In this document: in pieces, positions 1 to 64,000 of the stretch
Numbering within the stretch: position 1 is the first letter of the stretch
How the letters are laid out: every line of letters begins with the position of its first letter
From: a virus
Strand: one strand, 5' to 3'
DNA: 64,000 nucleotides
Virus record (IMG/VR): IMGVR_UViG_3300028883_000033
Location: 32,001-96,000 of that record
Made by a program: the position numbers and the translations under genes
The notes under the pieces: generated by a model
Told to the model about the DNA's origin: nothing
Database searches by the model: none
What the model saw: the letters and a program-made list of their open reading frames with translations, nothing else

Positions 1-374
1 ATTTCAAGGAAAGAATCAATTTTTTCGACAAGATCGCCAAGATCGCTTTTCAGCTCATCTGCCATAGCAGCTTTCGCTTCAACAATCTTTTCAGCATACT
101 CGGCTTCCAAATCACGGAAACGCTCGATGTCTTCTTTTAGCTCGTCGATCTCGTTTTCGAGGTATTCACCAACTTTGGTGTCAATAGCTTCGATCAGAGT
201 ATCTTTCTCCTGAACCCACTGTTCAGTTAATTCCGCACGAACGTCAGCAGCTGCTTCATCCTTTGCAGCTGCAATCGCTTCGTCCAATTGCGTCTTGAAC
301 GCTTCTTCCAGTTCCGTTTTTGTATCCTCGGAAAGGACTTCAGCCTCAAGGAGTTTTTGCAGCAACTCGTTCAT
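1..374 (-). CDS. Prohead core scaffold protein (gp22-like), partial, runs off the window
   Basis: Not in ORF track; read manually: ATG at 374, AGGAG RBS, MNELLQKLLEAEVLSEDTKTELEEAFK..., acidic coiled coil, directly downstream of prohead protease as in T4 order 20-67-68-21-22. Confidence 0.8.
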   Translation of the reverse strand, partial: MNELLQKLLEAEVLSEDTKTELEEAFKTQLDEAIAAAKDEAAADVRAELTEQWVQEKDTLIEAIDTKVGEYLENEIDELKEDIERFRDLEAEYAEKIVEAKAAMADELKSDLGDLVEKIDSFLE

Positions 375-438
375 TGTGTAGTCTCCTTAGTAGTTTAGAT
401 CTGTAACGTGTTATGTAACGTACATTTTTACACATTAT

Positions 439-446
439 TATTTATA
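439..446 (-). promoter_or_regulatory. T4-type late promoter TATAAATA
   Basis: Perfect TATAAATA on minus strand between terminator and scaffold gene. Confidence 0.75.
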
Positions 447-464
447 ATGGGGAGGTCTACCAAC

Positions 465-496
465 AAAAAAGTCGCGGGGCGAACCGCGACTTTTTT
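465..496. terminator. Intrinsic terminator after prohead protease
   Basis: AAAAAAGTCGCGG-ggcgaa-CCGCGACTTTTTT perfect stem with T-tract on both strands. Confidence 0.85.
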
Positions 497-539
497 CTTA
501 TAGAACAAGAAGTTATGTTTTAGAAGTTTTTTCGGATTT

Positions 540-1178
540 TTACTTGCGTTTCGCGAACATGCCTTCGCTAAGCCACTTCATAATCTCTTTCTTGAAGTAT
601 TTTTGCGCTGCATTATCGTGGCGAATAGCCTCAGCTAAGTCGACCACATTATGTCCGTTTCTTGCAAGCTCTAACGACTCTTGTATCGTCTGTGGATACG
701 CGTTAGGTGCTGACGGTTGGGCGACAATGTCAACCGTCACGAATTGGAAGCCTGTTACGCCACCAGATTCATTCACCTGTCCCGCTCCACGTGAGGAAAC
801 ACCAAGACCGACACCAGCGCCAACAAGTTCTTTGGCGATGTTGCCCATTGGGGTGCTGAGTAGTCGAGCTTTACCGTATGCGTTTGATCCATCCATCTTC
901 ATCTCAGTGATCACATGAGACACACGGTCCAGGTTGATCGTTAGAGATTGTGGGTGATCAAGCTCTCCCATGATACCATTACGTTCTTTAATGGTAGCCT
1001 GAGCAATTTTCACAGCTTCGTTAATCTCTTTGGAAGGATAAACACGACCGTTACGGTTCTTGATATCAGCCTGCATAAAAATGCCTGACAGATACGTGTT
1101 CAAACCATCCTTAGAACTTTCTGTGATGATATTTGCTTCTGTTGGAAGAAGCTCTTCTACTAGCAATTCCGTTTTCAT
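540..1178 (-). CDS. gp21: Prohead maturation protease (T4 gp21-like)
   Basis: GIFMQADIKNRNGRVYP, GELDHP, VSH, GVSSRG (catalytic Ser), DIVAQPSAPNA motifs. Confidence 0.95.
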   Translation of the reverse strand: MKTELLVEELLPTEANIITESSKDGLNTYLSGIFMQADIKNRNGRVYPSKEINEAVKIAQATIKERNGIMGELDHPQSLTINLDRVSHVITEMKMDGSNAYGKARLLSTPMGNIAKELVGAGVGLGVSSRGAGQVNESGGVTGFQFVTVDIVAQPSAPNAYPQTIQESLELARNGHNVVDLAEAIRHDNAAQKYFKKEIMKWLSEGMFAKRK

Positions 1179-1193
1179 AGTAGTTTCCTTAGA

Positions 1194-1841
1194 TTAGTCT
1201 TTAGTTCCCATAGAGCGCTTGCCGCGGCCATCGTCAAACTTGCTGACTTTGCCCTTATCGGCTCCTGCATGGAACTCGGGACCACGTGCCTTGGTGTCAT
1301 TAGACTTCTTAGGCTTCTTTCTCAGGCTGTCGCCTTCGATCTTGCCTTTATCTGCGCCTTCTTTGAACTCAGGACCACGTGCCTTGGTGTCATTAGACTT
1401 CTTAGGCTTGTCACGTAGGCTATTGCCACTGATCTTGCCTTTGTCAGCACCAGCATGGAATTCAGGACCACGAGCTTTAGTCAGGTTAGCGTGAGGGTTA
1501 GTAGAGCTTTCCTTCACGTCTTCCTTCTTATCTTTCTTGCTGTCCTTCTCGTCTTTTTCGTCTTTTTCGTCTTTGTCTTCAGCTGCATCTTCTGCAGATT
1601 CGTCTTCATCGCCATCATCGTCGATGTCTGCGAAGTCAGGTTTTTCGCCCTTCTTCTCACCGAGAATCAGATGACGAGTCTTTTCTTGAAGATAGTTGTG
1701 AAGATGTTCAGCAGCTGCATCCGAGTCGCCAGCAATCAGCGCTTCGACCATTTTATGGACAGCATTGATCTTCTTCTCAGAGTTTTCGCCTTTATTCACC
1801 TTACGAACTTTCTTGTCGTAATCTTTGTCGCCACGTGCCAT
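1194..1841 (-). CDS. Prohead core/internal protein with gp67-like helix, acidic linker and basic C-terminal repeats
   Basis: Between portal and protease; MVEALIAGDSDAAAEHLHNYLQEK helix; KPDFADIDDDGD; three TKARGPEF repeats. Confidence 0.6.
   Translation of the reverse strand: MARGDKDYDKKVRKVNKGENSEKKINAVHKMVEALIAGDSDAAAEHLHNYLQEKTRHLILGEKKGEKPDFADIDDDGDEDESAEDAAEDKDEKDEKDEKDSKKDKKEDVKESSTNPHANLTKARGPEFHAGADKGKISGNSLRDKPKKSNDTKARGPEFKEGADKGKIEGDSLRKKPKKSNDTKARGPEFHAGADKGKVSKFDDGRGKRSMGTKD
1248..1481 (-). repeat. In-frame tandem repeat, 93-nt (31-aa) period, about 2.5 copies
   Basis: TKARGPEF(H/K)(A/E)GADKGK x3; GCCTTGGTGTCATTAGACTTCTTAGGCTT at 1288 and 1381. Confidence 0.9.
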
Positions 1842-1847
1842 TTTGTT

Positions 1848-2024
1848 TTACTCCTCGTCGGGTGTTTCATCTGAAGCATCCGAAGCTGACTCCTTTTCTG
1901 GTGCGGTTCCCATGACATCCTGCATTTTACCCTGTAGGTAATCATGGAAATCCACCTGAGCTTGCTCGGGCTTCTGGTTAATCAAGTTATCCAGCATGTT
2001 CTGGAGTTTGTCCTTATCAGACAT
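1848..2024 (-). CDS. Small gp67-like prohead core protein (58 aa)
   Basis: Below ORF-track cutoff; MSDKDKLQNMLDNLINQKPEQAQVDFHDYLQGKMQDVMGTAPEKESASDASDETPDEE; GGAGG/AGGA RBS; directly follows portal. Confidence 0.75.
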   Translation of the reverse strand: MSDKDKLQNMLDNLINQKPEQAQVDFHDYLQGKMQDVMGTAPEKESASDASDETPDEE

Positions 2025-2037
2025 GTTCCTACCCTCC

Positions 2038-2045
2038 TATTTATG
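2038..2045 (-). promoter_or_regulatory. Late promoter CATAAATA (second TAAATA at 2056-2061)
   Basis: TAAATA core upstream of core protein genes. Confidence 0.55.
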
Positions 2046-2070
2046 ATAGTCTGTGTATTTAGGTTATAAA

Positions 2071-3741
2071 TTATCCGGCTTCACCAGCAGGAGGCGTTTC
2101 TCCACCAGCAGCAGCACCGCCTTCAGCGCCCATGCCCATGTCACCTTCGCCTTCCATTCCGCCAGCTTCCATACCCATATCCATTCCGCCTAGGCCGCCG
2201 CCCATGCCGCCTCCGCCGCCTAGGCCGCCCATGCCGCCCATCATGTCTTCGCCAGGACCATAAAGTTGACCGTAGTCCTCTTTACCGCCATCTGGATCAA
2301 GACCTTTTTCTTCACGCAGCATGCGTTCGTTGCGGATGATCTCTTCGTCGGACATCATCAGGAAGCGTTTCATGATGAAGCGTTTTGAGAAGTACTGGAT
2401 ACCGTCTGCGGATCCGTAACTTGACAACAACTGGCTATCAAGCTCGAACTGACGATACTTGCCGAAGTTAGAAGGTTCAGGTAAACGGAGACGATACATT
2501 GACGGATCAACGTATACATTGCTATCCCGCAAAAATGCTTTGAACTCTTCATCGAATACTTTTTCGAGACGACCTTGTAAGCGCATAATGTATAGAGCAA
2601 AACGTAGCTCTTGAATATATGCAACGCCCGCTTTACCATCATTAAAGATGCCGCCGCCATCCGCCTGCTCCAGCATGTATGATGCTGGGACTTTCAGACC
2701 ACGCCACACCTTCTTCTGAAAGTATTCCAGATCAGACAATTCACCAAGACCTTGACCGCCTGGTAATGTTTCAACTTTAGAGCCGCGACCATCAGGACGC
2801 GCCGCAAAGAAGAAGTCTTCTGACATTGAATGTGGGTTGTATACAGAATCAACTTCCATCTGGCCACCATGAGCGTTTGGAATTTTCTTCTGTTTGATTT
2901 CATTCTTGATTGTCTCAAGATACTGCTTCACGCGTTGTGGAGGCATCTTACCAACGTCAATATAGAACACACGACGTTCCGGGGCACGTTGAACTCGGTA
3001 AATGATGATTGCATCTTCAAGGAGTTCTTTCTGTTTATGTGCACGGTATACGGGACGTAATACAGATTCACCGAACGGAGCAGTGTCCGACATATCATCA
3101 TTTAACGTAAAACGAACGATGTCTTTAGCATCAATAATTTCAGTTTCGTATTGCTGCTCCTGCTTGGCACCGATTGGTAGACCATACCCTCCGGCTTTAG
3201 GTTTGTTCGTATTTTTCTTGACCTGCCATGCTACAACCTTGGTCGCATCGTCAGCGTCAACGATAGCAGCGATAACATTCTTAGGGTGAACAAACTGCCA
3301 TTTTTCGAATTGAGTTTTGCCTTTGCGGAAGAACACATCGCCGTATTTGACCGTCATGCGGGCTACGTCGAAGATTTTATTCTCCCAATCATGGATCTGG
3401 TTCCAGCGGCGAAGAGCTGCTTTCACTGTCAGCACAGCAGAGCTTTCAATGTTCTCTTCTTCTTCGGATAGAATATCAATGTCAATTGGGTCGTCAGTTT
3501 TTGGATTGTTCCCCGACATCTCTTCAGCGATTGTATCAAGCGCACGGGAAACCTCGACGTCGTTATCCATGAGATCATACTCACGGTAACGTGTCATGCG
3601 GGATGCTGACCCCTGAACAAGACGCTGATACCAGGTGTAATTGTTATACGCACCGGCATCCGCCATCTCCTGGCTGTCTGTCATCTTGACGTGACCAGGT
3701 TGCGGGGTTACAAATTTGAAATAACTAGTCCACTTTGCCAT
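2071..3741 (-). CDS. gp20: Portal protein (T4 gp20-like)
   Basis: LLEDAIIIYRVQRAPERRVFYIDVGKMP, EDFFF, GRGSKVETLPGGQGLG, ELRF motifs; Gly/Met low-complexity tail. Confidence 0.96.
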   Translation of the reverse strand: MAKWTSYFKFVTPQPGHVKMTDSQEMADAGAYNNYTWYQRLVQGSASRMTRYREYDLMDNDVEVSRALDTIAEEMSGNNPKTDDPIDIDILSEEEENIESSAVLTVKAALRRWNQIHDWENKIFDVARMTVKYGDVFFRKGKTQFEKWQFVHPKNVIAAIVDADDATKVVAWQVKKNTNKPKAGGYGLPIGAKQEQQYETEIIDAKDIVRFTLNDDMSDTAPFGESVLRPVYRAHKQKELLEDAIIIYRVQRAPERRVFYIDVGKMPPQRVKQYLETIKNEIKQKKIPNAHGGQMEVDSVYNPHSMSEDFFFAARPDGRGSKVETLPGGQGLGELSDLEYFQKKVWRGLKVPASYMLEQADGGGIFNDGKAGVAYIQELRFALYIMRLQGRLEKVFDEEFKAFLRDSNVYVDPSMYRLRLPEPSNFGKYRQFELDSQLLSSYGSADGIQYFSKRFIMKRFLMMSDEEIIRNERMLREEKGLDPDGGKEDYGQLYGPGEDMMGGMGGLGGGGGMGGGLGGMDMGMEAGGMEGEGDMGMGAEGGAAAGGETPPAGEAG

Positions 3742-3762
3742 ACTTAATTCTCTTATTCTTAT

Positions 3763-3770
3763 TATTTATC
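3763..3770 (-). promoter_or_regulatory. Late promoter GATAAATA
   Basis: About 20 nt upstream of portal ATG. Confidence 0.6.
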
Positions 3771-3799
3771 GTGAACTTAATACACGGTGTCATGTGCTA

Positions 3800-6184
3800 T
3801 TATCCCGCAACTGGTGTCCAAATTAAACGGTTAGATTTAGAAGATCCTTTCCTCATCACTTCTTCGTGCTGATCTTGACTCTGAGCATTTCCTTTTTCGA
3901 TTGCGTTTAGAACGCCTTTATCTTCTTTGATGGCTTCCTGGATTTGTGTCATTCGAGCGATATCGTCTTTAACGGCAGTGAGGGTATCTAACTGTTTCTG
4001 TGTTAATTGATTTCCCATATCCTGCAGATCTTCATATTTCTTTTGTTCGGCATGCAGCTTCATCAGAACATCATCTAATCGGTGCCCCGTTCGTTCCCTC
4101 GTGGATAGTTGTGCAAATTCACTAACATCCATCTTTTTGCCGCTTGCCAACTTGAACTGTTCGGGGCCGAGTCCCAAGAATCCACTTTCTTGTGCTCTGA
4201 ACGTCGAAACACCCGTTCGTCCATACGTTTTAGCGATCTCGCTCATGACTTTGTCGTGAACAGCTTGTTCATGAGCTTGACGAACACGTTTTGCTTCAGG
4301 AGATTCAAATGGTTTGTCGTCGTCTTTATTTTTATCACTGAACATTGACCACAACATCGGACCGACGGTGGTTGCAATCAATCCAATTATACCACCACCG
4401 AGAACGATCCCAACTATTCTCCCCAACAACCCTTTGAGTAAATTGCCACCTAGGCCGGACATCAACTTTCCTGCTCCAGCTGCAAGGCCTCCAGCTGCTC
4501 CAGCTGCTACCAACGTTCCCAATGCTTTCATTATAGGGCCTGAGAGTAATGACTGAATCGTGTCGATTACGCCGAGCGTTTTACCGAGGATTTCATTCCT
4601 CTTTACAGCATGTTTGTCGATATCCTGTATCGCTTTATATTGTTCAGTATTGAGGTTAGCAAAGTCACTCTTCGGTCCAAGAAGATGTTCGAGCCCAGTC
4701 GTTTCTAACATCTGGGCAGTCATCATCTCAGACGCAAAACCTTCACCCATTCGCTGTCCTACAACTGTTTGTGCTTCTTTTTGTAGTTCCGCAAACCGCT
4801 CATAATCACCCTCACCACGCATACCACGCCGCATGATTACTGCCATCTCTTCGGCAGCTTGTCCGAATCCGAGAGCACCACCAACGGCCTGTAGTTTAGC
4901 CGCTTCTTTTAGACGTTCCTTAGGACTCTTTGCGCCCAACGCAGCCATCGCATCAACAACTTTCATTGCTTGCTCTTGCATCAGACCAAATGTGCGTAGA
5001 CGCAGAACGGTCTGTTGAATTTCCTGTGCATGTTGCACGCGTTGCTGACGGTTCAATCGGTATATTTGTTCGTTTACCGCTTGAGAAGATTCTAGCTGCT
5101 TGTTCATTTGGACAAACTCTTCAGCGGTCATGGAAAACACTTCATTGAATTGTTTGAACGTTCGGACTTGCGTGTCCATGAACGCTTGCATCTGAGCCTG
5201 GTTTCCAGCCCCAAAGCGCTGAGCCATTCCGAATGCACTTGCTTGAACGCGAACCGCATCACGTAACTCACCAGTCCATCCAGTCAATGCGAGTGATCCT
5301 TGTTCAGTTACCTCTCGGAAGCCATCCATTCCCAACCCGGATGCGTTAATGGTCTGGCGGTACTCTGCCATGTTTTGAGCCATTTCTTCGGGGTTCATAC
5401 CAGCCATGAACGCTGTCAATGAATCAGAAACTTCTGTTCCAAATCTTGCGGCAGGGCGGGCTGCTTCACCGAACGCATGTGTTAAGCCAGCAATGACGGT
5501 TCCTAGTGATGCGAACTTGTCAGTCAAACGCGACATAGAGTCGCCCAATCGACCCATGAACCCACCACGCATTTTATCATTCATTTTTTGCTGAATTTTT
5601 ATCCCTTCTTTCAGCTTTTTTTCGTACTTCTTGCGTTCAACGATTACTCGGTGGAGGGACTTGCCTTCTTGAGCAGCAAGGCGTTTTACCTGCGCTGCAT
5701 ACACTTGACGCTCTTCGAATGAGGCGGTATCCATCTTGTTCAGCAACTCAACAATCTCAGCTGCATTGGAAACTTCTTTGACGAACTTCATTACGTCTGC
5801 GTTTCCTCTGATAACCGTTTTACTGAACATCTCGGTTTGTTTGAGATGTTTCTGTAATGTCTCAGGAACCATCTCAAAATTCGCATAGTCCAGTTTATCT
5901 ACCGCATCCATGAATGATGATGCTAGTAATTTGGAGTGTATGCCGATATCCTTACTGAACGTGCCGATTCTCTGACTGGCGCTACTGAATGTCTTCATGG
6001 TAGCTTTATTCAATTCAGCCTCGGCTTTCTTGAGCTTCATCTCCTGAGCAATACGGTCAGCTTCCGTATCACTCAATTTGTCCATGGACTTTGATAAATT
6101 ATCCACGCCAATACCAAGGCTACCATCTCTGACGGCACCTTTGAGGACTCCAATCAATTCTTGCAGTTGTTGTTCTAAGGGCAT
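3800..6184 (-). CDS. Probable tail tape-measure protein (gp29 analogue)
   Basis: 794 aa, helical A/Q/M-rich, Gly-rich hydrophobic segments near aa 550-615, adjacent to hub chaperone genes. Confidence 0.65.
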   Translation of the reverse strand: MPLEQQLQELIGVLKGAVRDGSLGIGVDNLSKSMDKLSDTEADRIAQEMKLKKAEAELNKATMKTFSSASQRIGTFSKDIGIHSKLLASSFMDAVDKLDYANFEMVPETLQKHLKQTEMFSKTVIRGNADVMKFVKEVSNAAEIVELLNKMDTASFEERQVYAAQVKRLAAQEGKSLHRVIVERKKYEKKLKEGIKIQQKMNDKMRGGFMGRLGDSMSRLTDKFASLGTVIAGLTHAFGEAARPAARFGTEVSDSLTAFMAGMNPEEMAQNMAEYRQTINASGLGMDGFREVTEQGSLALTGWTGELRDAVRVQASAFGMAQRFGAGNQAQMQAFMDTQVRTFKQFNEVFSMTAEEFVQMNKQLESSQAVNEQIYRLNRQQRVQHAQEIQQTVLRLRTFGLMQEQAMKVVDAMAALGAKSPKERLKEAAKLQAVGGALGFGQAAEEMAVIMRRGMRGEGDYERFAELQKEAQTVVGQRMGEGFASEMMTAQMLETTGLEHLLGPKSDFANLNTEQYKAIQDIDKHAVKRNEILGKTLGVIDTIQSLLSGPIMKALGTLVAAGAAGGLAAGAGKLMSGLGGNLLKGLLGRIVGIVLGGGIIGLIATTVGPMLWSMFSDKNKDDDKPFESPEAKRVRQAHEQAVHDKVMSEIAKTYGRTGVSTFRAQESGFLGLGPEQFKLASGKKMDVSEFAQLSTRERTGHRLDDVLMKLHAEQKKYEDLQDMGNQLTQKQLDTLTAVKDDIARMTQIQEAIKEDKGVLNAIEKGNAQSQDQHEEVMRKGSSKSNRLIWTPVAG

Positions 6185-6213
6185 TTACCAGTTTCCACGT
6201 ACAGTTACTGCCT

Positions 6214-6254
6214 TATTTATGGACAGGATCTCCGCGTTTTTGTGAGCATAAATA
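6214..6254. promoter_or_regulatory. Divergent pair of late promoters (CATAAATA minus 6214-6221; CATAAATA plus 6247-6254)
   Basis: Identical octamers pointing at the tape-measure and gp26-like genes. Confidence 0.7.
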
Positions 6255-6285
6255 TTGCATATCAATATCAATAAGGAGATCCATA

Positions 6286-7098
6286 ATGGAAAACACCGAA
6301 TCAGCAGTGGAACAAAAGCCAACCAATCCTCTGCTTCAACGAATCAAAATGCCGGGTGAGACTTTCACTTTGCCATCAGGCGGTCTTTTCTATGAAGAAG
6401 GGGTCCTAGATCCGTCAGTGACTGGGGCTGAAATTCATGTTCATCCAATGACGACTCTGGATGAAATCACGATGAAAACGCCGGATCTACTGTTCAGTGG
6501 AAATGCCGTTCGTCAAGTATTTGCACGCTGCATTCCACAAATCCTGGATACGGACCGTTTGCTGACCAAAGATGTTGATTTTCTTTTAACATGTCTCCGG
6601 AAGGTATCATACGGCGATCAAATGAAGATTGAGTACACACACTCATGCCCAGATGCAAAACAACATTCATATAACGCTGACGTATCCCAGTTTATTCGTC
6701 AGTCAAAGCGAATCGATCCGACGACCGTATCTAGCATGTTCATGGTAGAATTCCCCAATGGACAGAAGGCTAAACTCCAGCCCGTAGTGTTTAAAGAATT
6801 CGTTCGTATCATGCAGACATTGAATGCTCAACACAATGACGAGTCGCCTGAGAACCTCAAGGACGAAGTTCTAGCTTCAGTTGCCGGAATGATCGTCAGT
6901 GTCGATGACACTGAAGATAAAGGCATGATCAGGGAGTGGCTGGAACAGGTTCCACCTCAATACATTACTATGATTAACAACAAAATTGAACAGGCGTCTG
7001 GTTGGGGAACTGATTTCGACGTTAAGGTGAAATGCAAGGATTGTGGTGAGGAGATCACAATATCAGCTCCACTGAACCCTCTGGCTTTTTTTACCTAA
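6286..7098 (+). CDS. Baseplate hub assembly chaperone (T4 gp26-like)
   Basis: TLPSGGLFY, PMTTLDEI, DVDFLL..LR..SYG, C-terminal CKDC, ends in FFT. Confidence 0.8.
   Translation: MENTESAVEQKPTNPLLQRIKMPGETFTLPSGGLFYEEGVLDPSVTGAEIHVHPMTTLDEITMKTPDLLFSGNAVRQVFARCIPQILDTDRLLTKDVDFLLTCLRKVSYGDQMKIEYTHSCPDAKQHSYNADVSQFIRQSKRIDPTTVSSMFMVEFPNGQKAKLQPVVFKEFVRIMQTLNAQHNDESPENLKDEVLASVAGMIVSVDDTEDKGMIREWLEQVPPQYITMINNKIEQASGWGTDFDVKVKCKDCGEEITISAPLNPLAFFT
7086..7092 (+). other. Candidate -1 ribosomal frameshift heptamer T TTT TTT
   Basis: GCT TTT TTT ACC TAA; -1 frame open from 7050 through 7134-7322 ORF. Confidence 0.6.
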
Positions 7099-7133
7099 CG
7101 CTGAAATTCGGCCAACCGCAGGACGTTCAGGAT

Positions 7134-7322
7134 ATGTTTAAAGCCCTTGGAAGAGAAGTTGAAGATTTGATTGATGATGCTATTCAGATTTCATACTTTA
7201 TGCGGGGTGCAATATCATACGAAGGTGTTCTTGAGAGAACACCAGGTGAACGTCAGCGAATTGGAAAATTTATTGAAAAGAGATTGGATGCGGAGTCAAA
7301 AAGCCCGCATCCAATCTACTGA
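7134..7322 (+). CDS. Small hub/tail assembly ORF, probable frameshift extension of upstream gene
   Basis: YFMRGAISYEGVLERTPGERQRI resembles C-terminal half of tail assembly chaperones; in -1 frame relative to 6286-7098. Confidence 0.65.
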   Translation: MFKALGREVEDLIDDAIQISYFMRGAISYEGVLERTPGERQRIGKFIEKRLDAESKSPHPIY

Positions 7323-7331
7323 GTTTCAGCG

Positions 7332-8924
7332 TTATAGTATCTGATACCCTTCCCGCCACCATTTCGGGATCATTGCGTATGCATTTTTGTACAGATGTGC
7401 CCATGATTGGTCAAGAATGTATACGTTGCCCCAATCATCGGATGAGCGAACAACACGACCACCACCTTGGATGATATCAATCAGAGCACGGCGCTGATAC
7501 CATTCAGATGACATTTCCATCCGACGTTTGATCCACTGATCCCCAAGATACCCATAAGGGACTTTAACGAAGATGGCGAAACGGCCAAGCTCATCCTTCA
7601 GATCGAGACCCTCGGTACTAGATGGTGAAATCAGAACAGATGGTTTTGGATCACCCTGGAATGCTGTGATAACGGAATTACGATCATCACCGGAATCTGG
7701 GTTGTGGTGATACACTCTGTGTGACAGATCCAGCTCATCAACCAACCATTTTGCAATCTCGAAATTGCCAGTATGAATAATACCGGATTCCTTTTCATGC
7801 AGCTTGCATAATGTCGTAATTGATTCAAGCATATTAGCACGACCGTCTTCGTTCTCAGGCTGCTTCCACTTAGCGTTCATGCGAGCTTTTGGCATGTAGT
7901 AAACAGGACGGTTTTCTGGATCAAATTCAGATGACAGAGAAAGGTATGCCGCATCTTCTTCTGGAATGCCAAGGTCTTCACAGAATCCATCTTTATTGAG
8001 AATGGTGGAAGACATGAACAGGAATTTGTCTGCCATCGGCATTACGATGCGTCTAAATGAATACTCACCTGTCAGCCGCTTGAACTGGAACATCGTTTTG
8101 TCCCATGTGAGAACAAACTGAGATGTCAGTCCTTCAATTGGCATCAATGACATCTCCATCGCCTCATCAGCATGATCCTGCAGGCCAGCAAATTCACGCA
8201 ACTTGCGGATTTCAGACTTGGTTAAGTCAGTTCCTGCCTTGTCAAAAAGCGGTTCCACCTCATCCTCAAGTTTTTTGAGTGCGTCATTTAATTTGGGTAC
8301 ATATTGTTCTTTGAGCCATTCATGTGCCTTGACAATGTCTTTGAATGGTTTGTAGGGAAGTGCATACTTAGTGCACCGGCCTTCCATTACTTTGAATGCA
8401 TCAAAATCAACCAAATGCTGTTCCAGAGTATGGCACTCGTCCATTACCATGACACTACGTTTATTAAATGTCTTGGTGTATGCAAAGGACGTTAATGCGA
8501 GTTTGTAATTCAACACGGTATCAGATGCTACCTGAGCCAGCTTCTTTGCTTTTTGGAATGGGCAATTAGGGCAACGTGGCTTTACAATACCGCCAATGTC
8601 GCAAGTCGTTTTCTTTGGCTGACAAGCGTAATTTCCTTTGCCATACAAAGATGCCATGAATACCGGATCTATGTCTCGGACTGAGTTCTCGTATTGCTCT
8701 TGGAGGATACGCTGTGGGGTAAGGATGTATGAGTCGCCTCGTGTCTTTTGATGACGAGACCCCCTGTATTGGGAATATGTCAGACCTATATTCGATTTAC
8801 CAGCTCCAACCGGTGCTTCAAGTAATAGGTACTTGGCGTCTTGTTCTGCTAACCAATTAAGTGCTAGCTTCTGGTTTTCACGTGGCTCATATGGAAAAGG
8901 CCAAAAATCTAATATATCTGACAC
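7332..8924 (-). CDS. DinG/XPD-family SF2 helicase with Fe-S cluster
   Basis: Q motif PRENQ, EAPVGAGKS, four Cys (C-x6-C-x9-C-x2-C), DECH, EGLDL, QGGGRVVRS; start revised to GTG 8924 after GGGGAG RBS. Confidence 0.9.
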   Translation of the reverse strand: MSDILDFWPFPYEPRENQKLALNWLAEQDAKYLLLEAPVGAGKSNIGLTYSQYRGSRHQKTRGDSYILTPQRILQEQYENSVRDIDPVFMASLYGKGNYACQPKKTTCDIGGIVKPRCPNCPFQKAKKLAQVASDTVLNYKLALTSFAYTKTFNKRSVMVMDECHTLEQHLVDFDAFKVMEGRCTKYALPYKPFKDIVKAHEWLKEQYVPKLNDALKKLEDEVEPLFDKAGTDLTKSEIRKLREFAGLQDHADEAMEMSLMPIEGLTSQFVLTWDKTMFQFKRLTGEYSFRRIVMPMADKFLFMSSTILNKDGFCEDLGIPEEDAAYLSLSSEFDPENRPVYYMPKARMNAKWKQPENEDGRANMLESITTLCKLHEKESGIIHTGNFEIAKWLVDELDLSHRVYHHNPDSGDDRNSVITAFQGDPKPSVLISPSSTEGLDLKDELGRFAIFVKVPYGYLGDQWIKRRMEMSSEWYQRRALIDIIQGGGRVVRSSDDWGNVYILDQSWAHLYKNAYAMIPKWWREGYQIL

Positions 8925-9008
8925 CGAAAAGGTCTCCCCGAATAGTTCTTTAATTTCCGAGATTTTACCGCAAAACTCCCGCAAAGACCACAAGAAAAAT
9001 TTCAGGCA

Positions 9009-9285
9009 GAATAGGAAATACTCACTGCGTTCGCATTTCCTATTCGTCGTAGAACTAATCAATACCTAAGTTTTATTAAAGTATGACCGCCCCCTTTATG
9101 ACCCCAAGTGTCAAAGGAAATACGGGCTCGTAAATCGGTATCCCCTGTCCAGTTTATCGCTCCGAGTACTGGCAAACGGTTGGGTCTCTCATAAACTGAA
9201 GCACAGTAATACCCACAACTGCTTCAGACCTCACACTATGGTCTCCCTATTAGTGGCGGCGCTCCTCATAACGTAGAGGCGGACG
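9009..9285. ncRNA. Candidate structured non-coding element (RNA or origin-like DNA)
   Basis: Largest intergenic gap; at least six stems readable by eye; no family assignable. Confidence 0.35.
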
Positions 9286-9317
9286 GAATCTTTTTACAAC
9301 TCGTTCTCGTTCAGATT

Positions 9318-9713
9318 TTAGTGCGACATAGCCGCAAGTTTTGGAACAAAATGGGATTTCTTCTCTTCAGGTGGGGTCTCTTCTTCGAGTTCTTCTTGTC
9401 TTATGACTTCTAGTTTCTGTTCTATCATATCGTGGATGTTGGGATAGACATCTTCCTGTTTGATGCCTAGTCCTTTGCGAATGACTGGCTGCTCCACATC
9501 TTTTCCATTCTTAGTGATGGTTTTAATTTCTTTGTGGTCTTTGTTCCAGTAATTCCTGCAGCGTTCACTTTCGTATGCTAGATACTCCAGATCAGCTAAA
9601 GACAGCTCATCCATGTGCTGTTCTGCAAAGTTGAGAATATTGATCCAATAAGTTAGAGAAGGAGTGAGATTATTAGGTTGGACAACTTCGGAAATCTCAT
9701 CCCTCCAACCCAT
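9318..9713 (-). CDS. Hypothetical protein (131 aa)
   Basis: Start revised to ATG 9713, 1 nt after stop of upstream zinc-ribbon gene. Confidence 0.65.
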   Translation of the reverse strand: MGWRDEISEVVQPNNLTPSLTYWINILNFAEQHMDELSLADLEYLAYESERCRNYWNKDHKEIKTITKNGKDVEQPVIRKGLGIKQEDVYPNIHDMIEQKLEVIRQEELEEETPPEEKKSHFVPKLAAMSH

Positions 9714-9714
9714 G

Positions 9715-9906
9715 TCAGGATCCGTATCTCGAAGTTGGTCGGTGGACGCCTCGTCCGTTGATTCTAAACCCGCCAGCAGGCTGGACCACACGCTTGAGAG
9801 TTTCTTTGTTGCACTTATCGCAGTGTGTGAGAGGGTCGTCTTTCATAGACTGAGTTGTTTCAAACTCATGTCCACAGTTTTCACATTTGTAGACGTATGT
9901 CGCCAT
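9715..9906 (-). CDS. FmdB-family zinc-ribbon protein
   Basis: YVYKCENCGHEFE...CDKC...GFRING. Confidence 0.85.
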   Translation of the reverse strand: MATYVYKCENCGHEFETTQSMKDDPLTHCDKCNKETLKRVVQPAGGFRINGRGVHRPTSRYGS

Positions 9907-9962
9907 ATGTTCTATTTCCTCTATTCAAATCGCTCTTATTTACAAGCGAATCTCTATTTTTA

Positions 9963-10445
9963 TCAATCTTGTTGTTCTTCTGTGGATTTTCCAATCCAAT
10001 ATGCATCGGATAAATCCTGAAGTCCGGTCGTCTTTCTTACGCCAAGCGCATCGAACTCCTGCCGAACCTCGTGTGGCAACGCATCAACCATATCGTCCTT
10101 TGATGCATTTCCCTTGCCAGTTGCTGTCTTTTTTACAGTATTTGGCGGGATGATGACAACATGATAATCGTCAATAAACCGCAATACTGTAATAATCGCT
10201 GACTGCAAACCAGCCAAATCACGGGTTGCGTTACCGTTTTTTGCGAACGCTAACCCTTCTAACGCGATGATATCAGGCTTACAATTGAGTGCTATTGCAC
10301 GCAGATGCTCGACTAAGTCCCAAGCGCGTTCATAAATGTCTTTCGTTTTATCAGTGACAAAACGCTCACAGTAGTGCATTTTGCCATCATTCAGAACTAC
10401 AATCCCACATGAAGTGTAACTCTGGTCTATAGCTAGTATTTTCAT
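9963..10445 (-). CDS. ruvC: RuvC-like Holliday junction resolvase
   Basis: LAIDQS, IALEG, VKKTATGKGNASK, DLSDAY acidic catalytic pattern. Confidence 0.85.
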   Translation of the reverse strand: MKILAIDQSYTSCGIVVLNDGKMHYCERFVTDKTKDIYERAWDLVEHLRAIALNCKPDIIALEGLAFAKNGNATRDLAGLQSAIITVLRFIDDYHVVIIPPNTVKKTATGKGNASKDDMVDALPHEVRQEFDALGVRKTTGLQDLSDAYWIGKSTEEQQD

Positions 10446-10467
10446 ACTAGCTATTTAAGTGTAACCC

Positions 10468-10791
10468 TTAAAGGATACTCATCGCGCGATTATACGCGTC
10501 AATCAATTCCTTGGAATTTCGATCAACTCTCAGTGGATTGAACCGTATAACAAACGTACGTTCGCTGGATGGAACATCAGTCCACCACCACATAATCTCA
10601 ACGCTAGCTTCGGGTGTGTAATCAAATGTAACCTTTGCATCGAACGTTGGATGATCTTCCTGAATATCCACCAATGTCATCATCGTTGTTGAGTTCATGG
10701 CCGTGCATGTGCTGGGGTCAGAAAAGTTTGACCACCCAAATGTGCTAAGCTCTGCTAGTAACCGTTTAATCACCGTATCTTCAAAGTTCAT
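10468..10791 (-). CDS. Hypothetical protein ending AYNRAMSIL
   Basis: ATGA-type overlap with upstream ORF; in operon. Confidence 0.65.
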   Translation of the reverse strand: MNFEDTVIKRLLAELSTFGWSNFSDPSTCTAMNSTTMMTLVDIQEDHPTFDAKVTFDYTPEASVEIMWWWTDVPSSERTFVIRFNPLRVDRNSKELIDAYNRAMSIL

Positions 10792-11015
10792 AATACGCTC
10801 ATCGCCCTCTCATATGCCTCTGCCAAATCATCCTTTTCTAGGATTACATCAACCACATGATCTTCATGATCGGTGCACACCCATCGGTTGTGCTCGCTCT
10901 TATAATAGAACTCACCATTGTTGGTATTGTACCAAATGTGTCCAAGAGGAGCATCTTTCGGTGGGGTTGGCCCAGTGGCTGGTGGCATTGGTAAAACTGA
11001 CATGTCAATCCTCAA
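10788..11015 (-). CDS. Hypothetical protein ending AYERAMSVL
   Basis: Overlaps gp46 stop; contains GHIWYNT...RW module. Confidence 0.6.
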   Translation of the reverse strand: MRIDMSVLPMPPATGPTPPKDAPLGHIWYNTNNGEFYYKSEHNRWVCTDHEDHVVDVILEKDDLAEAYERAMSVL

Positions 11016-12771
11016 ACTTTACATAACTAAAGCCTTTCGACATCTGGATTGTCATTCGGTGATCAAACGCACTATCAATCTCATCGCGGTGCGAGATCAC
11101 ATACATTGACAAACCTTCATCTCTGGCTTTGTGTTTAAGCATTCGAGCGGCTGCCTGTACACCTATGGCATCAAGTCCTACGTCCAGTACCTCATCCAAC
11201 ATGCAAACGTTGATGTGATCGTGAATGCTTTGCAGCACGTCTCTAAATGCAAACGATAATGCAATATTTACGCGAGCCCTCTGACCGTTTGACAAGTTAC
11301 CAAAATCAAGCGGTCGACCAAACTGTGAAATGCTAGCTGTCATCTCATGAGTAAACTCAACGGTATGAGATAACCCCAGCTGTGTTAGGTAATGTTGCAG
11401 GCGTTGGTTAAGGAATGGAATATTCTTATTAAGCAAAGCCTTACGAACGAAACTATCCTTCTTTGTTAGGAGTTTGAGCAGAAACTTCTGATGCTCGACA
11501 TACTTGGTGAGTTCGTTGATCTTGCTCATGTCAATCTCGTCCAACTCAACATCTTCAAGTTCCTGTAACGGTTCCAGGAAAGGATTCTGAGCTTTACGTA
11601 ATGTTTCCAAGCGAGTTCTGTATTGGTCTTGTTTTCCTCTGATATCCATCAGTTCTTTCAAGTTCATGACAGTAATCTTGCTTTTGATCTCCTTGTGCAA
11701 GCTAGCCTTTACTTCAACAGTATCTTCCGCTTCTGTTAATGTTTCCTCTACGACAGCCATCTTTCCCGTTAACTCAGATACAATTTCTTCGTTCTCGGTG
11801 ATCTTAGCTTCAGCATCTTCATATTTCTGTAGGCAGTAAGGACATTTAGCATCACGGAGATGTTCAAGTTCGCCATTGACTTTTTTGAGTTTCTTTTCAA
11901 TGTCGGTGATCAGCTTCTCTGCCTTTTGATGCTCCCCGATAGCCTCTCGCAGTTCAGCATCAGCAGAGGTTAGCTCCTCGTGCAGCTTGCTCTGTTCATC
12001 AAAATCAATATCAGCTATTTTTGCGAGTTTGGCTTCAATTTCCTCAATCTCTTGATGGTTTTGAGATTGCCAATTAAGGACACGACGTTCGGCAGACTCG
12101 AGCTGCTTCTCATGCCGGTCGTGTTCTTTTTTGAGCTGATCTACCCGAGCTTTGTGCATCTCGAGGGCTTGTTCTTTCTCCCTGATCTGCTCTTTTAATA
12201 TGGAGGCCTTCTCCGACAACGTCTTTAGGTCAAACAGCTCCTCAATAATATCCGTCTGATTTGCTGCATAAGGCGACCTAACTGGGAGATCAAGGAAAGG
12301 TGTATGCGTTGCGGAGAAGGCCACAATCCTTACGAACAATTCGTAAGGTATTCCTATGATCTTTTCAATCGCCGCATTCGTATTGCTGACGCTGTCGGGC
12401 GTAACATCCTTTCCGTCTTCGAAAAGATGAACGTGATTGCCTGCAGCTCCAGCTTTTGTTTTACGAGCTCGAACGACTGTATAGGTTTTACCGTCTTTTT
12501 GGAATTCAACGGTAACTTCCATATTCTTCTTGTTGATGTTATTTACAAGATTGTCTTTGGATATGTTCGATACGGGTTTATCATACACTGCGTATACTAG
12601 TGCATTGAGCAGCACCGTTTTCCCAACACCATTGGCGCCAGTTCCGGTTGATGTGTTATCAAGATCCTCGCCAACAACAAGCGTAGTGCCGGGGCGATCA
12701 AGTACTATGGTAGTTGGCACATTACCATAACTAAGAAAGTTCTTTATCACAATTGATGTAAATTTGATCAT
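11005..12771 (-). CDS. gp46: Rad50/SbcC-like recombination ATPase (gp46)
   Basis: KNFLSYGN, GANGVGKT, CPYC zinc hook, LSNGQ signature, LDEVLD, ISH. Confidence 0.95.
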   Translation of the reverse strand: MIKFTSIVIKNFLSYGNVPTTIVLDRPGTTLVVGEDLDNTSTGTGANGVGKTVLLNALVYAVYDKPVSNISKDNLVNNINKKNMEVTVEFQKDGKTYTVVRARKTKAGAAGNHVHLFEDGKDVTPDSVSNTNAAIEKIIGIPYELFVRIVAFSATHTPFLDLPVRSPYAANQTDIIEELFDLKTLSEKASILKEQIREKEQALEMHKARVDQLKKEHDRHEKQLESAERRVLNWQSQNHQEIEEIEAKLAKIADIDFDEQSKLHEELTSADAELREAIGEHQKAEKLITDIEKKLKKVNGELEHLRDAKCPYCLQKYEDAEAKITENEEIVSELTGKMAVVEETLTEAEDTVEVKASLHKEIKSKITVMNLKELMDIRGKQDQYRTRLETLRKAQNPFLEPLQELEDVELDEIDMSKINELTKYVEHQKFLLKLLTKKDSFVRKALLNKNIPFLNQRLQHYLTQLGLSHTVEFTHEMTASISQFGRPLDFGNLSNGQRARVNIALSFAFRDVLQSIHDHINVCMLDEVLDVGLDAIGVQAAARMLKHKARDEGLSMYVISHRDEIDSAFDHRMTIQMSKGFSYVKFED

Positions 12772-12811
12772 TCCCCTAAATCAACCCTTTTTATTGTCGT
12801 CGTTTTTTGGG

Positions 12812-13873
12812 TCACTTCAATCCTTGATAGATTGAGACCAGTAACTCATTTTGCAGATGATCTGATGAAATGTCATTAAGCATCTGCTCAACAAGTTCGT
12901 CGACTCCAGCTAATTCAGTATCTGGAGTCCACTCAATGTTAGTTTCGGTGTCGGATAATGCCTCACGAAGTTCCATAGATTCCTCTAATGCAAATTCGCG
13001 CAACCTGTACCGTTCCGTAAAACTTTGTTTCAGAGCTGTACTTTCTTCGAAAGAGATAGGAACATCAACAAGACATTTCACACGAGCGCCGGGATATAGG
13101 GTTACTGTGTTATCTAAAATATCCGTTAATGTAGTCTTCACGTACTTCGGACAATCGTCCCAGTTCTCAAACAACATCTCCTTTGTTTGATAATTGTACG
13201 TCATCAACCCACGATTGAAATCGCCAGCATCTCCAAAATCCATGGGGAATGTGTTGCCGATATACACCACATTACTATCGGGCTGAGCCTGCCGCTTGTG
13301 GAAGTGTCCGGATACTATAAAGTCGGGTCCTGCATAATCAGCAGGATCAGGTCCTGTCGGCATTACCATGCCATACCCTGTCACCTCGAATCCTTTAAAC
13401 TCAAAATGACCAGCCCAAAAAGGAACGTCTAGGTATTTGGCTAGGGATGGATATTCATCATGAAACAAATAAGGGCAGAACAAGGCCCTACCTTCAATAT
13501 CATCGATTACTGTGGGCTCCTCAATTACCACGAAGTTATCAAATTCATGGAAAGGAATCACGGAGTGAATTTCTCGAGTGTGTCGGTGATACAGATCATG
13601 GTTGCCGACGATAAAGTATACAGGCACTCCAAGGTCGTTGAGCATCTTGGCGCCTTTATATGAGTAGTGCATTGTTTGTATATTCAACGCACTCCGATTT
13701 TCGTTCCAATCCCCCAAGAACCCAACATGGTCAATTTCAGGATCAGCTCGAACGTGATCGCAAAACCACTCTAGGTAATTTAAACAATCTTGATTGTGTA
13801 ACTCAGAATTTGCTTTCTTGCCGAAATGTATATCGGTGCAGAATGCCCCTTTCTTCAGGAGTTTATCTGACAT
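12812..13873 (-). CDS. gp47: Mre11/SbcD-like nuclease (gp47)
   Basis: TDIHFG, LGD, VGNHD, SGHFH metallophosphoesterase motifs; ATG 13873 preferred start. Confidence 0.95.
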   Translation of the reverse strand: MSDKLLKKGAFCTDIHFGKKANSELHNQDCLNYLEWFCDHVRADPEIDHVGFLGDWNENRSALNIQTMHYSYKGAKMLNDLGVPVYFIVGNHDLYHRHTREIHSVIPFHEFDNFVVIEEPTVIDDIEGRALFCPYLFHDEYPSLAKYLDVPFWAGHFEFKGFEVTGYGMVMPTGPDPADYAGPDFIVSGHFHKRQAQPDSNVVYIGNTFPMDFGDAGDFNRGLMTYNYQTKEMLFENWDDCPKYVKTTLTDILDNTVTLYPGARVKCLVDVPISFEESTALKQSFTERYRLREFALEESMELREALSDTETNIEWTPDTELAGVDELVEQMLNDISSDHLQNELLVSIYQGLK

Positions 13874-13901
13874 ATGTTCCCCCACGCGCTGGGATGCGTA
13901 A

Positions 13902-14420
13902 TTAATATCCCAGCAAATCGTCGTCTGATTTTTCTTCTTGTTCTAAACGATTAGCATCTTCCATGTGCTGATCATGGTCTTCTTCGTCGTGAGCAGGCCG
14001 TTGGCTTTCATACTCCATCTGGTAATTGTACGAGGGCGTCAATCCCTTGTCAACCAGAATTTCATCACGTATCACGCGCTGTCTTTTTTCTTGGTTGAGA
14101 TATTGTATGAAGGAATTCTTGATACATTGCGTGAAGAAAGCGAAGGGGTTGTTACTTTTGGCAGGATCGAAGCTGTTCCACGTTCTAACGAGCATCATCA
14201 TCGCATATGCCTGCATGTCCTCGTTATACGTATAGTTCGCAAAGTTTCCCTTTTTTCCATACCGGGCGGTTAAGAGCGTGAGCATCTTTGCGAGCTCGTT
14301 CGACATCTTCCCCTCTTCCTTGCTGATGATAACTTGCGCGAGGAGATCCTTATTGTTTAAGTATTTGGTTTTTCTCTTTGGTGTCGGCTTCTTTTGTGCC
14401 GCTTCTTGTTTTTTTGCCAT
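13902..14420 (-). CDS. gp55: Late transcription sigma factor (gp55-like)
   Basis: YLNNKDLL, NFANYTYNEDM, FDPAKSNNPFAFFTQ, EKRQ; T4 synteny 55-47-46. Confidence 0.9.
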   Translation of the reverse strand: MAKKQEAAQKKPTPKRKTKYLNNKDLLAQVIISKEEGKMSNELAKMLTLLTARYGKKGNFANYTYNEDMQAYAMMMLVRTWNSFDPAKSNNPFAFFTQCIKNSFIQYLNQEKRQRVIRDEILVDKGLTPSYNYQMEYESQRPAHDEEDHDQHMEDANRLEQEEKSDDDLLGY

Positions 14421-14450
14421 TAATATGGTATCCTCTTACTAATACTGTTG

Positions 14451-14478
14451 ATTATACGCTAAAAAGCACAAAGGTCAA
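14451..14478 (-). promoter_or_regulatory. Sigma70-like promoter for gp55-47-46
   Basis: TTGACC-N16-TATAAT. Confidence 0.7.
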
Positions 14479-14482
14479 CACA

Positions 14483-14490
14483 TATAAATA
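14483..14490 (+). promoter_or_regulatory. Late promoter TATAAATA heading baseplate operon
   Basis: Perfect T4 late consensus 24 nt before ATG 14515. Confidence 0.8.
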
Positions 14491-14514
14491 TCACTAATAC
14501 GTGGAGATACTGAC

Positions 14515-15144
14515 ATGACGACCCTGAAAAAGTTCCTTGAGAACCCCCAAGTTGATTTAACAGCAGATAGAGTTGCTGTGTTTACGTTCGGTCGTTTCAA
14601 CCCGCCAACGAAAGGGCACGGTCAGTTAATCGAAACTGTGATTTCGTTGTCTAAAGGCGGCGATCACTTCATTTTTCCCTCGCATACTGTAGACAAACCG
14701 CTAAAGAAGACAGGCCGTATCAACCCTGATACTAGCAAAAACCCATTGCCTTTTGACGTGAAAGTCGCATTCATGCGTCAATTGTTCCCACTAGCAAACA
14801 TCGTAGAGGATGGACCGACAAATCCATGGAATGTTCCGGAGTGGCTAGGAGAGCAGGGATACACGGATATAAAGATGGTTGTGGGTGCTGATCAGATCGA
14901 CGATTTCTCGCGCCTGGTCGAATCCGCATCAAAATACTTCAATTCGTTTGAAATTGTAAGTGCTGGAATCAGAAATCCTGATGCATCGGATCTTACAGGA
15001 ATGAGTGCGACTAAAGCACGATCAGCGGCCCTTTTGGAGGACATTGGAAAGTTCCGCGTTGCCACCGGCTGGTCGGGAGAGGTGGCTGAAAAGCTGATGG
15101 AAGCAACACGAATAAGCATGGGAGCTGAGATACGTGGCCGATAA
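14515..15144 (+). CDS. HIGH-class nucleotidyltransferase (phage cytidyltransferase/NMNAT-like)
   Basis: FTFGRFNPPTKGH, KNPL, MVVGAD, VSAG, GMSATKAR motifs. Confidence 0.85.
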   Translation: MTTLKKFLENPQVDLTADRVAVFTFGRFNPPTKGHGQLIETVISLSKGGDHFIFPSHTVDKPLKKTGRINPDTSKNPLPFDVKVAFMRQLFPLANIVEDGPTNPWNVPEWLGEQGYTDIKMVVGADQIDDFSRLVESASKYFNSFEIVSAGIRNPDASDLTGMSATKARSAALLEDIGKFRVATGWSGEVAEKLMEATRISMGAEIRGR

Positions 15145-15829
15145 TTTTCGAATTAGTCTAACAAACTCTACCAACGTCACTGAGCGTATACTGATTGAGG
15201 CTACGCCTGAATTGGTGGAGACGCGTAATGTTAACTACAAGACGATTGATCCTATACACGCACCGGGTCAAATTTACTCGTATGTGAATACAGCAGCCCG
15301 CACGTTCAACATATCTTCGATTAAGTTAGTATCACGTACACGCGAAGAAGCAGAACGCAATCTGACGTATCTTTGGTATCTGCGTGCTTGGACCATGCCT
15401 GAATTCGGTCGTGGTGGTAAACTGAATGATTCGCAACGAAACGCCCGTCAAAATCTATCTTCGCAGTACCGTGATTCGGATTTCTTCGATGATGAAGATC
15501 GCCGACGCGTACTTGCGGAAGCTGTGAGTGAAAACGGAGCGCATTTCGGAACTAGTCTTCGGGGAGCACCACCTACGGTGTTGTTGTTAAACGCGTACTC
15601 TCCCAGTGGCGATCGAAACAAGAAAGCACACATACACAAAGTTCCGGTTGTAATACAAAACGTTAGTATTCCATATCCGGCTGATGTTGATTATTTTCCA
15701 TCGCTATCAGGAATCCCAATGCCAACATTGATGACGTTAGATATGACACTGGCAGAGACGCATTCGCCGGCAGAGTACTCAAACTTTCATCTAACTGAAT
15801 TCAAACAAGGACTGTTACGAGGTTTCTAA
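15134..15829 (+). CDS. Baseplate/tail-tube initiator-like protein
   Basis: GAPPTVLLL...VPVVIQNVSIPYP...LAETHSP tube-like pattern; precedes gp53-like gene. Confidence 0.55.
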   Translation: MADNFRISLTNSTNVTERILIEATPELVETRNVNYKTIDPIHAPGQIYSYVNTAARTFNISSIKLVSRTREEAERNLTYLWYLRAWTMPEFGRGGKLNDSQRNARQNLSSQYRDSDFFDDEDRRRVLAEAVSENGAHFGTSLRGAPPTVLLLNAYSPSGDRNKKAHIHKVPVVIQNVSIPYPADVDYFPSLSGIPMPTLMTLDMTLAETHSPAEYSNFHLTEFKQGLLRGF

Positions 15830-16188
15830 TGGCTGCAAAAACAAGTACATCGAGAACGAATAATTCTGTCAATAACCATAAGTCGCGATATACCCAAGGT
15901 GGGTTGACTGATAGGTATCCTAACCGCCTTGGTTGGTGGGAACGTCGAGATATTCCAGAAGATGACACGGACATTACCATAACTGTGACGCCGGCCGAAG
16001 ATCGTCGTCCTGATTTAATTGCATACAACATGTATGGACAGTCAGTCCTAGCATGGGTTGTTCTGCAATTTAACAATATTGTAGATATACAAACAGAACT
16101 GAAGACTGGTACTGAGATAAGACTTCCCACACAACGTCGGTTGATGCTGGATATCTTGAATCAAAGTACTGGCGGCAAAAGAGCATAA
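15829..16188 (+). CDS. gp53: Baseplate wedge protein gp53-like (LysM-like)
   Basis: RPDLIAYNMYG...WVVLQFNNI...GTEIRLP. Confidence 0.85.
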   Translation: MAAKTSTSRTNNSVNNHKSRYTQGGLTDRYPNRLGWWERRDIPEDDTDITITVTPAEDRRPDLIAYNMYGQSVLAWVVLQFNNIVDIQTELKTGTEIRLPTQRRLMLDILNQSTGGKRA

Positions 16189-16197
16189 TAATAATAG

Positions 16198-18288
16198 ATG
16201 TCAAATCCGAAGAACCCCTTAGATGTTTTCCGATCGTATGCATATCACCACATTCTAGTAGCATGTGACGGTACCAACACAGCTGACAGCCTTACTAGTG
16301 CTCCACTGTCGGCGTACGATCATCCCTCCAATAAATTTTGCCCCCAGTCTTTAACTGGTGCCGGGAATTATATTGTATTGATCAATGGAATGACTGATGC
16401 GCAGTTTTATATCAGTACTGCGAAGTGGTCATCAGTGATGATTCCCCGTGTTCGAGGACAAGGACAAACATCTGCTTCATCGACAATGGCTGTTGATGGC
16501 GAATTACAAATAGTTGAACCACGGGGGCTTAATTTTTACAACCTGTTAAACCAAGCAACTAAGTCACTTCGAATTGACCCGTCCGCGATGGTATATGTGC
16601 TCAAAACTATATTTGTTGGGATCACTGACGTGGGAACCGAAGAGGTAATCTCCACCATTAGGCCAATGCCGTTCATCCTTACTGATATAACATCGTCATT
16701 CAGTCACACTGGCGCAGAGTACAACATCTCGTTTGTGGGTATGGTTAATGGTGCTGGTAAGATGCCTCATGCGAACTCTATAGTTCAGGGATTTACTGGA
16801 ACGATCCCTCCAGGCAGTATTCCCGAGGCTCTGTCATATATCAAAGATCAACTCAATGAGTTATATCGAGATCAGCGAGCAAAGACGATTAATGCTGCAT
16901 CAACATGTGGTGTGGATAGGGATATTGTCGACATTGAAAATGAGTTTATGAATGTTGAATATGACATCAAAGTTTCGTCGAAATATGATAGTTATGTTGC
17001 AGGTAATGCTCTCCCTGCAAATCGCCAATCGACAGGAAATGGAGATTCACACATTTCTGACTTAGGTGAGTCAACGTCAATTGAACGAATCATCGATGAA
17101 GTGATGCGCTCATCTAAACAAGTTTTATCAGACCTTGAGGGCGAAGCGACGGATGACACCGAGACGTCTAAACGAAAGATGTATAAGATCACATCGGACG
17201 TTCAGATAGACCGATCGCAATCAAAGTATAAGGTAACGTATTACGTTAACCAATACGTTGGAACAGTTGTGCGTGCTGAAGATATAGAAACATATACCCC
17301 ACCAACTGGACCAACAGGCGAAAGTGTTGGAATTGAATTTGATTATATTTTTACTGGCGACAATATTGATATTATTGAGTTTGATATGGATATGCAGTAC
17401 GGTCTAACATTCCTTCAGATGCTTGGAACGAATAGCTCCTGTCCAACGTCACGGTTAGACAATAAGATGTTCGGTAACCCCGACACTCTTGTTGCAGGGA
17501 TAGGTAATAAAGATGGTGCGGGTGATCAGAAACCGCCAGCAGCGGGATGTTACAACTCCGATCAACCTTCAGACGATGTGGTAAAGAAGCCTCTGTTTCT
17601 TGGATCGATGCTAACGCACCCATCGTTTAGAGATACACGAACGCCCGGGGCCGCGGCTGGGTTTAATTCATTATTGCATAGAATAGCAGCGCTTGAAAAC
17701 ATCGGTGCTAAGATGAAGATACGTGGGAATCCACAACTTCTGGAAGATAGTATATTACAGCGTTCGGACCTTGAAGCGGCTGAAGAAATGATAACCCAAT
17801 CTGTACCAAACAGCGACCGGCCGTTGATACCAGGGACACACACAATCCCAGGGTATATTAAGGTGAACATAATGATGCCAAGAGCATGGCAGATGTCTGA
17901 AACGGAAGATTTGTCCAACCCTAATGATTATGTTATTGCAGATGCAGCTGGCGATTATGCTAGCGCGTTTTGGTATAAGGGATGGTATATGTTACTGCAG
18001 ATTGACCATGTATTCTCCGATGGTGAGTTTACTCAGGAGTTGGAAATCTACAGCTTACCTACTGACGCAGGTCAGTCGGGTATTGGTAAATGTATTGACG
18101 AAGCAGTATTCCCTCCAAAAGCAGATCCGGGTGGGCAAACAGTACCTGCTCCAGCGAATACAACATCAACGTCTACCAACGGTTCAGCTGCTACATCAAC
18201 AGGTGGCGCCGCCGCAGAGAGTGACAAAACTGTAGGTTCTATGAAACTTAATGAATTAGCCGCTAGGCGTAACGGTGCTGGAGAATAA
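16198..18288 (+). CDS. Baseplate hub protein (gp27/gpD-like)
   Basis: MKIRGNP and GWYMLLQIDHVFSDGEFTQEL C-terminal hub pattern; precedes gp5. Confidence 0.6.
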   Translation: MSNPKNPLDVFRSYAYHHILVACDGTNTADSLTSAPLSAYDHPSNKFCPQSLTGAGNYIVLINGMTDAQFYISTAKWSSVMIPRVRGQGQTSASSTMAVDGELQIVEPRGLNFYNLLNQATKSLRIDPSAMVYVLKTIFVGITDVGTEEVISTIRPMPFILTDITSSFSHTGAEYNISFVGMVNGAGKMPHANSIVQGFTGTIPPGSIPEALSYIKDQLNELYRDQRAKTINAASTCGVDRDIVDIENEFMNVEYDIKVSSKYDSYVAGNALPANRQSTGNGDSHISDLGESTSIERIIDEVMRSSKQVLSDLEGEATDDTETSKRKMYKITSDVQIDRSQSKYKVTYYVNQYVGTVVRAEDIETYTPPTGPTGESVGIEFDYIFTGDNIDIIEFDMDMQYGLTFLQMLGTNSSCPTSRLDNKMFGNPDTLVAGIGNKDGAGDQKPPAAGCYNSDQPSDDVVKKPLFLGSMLTHPSFRDTRTPGAAAGFNSLLHRIAALENIGAKMKIRGNPQLLEDSILQRSDLEAAEEMITQSVPNSDRPLIPGTHTIPGYIKVNIMMPRAWQMSETEDLSNPNDYVIADAAGDYASAFWYKGWYMLLQIDHVFSDGEFTQELEIYSLPTDAGQSGIGKCIDEAVFPPKADPGGQTVPAPANTTSTSTNGSAATSTGGAAAESDKTVGSMKLNELAARRNGAGE

Positions 18289-18290
18289 TA

Positions 18291-19871
18291 ATGTTCGGTC
18301 AAGGTTACCTAAGCTCAATACTACAAAAACAACTAAAGAGCGACCCAGCAACTCAATTCACTGTCGGCCGTGTGATTGACACAAATGACCCACAACAGAT
18401 GGGTCGAGTCCGTGTTCAATGTTCGGCGTGGGGTGATCATGGATCAAAGCTAGTTCGTGATATTCCCTTTGCTATGCCTGTTTCACCATTGGCAGGTTTA
18501 ATGATGACTGGTAAACGTGGCGCTGAAGAGGCAGAAGTTGATGGTCCGGTGTCATATGGTATGTGGAACATTCCTAAGATTGGCTCTTATGTTATCGTAG
18601 GCTGTATTGATGGCCATCGCGGCCGCCGTTTCTATATTGGCGGTATTCACCCACAGTTTATGACGCATACGATGCCTCATGGTCGGTACACGTGGCAGGA
18701 TCAGGCCAATGGAAAACCTGACGGCCCCCTTGATACGCATGAGAAACCGATCGAACCATTGTACAGCAACTTAACAGCAGCGTTTACGCCGAGAAAATCG
18801 ACAACAGAAGAAGTACCGGGAACGAGTTCCGTCAAGCCGCGTGAAAACCTTGAGTGGCGCTCACGCGGCCTGGACCGGCAAACTAGCGGCATAACCAACG
18901 AGCAGACTGCCAATACAGAAGACGGGCCTGGTAACAAAGTAGCTGATACGAAACCTGGTGAGCCTATTAAGATTACGCAAGAAGATGGATCAACCTATGA
19001 GCTTGATGGGCCAGGTTATTCCGTAAGCCAGGTTATTGAGGGAGAGAAGTATGACTCCACCGGAACGGGATATGATTCGCAAGTGTATTCGTGGACTACC
19101 CCTGGCTTTCATGCGTTCTCGATGGATGACCGAAAGGATAACTGTCGCATTCGGCTACGAACCACATCTGGTCACCAGATCATTATGGATGATACCAATG
19201 AGCGTATCTACATTAGTGCTGCAGGTGGAGAATCGTGGATTGAGATTGATAAAGTAGGAAACATTGATATCTATGCCAGCAAGAACATATCAACACATGC
19301 TGGTGGTGATATCAATTTCTTTTCCGATAAGTCAATCCGCATGCAAGCGAAAGAAGGGATCCATATGCGCACGGACGATGAGTTCCGGATTCATGCGGTG
19401 AAAGATTTTCATGTTCGTTCGGAGTTGAACATTCGAACTTATTCTGGGCAAGAGACTCGAATGGAGTCTACAGCTGATATGCATGTATTGGTACAAGGCT
19501 CCACATTTATAGGTTCGACTGGACCAATTCATGTAGGGACGCAAGGAACGATGCACCTATCGTCTACTGGGCGTTTGAATTTGACGAGTGGTAATTGGAT
19601 CGTAGGCGATGCACAGCAGGTGCACTGGAATAGTGCAGTTGCCACCCCGGCATCTGCTGCACAAGAAGCGTTGGAAATTCAGGCAAATTGGACAAGTCGT
19701 GTTCCTGAACACGAACCATGGGCTCGTGTGTTTATGAAAGAATCAGATAGTGATGCTACCGCAACTAATAAGGTAAACAAGCATACTCCTGAATATTCGT
19801 ACACAGATCAGCTGGTCGGTAAAGGTGGACGCGGGGATACGTACGAGCGTAACAAGTATTGGCATCGGTAA
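18291..19871 (+). CDS. gp5: Baseplate central spike (gp5/VgrG-like), no lysozyme domain
   Basis: OB-fold GRVIDTNDPQQMGRVRV, RTTSGHQIIMDDT, C-terminal beta-helix repeats, RVPEHEPW end. Confidence 0.85.
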   Translation: MFGQGYLSSILQKQLKSDPATQFTVGRVIDTNDPQQMGRVRVQCSAWGDHGSKLVRDIPFAMPVSPLAGLMMTGKRGAEEAEVDGPVSYGMWNIPKIGSYVIVGCIDGHRGRRFYIGGIHPQFMTHTMPHGRYTWQDQANGKPDGPLDTHEKPIEPLYSNLTAAFTPRKSTTEEVPGTSSVKPRENLEWRSRGLDRQTSGITNEQTANTEDGPGNKVADTKPGEPIKITQEDGSTYELDGPGYSVSQVIEGEKYDSTGTGYDSQVYSWTTPGFHAFSMDDRKDNCRIRLRTTSGHQIIMDDTNERIYISAAGGESWIEIDKVGNIDIYASKNISTHAGGDINFFSDKSIRMQAKEGIHMRTDDEFRIHAVKDFHVRSELNIRTYSGQETRMESTADMHVLVQGSTFIGSTGPIHVGTQGTMHLSSTGRLNLTSGNWIVGDAQQVHWNSAVATPASAAQEALEIQANWTSRVPEHEPWARVFMKESDSDATATNKVNKHTPEYSYTDQLVGKGGRGDTYERNKYWHR

Positions 19872-19890
19872 ATCACGCAAGTTACCCTCC

Positions 19891-19898
19891 GATAAATA
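19891..19898 (+). promoter_or_regulatory. Late promoter GATAAATA
   Basis: Upstream of gp25. Confidence 0.6.
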
Positions 19899-19920
19899 CT
19901 AGACGAGTTGTGGAGTTAAC

Positions 19921-20307
19921 ATGGCAAATATTAAGGGTTTGTACAAAGGTTTTTCGAGTTTCGAGTTTCAGCGAAAGAAATCATTCAAGATACGTGATAT
20001 TGAGCTGGTAAAACTCGATCTCCTGAATCACATCTTCACCAAGCGAGGTGAGCGTGTGATGATGCCTACGTTTGGAACAGTGATTCCTGAGATGACGTTC
20101 GAACCTCTGGACCAAGATACGATTGAGATTATTGAGTCTGAGGTTACGCGTGTGCTGGAATACGATCCGCGTGTTGAAATTCTTAACATTGACGTGCAAC
20201 CCAATTATGATAATAATTCGCTATATGTTGGCGCTAAGGTGCTTTACGTTGAACTCAACCGCGTAGATAGCCTGGAATTGAATATACAGTTTGGAGAGTC
20301 TAGTTAA
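19921..20307 (+). CDS. gp25: Baseplate wedge gp25-like
   Basis: LLNHIFTKRGERVMMPTFG...FEP...YDPRV. Confidence 0.92.
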   Translation: MANIKGLYKGFSSFEFQRKKSFKIRDIELVKLDLLNHIFTKRGERVMMPTFGTVIPEMTFEPLDQDTIEIIESEVTRVLEYDPRVEILNIDVQPNYDNNSLYVGAKVLYVELNRVDSLELNIQFGESS

Positions 20308-23300
20308 TGGCAAGGGAAATATCACGCGCCGAGGCATGGGAACGAGCGCACGAAGTGTTCACGCAAGTGAACTTCAATGCGTTTGATTACAATTCGATTA
20401 AAGAAAGCCTACTTGATTACGTCAAGTTGTATTTCCCTGAAGATTTCAATGATTATATTGAGTCATCCGAGTTCATCGCAATACTCGAGTTGTTCGCTTA
20501 TGTTGGCGAACTACTGGCCTATCGTATTGATCTTAACGCTCATGAGAACTTCATAACAACCGCAAAACGTAAAGAATCTATCTTACGTCTTGCTAAACTG
20601 ATTTCGTATAAAGCCTCTCGCAACATTCCAGCCCGTGGCCTTGTTAAGATGACGTCGATTCAGACCACGGAAACTGTTATCGACTCTGCTGGCCGAAACC
20701 TTGCAGGTCGTCGAGTCTATTGGAATGATAGCAACAACCCTGACTGGAAAGAACAGTTCCTTCTTGTACTCAACCGCGTGTTGGAACAAGAGTTTGGCTC
20801 TGTTACGCCTGACGAACGCGTGCAAGTAAATGATGTATTGTTTGAGTTATACACATTAGACAATAACCCTTTCGGAACAGGAACGGCTGGCGTAATCCCA
20901 TTCACGGCTGATGCGGGTGGCGTTTCTGCTCCAATGGAAGTTGTGCCTATACAGCTGACTGCTAACGGTCCGACTGAGCGCCGTCCGGAGCGTAATGCTA
21001 AGTTTTCATTGACGTATGCTAATGATGGTCTTGGCGACGGGTCGGATACCACCGGCTTCCTGATGTATGTTAAGCAGGGCACCTTGGTACAACAGACGAC
21101 TACCTTTGATGGAGTAACACCCAACCAAACGTATGCTGTTAATGTTGATAACATTAACGAAACAGATCTGTGGCTAAACAACATTGATAGCTCCAGTGGT
21201 GAAATTCTCATTGATGATCCATATGCAACACTTCTGCCTCATCTCACTAGTGATGATTTGCGTTATGGAGAGTGGGTTGAAGTTGACTTAGCAAATGCTC
21301 AAAACATTATATTCAACACAAACAAGAATCGTCACAAGTATGAAGTTGAAACGCTCGATAATGATCAGATCCGTATCATTTTTGGTGATGGTGAGTTTTC
21401 AGACATTCCATCTGGAACTTTTCAGATGTGGTATCGCACATCCCTCAATGATGATTATGTGATCGAAAAAACAGCTGTTATTGATCAATCAGCATCCATC
21501 TCATATACTGACATTGTTGGAACAGTTCAAACACTAACCTTTACGTTCTCCCTAACATCATCCCTGCAAAATGCATCCGCGTCGGAGGATATTGAACACA
21601 TCCGCCGTGTTGCACCATCAGTGTACTACACGCAGGATCGTATGGTAAATGGCCGTGATTATAATGTATTCATGTTACAGGATCCTTCCATATTGAAATT
21701 GCGGTCGGTAAACCGCACATTTGCTGGGGATTCAAAATACATTGCATGGCACGATCCGCGTGAAAATTATGAAGATGTGAAATTGTTCGGAGATGATCTG
21801 GCAATATTCTGGGCGGAAGAGGATCCGGTATCTGGTGATGTTGCTACAGTTGCCGCGTCTACGAGCGTGAATAGTATCATTGAAAACTACCTTGAGCCGT
21901 TATTATCAACTACAGATTTCTTCGCTAAGATTGCTCCAAAGCGCGAAGCGTTGGGGCTTGCAGGTGGGGATGTTCGAACATACTTCAAAACAGATACGTA
22001 TACGTTTGGACTCGACATTAACGGCCAGGATAATGAGATTGATGCTCTGAGTTATGCGTTGAATAATATAACAACATACATTGATTTGTACTATTCCGTG
22101 TTTTACGATGAGTGGACGGTGGGTGAACACCCAACACCAGACGCTGATTCCGATTGGATGATTCGTGTTGATCAGGATGTTACGGATTGGGAGATTTCGT
22201 GGTTGACTCGCCGATTAATTGTCCAGAGTGAACAGACAAAGTTCTGGAATACTAACACAACTGAACGCGTTGTAAACTTCGATACGATCAATTCACAAGG
22301 CGATCACATTGTTATTCTGAAGGCAAACGTTAATGCTAATGGGGATGGTTTGCTTAATGCTAACCGAAACTATAATGTCCTTGCACAAGAGCTACTTGAT
22401 GATAATGCAGGTAACTTGCCTGATATTCATCGGTTGTCGGTAATGCCGGTTGATGTTAATGGAGATAATATCCCTGATAATCTATTGCAGCCTGCATTGT
22501 TTGATGCTGAGTTTACTGGAACTTGGACTGAACTGTTAGCTAGTGGTCTGGGTGTGGATACTGGAACCCAGTACATTGATCTTAGTGTCGTAGGAAAAGT
22601 AATAAACAACAGCACGTCAAAGGGACGCGATAATGATATTGTAATCACGGTTGATGGAACCCCTCTGACGTTTGAGAGTACTCAACTGCAGGCTGATGTG
22701 TCCGATGCCAATAATTTAATCATTAGTCGGATAAATTTATTCCCAACATTACCGCTAACTGGGCCTGAAAATATTGTTATTTCCGTTAGAGACTATGTCT
22801 ACTTTTACCGTGATGATAATCTGAGCCCTTGGGTTCCTATGGAAGACACAGAAGCTAACCGAGTTCGATACTTATCTGAAGACCCCGATCTTCTGGAATC
22901 GTCATTACGTTACGATCGCCGTGAAGGACGATATCCACTAAACTTCGCGTGGTTCCACTACACTCCACGACTGAATCTGGTTGATCCTGCTGCTTCGAAT
23001 ATCATCGATACATATATCATCACTAAAGGATATTATACATCAACGAGACGTTGGCTTGAGAACAAGACGGATGTTGAGCCAGAAGCACCTACACCTCTGG
23101 AACTACGGTCAGCGTACGCAAATCTCCTTGACAATAAGATGATTTCCGACACTGTAGTCTTACATTCTGGTAAATTCAAGATTCTGTTTGGGTCACGGGC
23201 TATTCCTCAGCTGCAAGCCACGTTTAAAGTTGTTCGTCCGGACCAAACATCTAAAACAGACAACCAGGTTAAGGTTGAGATTGTTAATGCTATTCGGGCA

Positions 23301-23546
23301 TTCTTTGATATTGATGCATGGGAATTTGGTGAAACTTTCTTCTTTACTGAACTTTCCGCTTCAATTCACGCTGCGCTTGGCCCGGAAATTGACTCAGTTC
23401 TTCTCGTTCCAAACTACTCACAAAATCAGTTTGGCGATCTATTCCAGATCTATTCACGAGAGGATGAAATCTTTGTTCCTGATATTAGCACATCTAACAT
23501 TGAAATCATAGAATCCATCACCCCAGATAACATCAGGCAAGATTAA
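20307..23546 (+). CDS. gp6: Baseplate wedge gp6-like (expanded)
   Basis: FDYNSIKESL, FNDYIESSE, ENFITTAKRKES, IFGDG, EDIEHIRRVAP, TQDRMVNGRDY. Confidence 0.88.
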   Translation: MAREISRAEAWERAHEVFTQVNFNAFDYNSIKESLLDYVKLYFPEDFNDYIESSEFIAILELFAYVGELLAYRIDLNAHENFITTAKRKESILRLAKLISYKASRNIPARGLVKMTSIQTTETVIDSAGRNLAGRRVYWNDSNNPDWKEQFLLVLNRVLEQEFGSVTPDERVQVNDVLFELYTLDNNPFGTGTAGVIPFTADAGGVSAPMEVVPIQLTANGPTERRPERNAKFSLTYANDGLGDGSDTTGFLMYVKQGTLVQQTTTFDGVTPNQTYAVNVDNINETDLWLNNIDSSSGEILIDDPYATLLPHLTSDDLRYGEWVEVDLANAQNIIFNTNKNRHKYEVETLDNDQIRIIFGDGEFSDIPSGTFQMWYRTSLNDDYVIEKTAVIDQSASISYTDIVGTVQTLTFTFSLTSSLQNASASEDIEHIRRVAPSVYYTQDRMVNGRDYNVFMLQDPSILKLRSVNRTFAGDSKYIAWHDPRENYEDVKLFGDDLAIFWAEEDPVSGDVATVAASTSVNSIIENYLEPLLSTTDFFAKIAPKREALGLAGGDVRTYFKTDTYTFGLDINGQDNEIDALSYALNNITTYIDLYYSVFYDEWTVGEHPTPDADSDWMIRVDQDVTDWEISWLTRRLIVQSEQTKFWNTNTTERVVNFDTINSQGDHIVILKANVNANGDGLLNANRNYNVLAQELLDDNAGNLPDIHRLSVMPVDVNGDNIPDNLLQPALFDAEFTGTWTELLASGLGVDTGTQYIDLSVVGKVINNSTSKGRDNDIVITVDGTPLTFESTQLQADVSDANNLIISRINLFPTLPLTGPENIVISVRDYVYFYRDDNLSPWVPMEDTEANRVRYLSEDPDLLESSLRYDRREGRYPLNFAWFHYTPRLNLVDPAASNIIDTYIITKGYYTSTRRWLENKTDVEPEAPTPLELRSAYANLLDNKMISDTVVLHSGKFKILFGSRAIPQLQATFKVVRPDQTSKTDNQVKVEIVNAIRAFFDIDAWEFGETFFFTELSASIHAALGPEIDSVLLVPNYSQNQFGDLFQIYSREDEIFVPDISTSNIEIIESITPDNIRQD

Positions 23547-23581
23547 TCGTACCCCCGCGAAAATTTGCAAGGGGAACGACA

Positions 23582-23589
23582 AATAAATA
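23582..23589 (+). promoter_or_regulatory. Late promoter AATAAATA
   Basis: Upstream of 3643-aa gene. Confidence 0.55.
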
Positions 23590-23614
23590 CCTGAAATAAT
23601 GGAGATGATGGACT

Positions 23615-26600
23615 GTGGCAGACAACAGCGATTACACCAAACCGCGAACTAATTTATTTGACCTCTTACCGGAGGTCTATCAATCAGATACAAACCGCTC
23701 GGTTTTCGAGAACCTATTCAACCGTTTTCTGACCAAACAGGAAACAAAGCGCGTATCTGGTTATATTGGCGATGGGAATCCGAATGCTGTCGTAAAACGA
23801 CAAATTCAAGAGTTTAACGTCCACCGTCAAGCGTATCAGCTCCAGCCGATTTTGTACAACAAGATTGGTTCGGTTGAGTGGATGTCCTCATGGAAGGATT
23901 TGCTGAATGAGGCCGAACGTCTCGGTATTGATCCAGAAGCTATTCAAGAGTGGTTAAGTCTACTCCAGTTTAACTGGGCTCCTCCTATTGACATTGATAA
24001 GTTGATCCATTACCAAGATTATTATTGGTATGATGAGGACAACCCAAGTTCAAAACCACAATTCATCACAATTCGCAGTCGATGTGCAACTGCTACTTCG
24101 TATGCGAATTTCCAGGAGTCGTTAGTTGAGGAATATGGATCTGATTTTCCTGTTCTGCGAGCTGCTTCTGTTGATGATGTTTTACCTACGTTCGACATTA
24201 TCTCTCTCATTGTTGCAACCAGTCAGATTGTAGTATCCGGCGATGTCACAGATGAACTATCAGATGGACAGTTTCTTGAAGTAACTGGAACATTGGGTAA
24301 TAATGGTGTGTACCAACTTGATGGAGATCCAATATTTGATACACTATCAGGGAACTCAGTCATTCAAGTAGCACCAGGAGCATTCCCAGGTGCAGATGAA
24401 GTTATCGGCTCTGTAAAACTTGAGCGCTATGATAAATTTGTTATTACTGGTGATTACGGTCGCTTGATGGAACCTGGGTTCGTGTTCTTCTTCAAACACT
24501 CATCCAACGAAGAGATCAACGATTCATTCTTGATTGTTACAGATTCGGAATATGATGAATCAAATACTGAAACCACTGTAACATTATCGATGGTGTTTAC
24601 CGATCGTCGTGTTGACGGTGTAGTATCGTTGTCTGAGAAATTAGCAGCAGCACAGGCGGCTCGGGATTGTCAGTGTACTGGTTCTATCGGTTGGGATCTA
24701 TTCCAGTGGGATGATAACCCAGATACTCCAGAAATTTGGCACCAGGACACTCCATATCTTGATCCATGTGGGAATATCGTTGAAGATTTTAACTCACTGA
24801 TTGCATCGATCTCTAACGCAGGCCCTCCAGGCGCTCCGTGTGGAGAGAACCAGCTGTGGTGGGATACTGACGCTGACATTTTATACCAATATTCTTCAGC
24901 GACGGGATGGAAGACAATATGGAATGCTTTCTCTATATTGGTAGAAGACACCCGAGGAGCGGGACTGTGGGATCTGACGCTTGGTTGTGGAGTACAGACT
25001 GTTGTAAGCGGATCGGAACAGTGGATTACTGCAAATAAATGGCTACATAAAACTGACGTTCCTAACTTCGCTATTGCGAAACAAGCAAGCGTTCCAATCA
25101 TAGAGTTTGATTGGGATTTGGAACTCAATGAGTGGACATATACCACATATAATTGGAAATATCGTTCAGAAACACTTCGTCCGTTTGATGAAATTGACGC
25201 TGAACCAGATTTCGTTGAGCTCGTCCCTCTAACAATTTATGAGCGTGAAAGTGGAGTGTTAGACTCTATAGTGTTTGATGCTCGATATGGTGACATGACG
25301 GAGTACTTTGCACCAGGCCGCGAAATGGCTTTCCCAACAGTAACGGATGTGTTTGAAGTTGTGTCATCTTCATATGTTGCTGATAATCCTGGTGAGTCCC
25401 AGAAGACGCGGGTTACGTTCAACAAGGACATTGTTGCACCAGAGATAACATTTGGTAACACCGATACTGGAACTGAGTCTATCATCAACACGTCAGGTTC
25501 CCCAGCCGATCCAGCACCTCTTCGTCCTTTGTGGACATCGCAAGGTGATGCATGGAAAGGATACAACGTGCATTGGGTGTATGTGAGTTCCAATGCATCC
25601 GTTCCCATCGTACATCAACCAAAGAACAGTTTCACTGAAATTGGTACCACTCAGCCTGTAATAAATGATGTGGATTATGATTACACTTTCACTTATTACG
25701 CGCAGCAGTACAGTATAACATCGGCTAGTGAAGTATCTCATCTTGAGCTTGCAGCTGGTGCTCAGCCAGGATCGTCGTTAGACTTACGACATCGTGCCAT
25801 GGCTGGTATGAATGATGTCCGCGTATACATTAACGGTATTCGTCAATATGGTACATTCAATGAAGACGCAGACGCTGCGGGGTTTGTGACCGGCGTCACG
25901 TTCCTTACTGGATATGGTCCTACACAATTTGATGAAGTGCTAATTGAGGTTGGTGAAGCTACACCAGCTGATTTCGGTCGGACCAGCGTTCCTGTTCGAA
26001 CGATTGAAGATGACTATGCATACGCTGGTTCTTCCGAACCGACGTACATAAGTTTGGTAAAGTACAGAAAAGAAGAACAAGTAAAAACGCAGACAAATCA
26101 GTATCCACTATTTGATATGTACAATGTGGACGGCACGCCTGCATATAAAGCATCGCCTCTGTTCGCGTTCGTTACCGATTCTAGTCAGCCAGTAAATGGT
26201 GCAATTCAGATGCGCCTTGTTACTGGAAGTACTGGCAACAACTTCTTATTCCAGCAGTATCTGGTGGATGAAGATGATGGTACGATGTACGCCTATCGCG
26301 ACTACGTTAACCAAACCGACAATATCTGGGTTGATTTAGACACACTCACAGTAAACTTCTGGGATGGATTAGCTTGGTCGGAGTACAAAATTATCGATCG
26401 GTACTTCATGAAAGCTATAGTTCAGGATTATCCACCAGAACTTCCGTGGGAAAATATCAATGGTGTGTACTGGCTCGATACGCTCGAGAAGGTGTTGAAA
26501 GTTCGCAATGTTACTGCTGACCAATGGGTACCAGCAGAAGCATATTATGGACCGAGTGATCCTACTCTCCAGACAGTATGGAAGAAAGGATTAAATGATG

Positions 26601-29600
26601 AACTGTATGTTCCTCAGAAACGCGATTGGGAAAAACGCACGCTAGAAGAGTATAATGAGCAGAAGGCTGTGTACGTTGAGGAATTGGCCGAAGAGCTAAT
26701 GCTTGATGATTCATCTTTGACTGAACCTGATGCAATCGCTCAGGCTGAAATGGAGTGGAATTCTGAACAAGCAAACCACCTATCGCCAACAGGCGCTTGG
26801 GTTGGTGACTGGGAAATTCCTGATCCTCTGTATTACAACTATGGCCATGAGAACCGTAGACAAGTATCAATGTCAGAGTTGATTACTCACTTTGATACGA
26901 TTATTAAAGCTCAGCCGAAGATTCCGGGGTACTCAGGTCCTCGCAAAAACATGTTCCATCTGATTCCTTCAAATGATGTTAACTATGGGCTTGGTGGGAC
27001 AATTCGTGAGTTTAACTATGGGTTTGATACATTCTTATCAGCTCTATTCTCACACCAAGTATCTCCGCGTACGTTGATTGAGTTTGCACAAGATCAGTAT
27101 GAGGTTCTACTTAATAGCCTAGAAGAACTTTACCGTCGTGATAGTGTTGAATTGTTCACTACAATATCAACCGAGTCCCTGTCCGACATGTCTAAGTTCA
27201 TAGTCGATACTATTATTGAAACGTACGAACAGAATGATGCAACAGCTGCTCTGTATGGCGACAGTACGACATTCTTCGATCGACCAGGAACAACTGATGA
27301 TGTTGGCGTTCGCAACTGGATAGCTACCCTACCATTTTTGGGAATGGTTGAAAACAGAGTTCCTGCAAAAGTGGTAGACGAAGACCATGAGTTGAATCAA
27401 ATTATTCACCACGATGGTCATAGAAGCAACTATTTCCTTGCTGATGCTACTGTTGAGAGTATTATCCGCAACATTGTGGATTCCCCTGATGTGCGTACAG
27501 TTACACCAGGTTCTAACGACGAGCCAAAACCGTTTGGTGTTATTCCTAATACTCCAACACCACCACCTAATAACACAGATGAGTTTGAACTTTGGTTTGA
27601 CACATCGATTGCAAACCGTGAAGGTGTATATTGGTATTATGTGAATGGCCCAGACCGTACGTTGTATCGTTTGGAAGTTGCTGAGATTGGAACAACGGTA
27701 CCTTCTTCGACTGTTCCTGACGGTACTCTATGGCTAGATTTACGTCCTGGATTGGAAGCACTTCGTGTTAAGACAACCAATCCTAATACTGGGGATGTTG
27801 ATTGGGAAGTTCCTAAAAATATCATAGTTGGCGAGGATCCAGTTCGCTTGCACAACGGAACAGATCCATCAGACATATCAACTGCCGAGGTTTCTGCTTG
27901 GACGCGTATAGACCTCAATAGTTACTTGACTGATGTTATTTTTGAGGTTGAGCACCGTTTACATTCTGTTGCTCCTGACTACAGTAAGTTAAAGTATGAC
28001 TTTGACGCATTAAAGCAACAATATACTAGCGAGTATCAACAATATCTTGAGGAACAGTTCTTAGCTTACACCAGCGAAGCGGAGATAATTGCTCCACTGT
28101 CGAATTCCGCATACTCAGCATCTGATCCATTTACATGGAATTACAAACATTCAACAGTTGGTAGAGGATACCAGATCGTTGATATCGACACAGACGACAA
28201 CGCCTTTATCATTTCGGGACATTTTCAGTTTGTGTTTGATCCATGCAAGCCACCAACACCAACACCGCCTGGTTGGGTTCAACCACCAGCGTGCACAGGA
28301 TCTGGCGTGCAGGTTACTTTCTATGTTAAAAACAATGGACCGAATGATGGAACATGGACGGTGGTGTCAACCAGCGCACATCAAACCGCCGAAGACATCT
28401 GTTCATCTGGTTCGGTACTAACATGCACGGATGACAACAAGTTCACTAAGATATACGTCAATGAGCCTATAACCAATGTAGTAGGTGGAACGATATACCA
28501 AGGTATTCTTCCATCAACTGCCAATGATGGTTCCGAGTCCGGTGGCGATTGGAGGGATCTGTACCAGAAAGCGCTAGGAACGCCATATCCACATTTGGAG
28601 CCTTGGAGTCTTCAGGGTTATGTCGATAAGCCTGACTGGTGGGATCAATACTACCTTAACGACGACCCTAAGAAATGGGGCAGTCGTCGGTGGAAGTACA
28701 AGCACGGGTTTGATATTGCTGATGCTATCAACACAACGGACATATTTGAAATAGATGGTGAGTTTATTGAAGTATTCCCAACGGGAAAACTTTTCACCGT
28801 GGATAATTCAGTTGGTGTTCAGAATGGCCAATGGCAAGTAGGTAAGATAGGTGATGTTGTCAGCGTCACTCCAGGTCCTGCAACGAGTGCTAGTTTGGAA
28901 ATTGCAGGCGATCATGTTACCACGTTTACTGCTGGCACACAGTTCGCAATCATCTCATCGACTGGACAAATCGTCAAGACGTTGACTGTCGCCTCATCAT
29001 TCTTCACAGGACCGCCAACAAGTAGGACGATCATTGTTGTTGAAGAAGAGATCGTTGATATTACAGATTTTGATGTGTTTGGTGGTGCTACATATGATCC
29101 AGATACGAACAGAACCTCTATCCGTATAGACACGTCTGCGTTATCTCCAGTTCGTAGTGATATTACAGTTAACGGCCCAGGTGGACGAATTGCTATTAGC
29201 TACGGCATGTGGAACAATATTATCCAGGGTGAAATTCCTCCTGGCGTATCATATCCTAATGGCGTGATCAGCGTCACGGGAGATTACCAAGATGTTTCCA
29301 GCGGATTGATCAGTAGCCCTCTCCCTACATTTAACTATCTGTGTGTTAATATCGACAATCACGAAATCAACACGGGTGGTTCATATCAGCCGGATGATGT
29401 GTTCCCTCCTTACTGGAATTATAGTCAGCATTTCGGTGCTACAATACCAACGTTTGATTCGCGTATTCGTTCAATATTTTCTCAGTTGTCAACGGAGATT
29501 CTCTCAGAATCGGCAGACTATTCATTTGGTGATGCGGGATATGTTGAATGGGTGTGGAGAAACTCATCTCAGTTCCTATATGATCAATTGACGGTTGCCT

Positions 29601-32600
29601 TCCGAATTGATCCGGTTCGGTTTATGTACCTAGCGTTTGGCCCTGAATACCATCAGATAGCTGGATTGTTGATCGATAAGCGTCTTGAACAGGTGATGTC
29701 GCATGCTAACACTGAATTCCATGGCGATATCATTAATGACAAAGAAGTACTGAAATTCAATGGTATTAACCAGTGGTATGTCAACTATCTCCGTTATACT
29801 GGAGTGGACATTAGTATGTCTGACTTCCGTACATCGTGGACTCAGTGGACGGCACCTATGATGTATCAGTTCTCTTCGTTCATTGATACACCATCATTGG
29901 ATGTAGCTCATCGCCAGGTATGTATTAGTGAGTTTGATTATAGAATAGCATCTAAGCGCTCTCCAGGAGCTGAAGACTACTGGTTAGATTCGTTTGATAT
30001 CTACACTCTATCAATTCCACCAAAACTTGCTCGGTATGATAATGAGTTCCAGTGGAAGTTTGAAATCACAACGAAGCCTCCATATACGAAGACGGTATCG
30101 TATTATGATGTTCAGAATTATCAGTTCTATGCTGATCCTGATACTGATCTATGTACGATGTACTCGTGGCTAGTTGATGATATGAGCTTCTTCAACGACA
30201 CGTTTACCGTTCGTGGCGATCAGACAGAATTCTTTGCAGCAAACAGAACGTTTGATGTTGTTGAGTCTACAGACAATAACGGAACGTATACTATTATTAG
30301 TTCCGTATACAACGCTGTTACGGATCAGACTTTGATCCAAGTAAGTGAAAACGTTACTGGTGTTGTAAAAGATGGACGCATAATTCTTAACTATAGAGCA
30401 TTGCCATGGCAGACGGGTGAAGCTGTGGTGCTGTCAACGCATGAAACATTGCCAGCTCCGTTACAAATGGATAATACTAATGGTGTATACTATTACTTCT
30501 TCATTCGCGAAACCCACAACACTTTCCGTCTAGCAACAACCCGAACGGAAGCTGAAGCTGGCAATTATGTCAACATTACAACGAAGGGAAGAAGCGACCA
30601 TTATGTAGGTAAAGTCCAGACGACATTCACCGACGGCGTTCAAACTTCTAAATTCTGGCGTCATTATGCACTCGACACTGCAACAGTACGTACGTTTATG
30701 CCACCATATGACGTGTCCGGTTTCCAGGGCATCATTAACATCATAGATGGATACGAACAGTACACTAAGGATCAGGGCTGGAGATTTAACGTTGATGGAA
30801 CATTGCGTGATCCAGGCAACACAACATATGCCGTAAACTGGCAGCACGAGCTGCGTCGGTTCATTCAGTATAACTACAACCTGCGTGCTATTCGCACAAA
30901 AGTTGAAGATCGTTTCCCTGTGACTGTTAACGTTGGTTCTAATGTTTGGACGATTACTGATAACAGTCGCCCATACTTCATTACTGGGGATCCTGTAACA
31001 ATATTCTCTTCGAATGGTGTATACCCACCTCCGTTGGTTCGAGGCGGTCGTTACTACATGATTCGTGATGAAATCTCCAACTTTAGATTGGCGGCAACAA
31101 AAGCTGATGCTACTGCTGGGGTATCAATCGATATAACGGATGATGCTGGAACGGAAAAACTGTTCCTAACTAAAGCGGCAATCCTAACACAGAATGCTCC
31201 TAGGTTTGAACTTAACCCATTCAGAAATGCAGTTTGGTTCCGTCCGGAGCGTGGTATTGTTTCCAACTTACTAACCGGTCCTACAGATGATGTGTTTACA
31301 TCTCAGTTAATGGTTGATCAGTACGGTCGTCCAATGAACCAGGACGCTGTTCGCATCTTCCGTGAAGATAAAGAAACAAAGATCACCATAGAAGATCAGC
31401 TTGATAATGATGTGGAACCAATCCGCATAACTCAGAATCCGTACAACTATATTCATCTTGGTGCAGTTCATTTGTTTGTTGATACGTATGAACACGTAAT
31501 GGTGTTTAACGATAACACAACCGAAGGGCAGTTACTATACGACCCATTCGTTGGATTGAACTTGACCAAGTTCGAGATGTTGTTCAACAGGCAGTTGGAA
31601 TTTACACAACGTCCAAACGTTGGTGGTCAGTATTTGAGTACGTTCTATAACCAAGGCGCAGATCTCAATCGCAACATTGAAGCGAGCATTGAAGATTTGC
31701 GTAATCTATATGACACCTATCAAGTCATTGAGGCCAACGAACTGGTACTACAATCTCGTAAGACGATGGGGTATGAAGGTCGCGAAGACTACCTCGATAA
31801 CCTCAACCTGAACGCAAAATCACAGTTTGCATTCTGGCGTGGTCAGATACAAACCAAAGGTGCGATGAGTTCCGTTAATGCATTCGTTAACTCCCGTCGA
31901 TTCATTGATGCTAAGGTAGATGAGTTCTGGGCATATAAGATCGGTGAATTCGGTTCATCCCAGGATAAAGATTATATCGAGATGTGGTTGAAACTTAATG
32001 ACGCACGAAGTGATGAACTCCGACTGCAGTTTGTTAGTGAGGATGATTTGTGCGACTCTGGTTATGCTGCTAACGTATATGATTCTGCTTGCGGTTTTGC
32101 TTTCCCAATTTCCGGAACGGGTGTGTTGGTTGTTGAAAGTGGATGGACTGGAATTTCAATCACTGATTCATCTCGCTGGGTTAACTACCCTGATCAGTTG
32201 GCTGAGTTGAATGATAACAACGGTATCCTGTATTTTGATCTGCGGTTGCGTCCTGAGAAGATGCTTGAAGTAAGTTCGGCAGATCCTAGCGACATCATTG
32301 TTAGTACAGGATCACCAGCAACAACGGACAACTACATTCGTCACAACTTTGCTTGTGACTTCGTGACGATTACTGGCAACCTAGGTTATCCAGCAAATCA
32401 CTACATCGACAGTACTGTAGGAAGTGTGATGTATCCTATGGCGGCGGACGGTCGTAGTTCAACAGTGTCTGAATATATTCCGTTCTCTAATATGGTCCGT
32501 GTATTTAAGGGAACCTACAATACTTCAGATCCAGCATATGATCCTTCTAATCCAAGCCCTTCATTCATTGGCGAGGAGATGATCAATGGTGTTGATTATA

Positions 32601-34546
32601 TTGAAGTAGCATCAACGGATCCAACGGAATTGCGCACTAACCGACTGCAGTTTGCTCAAGACTTGTCTGGATATGTTGTCCGTGTGATATACGGAACTGC
32701 TACCTTGTTGTCCGGCGTGCACTATGATATGTTTAATTCCAACGTGGTGCATGTTCTATCCCCTCATGTTATTGATGGTACGTTAAATGATGCTAAGGTT
32801 TGGGGATGGACATTTGATAAAGAGTCAATTAATCCACATAAACTGATTGATACCTTATCCGAAACAGTTCTAGCTACGATACAATATTGGGACCCTGCAC
32901 GTGGGCATCATTATTACAATGGCATTCATGTAGTAGATCTACAGGGGGACACTGACCCAGCTGCTTATAGTAACACACTTGAAACAGATGAAGGCCAGTG
33001 CCGCCGTATTGCTGCTGGTGGTATTTGCACTGATCCAACTCGCAGAACGGCTGAAAATGATTGGAATAAGCCACGCGTTGGAACGACTTGGATGGATACA
33101 AGCCGCCTGGGTTATGTTCCATATTACGATCCTGCCGTATATGATAGTACCGACGAGCAGTACCTGCAGTGGGGAACTCTCGCGGATTGGGCCGACGTTA
33201 AGATTTACGCGTGGGTTGAGTCTGACGTTCATCCTGAAGAATGGAACGCGCTTGCTGAAGCGGAGGAAGGTAATACCACCATCGATCAGAGAAAACGTAA
33301 ATCAGGCCGTACGTTCAAAACTCTATTCCGAGATAATGGTGGAGAATGGGAAGTCGCTCGCGACACCTATGAAGAGTTTGATGTGTTGTTTGACGCACAG
33401 ACGTTTGGAACGGAAACGGAGTTCCAAGTCACTGAGTGGGTTGATGTCAATAATGTGGATCTTACAGTTTATGTCAACGGCCGTCTGGTTGATCCTCAAC
33501 CTACACCATCATCCACCACGGGTTGGAGAATTATATCACCTAACACTATTGGAATCTTCCAACTAGAAGAAACCGATCGCGTCCGGGTAGTTGAACATCG
33601 CCCAGGTTATAACCCAACTCTTGATGATGATACTAATGCAGCAAATCTTGAAGCAGCGTTGTCAGGCTCTCCACAGATGTGGATGGAAGATTATCAGTAC
33701 ACGGTCGATACGTACTATGATCGTTTTGATATCGAGCGTTCGGTGTACTACTTCTGGGTTGAAGATAAAGTAACGCGCGGCACGAAATCAATGTCACCTC
33801 AGGCGGCTCAAGATTCTATGGTTGATATTCCTATCCCATATGCATTCTATGATGATGTTCGTCAATCGCGAGTGGTTACATTTGAAGGCGAAACAGTCCA
33901 AATCCCTGTTCACTTCACCCGTTCGGTCATTCGTGGTATCCGTGATATCATTAATGATAGTGATCGGTATGCGATTCGTTGGACGCGAGACCATACTCTA
34001 CGTGATACCTTGGATACCGGAACAACAGCGCTTGAAAAGAAACAGTTACATGAACAGTGGGAGCTGATTCGTCGTGAGATGCCTTATCACATCCCTCGCG
34101 CGTTGTGGGATAAGGTGACTGAGTCTATAGTTCAGTACAAATTGAACGATCCGACTACTCGTGTTCCTTCGTATCAGCGCGAATTGTATGATGAGGAAAA
34201 CGGAACAGATACTAGGTATGGTCTGAGAGATGGACAGGCGTTCACTGATGGTACGCTAGCGCTTGCCACGATCATTGCTGACCTGAATAATCCTGATAAT
34301 GATTTTAAACCAGTGGATATCAACGTATTTTTCCAGCAACACTCATTTGATACTGCGGAAGATATCGTGGACTCCATGAACACAATTTACAACACATTCC
34401 CGTTCGTACACGTGAATAGAATGTTCTTTGATGTGCTTCTTGATGCGTTTTCCGTCAAGCGTAAATACGAGGATATATTTAAAACCTCGATGGTAGCATT
34501 GCATGGCATCAGACCATTCCAGGTTGGTGGACTATTTGACGATTAA
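23615..34546 (+). CDS. Giant baseplate/virion structural protein (3643 aa, gp7-position)
   Basis: Follows gp6; LLPEVYQSDTN start; repeated beta-rich modules; uninterrupted ORF. Confidence 0.75.
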   Translation: MADNSDYTKPRTNLFDLLPEVYQSDTNRSVFENLFNRFLTKQETKRVSGYIGDGNPNAVVKRQIQEFNVHRQAYQLQPILYNKIGSVEWMSSWKDLLNEAERLGIDPEAIQEWLSLLQFNWAPPIDIDKLIHYQDYYWYDEDNPSSKPQFITIRSRCATATSYANFQESLVEEYGSDFPVLRAASVDDVLPTFDIISLIVATSQIVVSGDVTDELSDGQFLEVTGTLGNNGVYQLDGDPIFDTLSGNSVIQVAPGAFPGADEVIGSVKLERYDKFVITGDYGRLMEPGFVFFFKHSSNEEINDSFLIVTDSEYDESNTETTVTLSMVFTDRRVDGVVSLSEKLAAAQAARDCQCTGSIGWDLFQWDDNPDTPEIWHQDTPYLDPCGNIVEDFNSLIASISNAGPPGAPCGENQLWWDTDADILYQYSSATGWKTIWNAFSILVEDTRGAGLWDLTLGCGVQTVVSGSEQWITANKWLHKTDVPNFAIAKQASVPIIEFDWDLELNEWTYTTYNWKYRSETLRPFDEIDAEPDFVELVPLTIYERESGVLDSIVFDARYGDMTEYFAPGREMAFPTVTDVFEVVSSSYVADNPGESQKTRVTFNKDIVAPEITFGNTDTGTESIINTSGSPADPAPLRPLWTSQGDAWKGYNVHWVYVSSNASVPIVHQPKNSFTEIGTTQPVINDVDYDYTFTYYAQQYSITSASEVSHLELAAGAQPGSSLDLRHRAMAGMNDVRVYINGIRQYGTFNEDADAAGFVTGVTFLTGYGPTQFDEVLIEVGEATPADFGRTSVPVRTIEDDYAYAGSSEPTYISLVKYRKEEQVKTQTNQYPLFDMYNVDGTPAYKASPLFAFVTDSSQPVNGAIQMRLVTGSTGNNFLFQQYLVDEDDGTMYAYRDYVNQTDNIWVDLDTLTVNFWDGLAWSEYKIIDRYFMKAIVQDYPPELPWENINGVYWLDTLEKVLKVRNVTADQWVPAEAYYGPSDPTLQTVWKKGLNDELYVPQKRDWEKRTLEEYNEQKAVYVEELAEELMLDDSSLTEPDAIAQAEMEWNSEQANHLSPTGAWVGDWEIPDPLYYNYGHENRRQVSMSELITHFDTIIKAQPKIPGYSGPRKNMFHLIPSNDVNYGLGGTIREFNYGFDTFLSALFSHQVSPRTLIEFAQDQYEVLLNSLEELYRRDSVELFTTISTESLSDMSKFIVDTIIETYEQNDATAALYGDSTTFFDRPGTTDDVGVRNWIATLPFLGMVENRVPAKVVDEDHELNQIIHHDGHRSNYFLADATVESIIRNIVDSPDVRTVTPGSNDEPKPFGVIPNTPTPPPNNTDEFELWFDTSIANREGVYWYYVNGPDRTLYRLEVAEIGTTVPSSTVPDGTLWLDLRPGLEALRVKTTNPNTGDVDWEVPKNIIVGEDPVRLHNGTDPSDISTAEVSAWTRIDLNSYLTDVIFEVEHRLHSVAPDYSKLKYDFDALKQQYTSEYQQYLEEQFLAYTSEAEIIAPLSNSAYSASDPFTWNYKHSTVGRGYQIVDIDTDDNAFIISGHFQFVFDPCKPPTPTPPGWVQPPACTGSGVQVTFYVKNNGPNDGTWTVVSTSAHQTAEDICSSGSVLTCTDDNKFTKIYVNEPITNVVGGTIYQGILPSTANDGSESGGDWRDLYQKALGTPYPHLEPWSLQGYVDKPDWWDQYYLNDDPKKWGSRRWKYKHGFDIADAINTTDIFEIDGEFIEVFPTGKLFTVDNSVGVQNGQWQVGKIGDVVSVTPGPATSASLEIAGDHVTTFTAGTQFAIISSTGQIVKTLTVASSFFTGPPTSRTIIVVEEEIVDITDFDVFGGATYDPDTNRTSIRIDTSALSPVRSDITVNGPGGRIAISYGMWNNIIQGEIPPGVSYPNGVISVTGDYQDVSSGLISSPLPTFNYLCVNIDNHEINTGGSYQPDDVFPPYWNYSQHFGATIPTFDSRIRSIFSQLSTEILSESADYSFGDAGYVEWVWRNSSQFLYDQLTVAFRIDPVRFMYLAFGPEYHQIAGLLIDKRLEQVMSHANTEFHGDIINDKEVLKFNGINQWYVNYLRYTGVDISMSDFRTSWTQWTAPMMYQFSSFIDTPSLDVAHRQVCISEFDYRIASKRSPGAEDYWLDSFDIYTLSIPPKLARYDNEFQWKFEITTKPPYTKTVSYYDVQNYQFYADPDTDLCTMYSWLVDDMSFFNDTFTVRGDQTEFFAANRTFDVVESTDNNGTYTIISSVYNAVTDQTLIQVSENVTGVVKDGRIILNYRALPWQTGEAVVLSTHETLPAPLQMDNTNGVYYYFFIRETHNTFRLATTRTEAEAGNYVNITTKGRSDHYVGKVQTTFTDGVQTSKFWRHYALDTATVRTFMPPYDVSGFQGIINIIDGYEQYTKDQGWRFNVDGTLRDPGNTTYAVNWQHELRRFIQYNYNLRAIRTKVEDRFPVTVNVGSNVWTITDNSRPYFITGDPVTIFSSNGVYPPPLVRGGRYYMIRDEISNFRLAATKADATAGVSIDITDDAGTEKLFLTKAAILTQNAPRFELNPFRNAVWFRPERGIVSNLLTGPTDDVFTSQLMVDQYGRPMNQDAVRIFREDKETKITIEDQLDNDVEPIRITQNPYNYIHLGAVHLFVDTYEHVMVFNDNTTEGQLLYDPFVGLNLTKFEMLFNRQLEFTQRPNVGGQYLSTFYNQGADLNRNIEASIEDLRNLYDTYQVIEANELVLQSRKTMGYEGREDYLDNLNLNAKSQFAFWRGQIQTKGAMSSVNAFVNSRRFIDAKVDEFWAYKIGEFGSSQDKDYIEMWLKLNDARSDELRLQFVSEDDLCDSGYAANVYDSACGFAFPISGTGVLVVESGWTGISITDSSRWVNYPDQLAELNDNNGILYFDLRLRPEKMLEVSSADPSDIIVSTGSPATTDNYIRHNFACDFVTITGNLGYPANHYIDSTVGSVMYPMAADGRSSTVSEYIPFSNMVRVFKGTYNTSDPAYDPSNPSPSFIGEEMINGVDYIEVASTDPTELRTNRLQFAQDLSGYVVRVIYGTATLLSGVHYDMFNSNVVHVLSPHVIDGTLNDAKVWGWTFDKESINPHKLIDTLSETVLATIQYWDPARGHHYYNGIHVVDLQGDTDPAAYSNTLETDEGQCRRIAAGGICTDPTRRTAENDWNKPRVGTTWMDTSRLGYVPYYDPAVYDSTDEQYLQWGTLADWADVKIYAWVESDVHPEEWNALAEAEEGNTTIDQRKRKSGRTFKTLFRDNGGEWEVARDTYEEFDVLFDAQTFGTETEFQVTEWVDVNNVDLTVYVNGRLVDPQPTPSSTTGWRIISPNTIGIFQLEETDRVRVVEHRPGYNPTLDDDTNAANLEAALSGSPQMWMEDYQYTVDTYYDRFDIERSVYYFWVEDKVTRGTKSMSPQAAQDSMVDIPIPYAFYDDVRQSRVVTFEGETVQIPVHFTRSVIRGIRDIINDSDRYAIRWTRDHTLRDTLDTGTTALEKKQLHEQWELIRREMPYHIPRALWDKVTESIVQYKLNDPTTRVPSYQRELYDEENGTDTRYGLRDGQAFTDGTLALATIIADLNNPDNDFKPVDINVFFQQHSFDTAEDIVDSMNTIYNTFPFVHVNRMFFDVLLDAFSVKRKYEDIFKTSMVALHGIRPFQVGGLFDD

Positions 34547-34548
34547 CT

Positions 34549-37500
34549 ATGGCAACAGAAAATAAGTGTACAGGTCTCAAAGTTCTCGACCCCGTCCAGG
34601 GGTTGGTGGACTACATTAACGACATTAAACCTTATCACACGAAAGTGGTTGAGGTGCTCGTTGAGTACGTCTATGGCGAGGCAGTGGACATTAACATTGA
34701 AGAGTATCTCCATACTCAAATTGATATGTTCCGTCCTGAAGAACCGGAATTTGGTTATGACTGTGTGCGAGGTTATAGCTTATTGCCTTATGGAACACCT
34801 TATGGTGGTTGGCCGATAGTTCCGCCTAACCCAGCGTTAACGGAAATAGAATATAATCAGTATCCAGCTTTCAATGCTTCGGCTGGGTCGATAACCATCC
34901 CAGGCAATCGAGTCGATGATATCAAAGTCGGGTCCCGCATTGAAGTTGTGACATGGATTGAAGATTTTACGGATCCTGAAAATGTTGTTACTCTCCCAGA
35001 CCCATCCAACAACTTTAACAAATTCTTCACCGTATCGCAGGTTGTGTATAATGGTGGTGGAATTGATCAGTGGGATAGCTTTCCTGATCCAGCAACGTAT
35101 CGCACTGGCGTAGAACCACACACAGTAGTTACCCTTTCGGAAGGGTTTGGATCCATTCCAGCATTAACACCTGAGCAGGTTTATGTAGGTGTTATTCGTT
35201 TAGCGCCAATGGAAATTGAGCGTGTGTATTCCTACAGCAATGTGGATGCTAGATTTGAAGCATCACCTCCAAACCTTATTCAGGAGCCGGATGAAGGATA
35301 TCTCCGCCGCGAGATTGTAGGCGTAGTCCTATCAACCCTTGATGGTTATGGGATCGCTATTCCAGATACAGGTAAGTTGATTGTTGGTGGCAACTTACTC
35401 AGAAGCAACATTTTTGTTGGCGATCGATTGGCCGTTTATGATTCATCCGGTAATAATGGCTTATACAACATAGCATCACTCTCGTATGATGGTGGCAACG
35501 ATGAAACGACGGTGGGTGTTGTTGAACGTGTCAGAGATCCGATAGCAGATGGTGTTATTCAGATTGACATTCCATCAAACGTATTTGTAGTTGATGGTGA
35601 CCATCGTTCGCGGTTTAAGCAGGGGTACGTATTCAATATTGCTGGCGGTTCGTTCTCTGGACGATACACCACATTAACATCTGACTTTGTAGATGGAAAA
35701 ACTCGTATTCGACCTACGAGTGATATCATCAACACCATATTTGGTATTGACATCATAGGAACGGCAACGGGTTTTGTTGTTCGAGGAAATCAAACAGGAA
35801 AGTTTGCGTCTGGTAGCCAGGTTAACGTTGTTGGATCACCTACAAATGATGGTTCATATGTTGTGGTATCATCCACATACGACAGCATCAATAATGAAAC
35901 AGAGGTTCAAGTATGCAGCGCATGCACAGGATCACCTGTAGCAGCCGATCCTGTTGATTCTGAAGCAGGTGGTCAAATATTTGCTGTTCAGATGGGTATG
36001 ATCAAAGAAGCTCTTTTCGGTTTCGGTGAAAGCTCCGACTTATGCGCCAACACGTATGGGACAATGGTTCGTGTTAAGTTTCATGAACAACTAACCTTTG
36101 ATGGTTTGGGTTTTGATGCTGCTGACGATCTGATTGTGCACAACATGGAGAATAATGATTCGTGGGGGTATGAACTTCCACTTTTCACTGCTTTCAGTTC
36201 GATGGAGCCAACGGTTACAGAAAGCACTGTTCCTCCAGCCGTTCCTTCTCTCAATGAATTTTGGTTCAACACATCAGCACCTGGCGTTTCAAGCTATGCT
36301 CGAGCTCTCCATCGTTTCAATGGCTCCGATTGGAAACCAGCGCAAACGATATACTGGTTAGATACAGACACCAAGTTGTTATACTACAGAACAAAAACCC
36401 CAACTGTCGATACGGACTGGGTACTGTACTTGGCTGAGCCTCCAGGCTTCAATGACATCCAACCTGCAGTTGGTAAAACTGAAATCATTGGCGCTGAGAC
36501 GTTCATAATTGAAGAGGTCGCACCAAACATCCCACAATCCACATTTACATTCAAATCACTATCATATGCAATATCGGGTATTGTTGACGGGGCATTAGCC
36601 GGTGTAGAAGATTACTTCCTCGTTGATGGAAATGTTCTTCATGATGCTGACGGTATTGACTTTACATCCGGATCCAGAATGTTGGAAGTTACTGGTAGTG
36701 GGTTGAATGACGGAACGTACACAATTTCTCATGTGACGTTTATTGCCGGTGATAATCAAACCAGAATTTATGTCGAAGAGAACATCCCGACGGTAGTGGT
36801 ATCTGGTGATATCACGATTGGGCCGTTGGTAGTTCCGGGTGTTGATGATACATTAATCCGCGTAACAATTAACAACGTTCCAGCACAAATTACGCTGGAC
36901 ACCGCGTCGCAGTTTACATTAATAAGTCCTGATTTTAACATTGGGGATGTTGTCAAAGCGACTGTATATGATAGAACGCGTCTCGAAACAAATGCAAATG
37001 TGAATCAGTATGGATACTCACCGCATACTATATTCCACGATAATATTACCGCAGTAGGATCGCCAGCTCATTCTTATGTTCTGTATGGTGGTGATTATGT
37101 TCACCGTATGATCCCTCAGAACGTGTTGGAAGTGTATGACGTCTCCAATAACACGTTACTAGAAAAACAACGTCCTCAAAGTTTTAATGTTTGGGATGTA
37201 GATACTACTGCGAACACTATCACGATTGATGGTGAGTATGATTGGTTCTTTACACCTGGTGTCATTCTTTCGGTGCTGACTTCCGACGGAACGCTCGAAG
37301 AGTTCACGGTAAGCTCAGGCTCACCTGGAGTTCAGGTGCAAGGGTCGCCAGCGCAGACAATCATTCCTGTAGAGGAAGACGTTATTGGACGTCTATCCAG
37401 AATAGCACCAGGGCATTTCAGAAATGCTCCTAGCTGGGATGTTTATGAGATTGATAACGTAACAAACTCAATCATCGTATATGGTGATTACCGAAACGCG

Positions 37501-39336
37501 TTCCCTGTCGGCACATTCGTCAAGGTGTTTGACTCTACTACAGGAAACAGCGATAAGTTGTTTGAGGTTGATGCTGTCACTTACGCAGCCGGTAATGGAA
37601 CAACAGTTATTAGCGTCATAGACCCGTATGCTCCAGCGTCAGACCCAATTCCGGATCCAGATCCACACACAACAACAACTGCGATTGTGGTTCCAGCTAA
37701 CCTACCATCATATCAGAATGTGTATGGCGCTGTGTATGATCCTCAGGTGGACCCATCGGTTCCTGGCGACAACGTGAAGACATATGTGTTGCCAACTACT
37801 GCAGTTCATACAGATGCTGACGCAATTTCGTACATATGGTATGGTCCACTACGTATTGAATTGGCGGTCGCGTTTGAGAACAATCTGAGAACATCTATTC
37901 TTGATGGTTTGGGAGCTTCCAATGAGCTAATGCAGGTTCCAGACCGTTACGAAATTATTGAAACCGATCGTACTGCAAATACTATAAGAATTCATCATGA
38001 TGATCCTCTAACTGGCCTACCTGTCGATTTAACAGATAGCTTCCCCGTTGGAGAAGTGATTCGCATTGCAGGGTCCGACGGTCAGTTTGAGTATCAGACA
38101 AATAACTACCAGTATGTTGTCAATTCTGTAGTGTGGGAAGAAGGTACAACCGGTGATACAATAATCACTGTAGAAACTGATTTTGATAAGCTGCCACCGT
38201 ATGTGGAGCTGAATGTTGTCAGTGCCACAAATACTGGAGGCCCTGCCAGTAATGAATCTCAGCTAGTTTTTGACCGTTTCGTTGGTTCACCTGCCTTTGA
38301 TTTGCTGAATATCGTTCATCAGTATCAGCTTGATTCGGGTCATACTGTTATTCGTTTCGACGAGCCAATCATTCACGTTTGGGGTCCTCGCAATGCGACA
38401 ACGATTACTCGTCTGGAATATGATGCAACAACAATTACGCTAACGCTCGACACTGATATTGAGGATGAAGGTTTCACCGGCGCCCTTGGTTTTGCACTGG
38501 CCACATTCATTGGTGGAATTTATTATGATTCGACTAACGTTGCTGTAGACTGGAAGGATGGTTATATCCTCCGCGAGGCATTCCGGATTGAATCAGCGAC
38601 AGAGAACTTAGCATCAACAGAGATCACAGAAAATCTCGATTTCGGTTGGGGCACCACACAACGTTGGGCTATAATTTCAACGGATGCTGCAAACAACACA
38701 ATCGTAGTTGCTGGAGACATTTCGGGTATTATTGATCCTGACGATGACGCCATCATTATTGGTTCTCAGGGCAATGACGGAATGTATGAAATCGAATCAT
38801 TCTCATATGCACCTGGCCCGGACGAAACTACGGTTGTGCTACGCAATCCTGGACTGCCTGTTGATCCTCCAGCTGGACTCGAGGGATACTTCCAATTGGA
38901 AGACATTGACATCACAAGTTGGTACCAATACCTAATAAAAGAAGCCAACTCAACGACAAATGTCTTCACGGTATACGGAAATGCTACCTTGGATGTTCAG
39001 TCTGGAATGCAGTTTAGAGTGTTTGGAACACTTAATGATGGATTGTTCACTGTAACAGCACCGCCAATATATGATGCTGCGACTACAACAACATCAATCC
39101 AAGTGGCAAATATAGATACCGACGACAATGGTGGTTGGATTGAGTCATACCGTGATTATGGTATTCGCCTCATATTCGAAGACCATGTCGGAATAGATAT
39201 AACAGAGAATGTAGATGCAGTTCTTGTCTTGACTGCTGGTTCTATGATGGATGCGTTTGATTACCCATACTTCGATATCGGCGCATTTGACGAGGACTAC
39301 AAGACGGTTGTGCATCTATATGGCAATACATTTTAA
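34549..39336 (+). CDS. Large baseplate-associated repeat protein (1595 aa)
   Basis: DYINDIKPYHTK start; many copies of the same module found in the upstream protein. Confidence 0.7.
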   Translation: MATENKCTGLKVLDPVQGLVDYINDIKPYHTKVVEVLVEYVYGEAVDINIEEYLHTQIDMFRPEEPEFGYDCVRGYSLLPYGTPYGGWPIVPPNPALTEIEYNQYPAFNASAGSITIPGNRVDDIKVGSRIEVVTWIEDFTDPENVVTLPDPSNNFNKFFTVSQVVYNGGGIDQWDSFPDPATYRTGVEPHTVVTLSEGFGSIPALTPEQVYVGVIRLAPMEIERVYSYSNVDARFEASPPNLIQEPDEGYLRREIVGVVLSTLDGYGIAIPDTGKLIVGGNLLRSNIFVGDRLAVYDSSGNNGLYNIASLSYDGGNDETTVGVVERVRDPIADGVIQIDIPSNVFVVDGDHRSRFKQGYVFNIAGGSFSGRYTTLTSDFVDGKTRIRPTSDIINTIFGIDIIGTATGFVVRGNQTGKFASGSQVNVVGSPTNDGSYVVVSSTYDSINNETEVQVCSACTGSPVAADPVDSEAGGQIFAVQMGMIKEALFGFGESSDLCANTYGTMVRVKFHEQLTFDGLGFDAADDLIVHNMENNDSWGYELPLFTAFSSMEPTVTESTVPPAVPSLNEFWFNTSAPGVSSYARALHRFNGSDWKPAQTIYWLDTDTKLLYYRTKTPTVDTDWVLYLAEPPGFNDIQPAVGKTEIIGAETFIIEEVAPNIPQSTFTFKSLSYAISGIVDGALAGVEDYFLVDGNVLHDADGIDFTSGSRMLEVTGSGLNDGTYTISHVTFIAGDNQTRIYVEENIPTVVVSGDITIGPLVVPGVDDTLIRVTINNVPAQITLDTASQFTLISPDFNIGDVVKATVYDRTRLETNANVNQYGYSPHTIFHDNITAVGSPAHSYVLYGGDYVHRMIPQNVLEVYDVSNNTLLEKQRPQSFNVWDVDTTANTITIDGEYDWFFTPGVILSVLTSDGTLEEFTVSSGSPGVQVQGSPAQTIIPVEEDVIGRLSRIAPGHFRNAPSWDVYEIDNVTNSIIVYGDYRNAFPVGTFVKVFDSTTGNSDKLFEVDAVTYAAGNGTTVISVIDPYAPASDPIPDPDPHTTTTAIVVPANLPSYQNVYGAVYDPQVDPSVPGDNVKTYVLPTTAVHTDADAISYIWYGPLRIELAVAFENNLRTSILDGLGASNELMQVPDRYEIIETDRTANTIRIHHDDPLTGLPVDLTDSFPVGEVIRIAGSDGQFEYQTNNYQYVVNSVVWEEGTTGDTIITVETDFDKLPPYVELNVVSATNTGGPASNESQLVFDRFVGSPAFDLLNIVHQYQLDSGHTVIRFDEPIIHVWGPRNATTITRLEYDATTITLTLDTDIEDEGFTGALGFALATFIGGIYYDSTNVAVDWKDGYILREAFRIESATENLASTEITENLDFGWGTTQRWAIISTDAANNTIVVAGDISGIIDPDDDAIIIGSQGNDGMYEIESFSYAPGPDETTVVLRNPGLPVDPPAGLEGYFQLEDIDITSWYQYLIKEANSTTNVFTVYGNATLDVQSGMQFRVFGTLNDGLFTVTAPPIYDAATTTTSIQVANIDTDDNGGWIESYRDYGIRLIFEDHVGIDITENVDAVLVLTAGSMMDAFDYPYFDIGAFDEDYKTVVHLYGNTF

Positions 39337-39345
39337 AATATAAAA

Positions 39346-39353
39346 AATAAATA
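39346..39353 (+). promoter_or_regulatory. Late promoter AATAAATA
   Basis: Upstream of 1051-aa gene. Confidence 0.5.
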
Positions 39354-39383
39354 GGGCGAATACACTCTATTTGGGGATGAGCG

Positions 39384-42300
39384 ATGGCAAGATTTAATTT
39401 TAGGCACGGGATTGCGCGTAGACAGCAAGATAGCAACAACAATCCCAATAACCTTCAGCCATCGAACGGCGGTTCATACGTTGACTTAATCGTATCACCA
39501 GATCCTACAGCCTTTCTAATTGCACACTTCGATGTCGACTACCTGGTAACTGAAAACGCCACAGTAGCAAAGGCATGGGGTCCATTTACGTCCGGAACGG
39601 ATTACTGGCTGTATTGGGATGTTGATTTTCAAACAGGTGCTCTATCTCGTGGATACACGACATTAGAACCTGAATTTGGGGCAGTGCCCCCATCTTCACC
39701 TGCTCCGGATCAACACTGGTTTGACACATCTGCGGTCGTGCAGAAAGTATGGACAGGCAGTTCGTGGATTGAAAAATTACGGGTATTTGCAGCAAAATAC
39801 CAAAGCGGTACCACGCTAATTTATTATCCGTTAGGGACACAGGTTGGGATTAGTGGCGGCGCCGTATTCGCTGGTAAAATTCTTTTTGACCCCGATCTCA
39901 ACCCGCTGCAGAAGTTCCAGCGGAACCGTCGCGGTCAATTCATTACAACAGAAACTGACCTGAACTCTCAGTTTAACCGAATTTCTAACTTTCGTGTTGA
40001 AGCTGCCGTTGTTCAGGGCGAGGCACAAGAAAACATTCCGATTCACCACGCGGTGAGTTTAAATAATTACGATACGCTAGTCCTTGCTGATCATGATAAT
40101 TCCAATCGACCAGCCATTGGTGTTGCGACCGAAGATATGTTCACGGGCGAAGTTCGTTCGTACATCACTAAGGGATTCCTCACTGATGAAGTTAATTGGG
40201 ATTGGTCGGCGTACCCAGCACAAACGGGTATCTTCCTTGGAGCTGCCGGTGAACTGGTAGCAGAACCAGACCCCCTCGTCTACCATCAGCAATTACTTGG
40301 TTATATCGTAAACCGCAACACGGTTTTCATTAACATTGAGCAGGCAATTGCTCTCGAACCGCCTGCTCAGCAGAATGAATTAGCGGTCGTAACCGACAGA
40401 AACACTGGTAAGAAAGTCGGCCGCCGGATTCCTCGGTTCCTTGAAGACCTTCAAAACGTTGATATCGCCAATCCACAAGATGGTGATGTTATCATTTGGG
40501 ATTCGAATACTAATACGTGGGTATTACAATCGAATTGTTGTGGTGGTGGAAGTGGTAGCCCTCAATCACTAAATGACCTTTCTGACGTAACCGCTGTTCC
40601 TGCTGTTGATGGATATGTTCTAGTTTACCGATCAGGTTCGCCTGGTGGGTGGGTAGCTGAACCATCAACAACAACAGATGAATTTGTAAGAGCATCCAGC
40701 ACGGATACTACAACAGGTCACCTCAACTCGAAGTTGGTGGCGGGAACTGGTATCAGTTTGAACTTATTGAATTCGGGCGGCAATGAACAGTTTGAAATTG
40801 CTCTTAGTGGTGGTGTTCCTGGTGCAGCAAGCGCCGGGCTATTTGTCACTGGTGTCTCTTCACCTGGTGGCGGCATCGTAAGTGACTTCGCCTACGTTCC
40901 AGGAACTGTTCCTTCGAACACCGTTTTGCTAGAAGCCACTTCCGATCAAGAAACAGTTCGCATCGAATTTATCGTTGAAGGAGATCAGTCCTTCTATTCA
41001 CCAACGGTCATTGTTGATGTTCCGACAGGAACGCCGGCGATTGGTGATAATGTGATAGCTACATTGACTCAAGATCCTCAAGATATTCGAACCTTCCACG
41101 GATACGCGGATATCAATATCGCTGATGGTCTAACGGCCGGCCGTATGGTTTATTTGGAAGCATCGCACGGTGCAACCGCATCGGTGTTGATCAAACGCGC
41201 GCCTGAAGCACCACAGATTCAAACGATGACGTTCAGTAGTGTATATCCTACAGTCGCTGCTGATCCAACATCAGGATATCCGGGTGGAACACAAACAACA
41301 ATTAAATCTGGAGATGTGTTCTATGTTTCAGGATCGGTGGACAACTCAGCTACACTAGTCGCCCTCAATACTGGTGGTGCTGTTGGTGGTGGAACATATA
41401 CTACTGCAACGGCTGGCGGCAACCTAGGTGCTATTGATTCCGCCGGTGCTGGTTATCGGACGTTCCTAATTCGATTCAACGCGAGTTCTGCCTCGGGCGT
41501 TCAGACTGCAACTGCAGAAGCGCAGAACAGTTTCGGTTCGTGGGGTAATCCATTTGTTACCACAAACAATGTGGTTATGGATCAGATATCTCCAAGCGTT
41601 AGCATCGGTTCGGTAAACTATCCAACACTTCAAAGTGCATTAAAATTGTCTGAGAGTGCTACCGTTACAAACACGGTATCAGGACAAGACTATGTGTATT
41701 ATTATGAAAATGGCGGTGCAGGATTCATCGACATCTCCAATCCAATAACATACGAAGCATCTAAAACAGTTACTCGTATAGGTGGTAATTACGTATACAA
41801 CGGGAACAATTTTGCTATTAAAGCATATAAGACATCGAATGGAACAACGACTACTGTTGCTACTGGGGATGTTAATATTTCTAATGTTGCACCATCTGTT
41901 GCAATCTCAGGCGCGACGATGAGATTGGTTTCTAGCCCGTCTGGCGAAAACTACGCGATTACATTGACATTCACGCAGCGGTTGCGCCAAGCACCTACGA
42001 TTGCGTCTAGTGGTGATACTACTGCTGGGGATCGTGGTTCTTGGAGCGGATCTGGCGATACTTGGTCGTTTACTCTAACTGTTGATGATGCGGATGTTAA
42101 GGGCACATATACGTGGGTAGTAAACAACGTTAATACGTTGTCCAACAATACCTACAATAACATAATCATTACCTCTGGCGTATCGTATGAGATTGGTGGA
42201 TTTACTACTCGTCTTGTTACTGTCGGCGCTCTTGAACAAGTTGTTGATCTTAATGTTGATATCACGGATCCATCAAAAGTTACCGTTAAGTATGCTGGAA

Positions 42301-42539
42301 CGACAGACAATTTGACGTATCGTGCTTCAGATCTATCACAGTTCCAGAAGGGATGGTCGACTGTCGATGATACACAGTTGGTATACACCCCAGGAGCAGA
42401 ACCGTTCCCGAACTGGTCAAATTTTGTATTCCAAGATGCGACCGTAACACCATCAAGTTGGTTATTCTTAACGGACGCCGCGTTCGCGGGGTCGAATACA
42501 ACCGGAACGTTACAACTTGAAATAGGGGAGGCTGCATAA
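39384..42539 (+). CDS. Virion fibre/decoration protein (1051 aa)
   Basis: DQHWFDT module, cement-like segment (PAIGVA...TKG...IFLGAAG), LxDLxDV repeats, Ig-like C-terminal half. Confidence 0.65.
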   Translation: MARFNFRHGIARRQQDSNNNPNNLQPSNGGSYVDLIVSPDPTAFLIAHFDVDYLVTENATVAKAWGPFTSGTDYWLYWDVDFQTGALSRGYTTLEPEFGAVPPSSPAPDQHWFDTSAVVQKVWTGSSWIEKLRVFAAKYQSGTTLIYYPLGTQVGISGGAVFAGKILFDPDLNPLQKFQRNRRGQFITTETDLNSQFNRISNFRVEAAVVQGEAQENIPIHHAVSLNNYDTLVLADHDNSNRPAIGVATEDMFTGEVRSYITKGFLTDEVNWDWSAYPAQTGIFLGAAGELVAEPDPLVYHQQLLGYIVNRNTVFINIEQAIALEPPAQQNELAVVTDRNTGKKVGRRIPRFLEDLQNVDIANPQDGDVIIWDSNTNTWVLQSNCCGGGSGSPQSLNDLSDVTAVPAVDGYVLVYRSGSPGGWVAEPSTTTDEFVRASSTDTTTGHLNSKLVAGTGISLNLLNSGGNEQFEIALSGGVPGAASAGLFVTGVSSPGGGIVSDFAYVPGTVPSNTVLLEATSDQETVRIEFIVEGDQSFYSPTVIVDVPTGTPAIGDNVIATLTQDPQDIRTFHGYADINIADGLTAGRMVYLEASHGATASVLIKRAPEAPQIQTMTFSSVYPTVAADPTSGYPGGTQTTIKSGDVFYVSGSVDNSATLVALNTGGAVGGGTYTTATAGGNLGAIDSAGAGYRTFLIRFNASSASGVQTATAEAQNSFGSWGNPFVTTNNVVMDQISPSVSIGSVNYPTLQSALKLSESATVTNTVSGQDYVYYYENGGAGFIDISNPITYEASKTVTRIGGNYVYNGNNFAIKAYKTSNGTTTTVATGDVNISNVAPSVAISGATMRLVSSPSGENYAITLTFTQRLRQAPTIASSGDTTAGDRGSWSGSGDTWSFTLTVDDADVKGTYTWVVNNVNTLSNNTYNNIIITSGVSYEIGGFTTRLVTVGALEQVVDLNVDITDPSKVTVKYAGTTDNLTYRASDLSQFQKGWSTVDDTQLVYTPGAEPFPNWSNFVFQDATVTPSSWLFLTDAAFAGSNTTGTLQLEIGEAA

Positions 42540-42958
42540 TGAGTGCTTTTGAAGACTTCATTCAGGTAGAACTTCCTCGTCGCCCTTGGACGGTGGATGA
42601 TCCAGCACAGGAAACAGTTCCAGTCCGCCGTGGCGCAGGCCCCCGTCAGTTGGAATTCGTTGAGCTGTTGGACGGCCAGGTGCTTGGTAAAGTTGGTGGC
42701 GTCGTACAAGGTATCACAATCCCGGGGTTGGGTAGTGATTTAATTCCTAAGAGCTACATTCACATAGAGGATCCTCTTCCTTCAGCGCTGTGGACTATTA
42801 CTCATAATTTGGATTCGGAAGATTTTGTTATCTACGTTACCAATGCTGATGGAAATCAGATAATTCCGAATGAAATAGCTACTTTGGATGCTAACACCGT
42901 GTTGGTAGATTTTAATGTTCCAATCACAGGAAAGGCTGTGATGGTATTTGCATCATAA
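42539..42958 (+). CDS. Small fibre-associated protein
   Basis: WTITHNL...IIP...DANTV...F...G domain shared with C-terminus of 43882-47580. Confidence 0.65.
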   Translation: MSAFEDFIQVELPRRPWTVDDPAQETVPVRRGAGPRQLEFVELLDGQVLGKVGGVVQGITIPGLGSDLIPKSYIHIEDPLPSALWTITHNLDSEDFVIYVTNADGNQIIPNEIATLDANTVLVDFNVPITGKAVMVFAS

Positions 42959-42967
42959 TATAAGCGT

Positions 42968-43414
42968 ATGAATAATAAGTATCTTAGATTATTTGTTGCA
43001 TTAACGAAATTAATGGCTGCGGAAAAAATGCGGTTGGATCGTTATTGTCAGCGCGGCGAGTACCTTGCTTATAAAGTTGCATTGCCACCAGACCCATCCG
43101 TTGTTATTGAACACGCAGACGACGTGAAGTTTGTGTTTGATGTTGAGTTGGAAACGACACAATATCATTTCACTGATGATGCCTTTGACAGTGATTCGTT
43201 TGTGTTATTCGAACAACACTTATCGACTTATCTGAATGAACTATTTCAGCGAAAAACGGACTTTGAACAGCAGAATCAAATGTTCAGGGCTGTGATGAAA
43301 AAAATACATTCTGAGTTGACGGAAGAAGAACAACAGTGTTTAGCAACAAACATAGACGCAAATACACCAACGGTTCTCAAAGAACTTGGCGTAATAACCG
43401 AAGAAAAATTTTAA
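42968..43414 (+). CDS. Hypothetical protein
   Basis: 148-aa ORF filling gap; no recognisable motif. Confidence 0.55.
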   Translation: MNNKYLRLFVALTKLMAAEKMRLDRYCQRGEYLAYKVALPPDPSVVIEHADDVKFVFDVELETTQYHFTDDAFDSDSFVLFEQHLSTYLNELFQRKTDFEQQNQMFRAVMKKIHSELTEEEQQCLATNIDANTPTVLKELGVITEEKF

Positions 43415-43483
43415 TTTGATAAATATAAAATGCGAAAATCACCGGTGGGTGAGTCGTCATTGATACCACAAATAGGGATTGAG

Positions 43484-43714
43484 ATGAAAGATTACAAGAC
43501 AACTGATATCATTTTAGCTGCTTGCTTACGGCTGAGCGGATATGATATGACTGACATTGAGTTGAATGGGACGAAGGGAACGTTCTGTTTTGATGGTGTA
43601 GATGATAATTTTATCCAGGATTATGATCTTGGAAAATGCCGCGTCGAACCTGTTGCTTTTAACAATGCTATCAAACAGTTAACAACATCAGTGCGTAGAA
43701 TGACGCGTGGGTAA
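43484..43714 (+). CDS. DUF5659-like small protein
   Basis: YKTTDIILAACL..SGY...FCF...VEP..F pattern; second ATG preferred; GATAAATA at 43418-43425. Confidence 0.55.
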   Translation: MKDYKTTDIILAACLRLSGYDMTDIELNGTKGTFCFDGVDDNFIQDYDLGKCRVEPVAFNNAIKQLTTSVRRMTRG

Positions 43715-43793
43715 AACCCTGAATTTTATAACCCTATAAAACATAGCTAAAACAATAGGTTATATCCTCTTTAAAACGGCCGTTTTTGACCAT

Positions 43794-43801
43794 AATAAAT
43801 A
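43794..43801 (+). promoter_or_regulatory. Late promoter AATAAATA
   Basis: Upstream of 1232-aa fibre gene. Confidence 0.55.
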
Positions 43802-43881
43802 TAAGCGTTGAGAAACACAGTATTCAAAAGAATGCGACAATAAACAACTAACTCAAAAATTCTACCTAGGGAGAGTTAAAC

Positions 43882-46800
43882 ATGAAAATTAATGGACATT
43901 TAGAGTTCCACGTACCAGGTGGCCTATCGTCAGACGGTCAGATTAAGAACGCGATTATCGAAGTTCTGTCTGAAGCGCCTGCGACTGGTGCACAGCGTGG
44001 TCGTATCTACTACAACGACGGTCTGACGACCCCAGCCGACAAAGGCTACTGGTACCACGACGGTTCTACATGGGTGAAGTTCGCTTCTGGCGGCAACACC
44101 GCAAGTTTGCAGAATGAGATCGATGCAATCGAACTTACTATCGGAGACATGATCAACTCCGACGGAACTGCAAACACAGCAAATATGAATGCGCTGACTA
44201 ACGTCACTGGCGCAAACGATCTTTCTGACGTTCTGACGCAGTTGGACGCAGCAATCTCTAGTTCTAACGAACTGAGTGAGTTGGATGATGTTACCATCAC
44301 CGGTGCAGCAGATGGGAATATCCTATACTACGATAATGGTGAATGGGTCAACGGAGCTCCTGGTGCGACTTCTGGCGTTCAGCCATATGACGCAGGTCTG
44401 GCTAACTTGGCGACTGGTGGTTCTGGCATTGTTGTTATGGATGGTGACACTGTTTCCTTCCGTACCCTAACCGCATCAACAGCTAACGATGAACTTGGTC
44501 TGTCAATCACCAACGGCAGTGGCGTTGGCGGCCAGCCTACAATTGGTCTTGACGTTGTTGGCCTGACAGCCGTTGGCGCAGCTCCTGCTGACGACGATGC
44601 GTTGTTCATCTATGACTTGTCTACAACGACAAACAAAAAAGTTACAGTTGCTAACTTGAAATCGGCGATGGTTGGTGCTAACGCACTTGGCGATCTGTCT
44701 GACGTAACTGACGCAGCTACTGGTTCTCTGGTAACTGACGACAAATACTTCTTCAACGCAACTGGCGCTTCTGCATACGAAGTTACAGCAGCTACCCTTG
44801 GTGCTCTGAACAACGTTGCAGATGGTGTTGACTCTGCTACAACTGAAGACGTTCTGGCATTCGACGGTACACAGTGGACTGCAATCACTGTTGCTACAAT
44901 GATCGGAGATGCAAATCTGGCTGATCTTGGTGATGTTAGCATGGTTGGTTCTCCAGCTCCTGCTGACGGTGACGTTCTGCAGTACAACTCTGGCTCCGGT
45001 AACTGGGAAAATGCTTCCCTGACAGGTGCAGGCGCAGCAATGCCTTACGATGCAGGCCTGGCAGCTCTTGCAGCAGCTGGTACTGGTATCGTTTCTATGG
45101 ACGGTGACAATGTTTACTTCCGCACACTGACAGCTTCCGCTGCAGCTGGCCTGGAAGGTATCAATGTTGTTAACGCTGATGGTACAGGCGGCAATCCAAC
45201 CATCGGTATCAACATCGATACGCTGACCGACGGGGGCGTCCCAGCTTCTACTGAGAAGGTCATGGTCTTCGATGGCACTAACAACGTTACTGCTACCATC
45301 GCACAGTTGGCTGATGCTGTTATTGCAACCGACATCAACCTGAACGACCTTGCTGATGTTACAGCCGCTGGTTCAACTTCTGGTACTGGTTACATCCTGG
45401 TTGGTGATGGTGCTGGTGGTTATTCTGTTGACGAAGTAACTCCTTCTGCTCCTACAAACTTTGTGGAAGCTGTTCAGGACATGATTGGTACATTCATCGT
45501 TGATGGTACTGATACAACTGTAAACTATGCAGATGGTTCCAACACGCTAGCGATTAACGTCGATGATGTTTTCCTACGTAATACTGGCGATACGCTAGAT
45601 AGCGGTGTTCTGACAGTTGCTTCTGGTGCACAGATCACGATTGCAACAGGCGGTAAACTGGTCATCACAGACGCTCCTGTTGATCCTACTGATGCAGCTA
45701 ATAAAGCATATGTTGATTCAGCTGTTGAAGGTCTGCAGACACGTCGTTCGGTTCACGCTGCTTCTACTGGTAACTTAGCCGGTACATTCACAGCAGGTTC
45801 TGGTTCTCCATGGGCAGGCGCTACCTTAGTTGTTGCTTCTGGTTCACCAACATTTGACGGTGAAACACTAGTAATCGGCAACCGCGTTCTGTTGAAAGAT
45901 CAGACTGCCGCTGAAGAGAATGGTATTTGGTATCTGTCCGCAGGTACTGGTTCGCCAATCAACGGCTACACTCTGACTCGTTGTGATTGTACTGATGAAA
46001 GCGATGAGGTTTCTGGTGCATACACGTTCGTTGAATCTGGTAACACCTACGCGAACACTGGTTGGGTTCTGGCTGTTGACGATCCTGACACGTTCGATAT
46101 CGACAGTGATCCTATCACCGCAATCCAGTTCTCTGGTGCAGGTTCATTCACTGCAGGTGATGGTTTGGGTCAGCTTGGCACAGAAATCTTCCTGGAAATT
46201 GGTGACCTAACAAGTGCAACGATCACATTGGCTGATGGTATTGCGTTTGACGATTCATCTGTTACCGCATCTGGTAATGATGGCGCAACTCGCTACACCA
46301 CAGTTCAGCAGTTCCTCGACGATCTGGATATCCTGACCGGCGACGCTGGTGGTAATGCTATCACAGCATCTGACGGTGTTCTGATCTCTGGCCAGGATGT
46401 TCAGTTGGACATCAACGGTCTGTCTGATCTGGCAACCACAGCTGATGACTACATGGTGTTTGCTGATTATGTCGCCGGTTCTCCTGCTACATACAACAAT
46501 CACATCAAGCGTACTGTTGCGGACTTCTTGACTGATCATAACATCGTTACATCTACGGGTGGTGGTGCTCTGACTGGTTCTGATGGTATCGTTATCGACG
46601 GTTCTTCCGTGCAGATGGATATCGGTGCTCTGTCAGCTGCAGCAATCGTTAGTTCTGACGTTCTGGTATTCAACGATGGTAACATCTCAGGTGCTGGTGC
46701 AACTCACGCTAAGATCACTGCTGCTAACTTCCTGGCTCAGTTGAATGTCGTTAATGGCATCGCTGGCACAGGTCTGGTTGCAGTAACTGATGCAACATCT

Positions 46801-47580
46801 GGTGCACAGGTAATGACTAACCGTTCAATCGTTGCTTCTGCTGATAACGATCAGCTGGGTATCGAAATTGTTAATGGTAACGCAGTATCTGGTAACCCAG
46901 AAGTTGGTCTGGACATCGCTGGTCGCACAGCTCTAGGTGCAGCTCCTGCATCTGGTGACCTGTTCATGGTCTATGATCTGGACGTTACCACAAACAAGAG
47001 CGTCACAATGGCGAACTTGGCATCTGGTATCCAGGGTCTGACTGATCTGACTGATCTGGGTGATGTTGATACGACTGGTGTTACCAACGGTAACATTCTG
47101 ACGTACAGCGGTGGAACTTGGGTCGATGGTACTGACGAGTGGACCATTTCTGATGGTGTTGGTTCTACCAACATCGGTCTGGGCGACACAATGACTCTGG
47201 CAGAGGGCCCAGGTTCTGACTTCACTGTCGCAGTTGATGCTTCTAGCTCAACTGTAACTCTTGAAGTTTCTGGTGCAACCACGGCTCTGTCCGATGTTTC
47301 ATCTGATGTTGCAGATGTTGGTCAGGCGCTGGTTCATGATGGTGTTGAGTATAAGCCTGTTAAGTTCCACGCGGTTGAGCCTGGTACAGGTACAACTTGG
47401 GTTATTTCACATAACTTGGACCAGCAGTATGTTAACGTAACAGTTGTGGATGATAACGATCAGGTTATTATTCCTCAGTCTATTACAATGACAGACGCTA
47501 ACACAGTTACAATTACGTTCAACACCTCGGTTGATGGATTCGCGATCTGCACAGGTTGCCGTATCACAGTAGGATCGTAA
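43882..47580 (+). CDS. Long fibre protein (1232 aa)
   Basis: G/A/T/D-rich; LxDLxDV repeats; DAANKAYVD; NRVLLKDQT..ENGIW domain; strong RBS and own terminator. Confidence 0.8.
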   Translation: MKINGHLEFHVPGGLSSDGQIKNAIIEVLSEAPATGAQRGRIYYNDGLTTPADKGYWYHDGSTWVKFASGGNTASLQNEIDAIELTIGDMINSDGTANTANMNALTNVTGANDLSDVLTQLDAAISSSNELSELDDVTITGAADGNILYYDNGEWVNGAPGATSGVQPYDAGLANLATGGSGIVVMDGDTVSFRTLTASTANDELGLSITNGSGVGGQPTIGLDVVGLTAVGAAPADDDALFIYDLSTTTNKKVTVANLKSAMVGANALGDLSDVTDAATGSLVTDDKYFFNATGASAYEVTAATLGALNNVADGVDSATTEDVLAFDGTQWTAITVATMIGDANLADLGDVSMVGSPAPADGDVLQYNSGSGNWENASLTGAGAAMPYDAGLAALAAAGTGIVSMDGDNVYFRTLTASAAAGLEGINVVNADGTGGNPTIGINIDTLTDGGVPASTEKVMVFDGTNNVTATIAQLADAVIATDINLNDLADVTAAGSTSGTGYILVGDGAGGYSVDEVTPSAPTNFVEAVQDMIGTFIVDGTDTTVNYADGSNTLAINVDDVFLRNTGDTLDSGVLTVASGAQITIATGGKLVITDAPVDPTDAANKAYVDSAVEGLQTRRSVHAASTGNLAGTFTAGSGSPWAGATLVVASGSPTFDGETLVIGNRVLLKDQTAAEENGIWYLSAGTGSPINGYTLTRCDCTDESDEVSGAYTFVESGNTYANTGWVLAVDDPDTFDIDSDPITAIQFSGAGSFTAGDGLGQLGTEIFLEIGDLTSATITLADGIAFDDSSVTASGNDGATRYTTVQQFLDDLDILTGDAGGNAITASDGVLISGQDVQLDINGLSDLATTADDYMVFADYVAGSPATYNNHIKRTVADFLTDHNIVTSTGGGALTGSDGIVIDGSSVQMDIGALSAAAIVSSDVLVFNDGNISGAGATHAKITAANFLAQLNVVNGIAGTGLVAVTDATSGAQVMTNRSIVASADNDQLGIEIVNGNAVSGNPEVGLDIAGRTALGAAPASGDLFMVYDLDVTTNKSVTMANLASGIQGLTDLTDLGDVDTTGVTNGNILTYSGGTWVDGTDEWTISDGVGSTNIGLGDTMTLAEGPGSDFTVAVDASSSTVTLEVSGATTALSDVSSDVADVGQALVHDGVEYKPVKFHAVEPGTGTTWVISHNLDQQYVNVTVVDDNDQVIIPQSITMTDANTVTITFNTSVDGFAICTGCRITVGS

Positions 47581-47616
47581 TAAAGCTGTAAACCAATCCT
47601 AATGTAAATTAGGATG

Positions 47617-47642
47617 AAAAGGGGGCTTCGGCCCCCTTTTTT
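47617..47642 (+). terminator. Intrinsic terminator
   Basis: AAAAGGGGGC-TTCG-GCCCCCTTTTTT. Confidence 0.92.
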
Positions 47643-47661
47643 ATGCCCCATATCCCGTAAA

Positions 47662-47687
47662 CATAAATAGTTACAACAGCATAAATA
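47662..47687 (+). promoter_or_regulatory. Tandem late promoters (CATAAATA x2)
   Basis: 47662-47669 and 47680-47687. Confidence 0.65.
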
Positions 47688-47718
47688 CTGTATATCTGAA
47701 TATCAGGAGCTTGAAACA

Positions 47719-48963
47719 ATGGCAAAAGATTTATTTTCCACTACCGTCAAAGGACATGTTAACATCCGGGATGACCTGGGTAATGTTCTTCTTGACAAGG
47801 GTAACGCAGTCCATCCCCAAAACATGGCTCGCGTTATTGCACGTGCTCTGTCAAATGAAAATAATTACCACATTCACCGCATTGCTTTCGGTAACGGTGG
47901 TACGCTGACAGACGCTGCATACACGATTACATATAACACTCCTAATGACGGTCAGCCGCCTGATGTAAGTACTTGGGACTCTCGTTTGTATAATGAGACA
48001 TACAGTGAAATCATCGATGAAGGCACCCCTACTCTGAATCCGGAATTGGGCACCGACCCAGGTTCTGCTGGTCCAAATGCAGGCACTCGTCCAGGCGGCG
48101 GCGCTGATCCTTCTGGTGATCCAGCTTCAATTCCACACGTTTCTGGCCCAGGCGTTCGTAGTAATGAACTTGGCTTGACGTCTGAAGTTGTTATCACAGC
48201 GGTTCTAAACCCAGGTGAGCCTACAGGTCAGTTTAGCTCAGATAACCAAGCTCCTTCTGAGTATACTGAATCTTCATTCACCTTCGATGAAATCGGCCTT
48301 TATACTACCGGTGCTCCTGCTATCGATTCTAACGGTTCTCAGGACGTTGATGTCAGTAACCGCACATCTGAAGATGATACAGGTTTGTCAGGTTCAACCC
48401 CATATGACTTTACCATTTCTATCGATGGTGGTGCTGCACAGAACATCTGGTTCCAGACCCCAGCGGGTGGTTCAGGTCCAGGAGGCGAAATCCTCTATGG
48501 TGATTTGTGTGAAGCAATCAACACTGGCGCTGCGGGATGGACTTTCCATGTTGGCGGGCCTCCAGGCACGGGTACTCCAGTAACTGGCTCTAGCCCACTT
48601 CCTGGCGTTGGAACAACGGTTTCAATCACAGATAACACACTAGCGTTTCCATCAATCACAGCATCACAGACGTTTGGTTACTTACGTTTCACTAGTGGTT
48701 CAACGGGAGCTACTTCAACAGTTCTGTTGACAAATGGTTCTGTTAATGACATGTTTGCAGCTCTAAACCCACCAACTGGTGGAACGCTGCTAACACCCGA
48801 AGATGGCGAAGATGCCGGCGTTCAAAACGATCCAGTTAATCCTTTAACTGAGCGTGAGCGTTTGCTGACTCACATCATTTTCTCTCCGGTACTCAAGTCT
48901 GCTAACCGTACACTGACTATTACGTACACACTAACAGTATCGGTCGCTCGTACGCAATCATAA
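47719..48963 (+). CDS. Baseplate/tail-collar structural protein with internal insertion
   Basis: GHVNIRD..NAVH, IAFGNGG, FDEIGLY, LLTHIIFSPVLKSANR..ITYTL. Confidence 0.65.
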   Translation: MAKDLFSTTVKGHVNIRDDLGNVLLDKGNAVHPQNMARVIARALSNENNYHIHRIAFGNGGTLTDAAYTITYNTPNDGQPPDVSTWDSRLYNETYSEIIDEGTPTLNPELGTDPGSAGPNAGTRPGGGADPSGDPASIPHVSGPGVRSNELGLTSEVVITAVLNPGEPTGQFSSDNQAPSEYTESSFTFDEIGLYTTGAPAIDSNGSQDVDVSNRTSEDDTGLSGSTPYDFTISIDGGAAQNIWFQTPAGGSGPGGEILYGDLCEAINTGAAGWTFHVGGPPGTGTPVTGSSPLPGVGTTVSITDNTLAFPSITASQTFGYLRFTSGSTGATSTVLLTNGSVNDMFAALNPPTGGTLLTPEDGEDAGVQNDPVNPLTERERLLTHIIFSPVLKSANRTLTITYTLTVSVARTQS

Positions 48964-48992
48964 TAAAGAGTTAAGTTGTTTCTCTCCAAAAG

Positions 48993-49019
48993 AAAAGGCC
49001 CGCTTTAGCGGGCCTTTTT
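48993..49019. terminator. Bidirectional intrinsic terminator between convergent genes
   Basis: AAAAGGCCCGC-TTTA-GCGGGCCTTTTT. Confidence 0.9.
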
Positions 49020-49048
49020 ATTTCCTATCGTATTACTAAGGGAGTTGC

Positions 49049-49588
49049 TTATTCAGCGGACTTCTTTGTTGTACGACGCTTTGGCGCAGGAGCTGGAGCT
49101 TCTGCGGCAGCTGGAGCAGGGGCAGGTGCCGCCTGTGTGCCACGAATAGCAGCAGCTGCAGCATCGGCAGCCGCATTTGCAGCGGCCCGAGCTGCGATCT
49201 GAGCCTGTTCTTCCATAGCAGCGCGTGCCTCTTTACCGCGAGTATCAATAATACCTTCAGTACCGATAACACCTTCACGTGGTCTCATGCGCTTACCGTT
49301 AGGGGTAATCAGTTCAACGAGCTGGTGGAAGTAGGTTAGGGCATTAACGCCGTTATTCAGTGTAATCTGACTCATCAGATCCCAAAGCTCGAACGTGTTT
49401 GCGTTGCGGTTAGAAAGGATACGTGCAAGACGTCCTTTATCAATCTTATCCAGAGCGTTCAGTGGAAAGAAATAAATGTTACCAAGGCCGTCCTTTTTCA
49501 TAACGGCACATTCAGTGTATATACCGTCATTGGCAAGGTCAATCCAAAACAGATGCGGCATATTTCCAGGTTGCATACTTACGGCCAT
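49049..49588 (-). CDS. Hypothetical protein with Ala/Pro-rich tail
   Basis: Start revised to ATG 49588 (GGAGA RBS; TAAATA at 49635-49640). Confidence 0.7.
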   Translation of the reverse strand: MAVSMQPGNMPHLFWIDLANDGIYTECAVMKKDGLGNIYFFPLNALDKIDKGRLARILSNRNANTFELWDLMSQITLNNGVNALTYFHQLVELITPNGKRMRPREGVIGTEGIIDTRGKEARAAMEEQAQIAARAAANAAADAAAAAIRGTQAAPAPAPAAAEAPAPAPKRRTTKKSAE

Positions 49589-49676
49589 CGTAAAATCTCC
49601 TATGTTTGTTATTATACAATTGGTTCGTTGGAAATATTTACGGTCGAACTTTAGGTGGGTAACCAATCAATTTGGG

Positions 49677-50762
49677 TTACCCCAGGCGCCTAAGACCGGG
49701 GGCATAAGATGAAGATGATACCTGAGTTAGAACTGATTTTCTATGTCCTGATGAGTTTGTACTGATGTGAATCCATGGGTTTTTTCCGAACCACTCTAAG
49801 ATAATCTGATCGTAGTCAAAATTGTCACGAATGTACTGTGCCAGATCATAATATTGCTGTCCGGTATTTCCTGTTCCGTGGAATGAGAAGAACTGAAGAT
49901 CAGTAGCTTGACCCTTATTATGCTGGCTACCGCCTGATTTGTTACGCCACCCTGACGTTATAACAAAGGGAGGAACGTTGGAATCGGCACGCAGCGGCTC
50001 GAGAACAGTTTTTGCGTGGAAGCACAGGTTTTGCAGTATCTGCTTCTGTGATAAACCACATGGCTGTGTTACAGCAGACGAGAACCTGTATGTACTCACT
50101 GCAGGGCCAATTGTAAGATCATATGCTGTGTAATTTGCTGATAATGCAACGCTTGACGCAAACGTGTCAAAATCGGGGTATGGTGGAGATCCAGTTGCCC
50201 AGCTAAAGCTAGCACTGAGATTATCAATGTCTGTGCAATTTGCTGCGGGTGGTATATTAGGCGGAGGTTGAACTGAATCCTGTTCTTGCTCGGTTATGGG
50301 TTTTACCTCAGAACTTGTGAATACTGTTTCGGCACCAGGATTAATCTCTTCAGGAACGTCATTGTTTTCGAATACGTATCGATCTTGTTCGGTTGGAATT
50401 ATCTTTCGTCCAGTACCCAAAGTTATGATTGGTGCCCCTGCCAGTGGTTCGCTGTTATCGAAAATCGCACCGCCACCGCCTCCATCGGTGAATACATTAG
50501 GAGAGCCAGCAACTCGGGGGTGCCCGCACGTGTCTGGATCGCCAGCACTATTCACCGGAATGTTTTCAGCAAATACCGTAGGACCGCCGTTCGCGGTGTT
50601 GGGGGAGCAGTGGATATTGCCATTGCTACATGCGGCGTCGGGAGATACGGAAGACCCGTCCGTTGAAACCAGCAGATTGTTAGCATACACGGTTCCTTGT
50701 GTGGTTCCGGTGACTGAGCCACCAGCGCTATTGGAATCTGTTAATCTGTGAGTTCTTGGCAT
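49677..50762 (-). CDS. PAAR spike-tip protein fused to M15-family Zn peptidase
   Basis: N-terminal ~95 aa PAAR (TVYANN, TVFAENIP, CGH, GSPNVF); C-terminal ITSGWR..SQH..QATD..WIHIS. Confidence 0.85.
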   Translation of the reverse strand: MPRTHRLTDSNSAGGSVTGTTQGTVYANNLLVSTDGSSVSPDAACSNGNIHCSPNTANGGPTVFAENIPVNSAGDPDTCGHPRVAGSPNVFTDGGGGGAIFDNSEPLAGAPIITLGTGRKIIPTEQDRYVFENNDVPEEINPGAETVFTSSEVKPITEQEQDSVQPPPNIPPAANCTDIDNLSASFSWATGSPPYPDFDTFASSVALSANYTAYDLTIGPAVSTYRFSSAVTQPCGLSQKQILQNLCFHAKTVLEPLRADSNVPPFVITSGWRNKSGGSQHNKGQATDLQFFSFHGTGNTGQQYYDLAQYIRDNFDYDQIILEWFGKNPWIHISTNSSGHRKSVLTQVSSSSYAPGLRRLG

Positions 50763-50788
50763 GTATGGTTATGCTCCTATTTTGCCCC

Positions 50789-50803
50789 TATTTATCATAA
50801 ATA
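50789..50803. promoter_or_regulatory. Overlapping divergent late promoters
   Basis: TATTTATCATAAATA = GATAAATA (minus) + CATAAATA (plus). Confidence 0.7.
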
Positions 50804-50835
50804 ATTTCACGCTAATAACATATGGAGATGATAAA

Positions 50836-51294
50836 ATGAGCGGTCTAAAGGATATAGACAGTTGGCGCAAAGTACACCTAGCTGTCGCAGAATTTGTGGA
50901 TGCATGGCGAATAATTCCACGTGCCGTTGTTGTAGTGTTTAGTTATGGCGTATACGGCGTAACAACATGGTACATGAATCTAAAACCTTACATACTCGAA
51001 GGGTGTGTTAAGGCAGCAGAATCTGTTCCTACTGAGTGCATCGTTCAAGCCCCAACAACACAACATACAGCACTATTAACGGCAATGTTCGCGTTGGCGG
51101 CAGCGGTGTTCGCTTTTTATTCAAACAACGGTAGAAAGTGGAATGGATTTTCCCATTGGAATACCAACGAGTCGAAGACGTCAGAAAGTGTGTATTGGCG
51201 CGAGGGCGAAGAGAAGCCAGTTCAGGACGAGCGTAAGGACGCGGATCGTCAGGGCCGCGCTGTTATAGAGAATGCGCGCGGGAATGGCGGTTAA
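50836..51294 (+). CDS. Two-TM membrane protein, holin-like
   Basis: DAWRIIPR followed by two hydrophobic segments and charged C-terminus; start revised to ATG 50836. Confidence 0.55.
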   Translation: MSGLKDIDSWRKVHLAVAEFVDAWRIIPRAVVVVFSYGVYGVTTWYMNLKPYILEGCVKAAESVPTECIVQAPTTQHTALLTAMFALAAAVFAFYSNNGRKWNGFSHWNTNESKTSESVYWREGEEKPVQDERKDADRQGRAVIENARGNGG

Positions 51295-52208
51295 CGACTA
51301 AACATCGGAACAAATTGTTCCGCTTGGTCTGCTACCTTCTTTAGCTCATACTTTCCAAGAAATTTCATAAAATGGAAGTATGAGAAAGTTCCAGGATCGT
51401 TAAGACCCGTTAGTACGGTCTTAACGATCCTTTCTTGTATGTCGTCTGGCTGGCTTTCAAGGTCCATCAGAAGCATGTTTTCATTGAACAGCTCTCTGAC
51501 TACAAACTCTTTTCCCGTCTGGTCCGTCCAACGTTCCATTAATAGATTGGCACGTTCGTATTCATCCTGATACGCTTTCAGAATTCGGGTTTTGCGTACG
51601 CGTGGTAGAGCGGATTGAACATTATCTCCCATATCACCACGCAGACACTTTTCAAACATGAATAGATCAGCGTCTCCGCCCCATTCATCAAGAGTCCTGT
51701 TCTTTCCTGTGGCTGGATCAATTAGTACTGTGTTCTTATGTCTGAGGAGCTGGATCATATCCTTATCTCCGCTAACAATAACGAACTCAGCATCATCATC
51801 AGTAACACTCAAAGTCTGGACGGCACCAGCGACTAGATCATCCGCCTCTAATCCATCACCAGCCAGAGTGATGATTGTAGTATGATCACGAATCATATCT
51901 TCAAAATCCCCGAGATGGCTGAGGAATAGCTCAAAGCGTTCCTTCTCTTTCGGAGTCATTTTTTGACGTCGTGTGCCTTTATACGGCTTTCCAGAAATAC
52001 ACACATCGGATGCGGTATATTCCTTTCGCCATGAGCTGCGGTCAAAGCACATAATGATCTTATGTGGCTTATAGTGCTTGAAGTATTTGTTGATTGTTAC
52101 TAACGCGGTGTGAGACGCCAGGCCTGCGACCGTGATATCATCTTCAGTTTTATGAGCGAAGAATGTGCGATATAGAATGTTCGTTACGTCGAGAACAAGG
52201 TATTTCAC
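51291..52208 (-). CDS. rnh: T4 RNase H-like 5'-3' exonuclease (FEN family)
   Basis: LVLD, SWRKE, YKGTR, EADD, VSGDKDMIQL, GDMGDNV. Confidence 0.9.
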   Translation of the reverse strand: MKYLVLDVTNILYRTFFAHKTEDDITVAGLASHTALVTINKYFKHYKPHKIIMCFDRSSWRKEYTASDVCISGKPYKGTRRQKMTPKEKERFELFLSHLGDFEDMIRDHTTIITLAGDGLEADDLVAGAVQTLSVTDDDAEFVIVSGDKDMIQLLRHKNTVLIDPATGKNRTLDEWGGDADLFMFEKCLRGDMGDNVQSALPRVRKTRILKAYQDEYERANLLMERWTDQTGKEFVVRELFNENMLLMDLESQPDDIQERIVKTVLTGLNDPGTFSYFHFMKFLGKYELKKVADQAEQFVPMFSR

Positions 52209-52588
52209 TGAAACTCCCCATCTCCGTCAGCCTTTTCATCCATCTGATTTGCCATATCATAAAGGAGCATAGCAACCCAACGCTGAACGACTTGATCATC
52301 GTCAGCACCAGTTATTCCTTGTGTGCGGAGATATTCAACAAACGCATCATTCCACTCAAGTTCAACTCGAACACCTTGAGCGGTTTCAACCCAACCCTCA
52401 ATTTCGACCCACGGATCGTCGGATGCTTTCATCATCTCAACGTACTCGTCGTGTTCCTTCTTTTGTTGTTCGCGGCGAATCTTCGCTTCTTCTCTCTTGC
52501 GAGTTTCTTCGCTCTTCATCTCCTGAATGACCTGCGCCTTAATAGCAGCGATCATATCCTGGTCGATTTGTTTGTTGTCTTCGCTCAT
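52205..52588 (-). CDS. Hypothetical protein
   Basis: Coiled coil then ELEWNDAFVEYL domain; overlapped stop/start with rnh. Confidence 0.7.
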   Translation of the reverse strand: MSEDNKQIDQDMIAAIKAQVIQEMKSEETRKREEAKIRREQQKKEHDEYVEMMKASDDPWVEIEGWVETAQGVRVELEWNDAFVEYLRTQGITGADDDQVVQRWVAMLLYDMANQMDEKADGDGEFQ

Positions 52589-52594
52589 AATACA

Positions 52595-53317
52595 TTATAC
52601 CTGTGGTAGTACGTACACCGTCAAACCGTTAACAGGAAAGCTCAGAATGCCTTTTTGACCGATACTGAAAGTACCTTCCGGGTTGCTACGGAACAGTGCA
52701 AGTAGTGTCTTTGCGGGATATCTATGGGCAAATTTCGTTGTGGAGGCCACGTTGCCGTCATCATCCGGAACCAATTGAGCATCATCAGCGAATGTATGTT
52801 TAAACACATCATTGTTAACATCAACTAGCTCAAACGACACACCTTCGTTGCTAATGATGGATACGTTCTCGGCAGCCATCGCAGCTGCACCCTTCTGTAA
52901 GAGAGTTACAGCTTCGGAAGTTAGGTTCACTTGGTAACGGAGAACGTCATTGATTGAACGAGGCGCGTTGATTTTTGAAGGGTCGGCACAGCGATAATCA
53001 ATCTTAGTGCCTTTGCCTTTCAAAATTAGTGAAGTAGCAAATTCGCTATCGCCTTCATTCTTCGTGCTGTATTCGACTGAAAAGTTCTGGGTGGAGTTGG
53101 CGATTTCATATCGAGCCATCAACACATCAATTCGGTTGATACCGATGGAGTTAAACTCCATAGCTGGCACATCTTCATTCTGGAAGACTACAACTGTACG
53201 AGCATCATCCATTGCACGCACGGTGTTTGGTTCAATGATGATGTTGTCAATGCCAACAAGTTTAGCCGTTCTAACAACATTCAGAACGTAGGCAAGAGAT
53301 TCGGGTTTTAGTTTCAT
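52595..53317 (-). CDS. Probable sliding clamp (gp45-like)
   Basis: 240 aa alpha/beta two-domain pattern, IDYRCADPSKI resembles gp45 linker, between polymerase and RNase H. Confidence 0.6.
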   Translation of the reverse strand: MKLKPESLAYVLNVVRTAKLVGIDNIIIEPNTVRAMDDARTVVVFQNEDVPAMEFNSIGINRIDVLMARYEIANSTQNFSVEYSTKNEGDSEFATSLILKGKGTKIDYRCADPSKINAPRSINDVLRYQVNLTSEAVTLLQKGAAAMAAENVSIISNEGVSFELVDVNNDVFKHTFADDAQLVPDDDGNVASTTKFAHRYPAKTLLALFRSNPEGTFSIGQKGILSFPVNGLTVYVLPQV

Positions 53318-53353
53318 CGGTATTATGTCCTATAGTTATAATTTTGTGGCGTT

Positions 53354-53382
53354 ATTGTACTAAAAGTCCAGCAGATCGTCAA
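53354..53382 (-). promoter_or_regulatory. Sigma70-like promoter for clamp-like gene
   Basis: TTGACG-N17-TACAAT, overlapping end of DUF488-like gene. Confidence 0.6.
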
Positions 53383-53776
53383 CTACACGTCCCTGCTGCT
53401 CTGCAGCTAATTCTGCTTCATTCTTCCATTCCGGTATCCACCACCCTGTTCGGTGTTCGATCCATTGAGTAAACAGGTGTCGGTGACAGAAATCGCGAGG
53501 CGATTCGTAGCAAAGAAAGAACGTGGGGTCTGGAGTACTATTCAGCCAAGAGATCAGTTTATCTGAATCGTAATTGAGGTTGGTAAGAAGTTTAAAGTAC
53601 AACCTTGTATATTCTTGATGATCAATTTTTCCTTCACGTAGGTTCATTATCATGTCCCACGTGGGAGCAAACTCCGGCATATGCTCGCCTTGAAACCAGT
53701 CAGGTGGTTTGCGACTAATTGAAATTGCATTGGGGTGTGACCCCTTCCGGGCATAATTTGAAGTGTATATTGCCAT
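53360..53776 (-). CDS. DUF488-like protein with VDDLLDF tail
   Basis: IYTSNY, ISISRKPP, FAPTW, LCYE...FCHRH motifs. Confidence 0.75.
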   Translation of the reverse strand: MAIYTSNYARKGSHPNAISISRKPPDWFQGEHMPEFAPTWDMIMNLREGKIDHQEYTRLYFKLLTNLNYDSDKLISWLNSTPDPTFFLCYESPRDFCHRHLFTQWIEHRTGWWIPEWKNEAELAAEQQGRVVDDLLDF

Positions 53777-56451
53777 CAGAAATCCAATAAATCATCCACC
53801 AGTAATTCTTGTCGGGACGGTGCCTTTTTTCCAATTGCCCTGAAAATGTTGTTCAGGGGATTATCGACGAGGCGCTGTATATGTGCATCACGGTCGATAG
53901 TGTACTTCTCTAAGAACCATTCAGGCACTTGTTCAATATCAACAGGAATGGCGATGCTCTTGAACTTACCATACTTCTGAGTCAGGTAGAAGACCTTGAT
54001 CTTCATCCCTGTCATAATTCGCATGCTCTCTTTATCGCCATATTCATCCAGACATTGGTTATAAAAGATTGATGCAGCTACATGCCCGGGTAACCGAGTA
54101 CCTTCGCCGTGGATCTTATACTCTTGCGTGTAGTGTTCAACTTTCTTAACGCCCTTTGGAAGTCCAATGGACATTACGTCATCAGTAGTTTTAATTGAGT
54201 CTTTATAGTCGACAATATCTTTAGCAATATCATCCCACTGATCGCCTTTCAGGTACCGTTCAACAAATCCGTTGAGCACTTTCGATACTTCTTTTGGAAG
54301 GGTGGTTTTCTTGGTGTCAAGACCCATTACCTTCATCTTGTCAACTTTATCGCCTTCGTTGTCGACGATATGTAAGATGTATCGTTTCTTATCCACAAAG
54401 ATGCCACGATCGGATACGATCTCACGACCACAGGCAATCTTGTCGTTGAATCCTTCAGTACTAAGGAATGTGTCTTCCATGAACCCCTGAAACGAATCGC
54501 TAACAAGCTCACCAACTTTATCAGCAAATTTTACTGCTTCGTCAATGTTCTCGGCGCGTGTAACAAAATAGCTGGAATCGGTATCGCCGTATACGACAGA
54601 CCATTTATCAGAATAACCAAAATGATCACGACCCTCATCGTCTTTAACATGAACGTCGGGTAGTGTGTATTCCCCATCAAGAATTTCACATGCCTTGGCG
54701 CACTGATGCAGAAGAATCATTCGTCCTGTGCCAGTAGTACTCTCTCCCATTCGCAGATCATAGAATCGGAAATACGCGTTTGTTAGAGCGCCGTAGAATG
54801 AGTTTAACTTGATCTTGTATACGTACTGGAGCTTATCATAATATGTTGCTTTAACTTTATCACCAGCTTCTTTTGCTTCGGCTTTCAGCCGCTGATATTT
54901 TTTGCGGGTAGCATACCAGTCTTCCAGGATCTTAGGAATAATTCCTTGCTTTTCTTGGCTGAACACTGTTCCATATCCACTAACAGCCCAGCCTTTCTCG
55001 ATGAACGTGTCACGCCACTCATCTGCAGTTGCTGTTATGGTTTGTCCTCGTAATCTTGGAGGAACTTGTGTCGCGTCATCAAACGTACACGTTAATGCAG
55101 CAGCGGATCCCTTTGCTATTTCTTCGCACGCTTTGATTCGCTCATCAAACTGACCCATTAATGTTTCCGGACTGATGTTGATAGCGCGAATAGCGGAAGG
55201 GTATAGAGAGTTGATGTCGATTGAACCTACATTCTCATGTAGACCAATCTGTGGTAGCAATACGAATGCGCCTTGGATACTCCCAGAGTCTTCAGACTTA
55301 TGGAAGTCGTTTACTATCAAACCACCTAGTTCATGATGGCAGTAGTTGACGGCAGCATATTCAGCGAGCTTCAGGGTTCCTGTGACGTACTTCCAGACGC
55401 CAGTAGATAGATGCATCATTTGGTTAGCAAGTTCAACATATCCTAGACGTTCTTCGAGACCCTGTAGGATCTCAGTATCACGGATGTTGTACCGAACGAA
55501 CCATGCAAAGTTATCGCGGTATAGTTTGGCTAATGACCCTTCATATTCCAACTTAGGTAAGTCGGTTAACATTTCATCGGCAATAGCTTCCAACTTGTAT
55601 GATGGGCGTTCAGCCATTTCATACTTACGAAACAGTACCATATAGTCAGCAGCAATACGTCCAAACGTATCGAGGGTGACGTTGATGTTACCCATCACCT
55701 CAACTTCGCGGAATTTTGGATCGGGTGCACCAGGGAACGACATCTTGCGGAAATACTTCTTGCCGAGTCTAAGCAATCGTTTTGCGATGTATGGGTGGTC
55801 AAAGAAGTCTGAGTTCCAACCACATATTACATCACTGTCCTCAATCTCATCGATCAAGTACATCAGCAGCTCTGTTTCATTTGCACAGAAGATAATCTCA
55901 AGCTCCATATCCGGAGGGAGCTTGGCTATGCTGTGCATCTGCTGAACGAAATCCTCAGGGGCTTCCCCCGCTTCCCAAGTATCGTCTGTTGGGTTCATTG
56001 TTGCAAGGTTTGGAGGAATTGCAAGAACAACATACTTGCGTTTCCACATATGCACCAATGCCACTGAGTTGATCACTGCATATGGATTTTGTATTGAAGC
56101 GAATCCGATTTCGGGTGAGTAATCCACCTCGATATCGAGAAATGTCATGTTTAACTTTGGTGCAGGAACGTTGTAGTAGTGCTCGGATAGCACTTTCATT
56201 TCCATTGGGATGTCAGATTCGAAAAGCTCAATGCCATCTGACTCAAGCCGCTCACGAGCTTGTTGGAATGTTCTTGTATCAGGAAACTCGTGACGTTTTA
56301 ACTTATCGCCATACATGCTGGTGTATGGTCCGTCGGGATCGCGGGTGTAGAAGTAATATGGAGCTCGAAATGTTTTCAGCTCTCTACCTTGATCGGTACG
56401 CTCCCAAACGAGAACGTCGTCTCTTATTCTTACGGCGTCTATGTAACTCAT
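53776..56451 (-). CDS. gp43: Family B DNA polymerase (gp43-like)
   Basis: Exo FLDIE, GWNSDFFD, YNIRD; Pol DINSLYPS, KIKLNSFYG, YGDTDS. Confidence 0.97.
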   Translation of the reverse strand: MSYIDAVRIRDDVLVWERTDQGRELKTFRAPYYFYTRDPDGPYTSMYGDKLKRHEFPDTRTFQQARERLESDGIELFESDIPMEMKVLSEHYYNVPAPKLNMTFLDIEVDYSPEIGFASIQNPYAVINSVALVHMWKRKYVVLAIPPNLATMNPTDDTWEAGEAPEDFVQQMHSIAKLPPDMELEIIFCANETELLMYLIDEIEDSDVICGWNSDFFDHPYIAKRLLRLGKKYFRKMSFPGAPDPKFREVEVMGNINVTLDTFGRIAADYMVLFRKYEMAERPSYKLEAIADEMLTDLPKLEYEGSLAKLYRDNFAWFVRYNIRDTEILQGLEERLGYVELANQMMHLSTGVWKYVTGTLKLAEYAAVNYCHHELGGLIVNDFHKSEDSGSIQGAFVLLPQIGLHENVGSIDINSLYPSAIRAINISPETLMGQFDERIKACEEIAKGSAAALTCTFDDATQVPPRLRGQTITATADEWRDTFIEKGWAVSGYGTVFSQEKQGIIPKILEDWYATRKKYQRLKAEAKEAGDKVKATYYDKLQYVYKIKLNSFYGALTNAYFRFYDLRMGESTTGTGRMILLHQCAKACEILDGEYTLPDVHVKDDEGRDHFGYSDKWSVVYGDTDSSYFVTRAENIDEAVKFADKVGELVSDSFQGFMEDTFLSTEGFNDKIACGREIVSDRGIFVDKKRYILHIVDNEGDKVDKMKVMGLDTKKTTLPKEVSKVLNGFVERYLKGDQWDDIAKDIVDYKDSIKTTDDVMSIGLPKGVKKVEHYTQEYKIHGEGTRLPGHVAASIFYNQCLDEYGDKESMRIMTGMKIKVFYLTQKYGKFKSIAIPVDIEQVPEWFLEKYTIDRDAHIQRLVDNPLNNIFRAIGKKAPSRQELLVDDLLDF

Positions 56452-56456
56452 GAATA

Positions 56457-56633
56457 TTAATGCATACTATCTTCGTCTGGATCAATCAACAGCAGTTCCA
56501 GACGAGCTTTATAATCCTCAACGATCTGCGAGAGGGTTTTTATTATTTCTCGTTGCTCGAGGTAGAGCTCGGCCCATAGTTCGGGATCGAGCTCCATATC
56601 CTCGGCAATCTCTTCCTTTGTTTGTGCTACCAT
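56457..56633 (-). CDS. Small acidic hypothetical protein (58 aa)
   Basis: Below track cutoff; MVAQTKEEIAEDMELDPELWAELYLEQ...; fills the GroES-polymerase gap exactly. Confidence 0.6.
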   Translation of the reverse strand: MVAQTKEEIAEDMELDPELWAELYLEQREIIKTLSQIVEDYKARLELLLIDPDEDSMH

Positions 56634-56634
56634 A

Positions 56635-56916
56635 TCAGCCGTGAATGGCGAGAATTGCTTCTTCAGTTAGCACTAATAACTTCTCACCATCAACCTCAAT
56701 CTCTTCAGCATTAGCACTCATGTATGACACATGCTCACCAACTGCAATGGTTACAGGTGTGAACTTGCCTTTATCGTCATACTTGCCAGGACCGACATGA
56801 GTGATTGTTCCTGTGGATACTTTATCGGGAGTGACTAAAGCAATGCCACCTTTAGATTCGGTGGCTTCTTTATCAGGACGAATAGCGATTCTATCAGCTA
56901 GTAAACGCAAGCCCAT
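56635..56916 (-). CDS. groES: GroES-like co-chaperonin
   Basis: LADRIAI, ESKGGIAL mobile loop, VGPG, VDGEKLLVLTEEAILA. Confidence 0.92.
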   Translation of the reverse strand: MGLRLLADRIAIRPDKEATESKGGIALVTPDKVSTGTITHVGPGKYDDKGKFTPVTIAVGEHVSYMSANAEEIEVDGEKLLVLTEEAILAIHG

Positions 56917-56917
56917 C

Positions 56918-57214
56918 TTACGCAGCCTCGGAGTCGTTGGTCTTGCGACCCTCCACTACACTCTCGTACAGGAATTCGAAATGTTCATTTTCAGCCTGAA
57001 CGTCAGCATAGTTGTGCTTATACATCGTGGAAGCGAGTTTGCGAGTAACTTTTGCTTTGATCTCGAACTCTTCCTCAACCATCTTGGTGATGTCTTTGAT
57101 GTGCTCACGCTCATCGTCCATGCGCTGCATGCATGCAGTGATCTCAGCGAGCGCCTGCTTAAACTTCTGGCGGTCTTTGTCGTTTGTTGGAATTGGTAGG
57201 TGATGATCTGACAT
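56918..57214 (-). CDS. dsDNA-binding protein (T4 DsbA-like)
   Basis: Helical 98 aa, IKDI...EEFEI...RKLA..MYKHNY pattern. Confidence 0.6.
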   Translation of the reverse strand: MSDHHLPIPTNDKDRQKFKQALAEITACMQRMDDEREHIKDITKMVEEEFEIKAKVTRKLASTMYKHNYADVQAENEHFEFLYESVVEGRKTNDSEAA

Positions 57215-57241
57215 TTTTATTATTCTCCGTGTTGTTATACG

Positions 57242-57907
57242 TCATTTGTAGAATATGTGATCGTCAATTTGAGCAACCATTTCGTAGTCATCGCTCCAGT
57301 ACGGTGTCACATAATCAGCATGATAGTGAGTAGCACCTTCCGTGAAGTCGATGAAATTGTCAAGGGTGGCCCCGGCAAGCATAGCCTCCGCAATCTTGTA
57401 AATTTCCTCATATGCAGCTTTGTTGGCGATTTTGTCTGATTTGCCGTCAAGAGTCCAGGAAAAGTGTGCTGTCATTTTTCCTGTTTTTTTGCTACGTGCT
57501 TGGAACCAAACAACCTCACATATGCTATCTTTGAAGTGTTTGCTCTTGACGCGGTTGATGGTCGTTAGTCCAATTCCAACCTTGCCCTGCATGGACTGAT
57601 TCCGGCCCTCGAAGTATATGTTGTCTGCGAGACATTTGACCTCATCTTTTAGACTATCATATTTCCAACGCGATGCCTCAATAGGCACAGGTTCCCCGAA
57701 TGAGCCAGGCATATATGGGTGGACTTTGGGGTTGTCTGGAATTGGAACGATAATCATCGTCGGAGGACCAGCTGGTGGTGCTGAAACAGCAACAGCAATG
57801 CCGAACACGAAACCAACGAACATGAAAGCCAAAGCTACTAGGCTAGCCAATGTCCATTTAAGAGGACGTGAAAGAATCTCGTACCTGATTACAGGGGTCT
57901 TCACCAT
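57242..57907 (-). CDS. SleB/Hydrolase_2 cell wall hydrolase with N-terminal membrane anchor
   Basis: CLADNIYFEGR, NRV, ICEVV, FSW, GATHYHADYVTPYW, HIFY. Confidence 0.9.
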   Translation of the reverse strand: MVKTPVIRYEILSRPLKWTLASLVALAFMFVGFVFGIAVAVSAPPAGPPTMIIVPIPDNPKVHPYMPGSFGEPVPIEASRWKYDSLKDEVKCLADNIYFEGRNQSMQGKVGIGLTTINRVKSKHFKDSICEVVWFQARSKKTGKMTAHFSWTLDGKSDKIANKAAYEEIYKIAEAMLAGATLDNFIDFTEGATHYHADYVTPYWSDDYEMVAQIDDHIFYK

Positions 57908-57934
57908 AGGGGGTCTCCGTCAATATCGGGCCCT

Positions 57935-57963
57935 ATTATCCCACGACCCTAATTAAAGTTCAA
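57935..57963 (-). promoter_or_regulatory. Sigma70-like promoter
   Basis: TTGAAC-N17-GATAAT with extended TG. Confidence 0.55.
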
Positions 57964-57967
57964 CTAC

Positions 57968-58588
57968 TTATAGGCCCTTAAACCACGAGTGGTAATCGCC
58001 AGGAAATTGCGAAGGATCATAAAGATACGGCAGTTTTGTTGCCATGTGGATACGTGCTTGGAACAGGTCGCCGGAAAGGACCGTCGTTGACGCATTAATA
58101 AAATGAGGTCCACTTGGATATACGATCAGAGTTCCACGTTGGGGGTTGAACCCAAAACCGTGCTGTGGAAATTCCAACTTCCCGCCATAACACTCATATT
58201 CGCTATCGAATGGTGGGTTGTCGTTATAGTCGCTAAGAAACAACACGCCAGTAATGTCACGATCTTTTGTTCGTACCCACTTCTTGCGAAGATAATCACT
58301 ATTCTCGCAAATTGGTTCGGCAGCGACACCAGCGGCAAAGTATTCGAATTGAATCGTTTCAGTTGCTCGGTACTCCGCCCCGTAATATTCCATCAGGTTA
58401 GGAATCAAAGGTTGCAGCCGATTGAAAACAGTCATTTCTGACTCTTCTCGATATCGGTACATTTTTACTGGATTACCATCCCGATCAAAGTCGGGTGAAT
58501 AAAAATCGAGGTCATCCACGATCTTCTCACACTGTTTGGGTGAGAGAAAGTTTTGAATGACATAAAAGGGGGATTTAGCTACTGCCAT
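57968..58588 (-). CDS. 2OG-Fe(II) oxygenase-fold protein, metal ligands apparently altered
   Basis: IQNFLS...C, RDITGVLFLSDY, YGGKLEFP, PQRGTLIVYPS. Confidence 0.75.
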   Translation of the reverse strand: MAVAKSPFYVIQNFLSPKQCEKIVDDLDFYSPDFDRDGNPVKMYRYREESEMTVFNRLQPLIPNLMEYYGAEYRATETIQFEYFAAGVAAEPICENSDYLRKKWVRTKDRDITGVLFLSDYNDNPPFDSEYECYGGKLEFPQHGFGFNPQRGTLIVYPSGPHFINASTTVLSGDLFQARIHMATKLPYLYDPSQFPGDYHSWFKGL

Positions 58589-58830
58589 TAGTCTGTGAAT
58601 ATCTCTGGCAAACGACCATAACGATCAGAACGATAGTCATGGTCGTTTGCGTGGTTTTCTAAACTAAACCTAATGATAGACAGACGTCCGAGTTCGCGTG
58701 CGAGCTCGTCCGCTATTTCTTCTTGATTCTTTGTCTGTGCTTCTTTCAGTTGTCGTTTGACTAAGTCTTCACGGCATCTAACAGAGTAGATCAAATCCTC
58801 TACTTCTAGTGCGCTGTTTGGTGTGTACAT
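58588..58830 (-). CDS. Hypothetical protein
   Basis: 80-aa helical ORF with coupled stop/start. Confidence 0.6.
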   Translation of the reverse strand: MYTPNSALEVEDLIYSVRCREDLVKRQLKEAQTKNQEEIADELARELGRLSIIRFSLENHANDHDYRSDRYGRLPEIFTD

Positions 58831-58831
58831 T

Positions 58832-59773
58832 TTAGTACGTCAATTCCTCAAATCTTTCTACTGCTTTCGTGCGAACGTGTCTGAACAGATCGCTTATGGT
58901 TATATTGGCGTTATCCAGAGCTTCATACAATTTTGCTACTTCCTCTGGATCAGGACCATTCCCCAAATCAATCTGCGGGGAGACGTCCTCAACGAGCGAC
59001 ATGATAATATCATCTGTAATTTCAGACAACTCTTCATCTGTTAGCCACTCTTCATCTTCTTTGATTCCGTCCTGTTTTGGGTTGACTAAGAAATTTGTTT
59101 TCTCGAGAACATTCTGACCTATCAGAACAGGATACTCCATCTCCGAACGATCATTAAGGTTAAACAATGCCTTGGTGACACGTTTTCCGTTTATTTCAAT
59201 GTCAAGCTCAATAACCGGACGATACTCGGTTCCACCATCAGCTGACGACACAGCTTGCTGATCGACTAAGCGTGCTTGAATAGCATTTGGAGAAGCGTTG
59301 CGGTTAAAAAATTGAACCACCTGGCCGACAATCTTCGGAGTTCCGTCAACATGCAAAGAGCTAATTTCCGCTCCAGTATCCACTTTGCCTTTCAGAGCAA
59401 TGACACCTGAAGGAAGCGCAATCTTGAGGAGAGCGACATCACCGATAGTTTCCACTTGTTCGTACATAACCTTCCCGCGCGCAACGGACGTGGTTCGGAC
59501 GTCGTATGGCATTAAAGTCAAACCATCGGAAGTACCCCACAACATCACAATCCACTGCTGAAGGTCTTGCTTCAATGCATCTTCTTTGTTTGTTGCTGCG
59601 GTTGTGTAAATTACATATGGATTCCTACCATCACGAACGGCTTCAGCAAAATCCCATGAAGATGATCTGATATAAGTGTAATGAATTCCACCGATCATGA
59701 AGTCTTTTGGGTACTTAAACTCCCCAGAAGCCCAAGCCGATCGTAGTTCTTGTAAGTCAGCATATTCATTCAT
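58832..59773 (-). CDS. Retropepsin-like protease (RimK-associated/RimB-type) with extra domains
   Basis: KVDTGAEISSLH, RPVI, FNLNDRSEMEYPVLIG. Confidence 0.8.
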   Translation of the reverse strand: MNEYADLQELRSAWASGEFKYPKDFMIGGIHYTYIRSSSWDFAEAVRDGRNPYVIYTTAATNKEDALKQDLQQWIVMLWGTSDGLTLMPYDVRTTSVARGKVMYEQVETIGDVALLKIALPSGVIALKGKVDTGAEISSLHVDGTPKIVGQVVQFFNRNASPNAIQARLVDQQAVSSADGGTEYRPVIELDIEINGKRVTKALFNLNDRSEMEYPVLIGQNVLEKTNFLVNPKQDGIKEDEEWLTDEELSEITDDIIMSLVEDVSPQIDLGNGPDPEEVAKLYEALDNANITISDLFRHVRTKAVERFEELTY

Positions 59774-60438
59774 TTTTGGTGTGCCTTTTCGTATTCTCTA
59801 ACGCGTTCCAGTAACGGTTTTACGTATTTATCAATCTTTTCTCTGAAAACCAGCGGAACCATACCTTTCTCAACAGTCATTAGAATAACAACATCTTCTA
59901 TTGGCTCACCAGTTAATTCGTGCCACATAATAGCGTAAGCAGTGGTTTGTAGGAAATAATCTTCGATCATGTCCTTATCTTTGTTGTTATTTGACGTTTT
60001 GAAATCAATGATTGCTAAAGTTCCGTCGTATTCACCGATACAGTCAACGCGACCAGCCACTCGCAGTTTATCACTCCAAAGAGCGATTTCTTGGGCGCGA
60101 ATGTTATCAATGTGATTCACTCGCATCTTTAGCTGGTTGAACCCACGAACGTGTTCCTGTGCGTATCCTTTTGTGAAATCATCCTCGTTATTGAGGTAGC
60201 GCTCGATCATCTCATGGATTGCAGTTCCACGATCTGCGCAGCGTTTCTGCTCTTTGGCGGCTTTATCTGGGCCCAGCATATTTTGCCACTCTTTAAGCCA
60301 CGGCTTTTCTTTATGGCCAAGGACGGTGGTAATTGAAGGGTATACAATACCTTCAGGAGTCGTATAGTGTCGGACGCCCGTGGGTGAAGTATTAGACTTT
60401 AAGTCAGGTAAGTTAGGTGCACCTTGGTGTATAAACAT
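59770..60438 (-). CDS. PD-(D/E)XK exonuclease
   Basis: YPSITTVL, RGTAIH, AGRVD, IIDFKTS, YFLQ..AYA; start revised to ATG 60438. Confidence 0.88.
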   Translation of the reverse strand: MFIHQGAPNLPDLKSNTSPTGVRHYTTPEGIVYPSITTVLGHKEKPWLKEWQNMLGPDKAAKEQKRCADRGTAIHEMIERYLNNEDDFTKGYAQEHVRGFNQLKMRVNHIDNIRAQEIALWSDKLRVAGRVDCIGEYDGTLAIIDFKTSNNNKDKDMIEDYFLQTTAYAIMWHELTGEPIEDVVILMTVEKGMVPLVFREKIDKYVKPLLERVREYEKAHQK

Positions 60439-60446
60439 AGCAGAAG

Positions 60447-60477
60447 TATTTATACACAAAAATTACACAAAATTCAA
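60447..60477 (-). promoter_or_regulatory. Composite sigma70/late promoter
   Basis: TTGAAT-N17-TATAAA whose -10 is part of TATAAATA (60447-60454). Confidence 0.55.
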
Positions 60478-60480
60478 CGG

Positions 60481-60744
60481 TTAGTCGAATTTTCCGCCTT
60501 CGTATTCATACCCCATTACAAGGTCACTAAGGTGTTGATATACTATGGATTTTGCGTGCTCTTTGCCGGCAATTTGAGATAGGCGGTCTATAGTTGCTGC
60601 CACCACATGATCAATATCATTGAATTGGCGTTCTTTCGCCTGCTGAATTTGCTTATTAGTGTCGGAAATCTGCTGTTCGTGCTTCTTATGACGAAACGCG
60701 CCGATATCTGTAACGTCAGCTTCGGTGATATCTCTGAATCTCAT
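60481..60744 (-). CDS. Probable internal head protein
   Basis: Starts MRFRDITE. Confidence 0.55.
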   Translation of the reverse strand: MRFRDITEADVTDIGAFRHKKHEQQISDTNKQIQQAKERQFNDIDHVVAATIDRLSQIAGKEHAKSIVYQHLSDLVMGYEYEGGKFD

Positions 60745-61073
60745 TACGCTTTTCCGGACAGGCGTTTGTTCATCTTTGCTACTAACCGTGAGATGGACTT
60801 ACGCTTCGTGATACCAGCTTTGCGTTTGATCGTACCTTTCTTTGACCGCATGACTTTACGGCCGCGACGCACGTTCTTAGGATCTTTACGAGTAGCGCAC
60901 TTTCCAGGTTCGGAAACGAGTTTGCCAGCCTTTGGGCCACCTACGCAACGGTACCGCTTTTTAATTTCATTACCAACGCGCTTGAACTGACGTTTTGCTG
61001 CTTCGTTGAGAATGTTGCCATCCTCATCTAACCAAACTTCTTCGCATTCATTAATTACTTCAAACAGTTTCAT
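60744..61073 (-). CDS. Basic prohead core-like protein (gp68-like composition)
   Basis: Acidic N-terminal 24 aa ending ILNE then very K/R-rich body. Confidence 0.6.
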   Translation of the reverse strand: MKLFEVINECEEVWLDEDGNILNEAAKRQFKRVGNEIKKRYRCVGGPKAGKLVSEPGKCATRKDPKNVRRGRKVMRSKKGTIKRKAGITKRKSISRLVAKMNKRLSGKA

Positions 61074-61326
61074 CTTGCTGATCTCCAGCCATCAGTTCCT
61101 TGATGCGGCGTTGGATGTCTGCTTTCGCGCGTGGGTCGGCTGTGTTTTGAAGTCGCTTACGCAAAGCCATCATTTGCTTACGTTTTGCCATTTCAGGATT
61201 GTTGCGCTTCAGTTGAGCCAGACGACGCATTTCCATTGACTGTTTCTCCATTTCTTCTGGAGGCATATCTTCTGGATCGTTCTGATCGGGAGCGCCTTCA
61301 ATCAAATATTGTTTGAACGTTAACAT
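61060..61326 (-). CDS. Probable internal head protein
   Basis: Starts MLTFKQYLIE, like T4 capsid targeting sequences. Confidence 0.6.
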   Translation of the reverse strand: MLTFKQYLIEGAPDQNDPEDMPPEEMEKQSMEMRRLAQLKRNNPEMAKRKQMMALRKRLQNTADPRAKADIQRRIKELMAGDQQDETV

Positions 61327-62459
61327 TATCGAATACTTCCTTGTAGTCTGCGGATTAACTCATCGGCCAATGATTGGACGGAAATTGGCTGTGTCTGCTG
61401 AGCCTGATTAGCTTCGCGTTCCTGTCGAACAGTTTCCTCTTCTTCAGCCATTTTGACCTCAGCTGATTGAGCCTGGTCATGCTTCCACTTGGCAAGTTGT
61501 GCTAAGCGTTTGGCTTCCTCTTCTTCAGCCTTCTTTTGCTCGTTATATGCTTCCATATCGAGCACTTGTTCTTCTTGTTTGACTTTATTAGCAGCGGCGT
61601 TTGCGTTTGCTTCAGCGGCGCGTGCTTCAGCTTCCTTAGCGCGTGCTTCGGATTCTGCCTTGCGTGCTTCTGCATCTGCTTTTAGCATGTCGATAACTTG
61701 TTGCAGAGCAGACTCAGTTCCGCCTTCGGGTTCCATTTCCATATCACCCTCGCCTTCCATGTCACCACCTTCGAGATCACCAAGGTCTTCCATGTCACCG
61801 CCTTCCATGTCGCCTTCGGCTCCACCTTCATCGCCACCAACAGCATCCATGAAGCTATCGCCGCCTTCCATGTCGCCTTCGGCTCCACCTTCAAGCTCTT
61901 GCTCTTCTTCTTCGTCGCCTTCGATTTGTGGCCATTCGACATCAACAATGTCAAACTTATCTTTCAACTGGAAGAGAACTTCAGCGATCTCAACTCCTTC
62001 AAGAGCACCATCCTCATCCTCATCAGCGTCTTCGCCAGCTAGCATGGATGCTAGAGTGCTTTCGAATTCATCCGCTTGTTCGGCACGAACGTAAACTTTT
62101 ACGAGGTTGCCGTCTTCGTCTTCCATACCAAAAGGAACAGTGTCGTCTTCTGCTTTTACGCGGCTTTCGGCATCTTTGAGTTTGGAGATGACGTCAGCTG
62201 GATCAAAAGTCGTTTCTTCGCGCTGGCCTTTACCCATTTCCATCATTTCGCCGATCACGCGCCAGCTCCAAGCGTTCTTGTGCTTTGGCAGAGTAACTTC
62301 GGCTGGGTCGAGGCGGTACGCCTCTTTGACTTTCTTCCTTTTCTTATTGCGCTGAACGACACCACCGCCAAAAAGCGAGCCGTGAGTGGCTGCAACCGCA
62401 CCTGCGCTTGTAGCACCAGCAGCGGCCATTTCTTTTAATAGATCCTGAAGTAAAGACAT
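61326..62459 (-). CDS. Acidic probable head protein with EGDMEGGD repeats and coiled coil
   Basis: MSLLQDLLKE start; late promoter upstream. Confidence 0.6.
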   Translation of the reverse strand: MSLLQDLLKEMAAAGATSAGAVAATHGSLFGGGVVQRNKKRKKVKEAYRLDPAEVTLPKHKNAWSWRVIGEMMEMGKGQREETTFDPADVISKLKDAESRVKAEDDTVPFGMEDEDGNLVKVYVRAEQADEFESTLASMLAGEDADEDEDGALEGVEIAEVLFQLKDKFDIVDVEWPQIEGDEEEEQELEGGAEGDMEGGDSFMDAVGGDEGGAEGDMEGGDMEDLGDLEGGDMEGEGDMEMEPEGGTESALQQVIDMLKADAEARKAESEARAKEAEARAAEANANAAANKVKQEEQVLDMEAYNEQKKAEEEEAKRLAQLAKWKHDQAQSAEVKMAEEEETVRQEREANQAQQTQPISVQSLADELIRRLQGSIR

Positions 62460-62491
62460 AGCATTTTCCCTTTGTATTAACGCTTTAGCGT

Positions 62492-62499
62492 TATTTATT
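62492..62499 (-). promoter_or_regulatory. Late promoter AATAAATA
   Basis: Upstream of 62459 ATG. Confidence 0.55.
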
Positions 62500-63730
62500 A
62501 GTCTGGGAAGGCTAACTGCATTTGTTTTCCGTATATGGCCCGTGCTAACTCATTCCAATTGGTGGATTGTGCAATATTTTGTCGTATCACATTCAATTCA
62601 CGGAGGATTTCGGCAAATACTACCAAAGTTCTCTTGTAAATCTCTTCCGTGTATCTAATGACCTTTCCTGATGTTAATACGAGTTCATATGTTGTCCACT
62701 GTCGTTTAAAAGCACCTCGGGCTGTATCTAACCGACCCAACGCACTATTGACGGCATGATCAAACACAGCCTTTGCAGCATCAAGGTCATATAAATTCCA
62801 GTCCGCGAGAAATTGTTCGACCGTTTCGTACTTTTTAAGTGTACGAGTAATCGTCATATATTTCCCAAGGCCCGTAATGCCAATCAGCTCTGCAATCTCT
62901 GATAGCATGTTATCGTATATTGATGTTTTTTGATACCCAACAGTGGCCGCAAACGTGTCATACAGATGTTTGTTGTTTGCTGGATTGAATCGAGGACCAG
63001 CCGACTTGAGCTCATTGCGGATAGCAAAATTGAACTGATTGATTAACGTAAATGTATGTTTATCAACCAGCTTTACAGTTACTCCCGTCTTTGGGTCTTG
63101 TATTACAATTCCTTCTACTCCAAAATCTTCGTGCGGCTCTACATTCGCGGCGTCGCGGAAGACAGGTTTGATGTTACGGAGAATTTGATCCACGAGCATG
63201 GTTTTTAGTTCGTCCTTGGAAGTACTATCGCTGATGTATACGTTATCCACCATGATTGAAGGAACATCATGAAACGTCCATGAAGAGGTCACGCGTTCAC
63301 TGTATGTCTCAATCCCATCATCTGAGAATATCATATTCGTACTAACTTCCACGGGTCCTTTGGGAAGGGGCTTTGGATATTTGTTGATGAACACTATACG
63401 ATTTGAACCATACACCACAGCATTTGGCTGACGTCCATATAGGATTTCAATCTCATACTGCGTTCCGGGGATGGGCTGTCGACTCAACTTGGCTGATAAT
63501 GCAACATGCGCTGCTTTGAACGTATTGTTGACGGGAATGTCTTCATAGTCGGCATGCGTGTAATATAGCTCGGCCCGACCCTTGTTCATGCGTGTTGTAT
63601 AAAATCTACCACTGTCATCAAAACCAAAGACTAGATTCGAACCGTCAATCTTTTCAGTAACCCTCATGTTGCGGAGGTTCTTCACCATATGCATCATCTG
63701 ATCTTTGGGTAATTCTTCGATATGCTTCAT
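62498..63730 (-). CDS. RNA-ligase-like covalent nucleotidyltransferase (DUF6267-like)
   Basis: TEKIDG motif I, EGIV motif IV, KLV motif V. Confidence 0.65.
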   Translation of the reverse strand: MKHIEELPKDQMMHMVKNLRNMRVTEKIDGSNLVFGFDDSGRFYTTRMNKGRAELYYTHADYEDIPVNNTFKAAHVALSAKLSRQPIPGTQYEIEILYGRQPNAVVYGSNRIVFINKYPKPLPKGPVEVSTNMIFSDDGIETYSERVTSSWTFHDVPSIMVDNVYISDSTSKDELKTMLVDQILRNIKPVFRDAANVEPHEDFGVEGIVIQDPKTGVTVKLVDKHTFTLINQFNFAIRNELKSAGPRFNPANNKHLYDTFAATVGYQKTSIYDNMLSEIAELIGITGLGKYMTITRTLKKYETVEQFLADWNLYDLDAAKAVFDHAVNSALGRLDTARGAFKRQWTTYELVLTSGKVIRYTEEIYKRTLVVFAEILRELNVIRQNIAQSTNWNELARAIYGKQMQLAFPD

Positions 63731-63749
63731 TTATTATTGTCCTTAAACG

Positions 63750-63775
63750 AAAAAGCCCGGCAGGCGCCGGGCTTT
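63750..63775 (-). terminator. Intrinsic terminator
   Basis: AAAGCCCGGC-aggc-GCCGGGCTTT, T-tract on minus strand. Confidence 0.8.
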
Positions 63776-63800
63776 ATTCTACGTTGGTTCAATGAAACAG

Positions 63801-64000
63801 TCAATCAAGAATTTCAGTGTTGTCTTTCTTGAACGTCCGCCACTTTGCGGAAACAGTCTTGCCGGTAGAATGTTCTACCCACGTTTCGAAATCGAACAGT
63901 GCAGCAACAGCAGTCTGGTAGTATGACTGATAGTCAGCCCAAAGCTGCTGAAACTCATCTCGCTCTTCTTCCGTTAGGGTTGTAACATCAATTGCCTTGA
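63801..64000 (-). CDS. Hypothetical protein, partial (3' end)
   Basis: Manual read: ...KAIDVTTLTEEERDEFQQLW...KWRTFKKDNTEILD-stop. Confidence 0.6.
   Translation of the reverse strand, partial: KAIDVTTLTEEERDEFQQLWADYQSYYQTAVAALFDFETWVEHSTGKTVSAKWRTFKKDNTEILD

Follow-up and report, generated by a model that had tools for sequence, protein, structure and literature searches.

Tail assembly chaperones that are made in two forms by frameshifting are regarded as nearly universal in long-tailed phages, and we know of none that has been assigned in phage T4. In the myovirus P2, the tail chaperone pair E/E+E' is said to arise from a -1 shift on T TTT TTG, an account credited to Christie et al. in 2002. 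The G/GT pair of lambda and the conserved -1 shift in the tail chaperone genes of long-tailed phages have been described (Levin 1993; Xu, Hendrix, Duda 2004, 2013; via PMC5009743), and recoding at the 3' end of the gene, which gives two forms of the protein, is the hallmark of this class of chaperones (PMC5009743). For T4, both gp26 and gp51 appear in the list of hub assembly chaperones; gp51 is needed for assembly but is absent from the particle (PMC3004832). The feature proposed here is of a known kind, a -1 frameshift in a tail chaperone gene.

The DNA analysed (the window) is a stretch of 64,000 nt, positions 32,001 to 96,000 of the IMG/VR virus record IMGVR_UViG_3300028883_000033, which comprises 147,644 nt and is 43% complete by CheckV. 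Its nearest isolated relatives, all of them jumbo phages, are Ralstonia RsoM2USA and Xanthomonas Xoo-sp13 and XacN1, with ~40% protein identity. A single PF12322 gene (6286-7098) was found in this jumbo phage fragment (Table 1). Its 270-aa product matched Pfam PF12322 T4_baseplate with 54.6 bits (cut-off 24.5) over residues 69-265 and phrog_150 "baseplate hub" with 1.1e-18. In the family alignment, C250, C253 and F268-F269 are invariant (C-terminal CxxC and Phe-Phe); the first cysteine motif of the family, CPxC, is degenerate in the window protein (H-S-C-P-D, with a single Cys). The 3' end of the ORF reads GCT (7084-7086) TTT TTT ACC TAA, and the heptamer on the Phe codons ends 6 nt before the last base of the zero-frame stop, a distance that amounts to 6-45 nt across the homologues. 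In the -1 frame, a TGA at 7047-7049 is followed by an open frame from 7050 to the stop at 7320-7322, and reading after a slip would run Y-L-T-L-K-F-G-Q-P-Q-D-V-Q-D-M straight into a 62-aa ORF (7134-7322). The predicted products have 270 aa and 269 + 76 = 345 aa. The first-pass annotation had located the in-phase T TTT TTT at 7086-7092 and a -1 frame that is open from 7050 and leads into the ORF at 7134, all of which was correct when the letters were read again; the sizes it had expected, ~270 and ~345 aa, agree with those computed from the predicted products.

Table 1 Features of the PF12322 locus and its neighbours in the window.
Feature	Position	Strand	Remark
Zero-frame ORF, short form, 270 aa	6286..7098	+	PF12322 (T4 gp26/gp51 family); ends ...NPLAFFT*
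In-phase X XXY YYZ slippery heptamer T TTT TTT	7086..7092	+	on invariant Phe-Phe motif
Zero-frame stop TAA	7096..7098	+	two codons past heptamer
-1 extension, 76 codons (Y-L-T-L-K ... P-I-Y) + stop	7092..7322	+	conserved helical C-terminal domain
ATG in extension, codon 15	7134..7136	+	subgroup-conserved Met; sole candidate for independent initiation
Probable tape measure protein, 794 aa	3800..6184	-	divergent from PF12322 gene, 101-nt gap
gp20-type portal gene	2071..3741	-	PF07230, 4.4e-97

Like lambda G/GT, the locus would yield a short product and a longer one whose C-terminal extension is added when ribosomes slip by -1 at a heptamer close to the 3' end. The gene lies beside the probable tape measure gene, and as in lambda-type genes the pattern is kept across very divergent sequences. 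Unlike lambda gpG, which has ~140 aa and belongs to another family, the window protein is a PF12322 protein of ~270 aa with Cys motifs, and its model resembles solved chaperones only with Z-scores of 5-7. Furthermore, the window gene is divergent from the tape measure gene, whereas the lambda-type gene is flanked by the tube and tape measure genes; the PF12322 gene of the window does not have this position and no tube gene is found upstream of it. With P2 E/E+E' the locus has in common the contractile tail, the type of U-rich heptamer and an extension that is short. P2 E, in contrast, is small and is encoded in the FETUD tail operon, and no sequence relationship was detected between the window protein and P2 E.

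Upstream of the gene, at window positions 6247-6254 and 32 nt before the ATG at 6286, lies CATAAATA, which is one mismatch away from the consensus of the T4-type late promoter, TATAAATA; such a late-promoter-like sequence would suit late expression of the putative chaperone gene. At the other end, a perfect 13-bp inverted repeat (AGATTGGATGCGG / CCGCATCCAATCT, 11-nt loop, 7281-7317) is located within the last codons of the extension and stops 15 nt short of the end of a convergent helicase gene (7332-9062, minus strand). This repeat may be a bidirectional terminator without a T-tail; it was not flagged by a simple terminator scan.

The heptamer was followed through a homologue set of ~240 loci in all, comprising the named jumbo phages and 230 further loci from three IMG/VR scans; a 12-sequence alignment (A1) was too divergent for the locus scan. 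In ten out of ten records of proteobacterial jumbo phages (RsoM2USA, Xoo-sp13, XacN1, RAS14, Phosso, Atu_ph07, vB_Ec-M-J, PA5oct, RaK2 and the window), T TTT TTT or T TTT TTC lies in phase at the Phe-Phe motif, and the -1 extension has 71-82 aa in each. Among 186 distinct zero-frame proteins of 230-300 aa, the C-terminal FF motif was present in 179, and 177 of these have a complete in-phase T TTT TTY, compared to an expectation of ~21%. In the rest of the same genes the third position is T with a frequency of 0.34 and TTT/(TTT+TTC) amounts to 0.62, and therefore an in-phase heptamer should arise by chance with a frequency of ~0.21. The wobble base before the Phe codons is T in 178 of the 179, and the preceding codon is one of eleven that end in T (AGT, AAT, GAT, TCT, CAT, GCT, ACT, CGT, GTT, GGT and TTT), which stand for ten different residues. 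The conservation of the heptamer is well beyond chance. Because the loci share ancestry, fewer independent events underlie these counts than the numbers suggest; identity among the homologues, however, drops to ~22% in the body and 13-20% in the extension, and at these identities synonymous sites are saturated. All seven homologues without FF kept a U-rich site, an open -1 extension and the conserved domain, with sites such as TAT TTT ATG, CTT TTT TCA, CTT TTT TAA and A AAT TTT. Homologues that lack the T-run or have stops in the -1 linker had been named beforehand as the finding that would refute a frameshift, and the outcome over ~240 loci favours the frameshift.

Non-canonical sites with an open -1 extension were seen at L022, L029, L054, L060, L084, L111, L116 and L117, ~45 nt before the zero-frame stop. 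At L084 (CTT TTT TAA) the slip would be right at the stop codon, at L054 (CTC TTT TCC) no perfect re-pairing is possible, L111, L116 and L117 have A AAT TTT, and at L029 the site is G TTT TTT T, whose phase does not allow tandem slippage of the tRNAs, with the extension retained. These loci are natural variants useful for studying the requirements for the site.

A conserved T-run could also act during transcription: the polymerase would stutter on it and produce mRNAs with one additional U (or two fewer), and no ribosome would have to shift. Such transcriptional slippage would fit a site that is homopolymeric, that is lengthened by the T in the wobble position and that reaches 9 Ts in RsoM2USA, and it would also explain why L029 keeps its extension behind an out-of-phase run. 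However, in 137 of the 179 homologues the run ends in C (T TTT TTC) and comprises only 6 Ts. Known transcriptional slippage runs are ~9 long, longer than six Ts. In addition, the A AAT TTT at L111, L116 and L117 fits X XXY YYZ and is not a homopolymer, and the heptamer is in phase nearly everywhere. Because of the phase of X XXY YYZ, the predominance of six-T runs and the non-homopolymeric variants, tandem -1 ribosomal slippage is favoured. Transcriptional slippage appears improbable overall; it remains possible for longer runs such as that of RsoM2USA and for the out-of-phase L029.

Behind the heptamer, a complete -1 extension of at least 55 aa (typically 70-82 aa) with one conserved helical domain was present at 173 loci, where complete means that the extension lay wholly within the fetched DNA. 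An ungapped alignment of 77 nt from the heptamer onward spans 26 loci, and the column entropy over extension codons 5-20 was 1.52, 1.22 and 1.81 for the three positions of the -1 codons, which is a coding pattern. In P0160, a relative in which body and extension are fused in frame, the extension (residues 266-341) was predicted to form a four-helix bundle with a pLDDT of 72-93.

Alternatively, the T-run may reflect no more than codon choice at Phe-Phe, and the 62-aa ORF may be an ordinary second gene whose translation starts at ATG 7134, perhaps coupled to the stop at 7098. This ATG has AGGA motifs 2 and 12 nt upstream, and the small downstream ORF is annotated by many gene callers and in GenBank records. 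The nearer motif (7128-7131) is poor as a Shine-Dalgarno sequence because it is only 2 nt away from the ATG, and the first-pass annotation had rightly called it weak. A homologue with its own ATG does exist: in Bacillus phage HSE3 (vB_BceM-HSE3, L010 3191-3413) the extension is represented by a separate 56-aa ORF in the +1 frame. There, the +1 frame stays open on its upstream side through the end of the PF12322 gene, and Phe-Phe is encoded as GAG TTC TTT, which is not slippery; the arrangement is either a split gene pair or +1 recoding and differs from the solution of the proteobacterial phages. Elsewhere, separate initiation is difficult to reconcile with the extensions themselves. In 55 of 173 there is no ATG before the domain core and in 29 there is neither ATG nor GTG nor TTG, the latter including PA5oct, whose extension has no Met anywhere, and RaK2 and RsoM2USA, in which none precedes the conserved core; no downstream ORF is annotated in the records of these three phages. 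Where a first ATG is present, its position varies between extension codons 2 and 26, and the 14 residues before Met-15 of the window extension are conserved with coding periodicity. The ATG at 7134 encodes a Met that is conserved within its subgroup and does not represent a conserved start. Phe-Phe does not by itself demand a slippery run either, because T4 gp26 and HSE3 encode it as TTC TTT without a heptamer, and natural in-frame fusions join the two parts at exactly the same point. Two ordinary genes are, therefore, a highly improbable explanation; some independent initiation in the window cannot be excluded since the ATG at 7134 is in frame.

The in-frame fusions came from a profile of 96 extensions (A4), which matched 767 of the 1.84 billion proteins searched, natural in-frame fusions among them. 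About 15 of the best 150 matches have 319-351 aa, with the domain right at the C-terminal end of a PF12322-like body. When longer proteins with the extension were sought by a word index, none came back; this empty result is a matter of sensitivity, as the later exhaustive profile search found them. With P0160 as query, no viral contig was found. Five in-frame loci could be recovered as DNA; they have a single Phe codon at the junction and no slippery run (e.g. TAT TTT CGG or CAA TTT AGA), which is the outcome expected of a run that is 2 nt shorter. All five records with an in-frame long form contain a second PF12322 paralogue directly beside it. At L168, a 927-aa tape-measure-like gene on the minus strand is followed by a 350-aa long form and a 283-aa short form, the latter ending where FF would be, and at L174 a short-like gene directly precedes the long form. 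As these phages encode a short paralogue besides the in-frame long form, it seems that both are needed. RsoM2USA, XacN1, PA5oct and RaK2 have one PF12322 locus per complete genome and T4 has two; as far as can be read from these genomes, a phage has either one PF12322 gene with a slippery site or two without. That a long-form gene was merely broken by a homopolymer sequencing error or a recent frameshift mutation is barely credible, for although homopolymers invite sequencing errors and other phages do encode an in-frame long form, the same frames recur in ~170 distinct loci from independently sequenced isolates and metagenomes, finished genomes included, and the in-frame forms differ by a non-slippery junction and an extra paralogue.

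As a separate observation, the 927-aa gene of L168 (3156-5939, minus strand) and the tandem of long and short PF12322 genes are arranged head to head, and the C-terminal segment of the 927-aa product looks peptidase- or lysin-like when the translation is inspected by eye.

T4 encodes two members of the family. In gp26, FF is kept as GAG TTC TTT, the protein stops three codons later and gene 25 is next; neither a slippery run nor an extension was found at T4 gp26, which in stopping three residues past FF is like the short form of the window. T4 gp51 (249 aa) matched PF12322 over residues 1-201 with 3.9e-52 and phrog_150 over residues 3-248, and gp51 homologues carry a second precomputed domain label, PF28602. 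The relation of gp51 to the long product became visible only by profile-profile comparison: hhalign of a profile of 105 conceptual frameshift products against a gp51 profile gave a probability of 96% and an E-value of 4e-9 over 217 columns, collinear through the junction, and the extension profile alone matched the last 38 residues of gp51 (E 1.5e-5, probability 80%). A plain hmmsearch with the HMM of the frameshift products against T4 gp26 and gp51 gave weak and fragmentary matches only. Thus, that T4 gp51 is the natural in-frame equivalent of the long product, of the same Pfam family as the window protein and collinear with the frameshift product including the C-terminal domain, is moderately but not overwhelmingly supported. 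The first-pass annotation had called the window gene gp26-like; the family is right, gp26 alone is too narrow, as PF12322 comprises gp26 and gp51 and it is gp51 that is collinear with the long product. Unlike the window, T4 has two diverged, separate genes that are divergently transcribed and have no slippery site, and the T4 proteins share only ~17% identity with the window protein.

The 794-aa neighbour had been described as a tape-measure-like gene head to head with the pair, and this description (3800-6184, minus strand) held through an intermediate: the protein had no direct match in Pfam or PHROG, it matched RsoM2USA_376 by BLASTP (E 4e-12), and RsoM2USA_376 matches the tape-measure family phrog_167 (1.5e-9). 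No direct similarity of the neighbour was found to T4 gp29 or to the Asteriusvirus tape measure protein. The order of portal gene, tape-measure-like gene and divergent PF12322 gene is common to the window, RaK2, PA5oct and Asteriusvirus, and two of the records of the latter three annotate the middle gene as tape-measure-like. On these similarities, the neighbour is probably a tape measure protein. In the Xanthomonas phages the upstream neighbours of the PF12322 gene differ. Bacillus phage HSE3 has the order sheath, tube, PF12322 gene, 56-aa extension homologue (E 4e-6) and tape measure, in which the PF12322 gene occupies the canonical place of a tail chaperone gene. In T4 we also noted that the start of gene 28 lies 56 nt before the end of gene 27 (L011 7349-7404) in another frame, just upstream of gene 29, which encodes the tape measure.

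The AlphaFold2 model of the 270-aa window protein had a pLDDT of 93.2. When it was compared with 48,161 chains by VIA-align, the three best matches were 3fgx (Z 5.9), 2ob9 (Z 5.9) and 3klu (Z 5.2), on residues 9-119; the match to 2ob9, the tail assembly chaperone of HK97, had an rmsd of 6.3 over 89 aligned residues. YqbN (3klu) was found again, with Z 6.8, on the second half of an independent model of a long form. These matches are no more than supportive, because chance arrangements occur in the range of Z 5-7. The VIA hits of the long-form model were dominated by helical hairpins of a generic kind. A Foldseek search of the model against the PDB gave no match, sequence-profile searches of the PDB gave nothing relevant, and the window protein did not match the Pfam families of tail assembly chaperones. 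The halves of the body (~9-119 and 120-245) each resemble the YqbN/HK97 chaperone fold and each is followed by a Cys motif; the models suggest that the PF12322 body arose by internal duplication.

At the RNA level, a conserved stimulatory hairpin was considered and dropped: RNAalifold found no consensus structure in 26 aligned downstream regions, and the 53 nt downstream of the window heptamer fold no better than shuffled sequences (z 0.27). At many individual loci a hairpin does follow at a distance of 6-8 nt (mean z -1.65); the window is without one. The nearby zero-frame stop is the only other feature that recurs around the heptamer.

In sum, we have little doubt that recoding at the PF12322 locus is real, and a programmed -1 ribosomal frameshift that gives a 270-aa and a 345-aa form is its likely basis. 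This is deduced from sequence comparison; for none of these phages has the long product been demonstrated by experiment. According to the proposed frameshift, most ribosomes would terminate at TAA 7096-7098 and release the 270-aa protein, and a minority would slip back by one base on U UUU UUU (7086-7092), where both tRNA-Phe can re-pair with UUU. The slipped ribosomes would continue with TAC CTA ACG to 7320-7322 and add a helical domain of 76 aa, giving 345 aa. The frequency of the slip would set the ratio of short to long form. It may be low since U_UUU_UUU induces only weak shifting in E. coli constructs (PMC5009743), and by analogy we infer that a weak slip would suit a low ratio of long to short form, as in lambda (1:30). 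T4 and some uncultured phages would use two paralogues instead, a short gp26-like and a long gp51-like protein.

With regard to function, the two forms are inferred to act in the manner of lambda gpG and gpGT. The tape measure protein that is encoded next door would be held by the body common to both forms, and the rarer long form would dock the complex to another component of the tail or hub via its extra domain. A pair of the G/GT type would be expected to have a short form that binds the tape measure protein and a long form that bridges to the tube protein, with neither in the virion; for PF12322 only the absence of T4 gp51 from the particle and the listing of gp26 and gp51 as hub assembly chaperones bear on this, and indirectly. 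A tail or tape-measure assembly chaperone is the most likely function, held with somewhat better than even confidence and by inference only, binding included. Of the G/GT-like reading made in the first instance, the frameshift is supported by ~240 loci; the chaperone function was not raised above inference, drawn from the two-form recoding, the probable tape measure gene next door, the gene order in HSE3, the paralogues, folds of modest Z and the listing of T4 gp26 and gp51 as chaperones.

A frameshift join was annotated in none of the 13 GenBank records inspected, and the C-terminal domain is absent from several annotations because it has no start codon. Our literature search, which covered few subscription papers, found no report of a frameshift in genes of the gp26/gp51 family (PF12322), so that a prior mention is possible, and within the same thin coverage it found no report of T4 gp26/gp51 as the two-gene equivalent. 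We lean slightly towards the view that PF12322 proteins, annotated as "baseplate hub subunit" or "hub assembly catalyst", are the missing tail assembly chaperones of T4-type and RaK2/PA5oct-type giant myoviruses, that both forms are essential and that their ratio is set by a -1 frameshift in giant phages and by two separately expressed paralogues in T4. In T4, gp26 and gp51 would then be the short and the long member of the chaperone pair. If true, this would account for gp51 acting as a catalyst, not as a structural part, when hub and tape measure are assembled, and about a hundred giant phage genomes (RaK2, 121Q, PA5oct, XacN1 and Atu_ph07 among them) would be mis-annotated at the PF12322 gene. 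The family would offer a natural comparison of translational recoding with gene duplication as ways to make a short and a long form.

Follow-up and report, generated by a model that had tools for sequence, protein, structure and literature searches.

How a tailed phage breaches the bacterial cell wall when its central spike protein carries no recognisable lysozyme is the question raised by one locus of an uncultured giant phage, known from a T4-like jumbo-phage record of 147 kb (IMG/VR record IMGVR_UViG_3300028883_000033) that is about 43% complete, with about 57% of the genome unseen. In the textbook case of T4, three lysozyme domains are buried in the spike and the tip is bare. Here, a gene far from the spike gene joins a PAAR cone to a putative zinc peptidase. 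The window analysed was the whole stretch of 64,000 nucleotides from positions 32,001 to 96,000 of the record. We consider it probable (roughly 0.72) that the product is the tip protein of the central tail spike, with a tethered zinc peptidase, expressed late and cutting the wall at entry. The gene and its parts were as follows.

49677..50762, minus strand: PAAR-M15 fusion gene P0001, an ORF of 361 aa matching PHROG 281 and PHROG 894
50478..50762, minus strand: PAAR cone domain, residues 1-95, assigned by VIA-align (Z 12-14.9 to known PAARs) and by family profile against the PDB
50253..50477, minus strand: linker, residues 96-170, acidic and proline-containing, with 9 Pro and 9 Glu in 75 residues
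49680..50252, minus strand: putative LAS/M15-type zinc peptidase domain, residues 171-361, assigned by fold match to 1lbu, conserved motifs and relatives matching PF08291
49920-49922, 49899-49901 and 49767-49769, minus strand: predicted Zn ligands H281, D288 and H332, invariant columns
49794-49796, minus strand: predicted general base E323, invariant column
49944-49946, minus strand: predicted substrate-binding Arg R273, invariant column

The earlier note on this DNA had read the N-terminus as a PAAR domain, which was borne out by profiles and structure. PHROG 281 matched it at 8.6e-9. The single sequence scored 19.2 bits against PF05488, under the 27-bit Pfam cut-off, and 32 of 45 homologues matched the same model (best E 9e-10); a profile of the 45 homologues found the solved PAARs c1882 (E 2.4e-10) and T4 gp5.4 (E 6e-7), which places the sequence in the PAAR family at the profile level. 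A phmmer search of the protein against PDB sequences gave one match only, a spurious cystatin (E 0.15). In the AF2 model of the protein (pLDDT 92, pTM 0.85), residues 2-94 superposed on phiKZ gp163.1 (6p1z_D) with Z 14.9 and rmsd 1.4 A (86/87 residues aligned, VIA), followed by c1882 (4jiw_D, Z 14.1), T4 gp5.4 (5iv5, Z 13.9) and P1 UpfC (Z 12.0), and Foldseek gave a probability of 1.00 for the PAAR fold. The predicted cone of three intertwined beta-hairpins with three PAAR-like repeats is a secure assignment, and H5, C45, H51, C52, C79 and H81 (sequence positions) are the His/Cys candidates for the tip metal site. A linker was present after the cone, as had been claimed, and it contained proline (9/75 residues), but it was acidic rather than strongly Pro-rich; its length and sequence varied among homologues, of which 60 were found, the majority full length, and its pLDDT was 72-89 with some secondary structure in the model.

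The C-terminal domain is a predicted cutter of the bacterial cell wall, judging by sequence motifs and the model. All four motifs named in the earlier note (SGWR with R273, SQH with H281, ATD with D288 and WIH with H332) existed and were invariant in 45 homologues, as were D318, E323 and W330. The zinc motif read SQH281NKGQATD288 plus WIH332, with E323 and R273, and the Zn triad, the Glu and the SxxR Arg did not vary among the 45 full-length homologues and the 28 domain sequences, whose identity was only 31-42%. Model residues 171-359 matched the Streptomyces albus Zn DD-peptidase 1lbu (Z 8.5, rmsd 3.1 A, 127 residues aligned, 21% identity; Foldseek E 9e-3), while hedgehog N-domains (Z 4.6-4.8) and VldE, VanX, Ply500, T5 endolysin and LdcB (Z 2.8-4.3) followed at lower scores. 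The domain has the zinc-triad residues and, in the model, the fold of LAS/MEROPS M15 peptidases. The Pfam M15 models did not match the protein itself even at E<=1; PF08291 (Peptidase_M15_3) was matched by 24 of 28 domain relatives (best E 2.4e-20) and by 26 of the 45 full-length homologues (best E 2e-4), and the PF08291-positive domain relatives matched the protein at E 1e-14 to 1e-25. The M15 homology is therefore transitive, and the assignment is one suggested jointly by fold, motifs and these relatives.

The spike gene and its neighbours lay elsewhere in the window.

16198..18288, plus strand: gene in hub (gp27) position, upstream of gp5, 696 aa, matching PHROG 11190 'virion structural protein' only
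18291..19871, plus strand: gp5-like central spike P0061, 526 aa, with Pfam Phage_base_V (OB fold) and DUF2345 (beta-helix) only
19921..23546, plus strand: gp25-like and gp6-like baseplate wedge genes (PHROG 261, PHROG 10646), directly after gp5 with none between

The distance from the gp5 gene to the fusion gene was about 29.8 kb, in accordance with the 30 kb stated earlier. The spike protein comprised an OB fold (about residues 20-120), a beta-helix (about 260-450) and a conserved C-terminal tail of 60 residues; residues 120-260 were mostly coil with three short helices in the model. The tail after the beta-helix counts against a simple reading in which PAAR caps the helix. Foldseek and VIA matched the gp5 model to spike proteins only, and the T4 gp5 beta-helix fragment superposed on residues 338-447 with rmsd 1.6 A. 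A T4-type GH24 lysozyme between the OB fold and the beta-helix was not present in this gp5. The search for a hidden hydrolase in gp5 by Pfam, Foldseek and all-against-all structural comparison returned only spike, OB-fold and beta-helix matches, in a list dominated by the OB fold; a small cryptic domain could still sit in residues 120-260. The claim that gp5 shows OB-fold and beta-helix but no lysozyme motifs was therefore upheld by Pfam, Foldseek and VIA alike; the 'tail lysozyme' label of PHROG 13211 on gp5 was a name only, with no lysozyme domain by Pfam. The HxH apex motif was not found in the spike sequence, and a spike lacking HxH has been taken as a sign that a separate tip protein is needed (Leiman-lab preprint, PMC12407873). 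In the whole 147-kb record, about 43% complete, Phage_lysozyme (PF00959), SLT (PF01464), SLT_3, M23, Amidase_2, M15_3 and M15_4 gave no match, and its large structural proteins had no Pfam domain at all. At this completeness, a second PAAR, an endolysin or another tail lysin may sit in the missing part. The putative hub gene occupied the same place as the gene preceding gp5 in XacN1 and PA5oct; in XacN1, an M23 peptidase gene sits between gp5 and gp25.

The next point concerned when the fusion gene is expressed, which the following features address.

50789..50796, minus strand: late-promoter-like box GATAAATA, 27 nt upstream of the ATG of the fusion gene
50774..50778, minus strand: Shine-Dalgarno-like AGGAG, 11 nt ahead of the ATG, read from the sequence
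49049..49666, minus strand: conserved downstream gene, 205 aa as listed, co-oriented with the fusion gene, adjacent and syntenic in loci L012-L015
48992..49019, no strand assigned: terminator-like hairpin of 12 pairs, 7 of them G-C, between convergent genes
13902..14420, minus strand: gp55-like late sigma factor (PHROG 234, E 3e-29)

The box GATAAATA was found in front of structural genes as well, and the proposal of an own late promoter gained support from its position. The record had 41 ATAAATA sites, a number not enriched overall (about 35 by a rough base-composition estimate), but their placement was non-random: 0.5 would be expected 14-35 nt upstream of a start codon, and 23/41 were found there. 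In the window, the exact T4 late consensus TATAAATA showed no enrichment (3 sites vs 2.1 expected). The downstream gene probably encodes 179 aa rather than 205, starting at Met27 (49588). PHROG, Pfam and protein Atlas searches gave no match for it, and a role in immunity or as a chaperone, which was considered, found no support. An A-run before the hairpin stem and a T-run after it mean that the hairpin could work in both directions, and, as far as sequence can tell, it probably ends a late unit of two genes. The fusion gene lay between the RNase H, clamp and DNA polymerase genes and the structural genes.

Considering these results, we propose the following process of entry. The fusion gene would be transcribed late from its own ATAAATA-type promoter, jointly with the one small conserved gene, and we infer that the product is then carried in the virion, docked on gp5. 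The PAAR cone would sit on the blunt end of the trimeric gp5-like beta-helix as its cap, one copy per virion being expected, and the linker of roughly 75 residues would tether the zinc-dependent LAS/M15 peptidase to it. Sheath contraction would drive spike and tip through the outer membrane into the periplasm; the P2 spike protein has been recovered from the periplasmic fraction after infection (PMC12407873). There the tethered peptidase may cut peptide stems or cross-links of peptidoglycan locally, allowing the tail tube to pass, and would thereby do the job of the lysozyme domain of T4 gp5.

The survey of PAAR-M15 fusions suggested in the earlier note placed this arrangement among others. 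Among the best 80 IMG/VR loci with this peptidase domain, ten were PAAR fusions and 42 had the domain at the C-terminus of long proteins, in which Gp5_OB was matched in seven of the eight scanned, weakly in some. A bare PAAR ORF of 81-103 aa followed within about 800 nt downstream in 25 of these 42 loci, 16 of them within 10 nt. In five loci (L016, L017, L018, L024 and L027), the fusion gene followed a short gp5 (318-423 aa), either immediately or with one gene in between, which is the place of gp5.4 in T4, and the four gp5 proteins scanned (all but that of L027) showed no domains besides Gp5_OB and Gp5_C. Some relatives whose PAAR is similar, at 51-56% identity, bore CHAP in place of M15. On the peptidase-domain tree, whose backbone was poorly supported, PAAR fusion needed 3 changes, and the well-supported branches forced at least 2. 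Origin of the fusion by read-through from the gene order 'gp5-M15 then PAAR' was considered and rejected, since the PAAR precedes the M15 domain in the fusion.

A different function would be that of an endolysin or dual-use lysin, degrading the wall from within late in infection, with the PAAR as a leftover or targeting module. The label of PHROG 894 is 'endolysin', the 147-kb record yielded no further family of peptidoglycan hydrolases, and late expression would fit this function too, but several observations render it unlikely. No holin- or spanin-like gene was recognised among the neighbours. The 16 stand-alone peptidase forms placed in the tree, 150-163 aa long, made a separate clade with 100/100 support, and the domain of the fusion protein grouped with the gp5- and PAAR-fused forms instead. 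Its PAAR domain is intact and is of a kind that forms the sole PAAR of near-complete relatives, and with about 57% of the genome unseen the real endolysin may simply be missing from the record. The homologue in PA5oct also speaks for the virion. Its record carries an ESI-MS/MS flag, and the PA5oct paper gives it as a virion-detected "tail muramyl-pentapeptidase"; we took 'gp245' of that paper to be RefSeq gp239 from identical wording, not from an accession number. In the same paper, gp368 went undetected with the virion particles, which the authors read as a sign that it is possibly the PA5oct endolysin. Since the mass-spectrometry list given there also includes non-structural enzymes, the detection of the homologue is suggestive of a tip location rather than proof of it.

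A second alternative accepts the tip location but makes the fusion one of several tips, a bare PAAR being the default and the fusion sitting on a fraction of virions, a choice like that of type VI secretion. The record, at 43% completeness, leaves room for another PAAR, and a gene amid replication genes and 30 kb from the baseplate module could suit an optional part. However, the fusion was the only PAAR match in the complete genome of PA5oct and likewise in a 97%-complete and an 87%-complete IMG/VR relative, and none of the ten fusion loci had a second PAAR within 10 kb, so we hold this quite unlikely.

It is also conceivable that the C-terminal domain is an inactive LAS domain, peptidoglycan-binding or structural and hedgehog-like, that anchors or orients the tip. 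The top PDB matches by sequence profile were hedgehog N-domains, which are not known as peptidases, and the peptidase-domain profile aligned SxHxxGxAxD, E and xH with conserved Sonic hedgehog motifs (E 0.004); position -2 from the last His is Trp, not the His of the classical HxH, and the sequence lacked a Pfam M15 match of its own. Against this, invariance of the Zn triad, the Glu and the SxxR Arg at such low identity is the pattern expected from purifying selection on an active site, and the relatives that exchange the domain take CHAP, a wall-cutting fold, not a binding module. Loss of activity is therefore very unlikely in our judgement. The notion of a moron gene, whose product would load onto the host's type VI secretion system as an antibacterial effector, takes support from the category of PHROG 281 ('moron, auxiliary metabolic gene and host takeover') and from an architecture that mimics specialised PAAR effectors, but is highly improbable given the late structural-type promoter motif, the synteny kept inside lytic jumbo-phage genomes, the adjoining of the gene to gp5 in other phages, near-complete relatives with no other PAAR for their own spike and the lack of a recognisable immunity gene.

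A spike tip with a tethered peptidase, expressed late and acting at entry, thus remained the preferred explanation. Beyond this one phage, it may be that the M15 family, with CHAP and SLT_3 as alternatives, is a dedicated and exchangeable spike-complex lysin of contractile phages that shifts between the C-terminus of gp5 and that of the PAAR tip, which would correspond in phages to the 'evolved VgrG / specialised PAAR' principle of type VI secretion and may even have given rise to it, with one enzyme molecule on the tip being, in phages like this one, the only wall-cutting device needed for genome entry. This is a tentative proposal, to which we would give slightly less than even odds.

The earlier note had implied more novelty than we found, since homologous fusions were already annotated in public phage genomes. 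It is evident that the gene family is not new, because the PA5oct homologue had already been published and related genes stand in public phage records. We found no paper in the literature describing the arrangement of PAAR plus lysin, and the fusion runs counter to the generalisation, published in one survey, that the PAARs of jumbo phages carry no fused domain (PMC7824862). In this phage, the one wall-cutting enzyme that could be recognised would sit on a monomeric tip, and the same enzyme family is found on gp5 in other phages; if the proposal is true, phages, like type VI secretion systems, use their central spike complex as a modular carrier on which enzymes can be exchanged. PA5oct, Pseudomonas putida phages of the Peetri group and Vibrio phages are cultured systems in which lysin copy number and site at entry could be followed. 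Furthermore, tip-tethered peptidases acting from outside on Gram-negative walls would be of practical interest as enzyme antibacterials.

One close comparison is with the T4 spike complex, which shares with this phage an OB-fold and beta-helix spike, the PAAR fold of gp5.4, one wall-cutting enzyme and late expression, a T4-like late sigma factor and baseplate genes being present here. In T4, the enzyme is a GH24 muramidase inside the trimeric gp5 and gp5.4 follows gp5, whereas here a predicted zinc peptidase is placed on a monomeric tip, so that a virion would be expected to carry one copy as against three in T4, and the tip is encoded 30 kb away from gp5. The PA5oct homologue, 29% identical across 86% of the length, also joins a PAAR to a peptidase and is the sole PAAR of its genome; its gene likewise lies away from gp5, among nucleotide-metabolism genes, and its gp5 has OB and DUF2345 only. 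Unlike the present phage, which is known from sequence alone, PA5oct has been grown in culture, and MS of its virion preparations picked up the protein. The available passages of the PA5oct paper mention neither a PAAR domain nor a location at the tip.

Specialised PAAR effectors and evolved VgrGs of type VI secretion (VgrG3 of Vibrio cholerae) resemble the fusion in bearing a C-terminal enzymatic domain on a PAAR or spike and acting in the target periplasm. In the model, the fusion has the N-terminal PAAR and C-terminal enzymatic domain of such effectors, and exchange of the enzyme on a conserved carrier is also seen here, with M15 or CHAP on PAAR and M15 or SLT_3 on gp5. The idea of an enzyme delivered as a T6SS-style specialised PAAR therefore stood as regards architecture, and the tip location that it implies was strengthened by the sole-PAAR relatives, the gp5.4-like position and the PA5oct mass spectrometry. 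It did not stand as regards genomic setting: this is a late virion gene of a lytic phage, not of a bacterial genome with T6SS core genes and an immunity gene, and T6SS genes and a recognisable immunity gene were absent from the record. Such effectors kill competitors, whereas the presumed purpose here is entry of the phage's own DNA.

Among enzymes, the S. albus G zinc DD-peptidase (1lbu; MEROPS M15A) shares the LAS fold and the H-x6-D...H zinc motif with the predicted peptidase, and the phage M15 endolysins (T5 endolysin, Ply500, LysB4) share the same motif and, at Z about 3, the fold. These have HxH or DxxH before the last ligand, whereas the present domain has WxH, a very divergent sequence and a PAAR fused to it. 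The nearest isolates, Xanthomonas phage XacN1 and Ralstonia phage RsoM2USA (DNA polymerase 38-46% and gp5 29-36% identical), also associate a wall hydrolase with the spike module, but by other means. XacN1 has a 926-aa gp5 with C-terminal SLT_3 (lysozyme-like), the adjacent M23 gene and no detectable PAAR; in RsoM2USA, a 557-aa M23 'MepM' gene adjoins a bare 96-aa PAAR gene. Finally, Caulobacter phage Cr30, Methylophilales phage Melnitz and many IMG/VR contigs have a gp5 with a C-terminal M15 of the same family, at 35-37% identity to the present domain (E 2e-23 to 4e-20). There too the spike complex carries the peptidase, and the next gene is often a bare PAAR; with the spike protein as carrier, a virion would be expected to have three copies of the enzyme. 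Thus, in the Cr30 and Melnitz type the M15 domain is on the spike and the PAAR is bare, whereas in the present phage the M15 domain is on the PAAR and the spike is bare.

The N-terminal domain of the PAAR-M15 fusion (49677–50762, minus strand, 361 aa) is securely a PAAR domain. The PHROGs PAAR family matched residues 11–110 (8.6e-9), and the Pfam PAAR score of 19.2 bits lay below the 27-bit cut-off. Sixty homologues were found, mostly full length and 40–75% identical, and 45 of them were aligned (A1) as input for an AlphaFold model of the fusion (pLDDT 92, pTM 0.85). Residues 2–94 of this model superposed on solved PAAR tips, namely phiKZ gp163.1 (Z 14.9, rmsd 1.4 Å, 86 aligned), E. coli c1882 (Z 14.1), T4 gp5.4 (Z 13.9) and P1 UpfC (Z 12.0), and Foldseek agreed. 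By sequence alone, the A1 profile matched c1882 (E 2.4e-10) and gp5.4 (6e-7), and the N-terminal PAAR named in the earlier note was borne out. The fusion also contains two Gly-Ser-Pro tripeptides, one of which (G86-S87-P88, window 50499–50507) lies within GSPNVF, the family consensus; with G86 and S87 nearly invariant across the alignment, fold conservation accounts for this copy.

By fold, motif and transitive homology, the C-terminal domain belongs to the LAS/M15 group as a divergent member. Residues 171–359 matched the Streptomyces albus zinc DD-peptidase 1lbu (Z 8.5, rmsd 3.1 Å, 127 aligned, 21% identity) and, more weakly, hedgehog N-domains, VldE, VanX, Ply500, T5 endolysin and LdcB, all of LAS fold. 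None of the Pfam M15 models detected the window protein itself, although its relatives match Peptidase_M15_3 (24 of 28 domain relatives, best E 2.4e-20; weakly, 26 of 45 full-length homologues), so the homology is transitive. Residues 232–358 matched an 'endolysin' PHROG family (4.4e-10), a label that would suit an endolysin or dual-use lysin; here the domain sits behind a PAAR cone, and that reading is weaker than one as a tip enzyme. The four motifs previously named, SGWR (R273), SQH (H281), ATD (D288) and WIH (H332), were all present and invariant, as were D318, E323 and W330. With a profile of the peptidase domain only (A3, 28 sequences), SxHxxGxAxD, a Glu and the last His fell on conserved Sonic hedgehog motifs (E 0.004) that correspond to its zinc ligands and nearby Glu. 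This correspondence supports a zinc triad of H281, D288 and H332, with E323 the probable general base. An inactive binding domain could share the fold; with this active site conserved, it is the weaker reading beside an enzyme that would be active on a peptidoglycan bond. The linker of 75 residues, variable among homologues, had been described as proline-rich; it is better called acidic and proline-containing (9 Pro, 9 Glu) than strongly proline-rich.

The gp5-like central spike (18291–19871, plus strand, 526 aa) carries no recognizable enzyme. Pfam found Phage_base_V and DUF2345 only, and the GH24, SLT, SLT_3, M23, Amidase_2 and M15 families were not detectable in the 147-kb record (~43% of the genome), whose giant structural proteins had no Pfam domain whatever. 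The gp5 model (pLDDT 81) matched T4 gp5, VgrGs, eCIS spikes and pyocin spikes, with an OB fold at about residues 20–120 and a beta-helix that fitted the T4 gp5 helix fragment with an rmsd of 1.6 Å over residues 338–447. Residues 120–260 were mostly coil with three short helices in the whole-protein model and do not appear to resemble a lysozyme. The claim that gp5 lacks lysozyme therefore stood, and no hidden hydrolase emerged from Pfam or from structural comparison of the whole-protein gp5 model. The HxH motif was absent from the gp5 sequence; a Leiman-laboratory preprint (PMC12407873) regards spikes without a C-terminal HxH motif as those requiring a tip protein of their own. Beyond the beta-helix, gp5 has a 60-residue tail (~466–526, window 19686–19868), in which R470, P472, H474, E475, R479, Y504, R520, W524 and R526 are among many residues invariant across 51 homologues; gp5 of XacN1 and PA5oct aligned with window gp5 only up to residue ~462–466.

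From comparative evidence, we infer that the fusion is the working tip and entry enzyme. PF05488 had a single match each in PA5oct (complete) and in 97%-complete and 87%-complete IMG/VR genomes, and in each case it was the fusion; that the fusion is one of several alternative tips is a weaker explanation. Five other viral contigs have the fusion gene directly after gp5 or one gene later, which is where T4 has gp5.4. Their gp5 is short (318–423 aa), with only Gp5_OB and Gp5_C in all four scanned with Pfam.

The fusion gene has its own late promoter motif, as the earlier note had proposed. Of 41 ATAAATA sites in the record, 23 precede a start codon on the same strand by 14–35 nt, where 0.5 would be expected, and most of the 23 are in front of structural genes. 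The features around the fusion gene are as follows:
50796–50803, plus strand: mirror-image box CATAAATA, serving the divergent gene
50789–50796, minus strand: late-promoter-like box GATAAATA, 27 nt upstream of the PAAR-M15 ATG
between GATAAATA and the PAAR-M15 ATG, minus strand: AGGAG
49049–49666, minus strand, as PAAR-M15: conserved downstream gene (g205)
48992–49019: strong terminator-like hairpin after g205

The two boxes, for PAAR-M15 and the divergent gene, stand back to back (50789–50803) with a one-base overlap. From the position of CATAAATA, the divergent gene probably starts at Met26 (50836), not at 50761. The promoter box, the co-oriented conserved gene and the hairpin suggest that PAAR-M15 and g205 may form a two-gene late transcription unit. 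The true start of g205 is likely Met27 at 49588; its product has a conserved N-terminal part (residues ~28–140) and an Ala/Pro-rich, basic C-terminus, and gave no family, fold or Atlas lead. Four related contigs share the gene order clamp, g127, RNase H, PAAR-M15, g205, g414; in two of them the small divergent gene before the fusion was detected. A T6SS moron is a weaker account of a gene so placed.

Considering the above results, we propose a model with a probability of roughly 70%. One PAAR-M15 molecule would dock on the gp5 trimer in the baseplate as its cap and so be present in the virion, sheath contraction would drive it through the outer membrane, and the tethered peptidase would open up the sacculus's peptide network in front of the tail tube. 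The record of the PA5oct homologue, gp239, is marked ESI-MS/MS and 'muramoyl-pentapeptidase', which is supportive rather than decisive for a virion role, since the PA5oct mass-spectrometry list also includes non-structural enzymes. Peptidoglycan lies in the periplasm. The P2 spike protein was recovered from the periplasmic fraction after infection (PMC12407873).

The same peptidase domain also rides on other carriers. Among the 80 best IMG/VR loci with this domain, it was C-terminal on proteins of 480–900 aa in 42, stood alone (100–163 aa) in 19 and was fused to PAAR in 10; the suggested survey thus recovered such fusions there and in public phage records. Of the 42 long proteins, eight were scanned and seven matched Gp5_OB, some weakly; a bare PAAR ORF of 81–103 aa lay within ~800 nt downstream in 25 of the 42 loci, and within 10 nt in 16. 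Likewise, Cr30 has the order 'gp5-M15 then PAAR', and in Melnitz the domain ends an annotated 'baseplate hub subunit/tail lysozyme'. In a maximum-likelihood tree, the 16 stand-alone forms included made one clade and the window's domain grouped with other PAAR-fused forms (both 100/100), with backbone support too weak for counting fusion events. Conversely, PAAR homologues 51–56% identical to the window cone carry CHAP/NlpC-P60 instead of M15 (P0053, P0055 and P0057; 331–337 aa), and related PAAR-CHAP genes occur on IMG/VR viral contigs (L092–L094). In P0050, P0052 and P0059, PAAR is followed by C-terminal parts without a Pfam match. One 903-aa spike (L023:4570–7281), followed by a bare PAAR gene, combines Gp5_OB, a VgrG3-like C-terminal domain (Pfam E 1e-47) and a C-terminal M15_3, and may bear two wall-degrading modules.

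Homologous fusions in public records come from the PA5oct group, the Peetri group of P. putida phages, Pseudomonas phage Astolliot and Vibrio phages 207E48.1, 1.244.A and 1.255.O; their annotations vary between 'PAAR motif protein', 'tail lysozyme' and 'hypothetical'. Our literature search found no paper describing a phage PAAR tip with a lysin. A jumbo-phage survey reported phage PAARs 'unfused to any effector domain' (PMC7824862), and one PAAR survey covered prokaryotic genomes only. Spike complexes with 'facultative enzymatic ... domains' are mentioned in a figure legend of the T4 tip preprint (PMC12407873), so additions of this general kind are familiar to specialists. The group is already sequenced and, as far as we found in the literature, as yet undescribed, and this gene is one more member.

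At a CheckV completeness of ~43%, the 147,644-bp IMG/VR record, whose bases 32001–96000 form the window, points to a jumbo myovirus genome of about 340 kb. T4-type genes in the window encode a gp46/47-like nuclease, a gp55-like late sigma factor, gp25-like and gp6-like baseplate wedge proteins, a T4-like portal, RNase H, a sliding clamp and a family-B DNA polymerase. The isolates closest by polymerase are Xanthomonas phages Xoo-sp13 and XacN1 (46% identity), followed by Stenotrophomonas RAS14/CM1 and Ralstonia RsoM2USA; the Rak2/121Q group (polymerase) and PA5oct (gp5) are farther. PAAR was not detected in XacN1, Xoo-sp13 or RAS14, whose gp5 genes encode 926–990 aa. At the XacN1 locus AP018399.1 196318–199952, the 926-aa gp5 (ORF321, annotated 'hypothetical') carries an SLT_3 lysozyme-like domain at its C-terminus (Pfam E 6e-16), and an M23 peptidase gene follows immediately. 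In RsoM2USA an M23 'MepM' gene adjoins a bare PAAR gene. Judged from these genes, a wall hydrolase is always tied to the spike complex in this group, with a shifting attachment point. The fusion follows the logic of a specialised PAAR and would, on the proposed model, serve as the central spike's virion-associated wall hydrolase.

Follow-up and report, generated by a model that had tools for sequence, protein, structure and literature searches.

The window, the whole stretch of 64,000 nucleotides of viral DNA analyzed here, contains a conserved replication block in which the gene for a 138-aa DUF488-N3a protein lies between the genes for a DNA polymerase and a sliding clamp, where an earlier note on this DNA had placed it with coordinates that agree. 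The features considered below are as follows.

51291..52208, minus strand: RNase H/FEN-type 5'-3' exonuclease, given for context only, at the end of the conserved replication block (Pfam 5_3_exonuc_N, 1.3e-18; phrog_107; synteny in relatives)
52595-53317, minus strand: sliding clamp of the PCNA/gp45 type, 240 aa (AF2 and Foldseek; phrog_223 processivity factor, 6.9e-5)
53354..53382, minus strand: sigma-70-type promoter-like site TTGACG-17-TACAAT, over the DUF488 tail codons, preceding the clamp gene
53360-53776, minus strand: putative DUF488-N3a enzyme, 138 aa (Pfam PF22751, 36.8 bits; phrog_2450, 9.5e-29)
53363..53383, minus strand: DUF488 C-terminal tail VDDLLDF, presumed clamp-binding epitope (conservation, and co-variation with the polymerase tail)
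53384..53428, minus strand: variable helical linker of DUF488, about residues 117-131, joining core to tail (alignment, AF2 model)
53480..53512, minus strand: putative active-site loop of DUF488, C89-R99 (LCYE...FCHR; invariant residues and AF2 model)
53776-56451, minus strand: family-B (T4 gp43-type) DNA polymerase, 891 aa (Pfam DNA_pol_B, 2.7e-40, and DNA_pol_B_exo1; phrog_262, 1.6e-160)
53779..53799, minus strand: polymerase C-terminal tail VDDLLDF, presumed clamp-binding epitope (ORF translation)
13902-14420, minus strand: gp55-like late sigma factor, 172 aa, C terminus SDDDLLGY (Pfam Sigma70_r2, phrog_234)

The best PDB sequence matches of the polymerase are RB69 and T4 gp43, and the late sigma factor was identified from Sigma70_r2 (PF04542, 25.3 bits with a cut-off of 24) and phrog_234 (3e-29). 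The ATG of the DUF488 gene overlaps the polymerase stop codon (TGATG), a translational coupling that suggests that both proteins are made together. The phage belongs to an uncultured jumbo-phage clade near XacN1, RAS14, and RsoM2USA; its relatives retain both the 1-nt start/stop overlap and the gene order polymerase-DUF488-clamp-x-RNase H, and in all of them the clamp gene sits between polymerase and RNase H.

The 240-aa protein, on whose identity as a clamp the earlier proposal depended, has a confident predicted PCNA/gp45 fold. The AF2 model (pLDDT 97.8, pTM 0.92) contains the four helix/sheet repeats of a two-domain clamp protomer, and a Foldseek search of the PDB gave at least 500 significant matches; all of those listed were PCNA, 9-1-1, or T4 gp45, with E values of ~2e-9 to 2e-8. 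T4 gp45 gave TM-scores of 0.63/0.67 (3u61_F) and 0.64/0.66 (6drt_A) against the model, and the peptide-bound clamp structures 1rxm, 3p83, and 6drt are among the fold matches. A clamp loader was not found in the window's record, which is 43% complete; the complete relative G003 encodes one of the gp44 type (phrog_168, 6.2e-72).

The three C termini to which the earlier note had drawn attention were read exactly: the polymerase ends ...ELLVDDLLDF, the DUF488 protein (with FFLCYES...FCHRH) ends ...GRVVDDLLDF, and the late sigma factor ends SDDDLLGY. Its statement that six of the seven VDDLLDF codons differ also holds, with GTG GAT GAT TTA TTG GAT TTC in the polymerase gene and GTT GAC GAT CTG CTG GAC TTT in the DUF488 gene. 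When the scan that it had proposed was run over the entire record of 147,644 bp, with its 987 ORFs of 40 aa or more, a DDLL.[FY] ending was present on exactly these three proteins, with ~0.002 expected from composition. Comparison of the last seven residues of 508 ORFs, all against all, ranked the polymerase and DUF488 tails as the top pair of 128,778 (BLOSUM score 36; runner-up 28; mean -6.5, S.D. 5.5). The scan found no small, gp33-like protein bearing the tail among the record's ORFs of at least 40 aa, and the late-sigma tails of relatives are only partly similar and loosely kept.

We then followed the tail through 45 DUF488 homologues of similar length (E <= 1e-19) and an alignment of 49 sequences. 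It proved to be conserved, in about 40 of the 45 close homologues when judged by eye and in 38 of the 49 aligned sequences by a strict pattern, and it persists in homologues down to ~38% identity behind a linker that varies in both sequence and length. The canonical ending is absent from two polymerase-linked homologues (L022 and L023, the latter ending ...RFLKDE). The Leu/Ile/Phe positions of the DUF488 tail are encoded by many different codons, which argues for selection at the protein level. The polymerases of the relatives carry x[DE]x[LFM][LFV]x[FY] at the extreme end, again with freely varying codons, and within a genome the DUF488 tail co-varies with that of the polymerase, with a similarity sum of 336 against 247 ± 16.5 for shuffled pairs and none of 20,000 shuffles reaching the observed value (16 genomes, with kinship ignored). 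Phe replaces Leu in both proteins at position -3 in L005, L008, and L021 and at position -4 in L019 and L021, independent Leu-to-Phe events numbering only ~2-4. In the clamp, no pocket residues that co-vary with tail type were found. In the complete relative, of 363.5 kb, a D.[LIMF][LIMF].[FYW] ending occurs on only 3 of 2083 ORFs, namely the polymerase, the DUF488 protein, and an ORF of 52 aa that probably does not represent a gene.

The body of the DUF488 protein matches PF22751, which Pfam labels the "active DUF488-N3 subclade," over residues 20-109 (36.8 bits against a curated cut-off of 27; E = 5.5e-9), and its ESM Atlas neighbors are PF22751 clusters, mostly viral. Residues Cys-89, Phe-96, Cys-97, His-98, Arg-99, Pro-38, and Tyr-60 are invariant in the 49 sequences, and Tyr-4 to Ala-9, Tyr-90, and Glu-91 are at least 90% conserved; the window protein has all of these, including the N-terminal YTSNY. 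In the AF2 model (pLDDT 92), the putative active-site loop connects strand 85-89 to helix 98-110, and a further helix spans residues 120-136, with the pLDDT declining to 82 and then to 61 over the last residues. A Foldseek search of the PDB with this model returned no match at E <= 0.001. Weak PDB matches are to dual-specificity phosphatases, tetrapyrrole/diphthine-type methylases, and RapZ (VIA-align, all with weak scores: CbiL best with Z 5.0, dual-specificity phosphatases 3.0-3.5, RapZ 3.2), and the viral structural neighbors are DUF488 proteins, followed by DUF4326 proteins. The Cys, His, and Arg residues of the putative active site suggest that the protein processes phosphate or sugar-phosphate groups on DNA, and the weak rhodanese-phosphatase-like signal of the modeled fold is compatible with a repair or de-modification role. 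To our knowledge, DUF488 proteins, those of the N3a subclade included, have no established biochemical activity. They are common in phages (phiKZ-like phages, Lak megaphages, and many uncultured lineages) and occur in bacterial defense-candidate systems (PADLOC PDC-M45C and, very weakly, PDC-M19A).

The bacterial beta-clamp-binding motif is QL[SD]LF, found in Pol II, Pol IV, UmuC, MutS, and others. It is absent from the window's DUF488 protein and present on distant phage DUF488-N3a proteins, which end in QQLSLFD, EQASLF, EPSLWD, EPTLF, or QNSLF behind Lys/Glu-rich linkers. Such QLSLF-like ends ([STAD]L[FW] type) are carried by 21 of 52 unique DUF488-N3a proteins of other phages against 4 of 1583 neighboring ORFs (Fisher 4e-30, kinship ignored). 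A search with a model of the DnaN N-terminal domain, the sole clamp model used, gave no match in five genomes, 91-100% complete, of phages with beta-type tails, which would leave the clamp of the host as the partner there. In a tree built from the core only, the clade with gp45-type tails adjoins a beta-tail clade, and tail type follows the clades. The beta-tail relatives sit in enzyme-rich, modification-like modules, with ParB-like and amidoligase/Dam-like/GNAT partners in the clade. Beta-clamp-type tails on these distant proteins suggest that clamp docking is a property of the family rather than an accident of the window genome.

A caveat of the earlier note, that the DUF488 tail codons overlap a promoter, is real. 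The site TTGACG-17-TACAAT, the best in the region (10 of 12 matches), runs from 53382 to 53354 with its -35 element in the Val-Asp codons and its -10 element right past the stop, and the relatives conserve it as GTT GAC ... TAG TATAAT. Across 16 relatives, codons -7 and -6 are nearly fixed (GTT for 14 of 14 Val, GAC for 10 of 13 Asp), and the TAG stop is followed by TATAAT, TATACT, or TATAGT. Part of the conservation of the tail, and its constant length, might therefore arise at the DNA level. A stronger version would have the tail conserved mainly as the promoter of the clamp gene, with its length set by promoter geometry and its likeness to the polymerase tail left over, without protein function, from an ancient duplication of the 3' end of the polymerase gene. 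We consider this stronger version very unlikely. The conserved TTGAC-17-TATAAT promoter constrains the Val-Asp codons and leaves the LLxF part free; a sigma-70 spacer is unconstrained in sequence, yet through many codons positions -4, -3, and -1 stay Leu/Ile/Phe and Phe/Leu/Val. These spacer-encoded residues, moreover, shift in parallel with a polymerase tail that has no such promoter, the ending is kept by homologues that are not upstream of a clamp gene (L007, ...DLLQF), and other clades carry a different clamp-type motif.

If the tail is a docking peptide, it might still dock elsewhere or serve another end. An Asp-Asp-Leu-Leu-x-Phe composition is generic for several replisome docking peptides, and the tail could bind the clamp loader, a gp32-type single-strand-binding protein, or the polymerase, to whose gene the DUF488 gene is translationally coupled, in the manner of the DDDIPF-type tails with which SSB proteins contact their partners. 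We give this only a small probability, as the distant members end in QLSLF, the consensus specific to the beta clamp, and not in a tail of the SSB type, the DUF488 gene is wedged directly ahead of the clamp gene, and the peptide is shared with the polymerase and the late sigma factor, which in T4-type phages are the two classical ligands of gp45 (PMC2988020). The DUF488 protein could also bind the clamp as a regulator and not as an enzyme, competing with the polymerase or the late sigma factor and, for example, timing the passage from replication to late transcription, which the T4 clamp couples (PMC2988020); with a tail identical to that of the polymerase, competition is expected in principle. 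This is the least probable of the readings considered here, because a pure competitor would have no need of a conserved catalytic-looking core, whereas Cys-89, Cys-97, His-98, Arg-99, and YTSNY are invariant or nearly so in the 49 sequences, the protein falls in a Pfam subclade labeled active, and the beta-tail relatives keep company with modification-like enzymes.

Tethering of a putative enzyme to the clamp has parallels in known systems. In T4, gp43 (polymerase), gp55 (late sigma factor), and gp33 (co-activator) each end in a hydrophobic-acidic clamp epitope that follows a variable linker and is interchangeable among them (PMC2988020). Like the T4 and RB69 epitopes, the tail described here is a short hydrophobic-acidic peptide at the extreme C terminus, preceded by a variable linker, common to the polymerase and late sigma factor of the same phage (the sigma tail being similar, not identical), and accompanied by a clamp of the gp45/PCNA fold. 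It differs from T4 in its consensus, [VL][DE]x[LIF][LIF]x[FY] rather than the SLDFL/LFDMFDF type, and in that the third carrier is a putative enzyme and not a transcription factor. A further parallel is offered by the PIP-box clients of PCNA (FEN1, UNG2, RNase H2, DNMT1, and ligase I) and by T4 DNA ligase on gp45 (PDB 6drt); there too, a short clamp-binding peptide at the end of a flexible linker brings a DNA-processing enzyme, putative in our case, to nascent DNA, although the DUF488 peptide copies the tail of the phage's own polymerase and is not a PIP box. With known DUF488-N3a proteins, the window protein shares PF22751 membership and the conserved Cys...Cys-His-Arg loop.

Taken together, these data make it probable, on sequence and fold evidence, that the 138-aa DUF488-N3a protein works as an enzyme while tethered to the sliding clamp that the phage itself encodes. 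The earlier reading, in which DDLLx(F/Y) is the clamp motif of this phage and the DUF488 protein rides the clamp, is thus supported by the predicted clamp fold and by the conservation and co-variation of the tails. From these observations we infer both the physical binding of tail to clamp and the substrate of the enzyme. The protein would consist of three parts, a compact catalytic core (residues 1-117), the variable helical linker, and the terminal acidic-hydrophobic VDDLLDF, which by analogy to T4 would insert into the hydrophobic pocket in which the 240-aa clamp receives its ligands. One subunit of the clamp ring could hold DUF488 beside the polymerase, as in a toolbelt model, and the clamp would carry it to the nicks and primer-template junctions of freshly synthesized DNA. 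The chemistry would most likely be cysteine-dependent transfer or hydrolysis of phosphate or sugar-phosphate on DNA, rather than a structural role; such an enzyme might clean blocked ends or add or remove a modification.

A wider reading is possible, if on balance unlikely. In it, DUF488-N3a would be a widespread family of phage enzymes defined by acting on DNA from a sliding clamp, and over evolution the docking tail would have been exchanged to fit the resident clamp, the gp45/PCNA type where a jumbo phage brings its own replisome and the beta clamp of the host where the phage is smaller. The family would perform a cysteine-based, not-yet-described step coupled to replication. The enzyme might then strip a defense-imposed adduct or blocked end, of the ADP-ribose or phosphate type, from nascent phage DNA, or it might join the ParB-like and amidoligase/Dam-like/GNAT partners of the beta-tail clade in completing a hypermodification.

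A clamp-docking tail would give the place and time of DUF488 action, namely on DNA behind the fork, at nicks and primer ends. An uncharacterized family would become testable, because its partner, peptide, active-site residues, and class of substrate would all be specified. The promoter embedded in the tail means that one stretch of DNA would encode a docking peptide and also the promoter of the docking partner's gene. That tail type tracks the resident clamp, phage gp45-type or bacterial beta, may be regarded as a natural experiment indicating that tethering itself is under selection, and the endings may provide a simple sequence rule for predicting clamp ligands in uncultured phages.

The replication block sits on the minus strand of the window, that is, of bases 32001-96000 of a 147,644-bp record that CheckV rates as ~43% complete and that is probably a fragment of a ~350-kb jumbo phage; for a 363.5-kb relative the rating is 100%. 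The block comprises the following genes, and the ATG of the DUF488 gene overlaps the stop codon of the polymerase gene (TGATG).

53776-56451, minus strand: family-B DNA polymerase, 891 aa (Pfam DNA_pol_B, 2.7e-40; phrog_262, 1.6e-160; RB69/T4 gp43 as top PDB sequence matches)
53360-53776, minus strand: DUF488-N3a gene, 138 aa (PF22751, above the curated cut-off)
52595-53317, minus strand: sliding clamp gene, 240 aa (AlphaFold2 model and Foldseek)
between the clamp and exonuclease genes, minus strand: 127-aa ORF
51291-52208, minus strand: RNase H/FEN-type exonuclease (ORF in the replication block)

The earlier note had proposed the DUF488 protein as a client of the sliding clamp, a proposal that hung on the 240-aa protein being a clamp, and structure prediction bears this out. 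The protein has no Pfam match and only a weak PHROG match (processivity factor, 6.9e-5), and NCBIfam gave no match for either it or the DUF488 protein. An exhaustive HMMER search recovered 461 relatives, 78 of which entered the alignment used for an AlphaFold2 model with a pLDDT of 97.8 and a pTM of 0.92. Searching the PDB with this model in Foldseek yielded at least 500 significant matches, and among the matches listed all were PCNA, a 9-1-1 subunit or T4 gp45, the last including 3u61_F and 6drt_A (gp45 with ligase peptide) at TM 0.63-0.67. A clamp loader of the gp44 type (phrog_168, 6.2e-72) is encoded by the complete 363.5-kb relative too; the window's own record, only ~43% complete, yielded no clamp loader (AAA, DNA_pol3_delta2).

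The polymerase ends in LLVDDLLDF and the DUF488 protein in RVVDDLLDF, and a gp55-like late sigma factor (172 aa, 13902-14420; Sigma70_r2, phrog_234 3e-29) ends in SDDDLLGY, all as first read from the sequence. A proteome scan for DDLL.[FY]$ returned exactly these three among the record's 987 ORFs of 40 aa or longer, with a chance expectation of ~0.002 for such endings. In a motif-free test, the polymerase and DUF488 tails (the last seven residues, VDDLLDF in both) were the most similar of 128,778 ORF pairs. That a recent DNA duplication gave rise to the identical tails, already discounted on codon differences, is rejected here also, as six of the seven codons differ between the two genes and the tail is kept in homologues with 38-82% identity. 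The complete relative has this ending only in the polymerase, the DUF488 protein and one 52-aa ORF (of 2083 ORFs), and the late sigma endings in four relatives are only partly similar (SSDILEF, SEELISYKK, ...DKFVDPDTK and ...AVLPEE). Three small ORFs of 107, 75 and 74 aa share another terminal peptide, [NED]RAM[ST][IV]L, and may be small paralogues (window 10468-10791 and 10788-11015, and genome 113071-113295 outside the window, all on the minus strand).

No GenBank phage matched the region in a Megablast search. Among cultured phages, the jumbo phages Xoo-sp13, XacN1, RAS14/CM1 and RsoM2USA come closest, with polymerase identities of 38-46%; in them the clamp gene follows the polymerase gene directly or after one small ORF, with no DUF488 gene inserted; a DUF488-N3a orthologue is absent from them, XacN1 giving a single 18-bit match. 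Their polymerases end in LLFDSLVEY, LLFDDLVFY and ILNSLLEF, so a tail of the form [DEN]x-L-[LV]-x-[FY] is ancient in this lineage of polymerases. A clade with the window's order, polymerase-DUF488-clamp-x-RNase H, was found in metagenomic and IMG/VR contigs, and the one-base stop/start overlap is usually kept where the polymerase and DUF488 genes abut. At two loci of relatives, L008 (6153-10001) and L015 (2168-5992), the polymerase genes are ~390 aa longer (1282 and 1274 aa), and that of L008 contains intein-splicing and LAGLIDADG domains.

Conservation of the tail in DUF488 homologues, a check named in the earlier note, was then assessed in 45 homologues of similar length, 38-82% identical and covering ~80-100% of the protein. 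The alignment has a conserved core up to about EWKNE, followed by a stretch that differs in sequence and length among homologues and then a conserved terminal [VL]-[DE]-x-[LIF]-[LIF]-x-[FLV]; by strict pattern the tail is kept in 38 of 49 aligned sequences, and the three most distant sequences are without it. In the model of the DUF488 protein, a compact core (residues 1-117) is followed by a helix (residues 120-136) and confidence drops to ~61 at the end, a predicted layout that would be expected of a peptide on a linker. It resembles T4 gp55, whose clamp epitope is preceded by a variable 17-residue linker (PMC2988020).

The polymerase and DUF488 tails of the same genome are more alike than shuffled pairs, with a BLOSUM sum of 336 versus 247 ± 16.5 that none of 20,000 shuffles reached, in a sample of 16 non-redundant genomes and a test that ignores their relatedness. 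Phe replaces Leu at position -3 from the C terminus in both proteins (polymerase/DUF488) of L005 (DDLFLF/DELFMV), L008 (DLFGEF/DDLFGL) and L021 (ESFFEF/DEFFTF), and Phe occurs at -4 in both proteins of L019 and L021. The terminal aromatic residue is missing from both L023 proteins (polymerase, 2-2476, ...FDSMLGD; DUF488, 3152-3592, ...VERFLKDE), possibly another case in which the docking motif changed jointly. Perhaps about two to four independent events underlie these substitutions. A binding pocket common to two unrelated proteins would predict such parallel changes; a search for clamp columns co-varying with the Phe/Leu state of the tails gave heterogeneous columns only.

The caveat that the DUF488 tail codons overlap a promoter proved correct, and the overlap is also conserved in relatives. 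TTGACG-17-TACAAT lies over these codons at 53354-53382 (minus strand). The -35 element (TTGAC) falls in the Val-Asp codons GTT GAC, with GTT used for 14 of 14 Val and GAC for 10 of 13 Asp codons in relatives; the 17-nt spacer encodes x-L-L-x-F-stop, and the -10 element (TATAAT, TATACT or TATAGT; TACAAT in the window) begins directly after the stop codon, which is TAG in 14 of 16 genomes (relatives L005-L035). This conserved geometry places a second constraint on Val-Asp and on the length of the tail. The promoter by itself cannot account for the peptide, because the hydrophobic positions encoded in the spacer use varied codons (CTG, TTG, CTA, TTA, ATA, ATC, TTT and others) and stay hydrophobic, because co-variation with the polymerase tail is seen at these positions, and because the polymerase tail has no such promoter. 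One stretch of DNA (53354-53383, minus strand) would carry a putative docking peptide and a sigma-70-type promoter for the clamp gene.

Retrieval with the DUF488 alignment gave 79 IMG/VR loci, 63 of them not linked to a gp43-type polymerase. The DUF488-N3a proteins at those 63 loci often end, after Lys/Glu-rich linkers, in QQLSLFD, EQASLF, EPSLWD, EPTLF, QNSLF or QRTLF, endings that follow the bacterial beta-clamp-binding consensus QL[SD]LF. An ending of [STAD]L[FW] plus at most two residues occurs in 21 of 52 unique DUF488-N3a proteins versus 4 of 1583 other ORFs at the same loci. Two of these four are a 147-aa ORF ending in the beta-clamp-like QEQLTLF (L059:3394-3837), possibly a further clamp client of its phage, and a 392-aa ORF ending in EDDLF, a pattern match only (L080:7948-9126). 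A single clamp model, for the DnaN N-terminal domain, was searched against five such phage genomes, 91-100% complete, and matched none of them; we infer from this that the host clamp is the partner of the beta-type tails. In a tree of DUF488 cores with tails removed, a clade with gp45-type tails adjoins one beta-tail clade, and another large beta-tail clade (support 99/86) has a clade without tails as its sister; the tree implies at least two exchanges or gains of tail type.

At ~25 IMG/VR loci (L026-L081), and at L046:7872-9959 and L096:15621-17696 (G009), a conserved module joins the beta-tail gene to genes for a ParB_N-like protein of ~240 aa and an Amidoligase_2/DAM-like-phage2/GNAT-phage-like protein of ~690 aa; ATP-grasp, ThiF and octopine-dehydrogenase-like genes often lie close by. 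The module looks like a DNA-hypermodification system, and its partners point to DNA as the substrate. As an explanation of function here it was rejected, the Dam-like/amidoligase partner being absent from the window's lineage.

The 138-aa protein passes PF22751 (DUF488-N3a, "active DUF488-N3 subclade") at 36.8 versus a cut-off of 27 bits, a clade reportedly defined by Burroughs and Aravind in 2023. Cys89 and Cys97-His98-Arg99 are invariant, and a YTSNY segment and Glu91 nearly so, residues that would argue for catalysis. Neither a PDB sequence search with the DUF488 profile (E ≤ 1) nor Foldseek against the PDB with the model (E ≤ 0.001) found a match; weak structural matches (Z ≤ 5) were to tetrapyrrole/diphthine-type methylases, dual-specificity phosphatases and RapZ, and the viral structural neighbours were DUF488 and then DUF4326 proteins. 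Two PADLOC defence-candidate models match the protein as well, PDC-M45C at 2e-7 and PDC-M19A, very weakly, at 0.005, so DUF488 domains are present in phages and on the defence side alike. Our best guess is that the enzyme uses a cysteine for a phosphate or sugar-phosphate reaction on nascent DNA, which would serve as an end-cleaning or modification step, and the "repair or de-modification" suggested earlier is compatible with such chemistry.

Taken together, we consider it likely that the DUF488 protein is tethered to the clamp. Clamp binding is not the subject of any of the titles and abstracts listed from a full-text search for DUF488. Known counterparts of such tethering are the C-terminal clamp epitopes of T4 gp43, gp55 and gp33 and the PIP-box and beta-motif enzymes, and the DUF488 protein would join this well-known mechanism as a new client; it would not represent a new kind of system.
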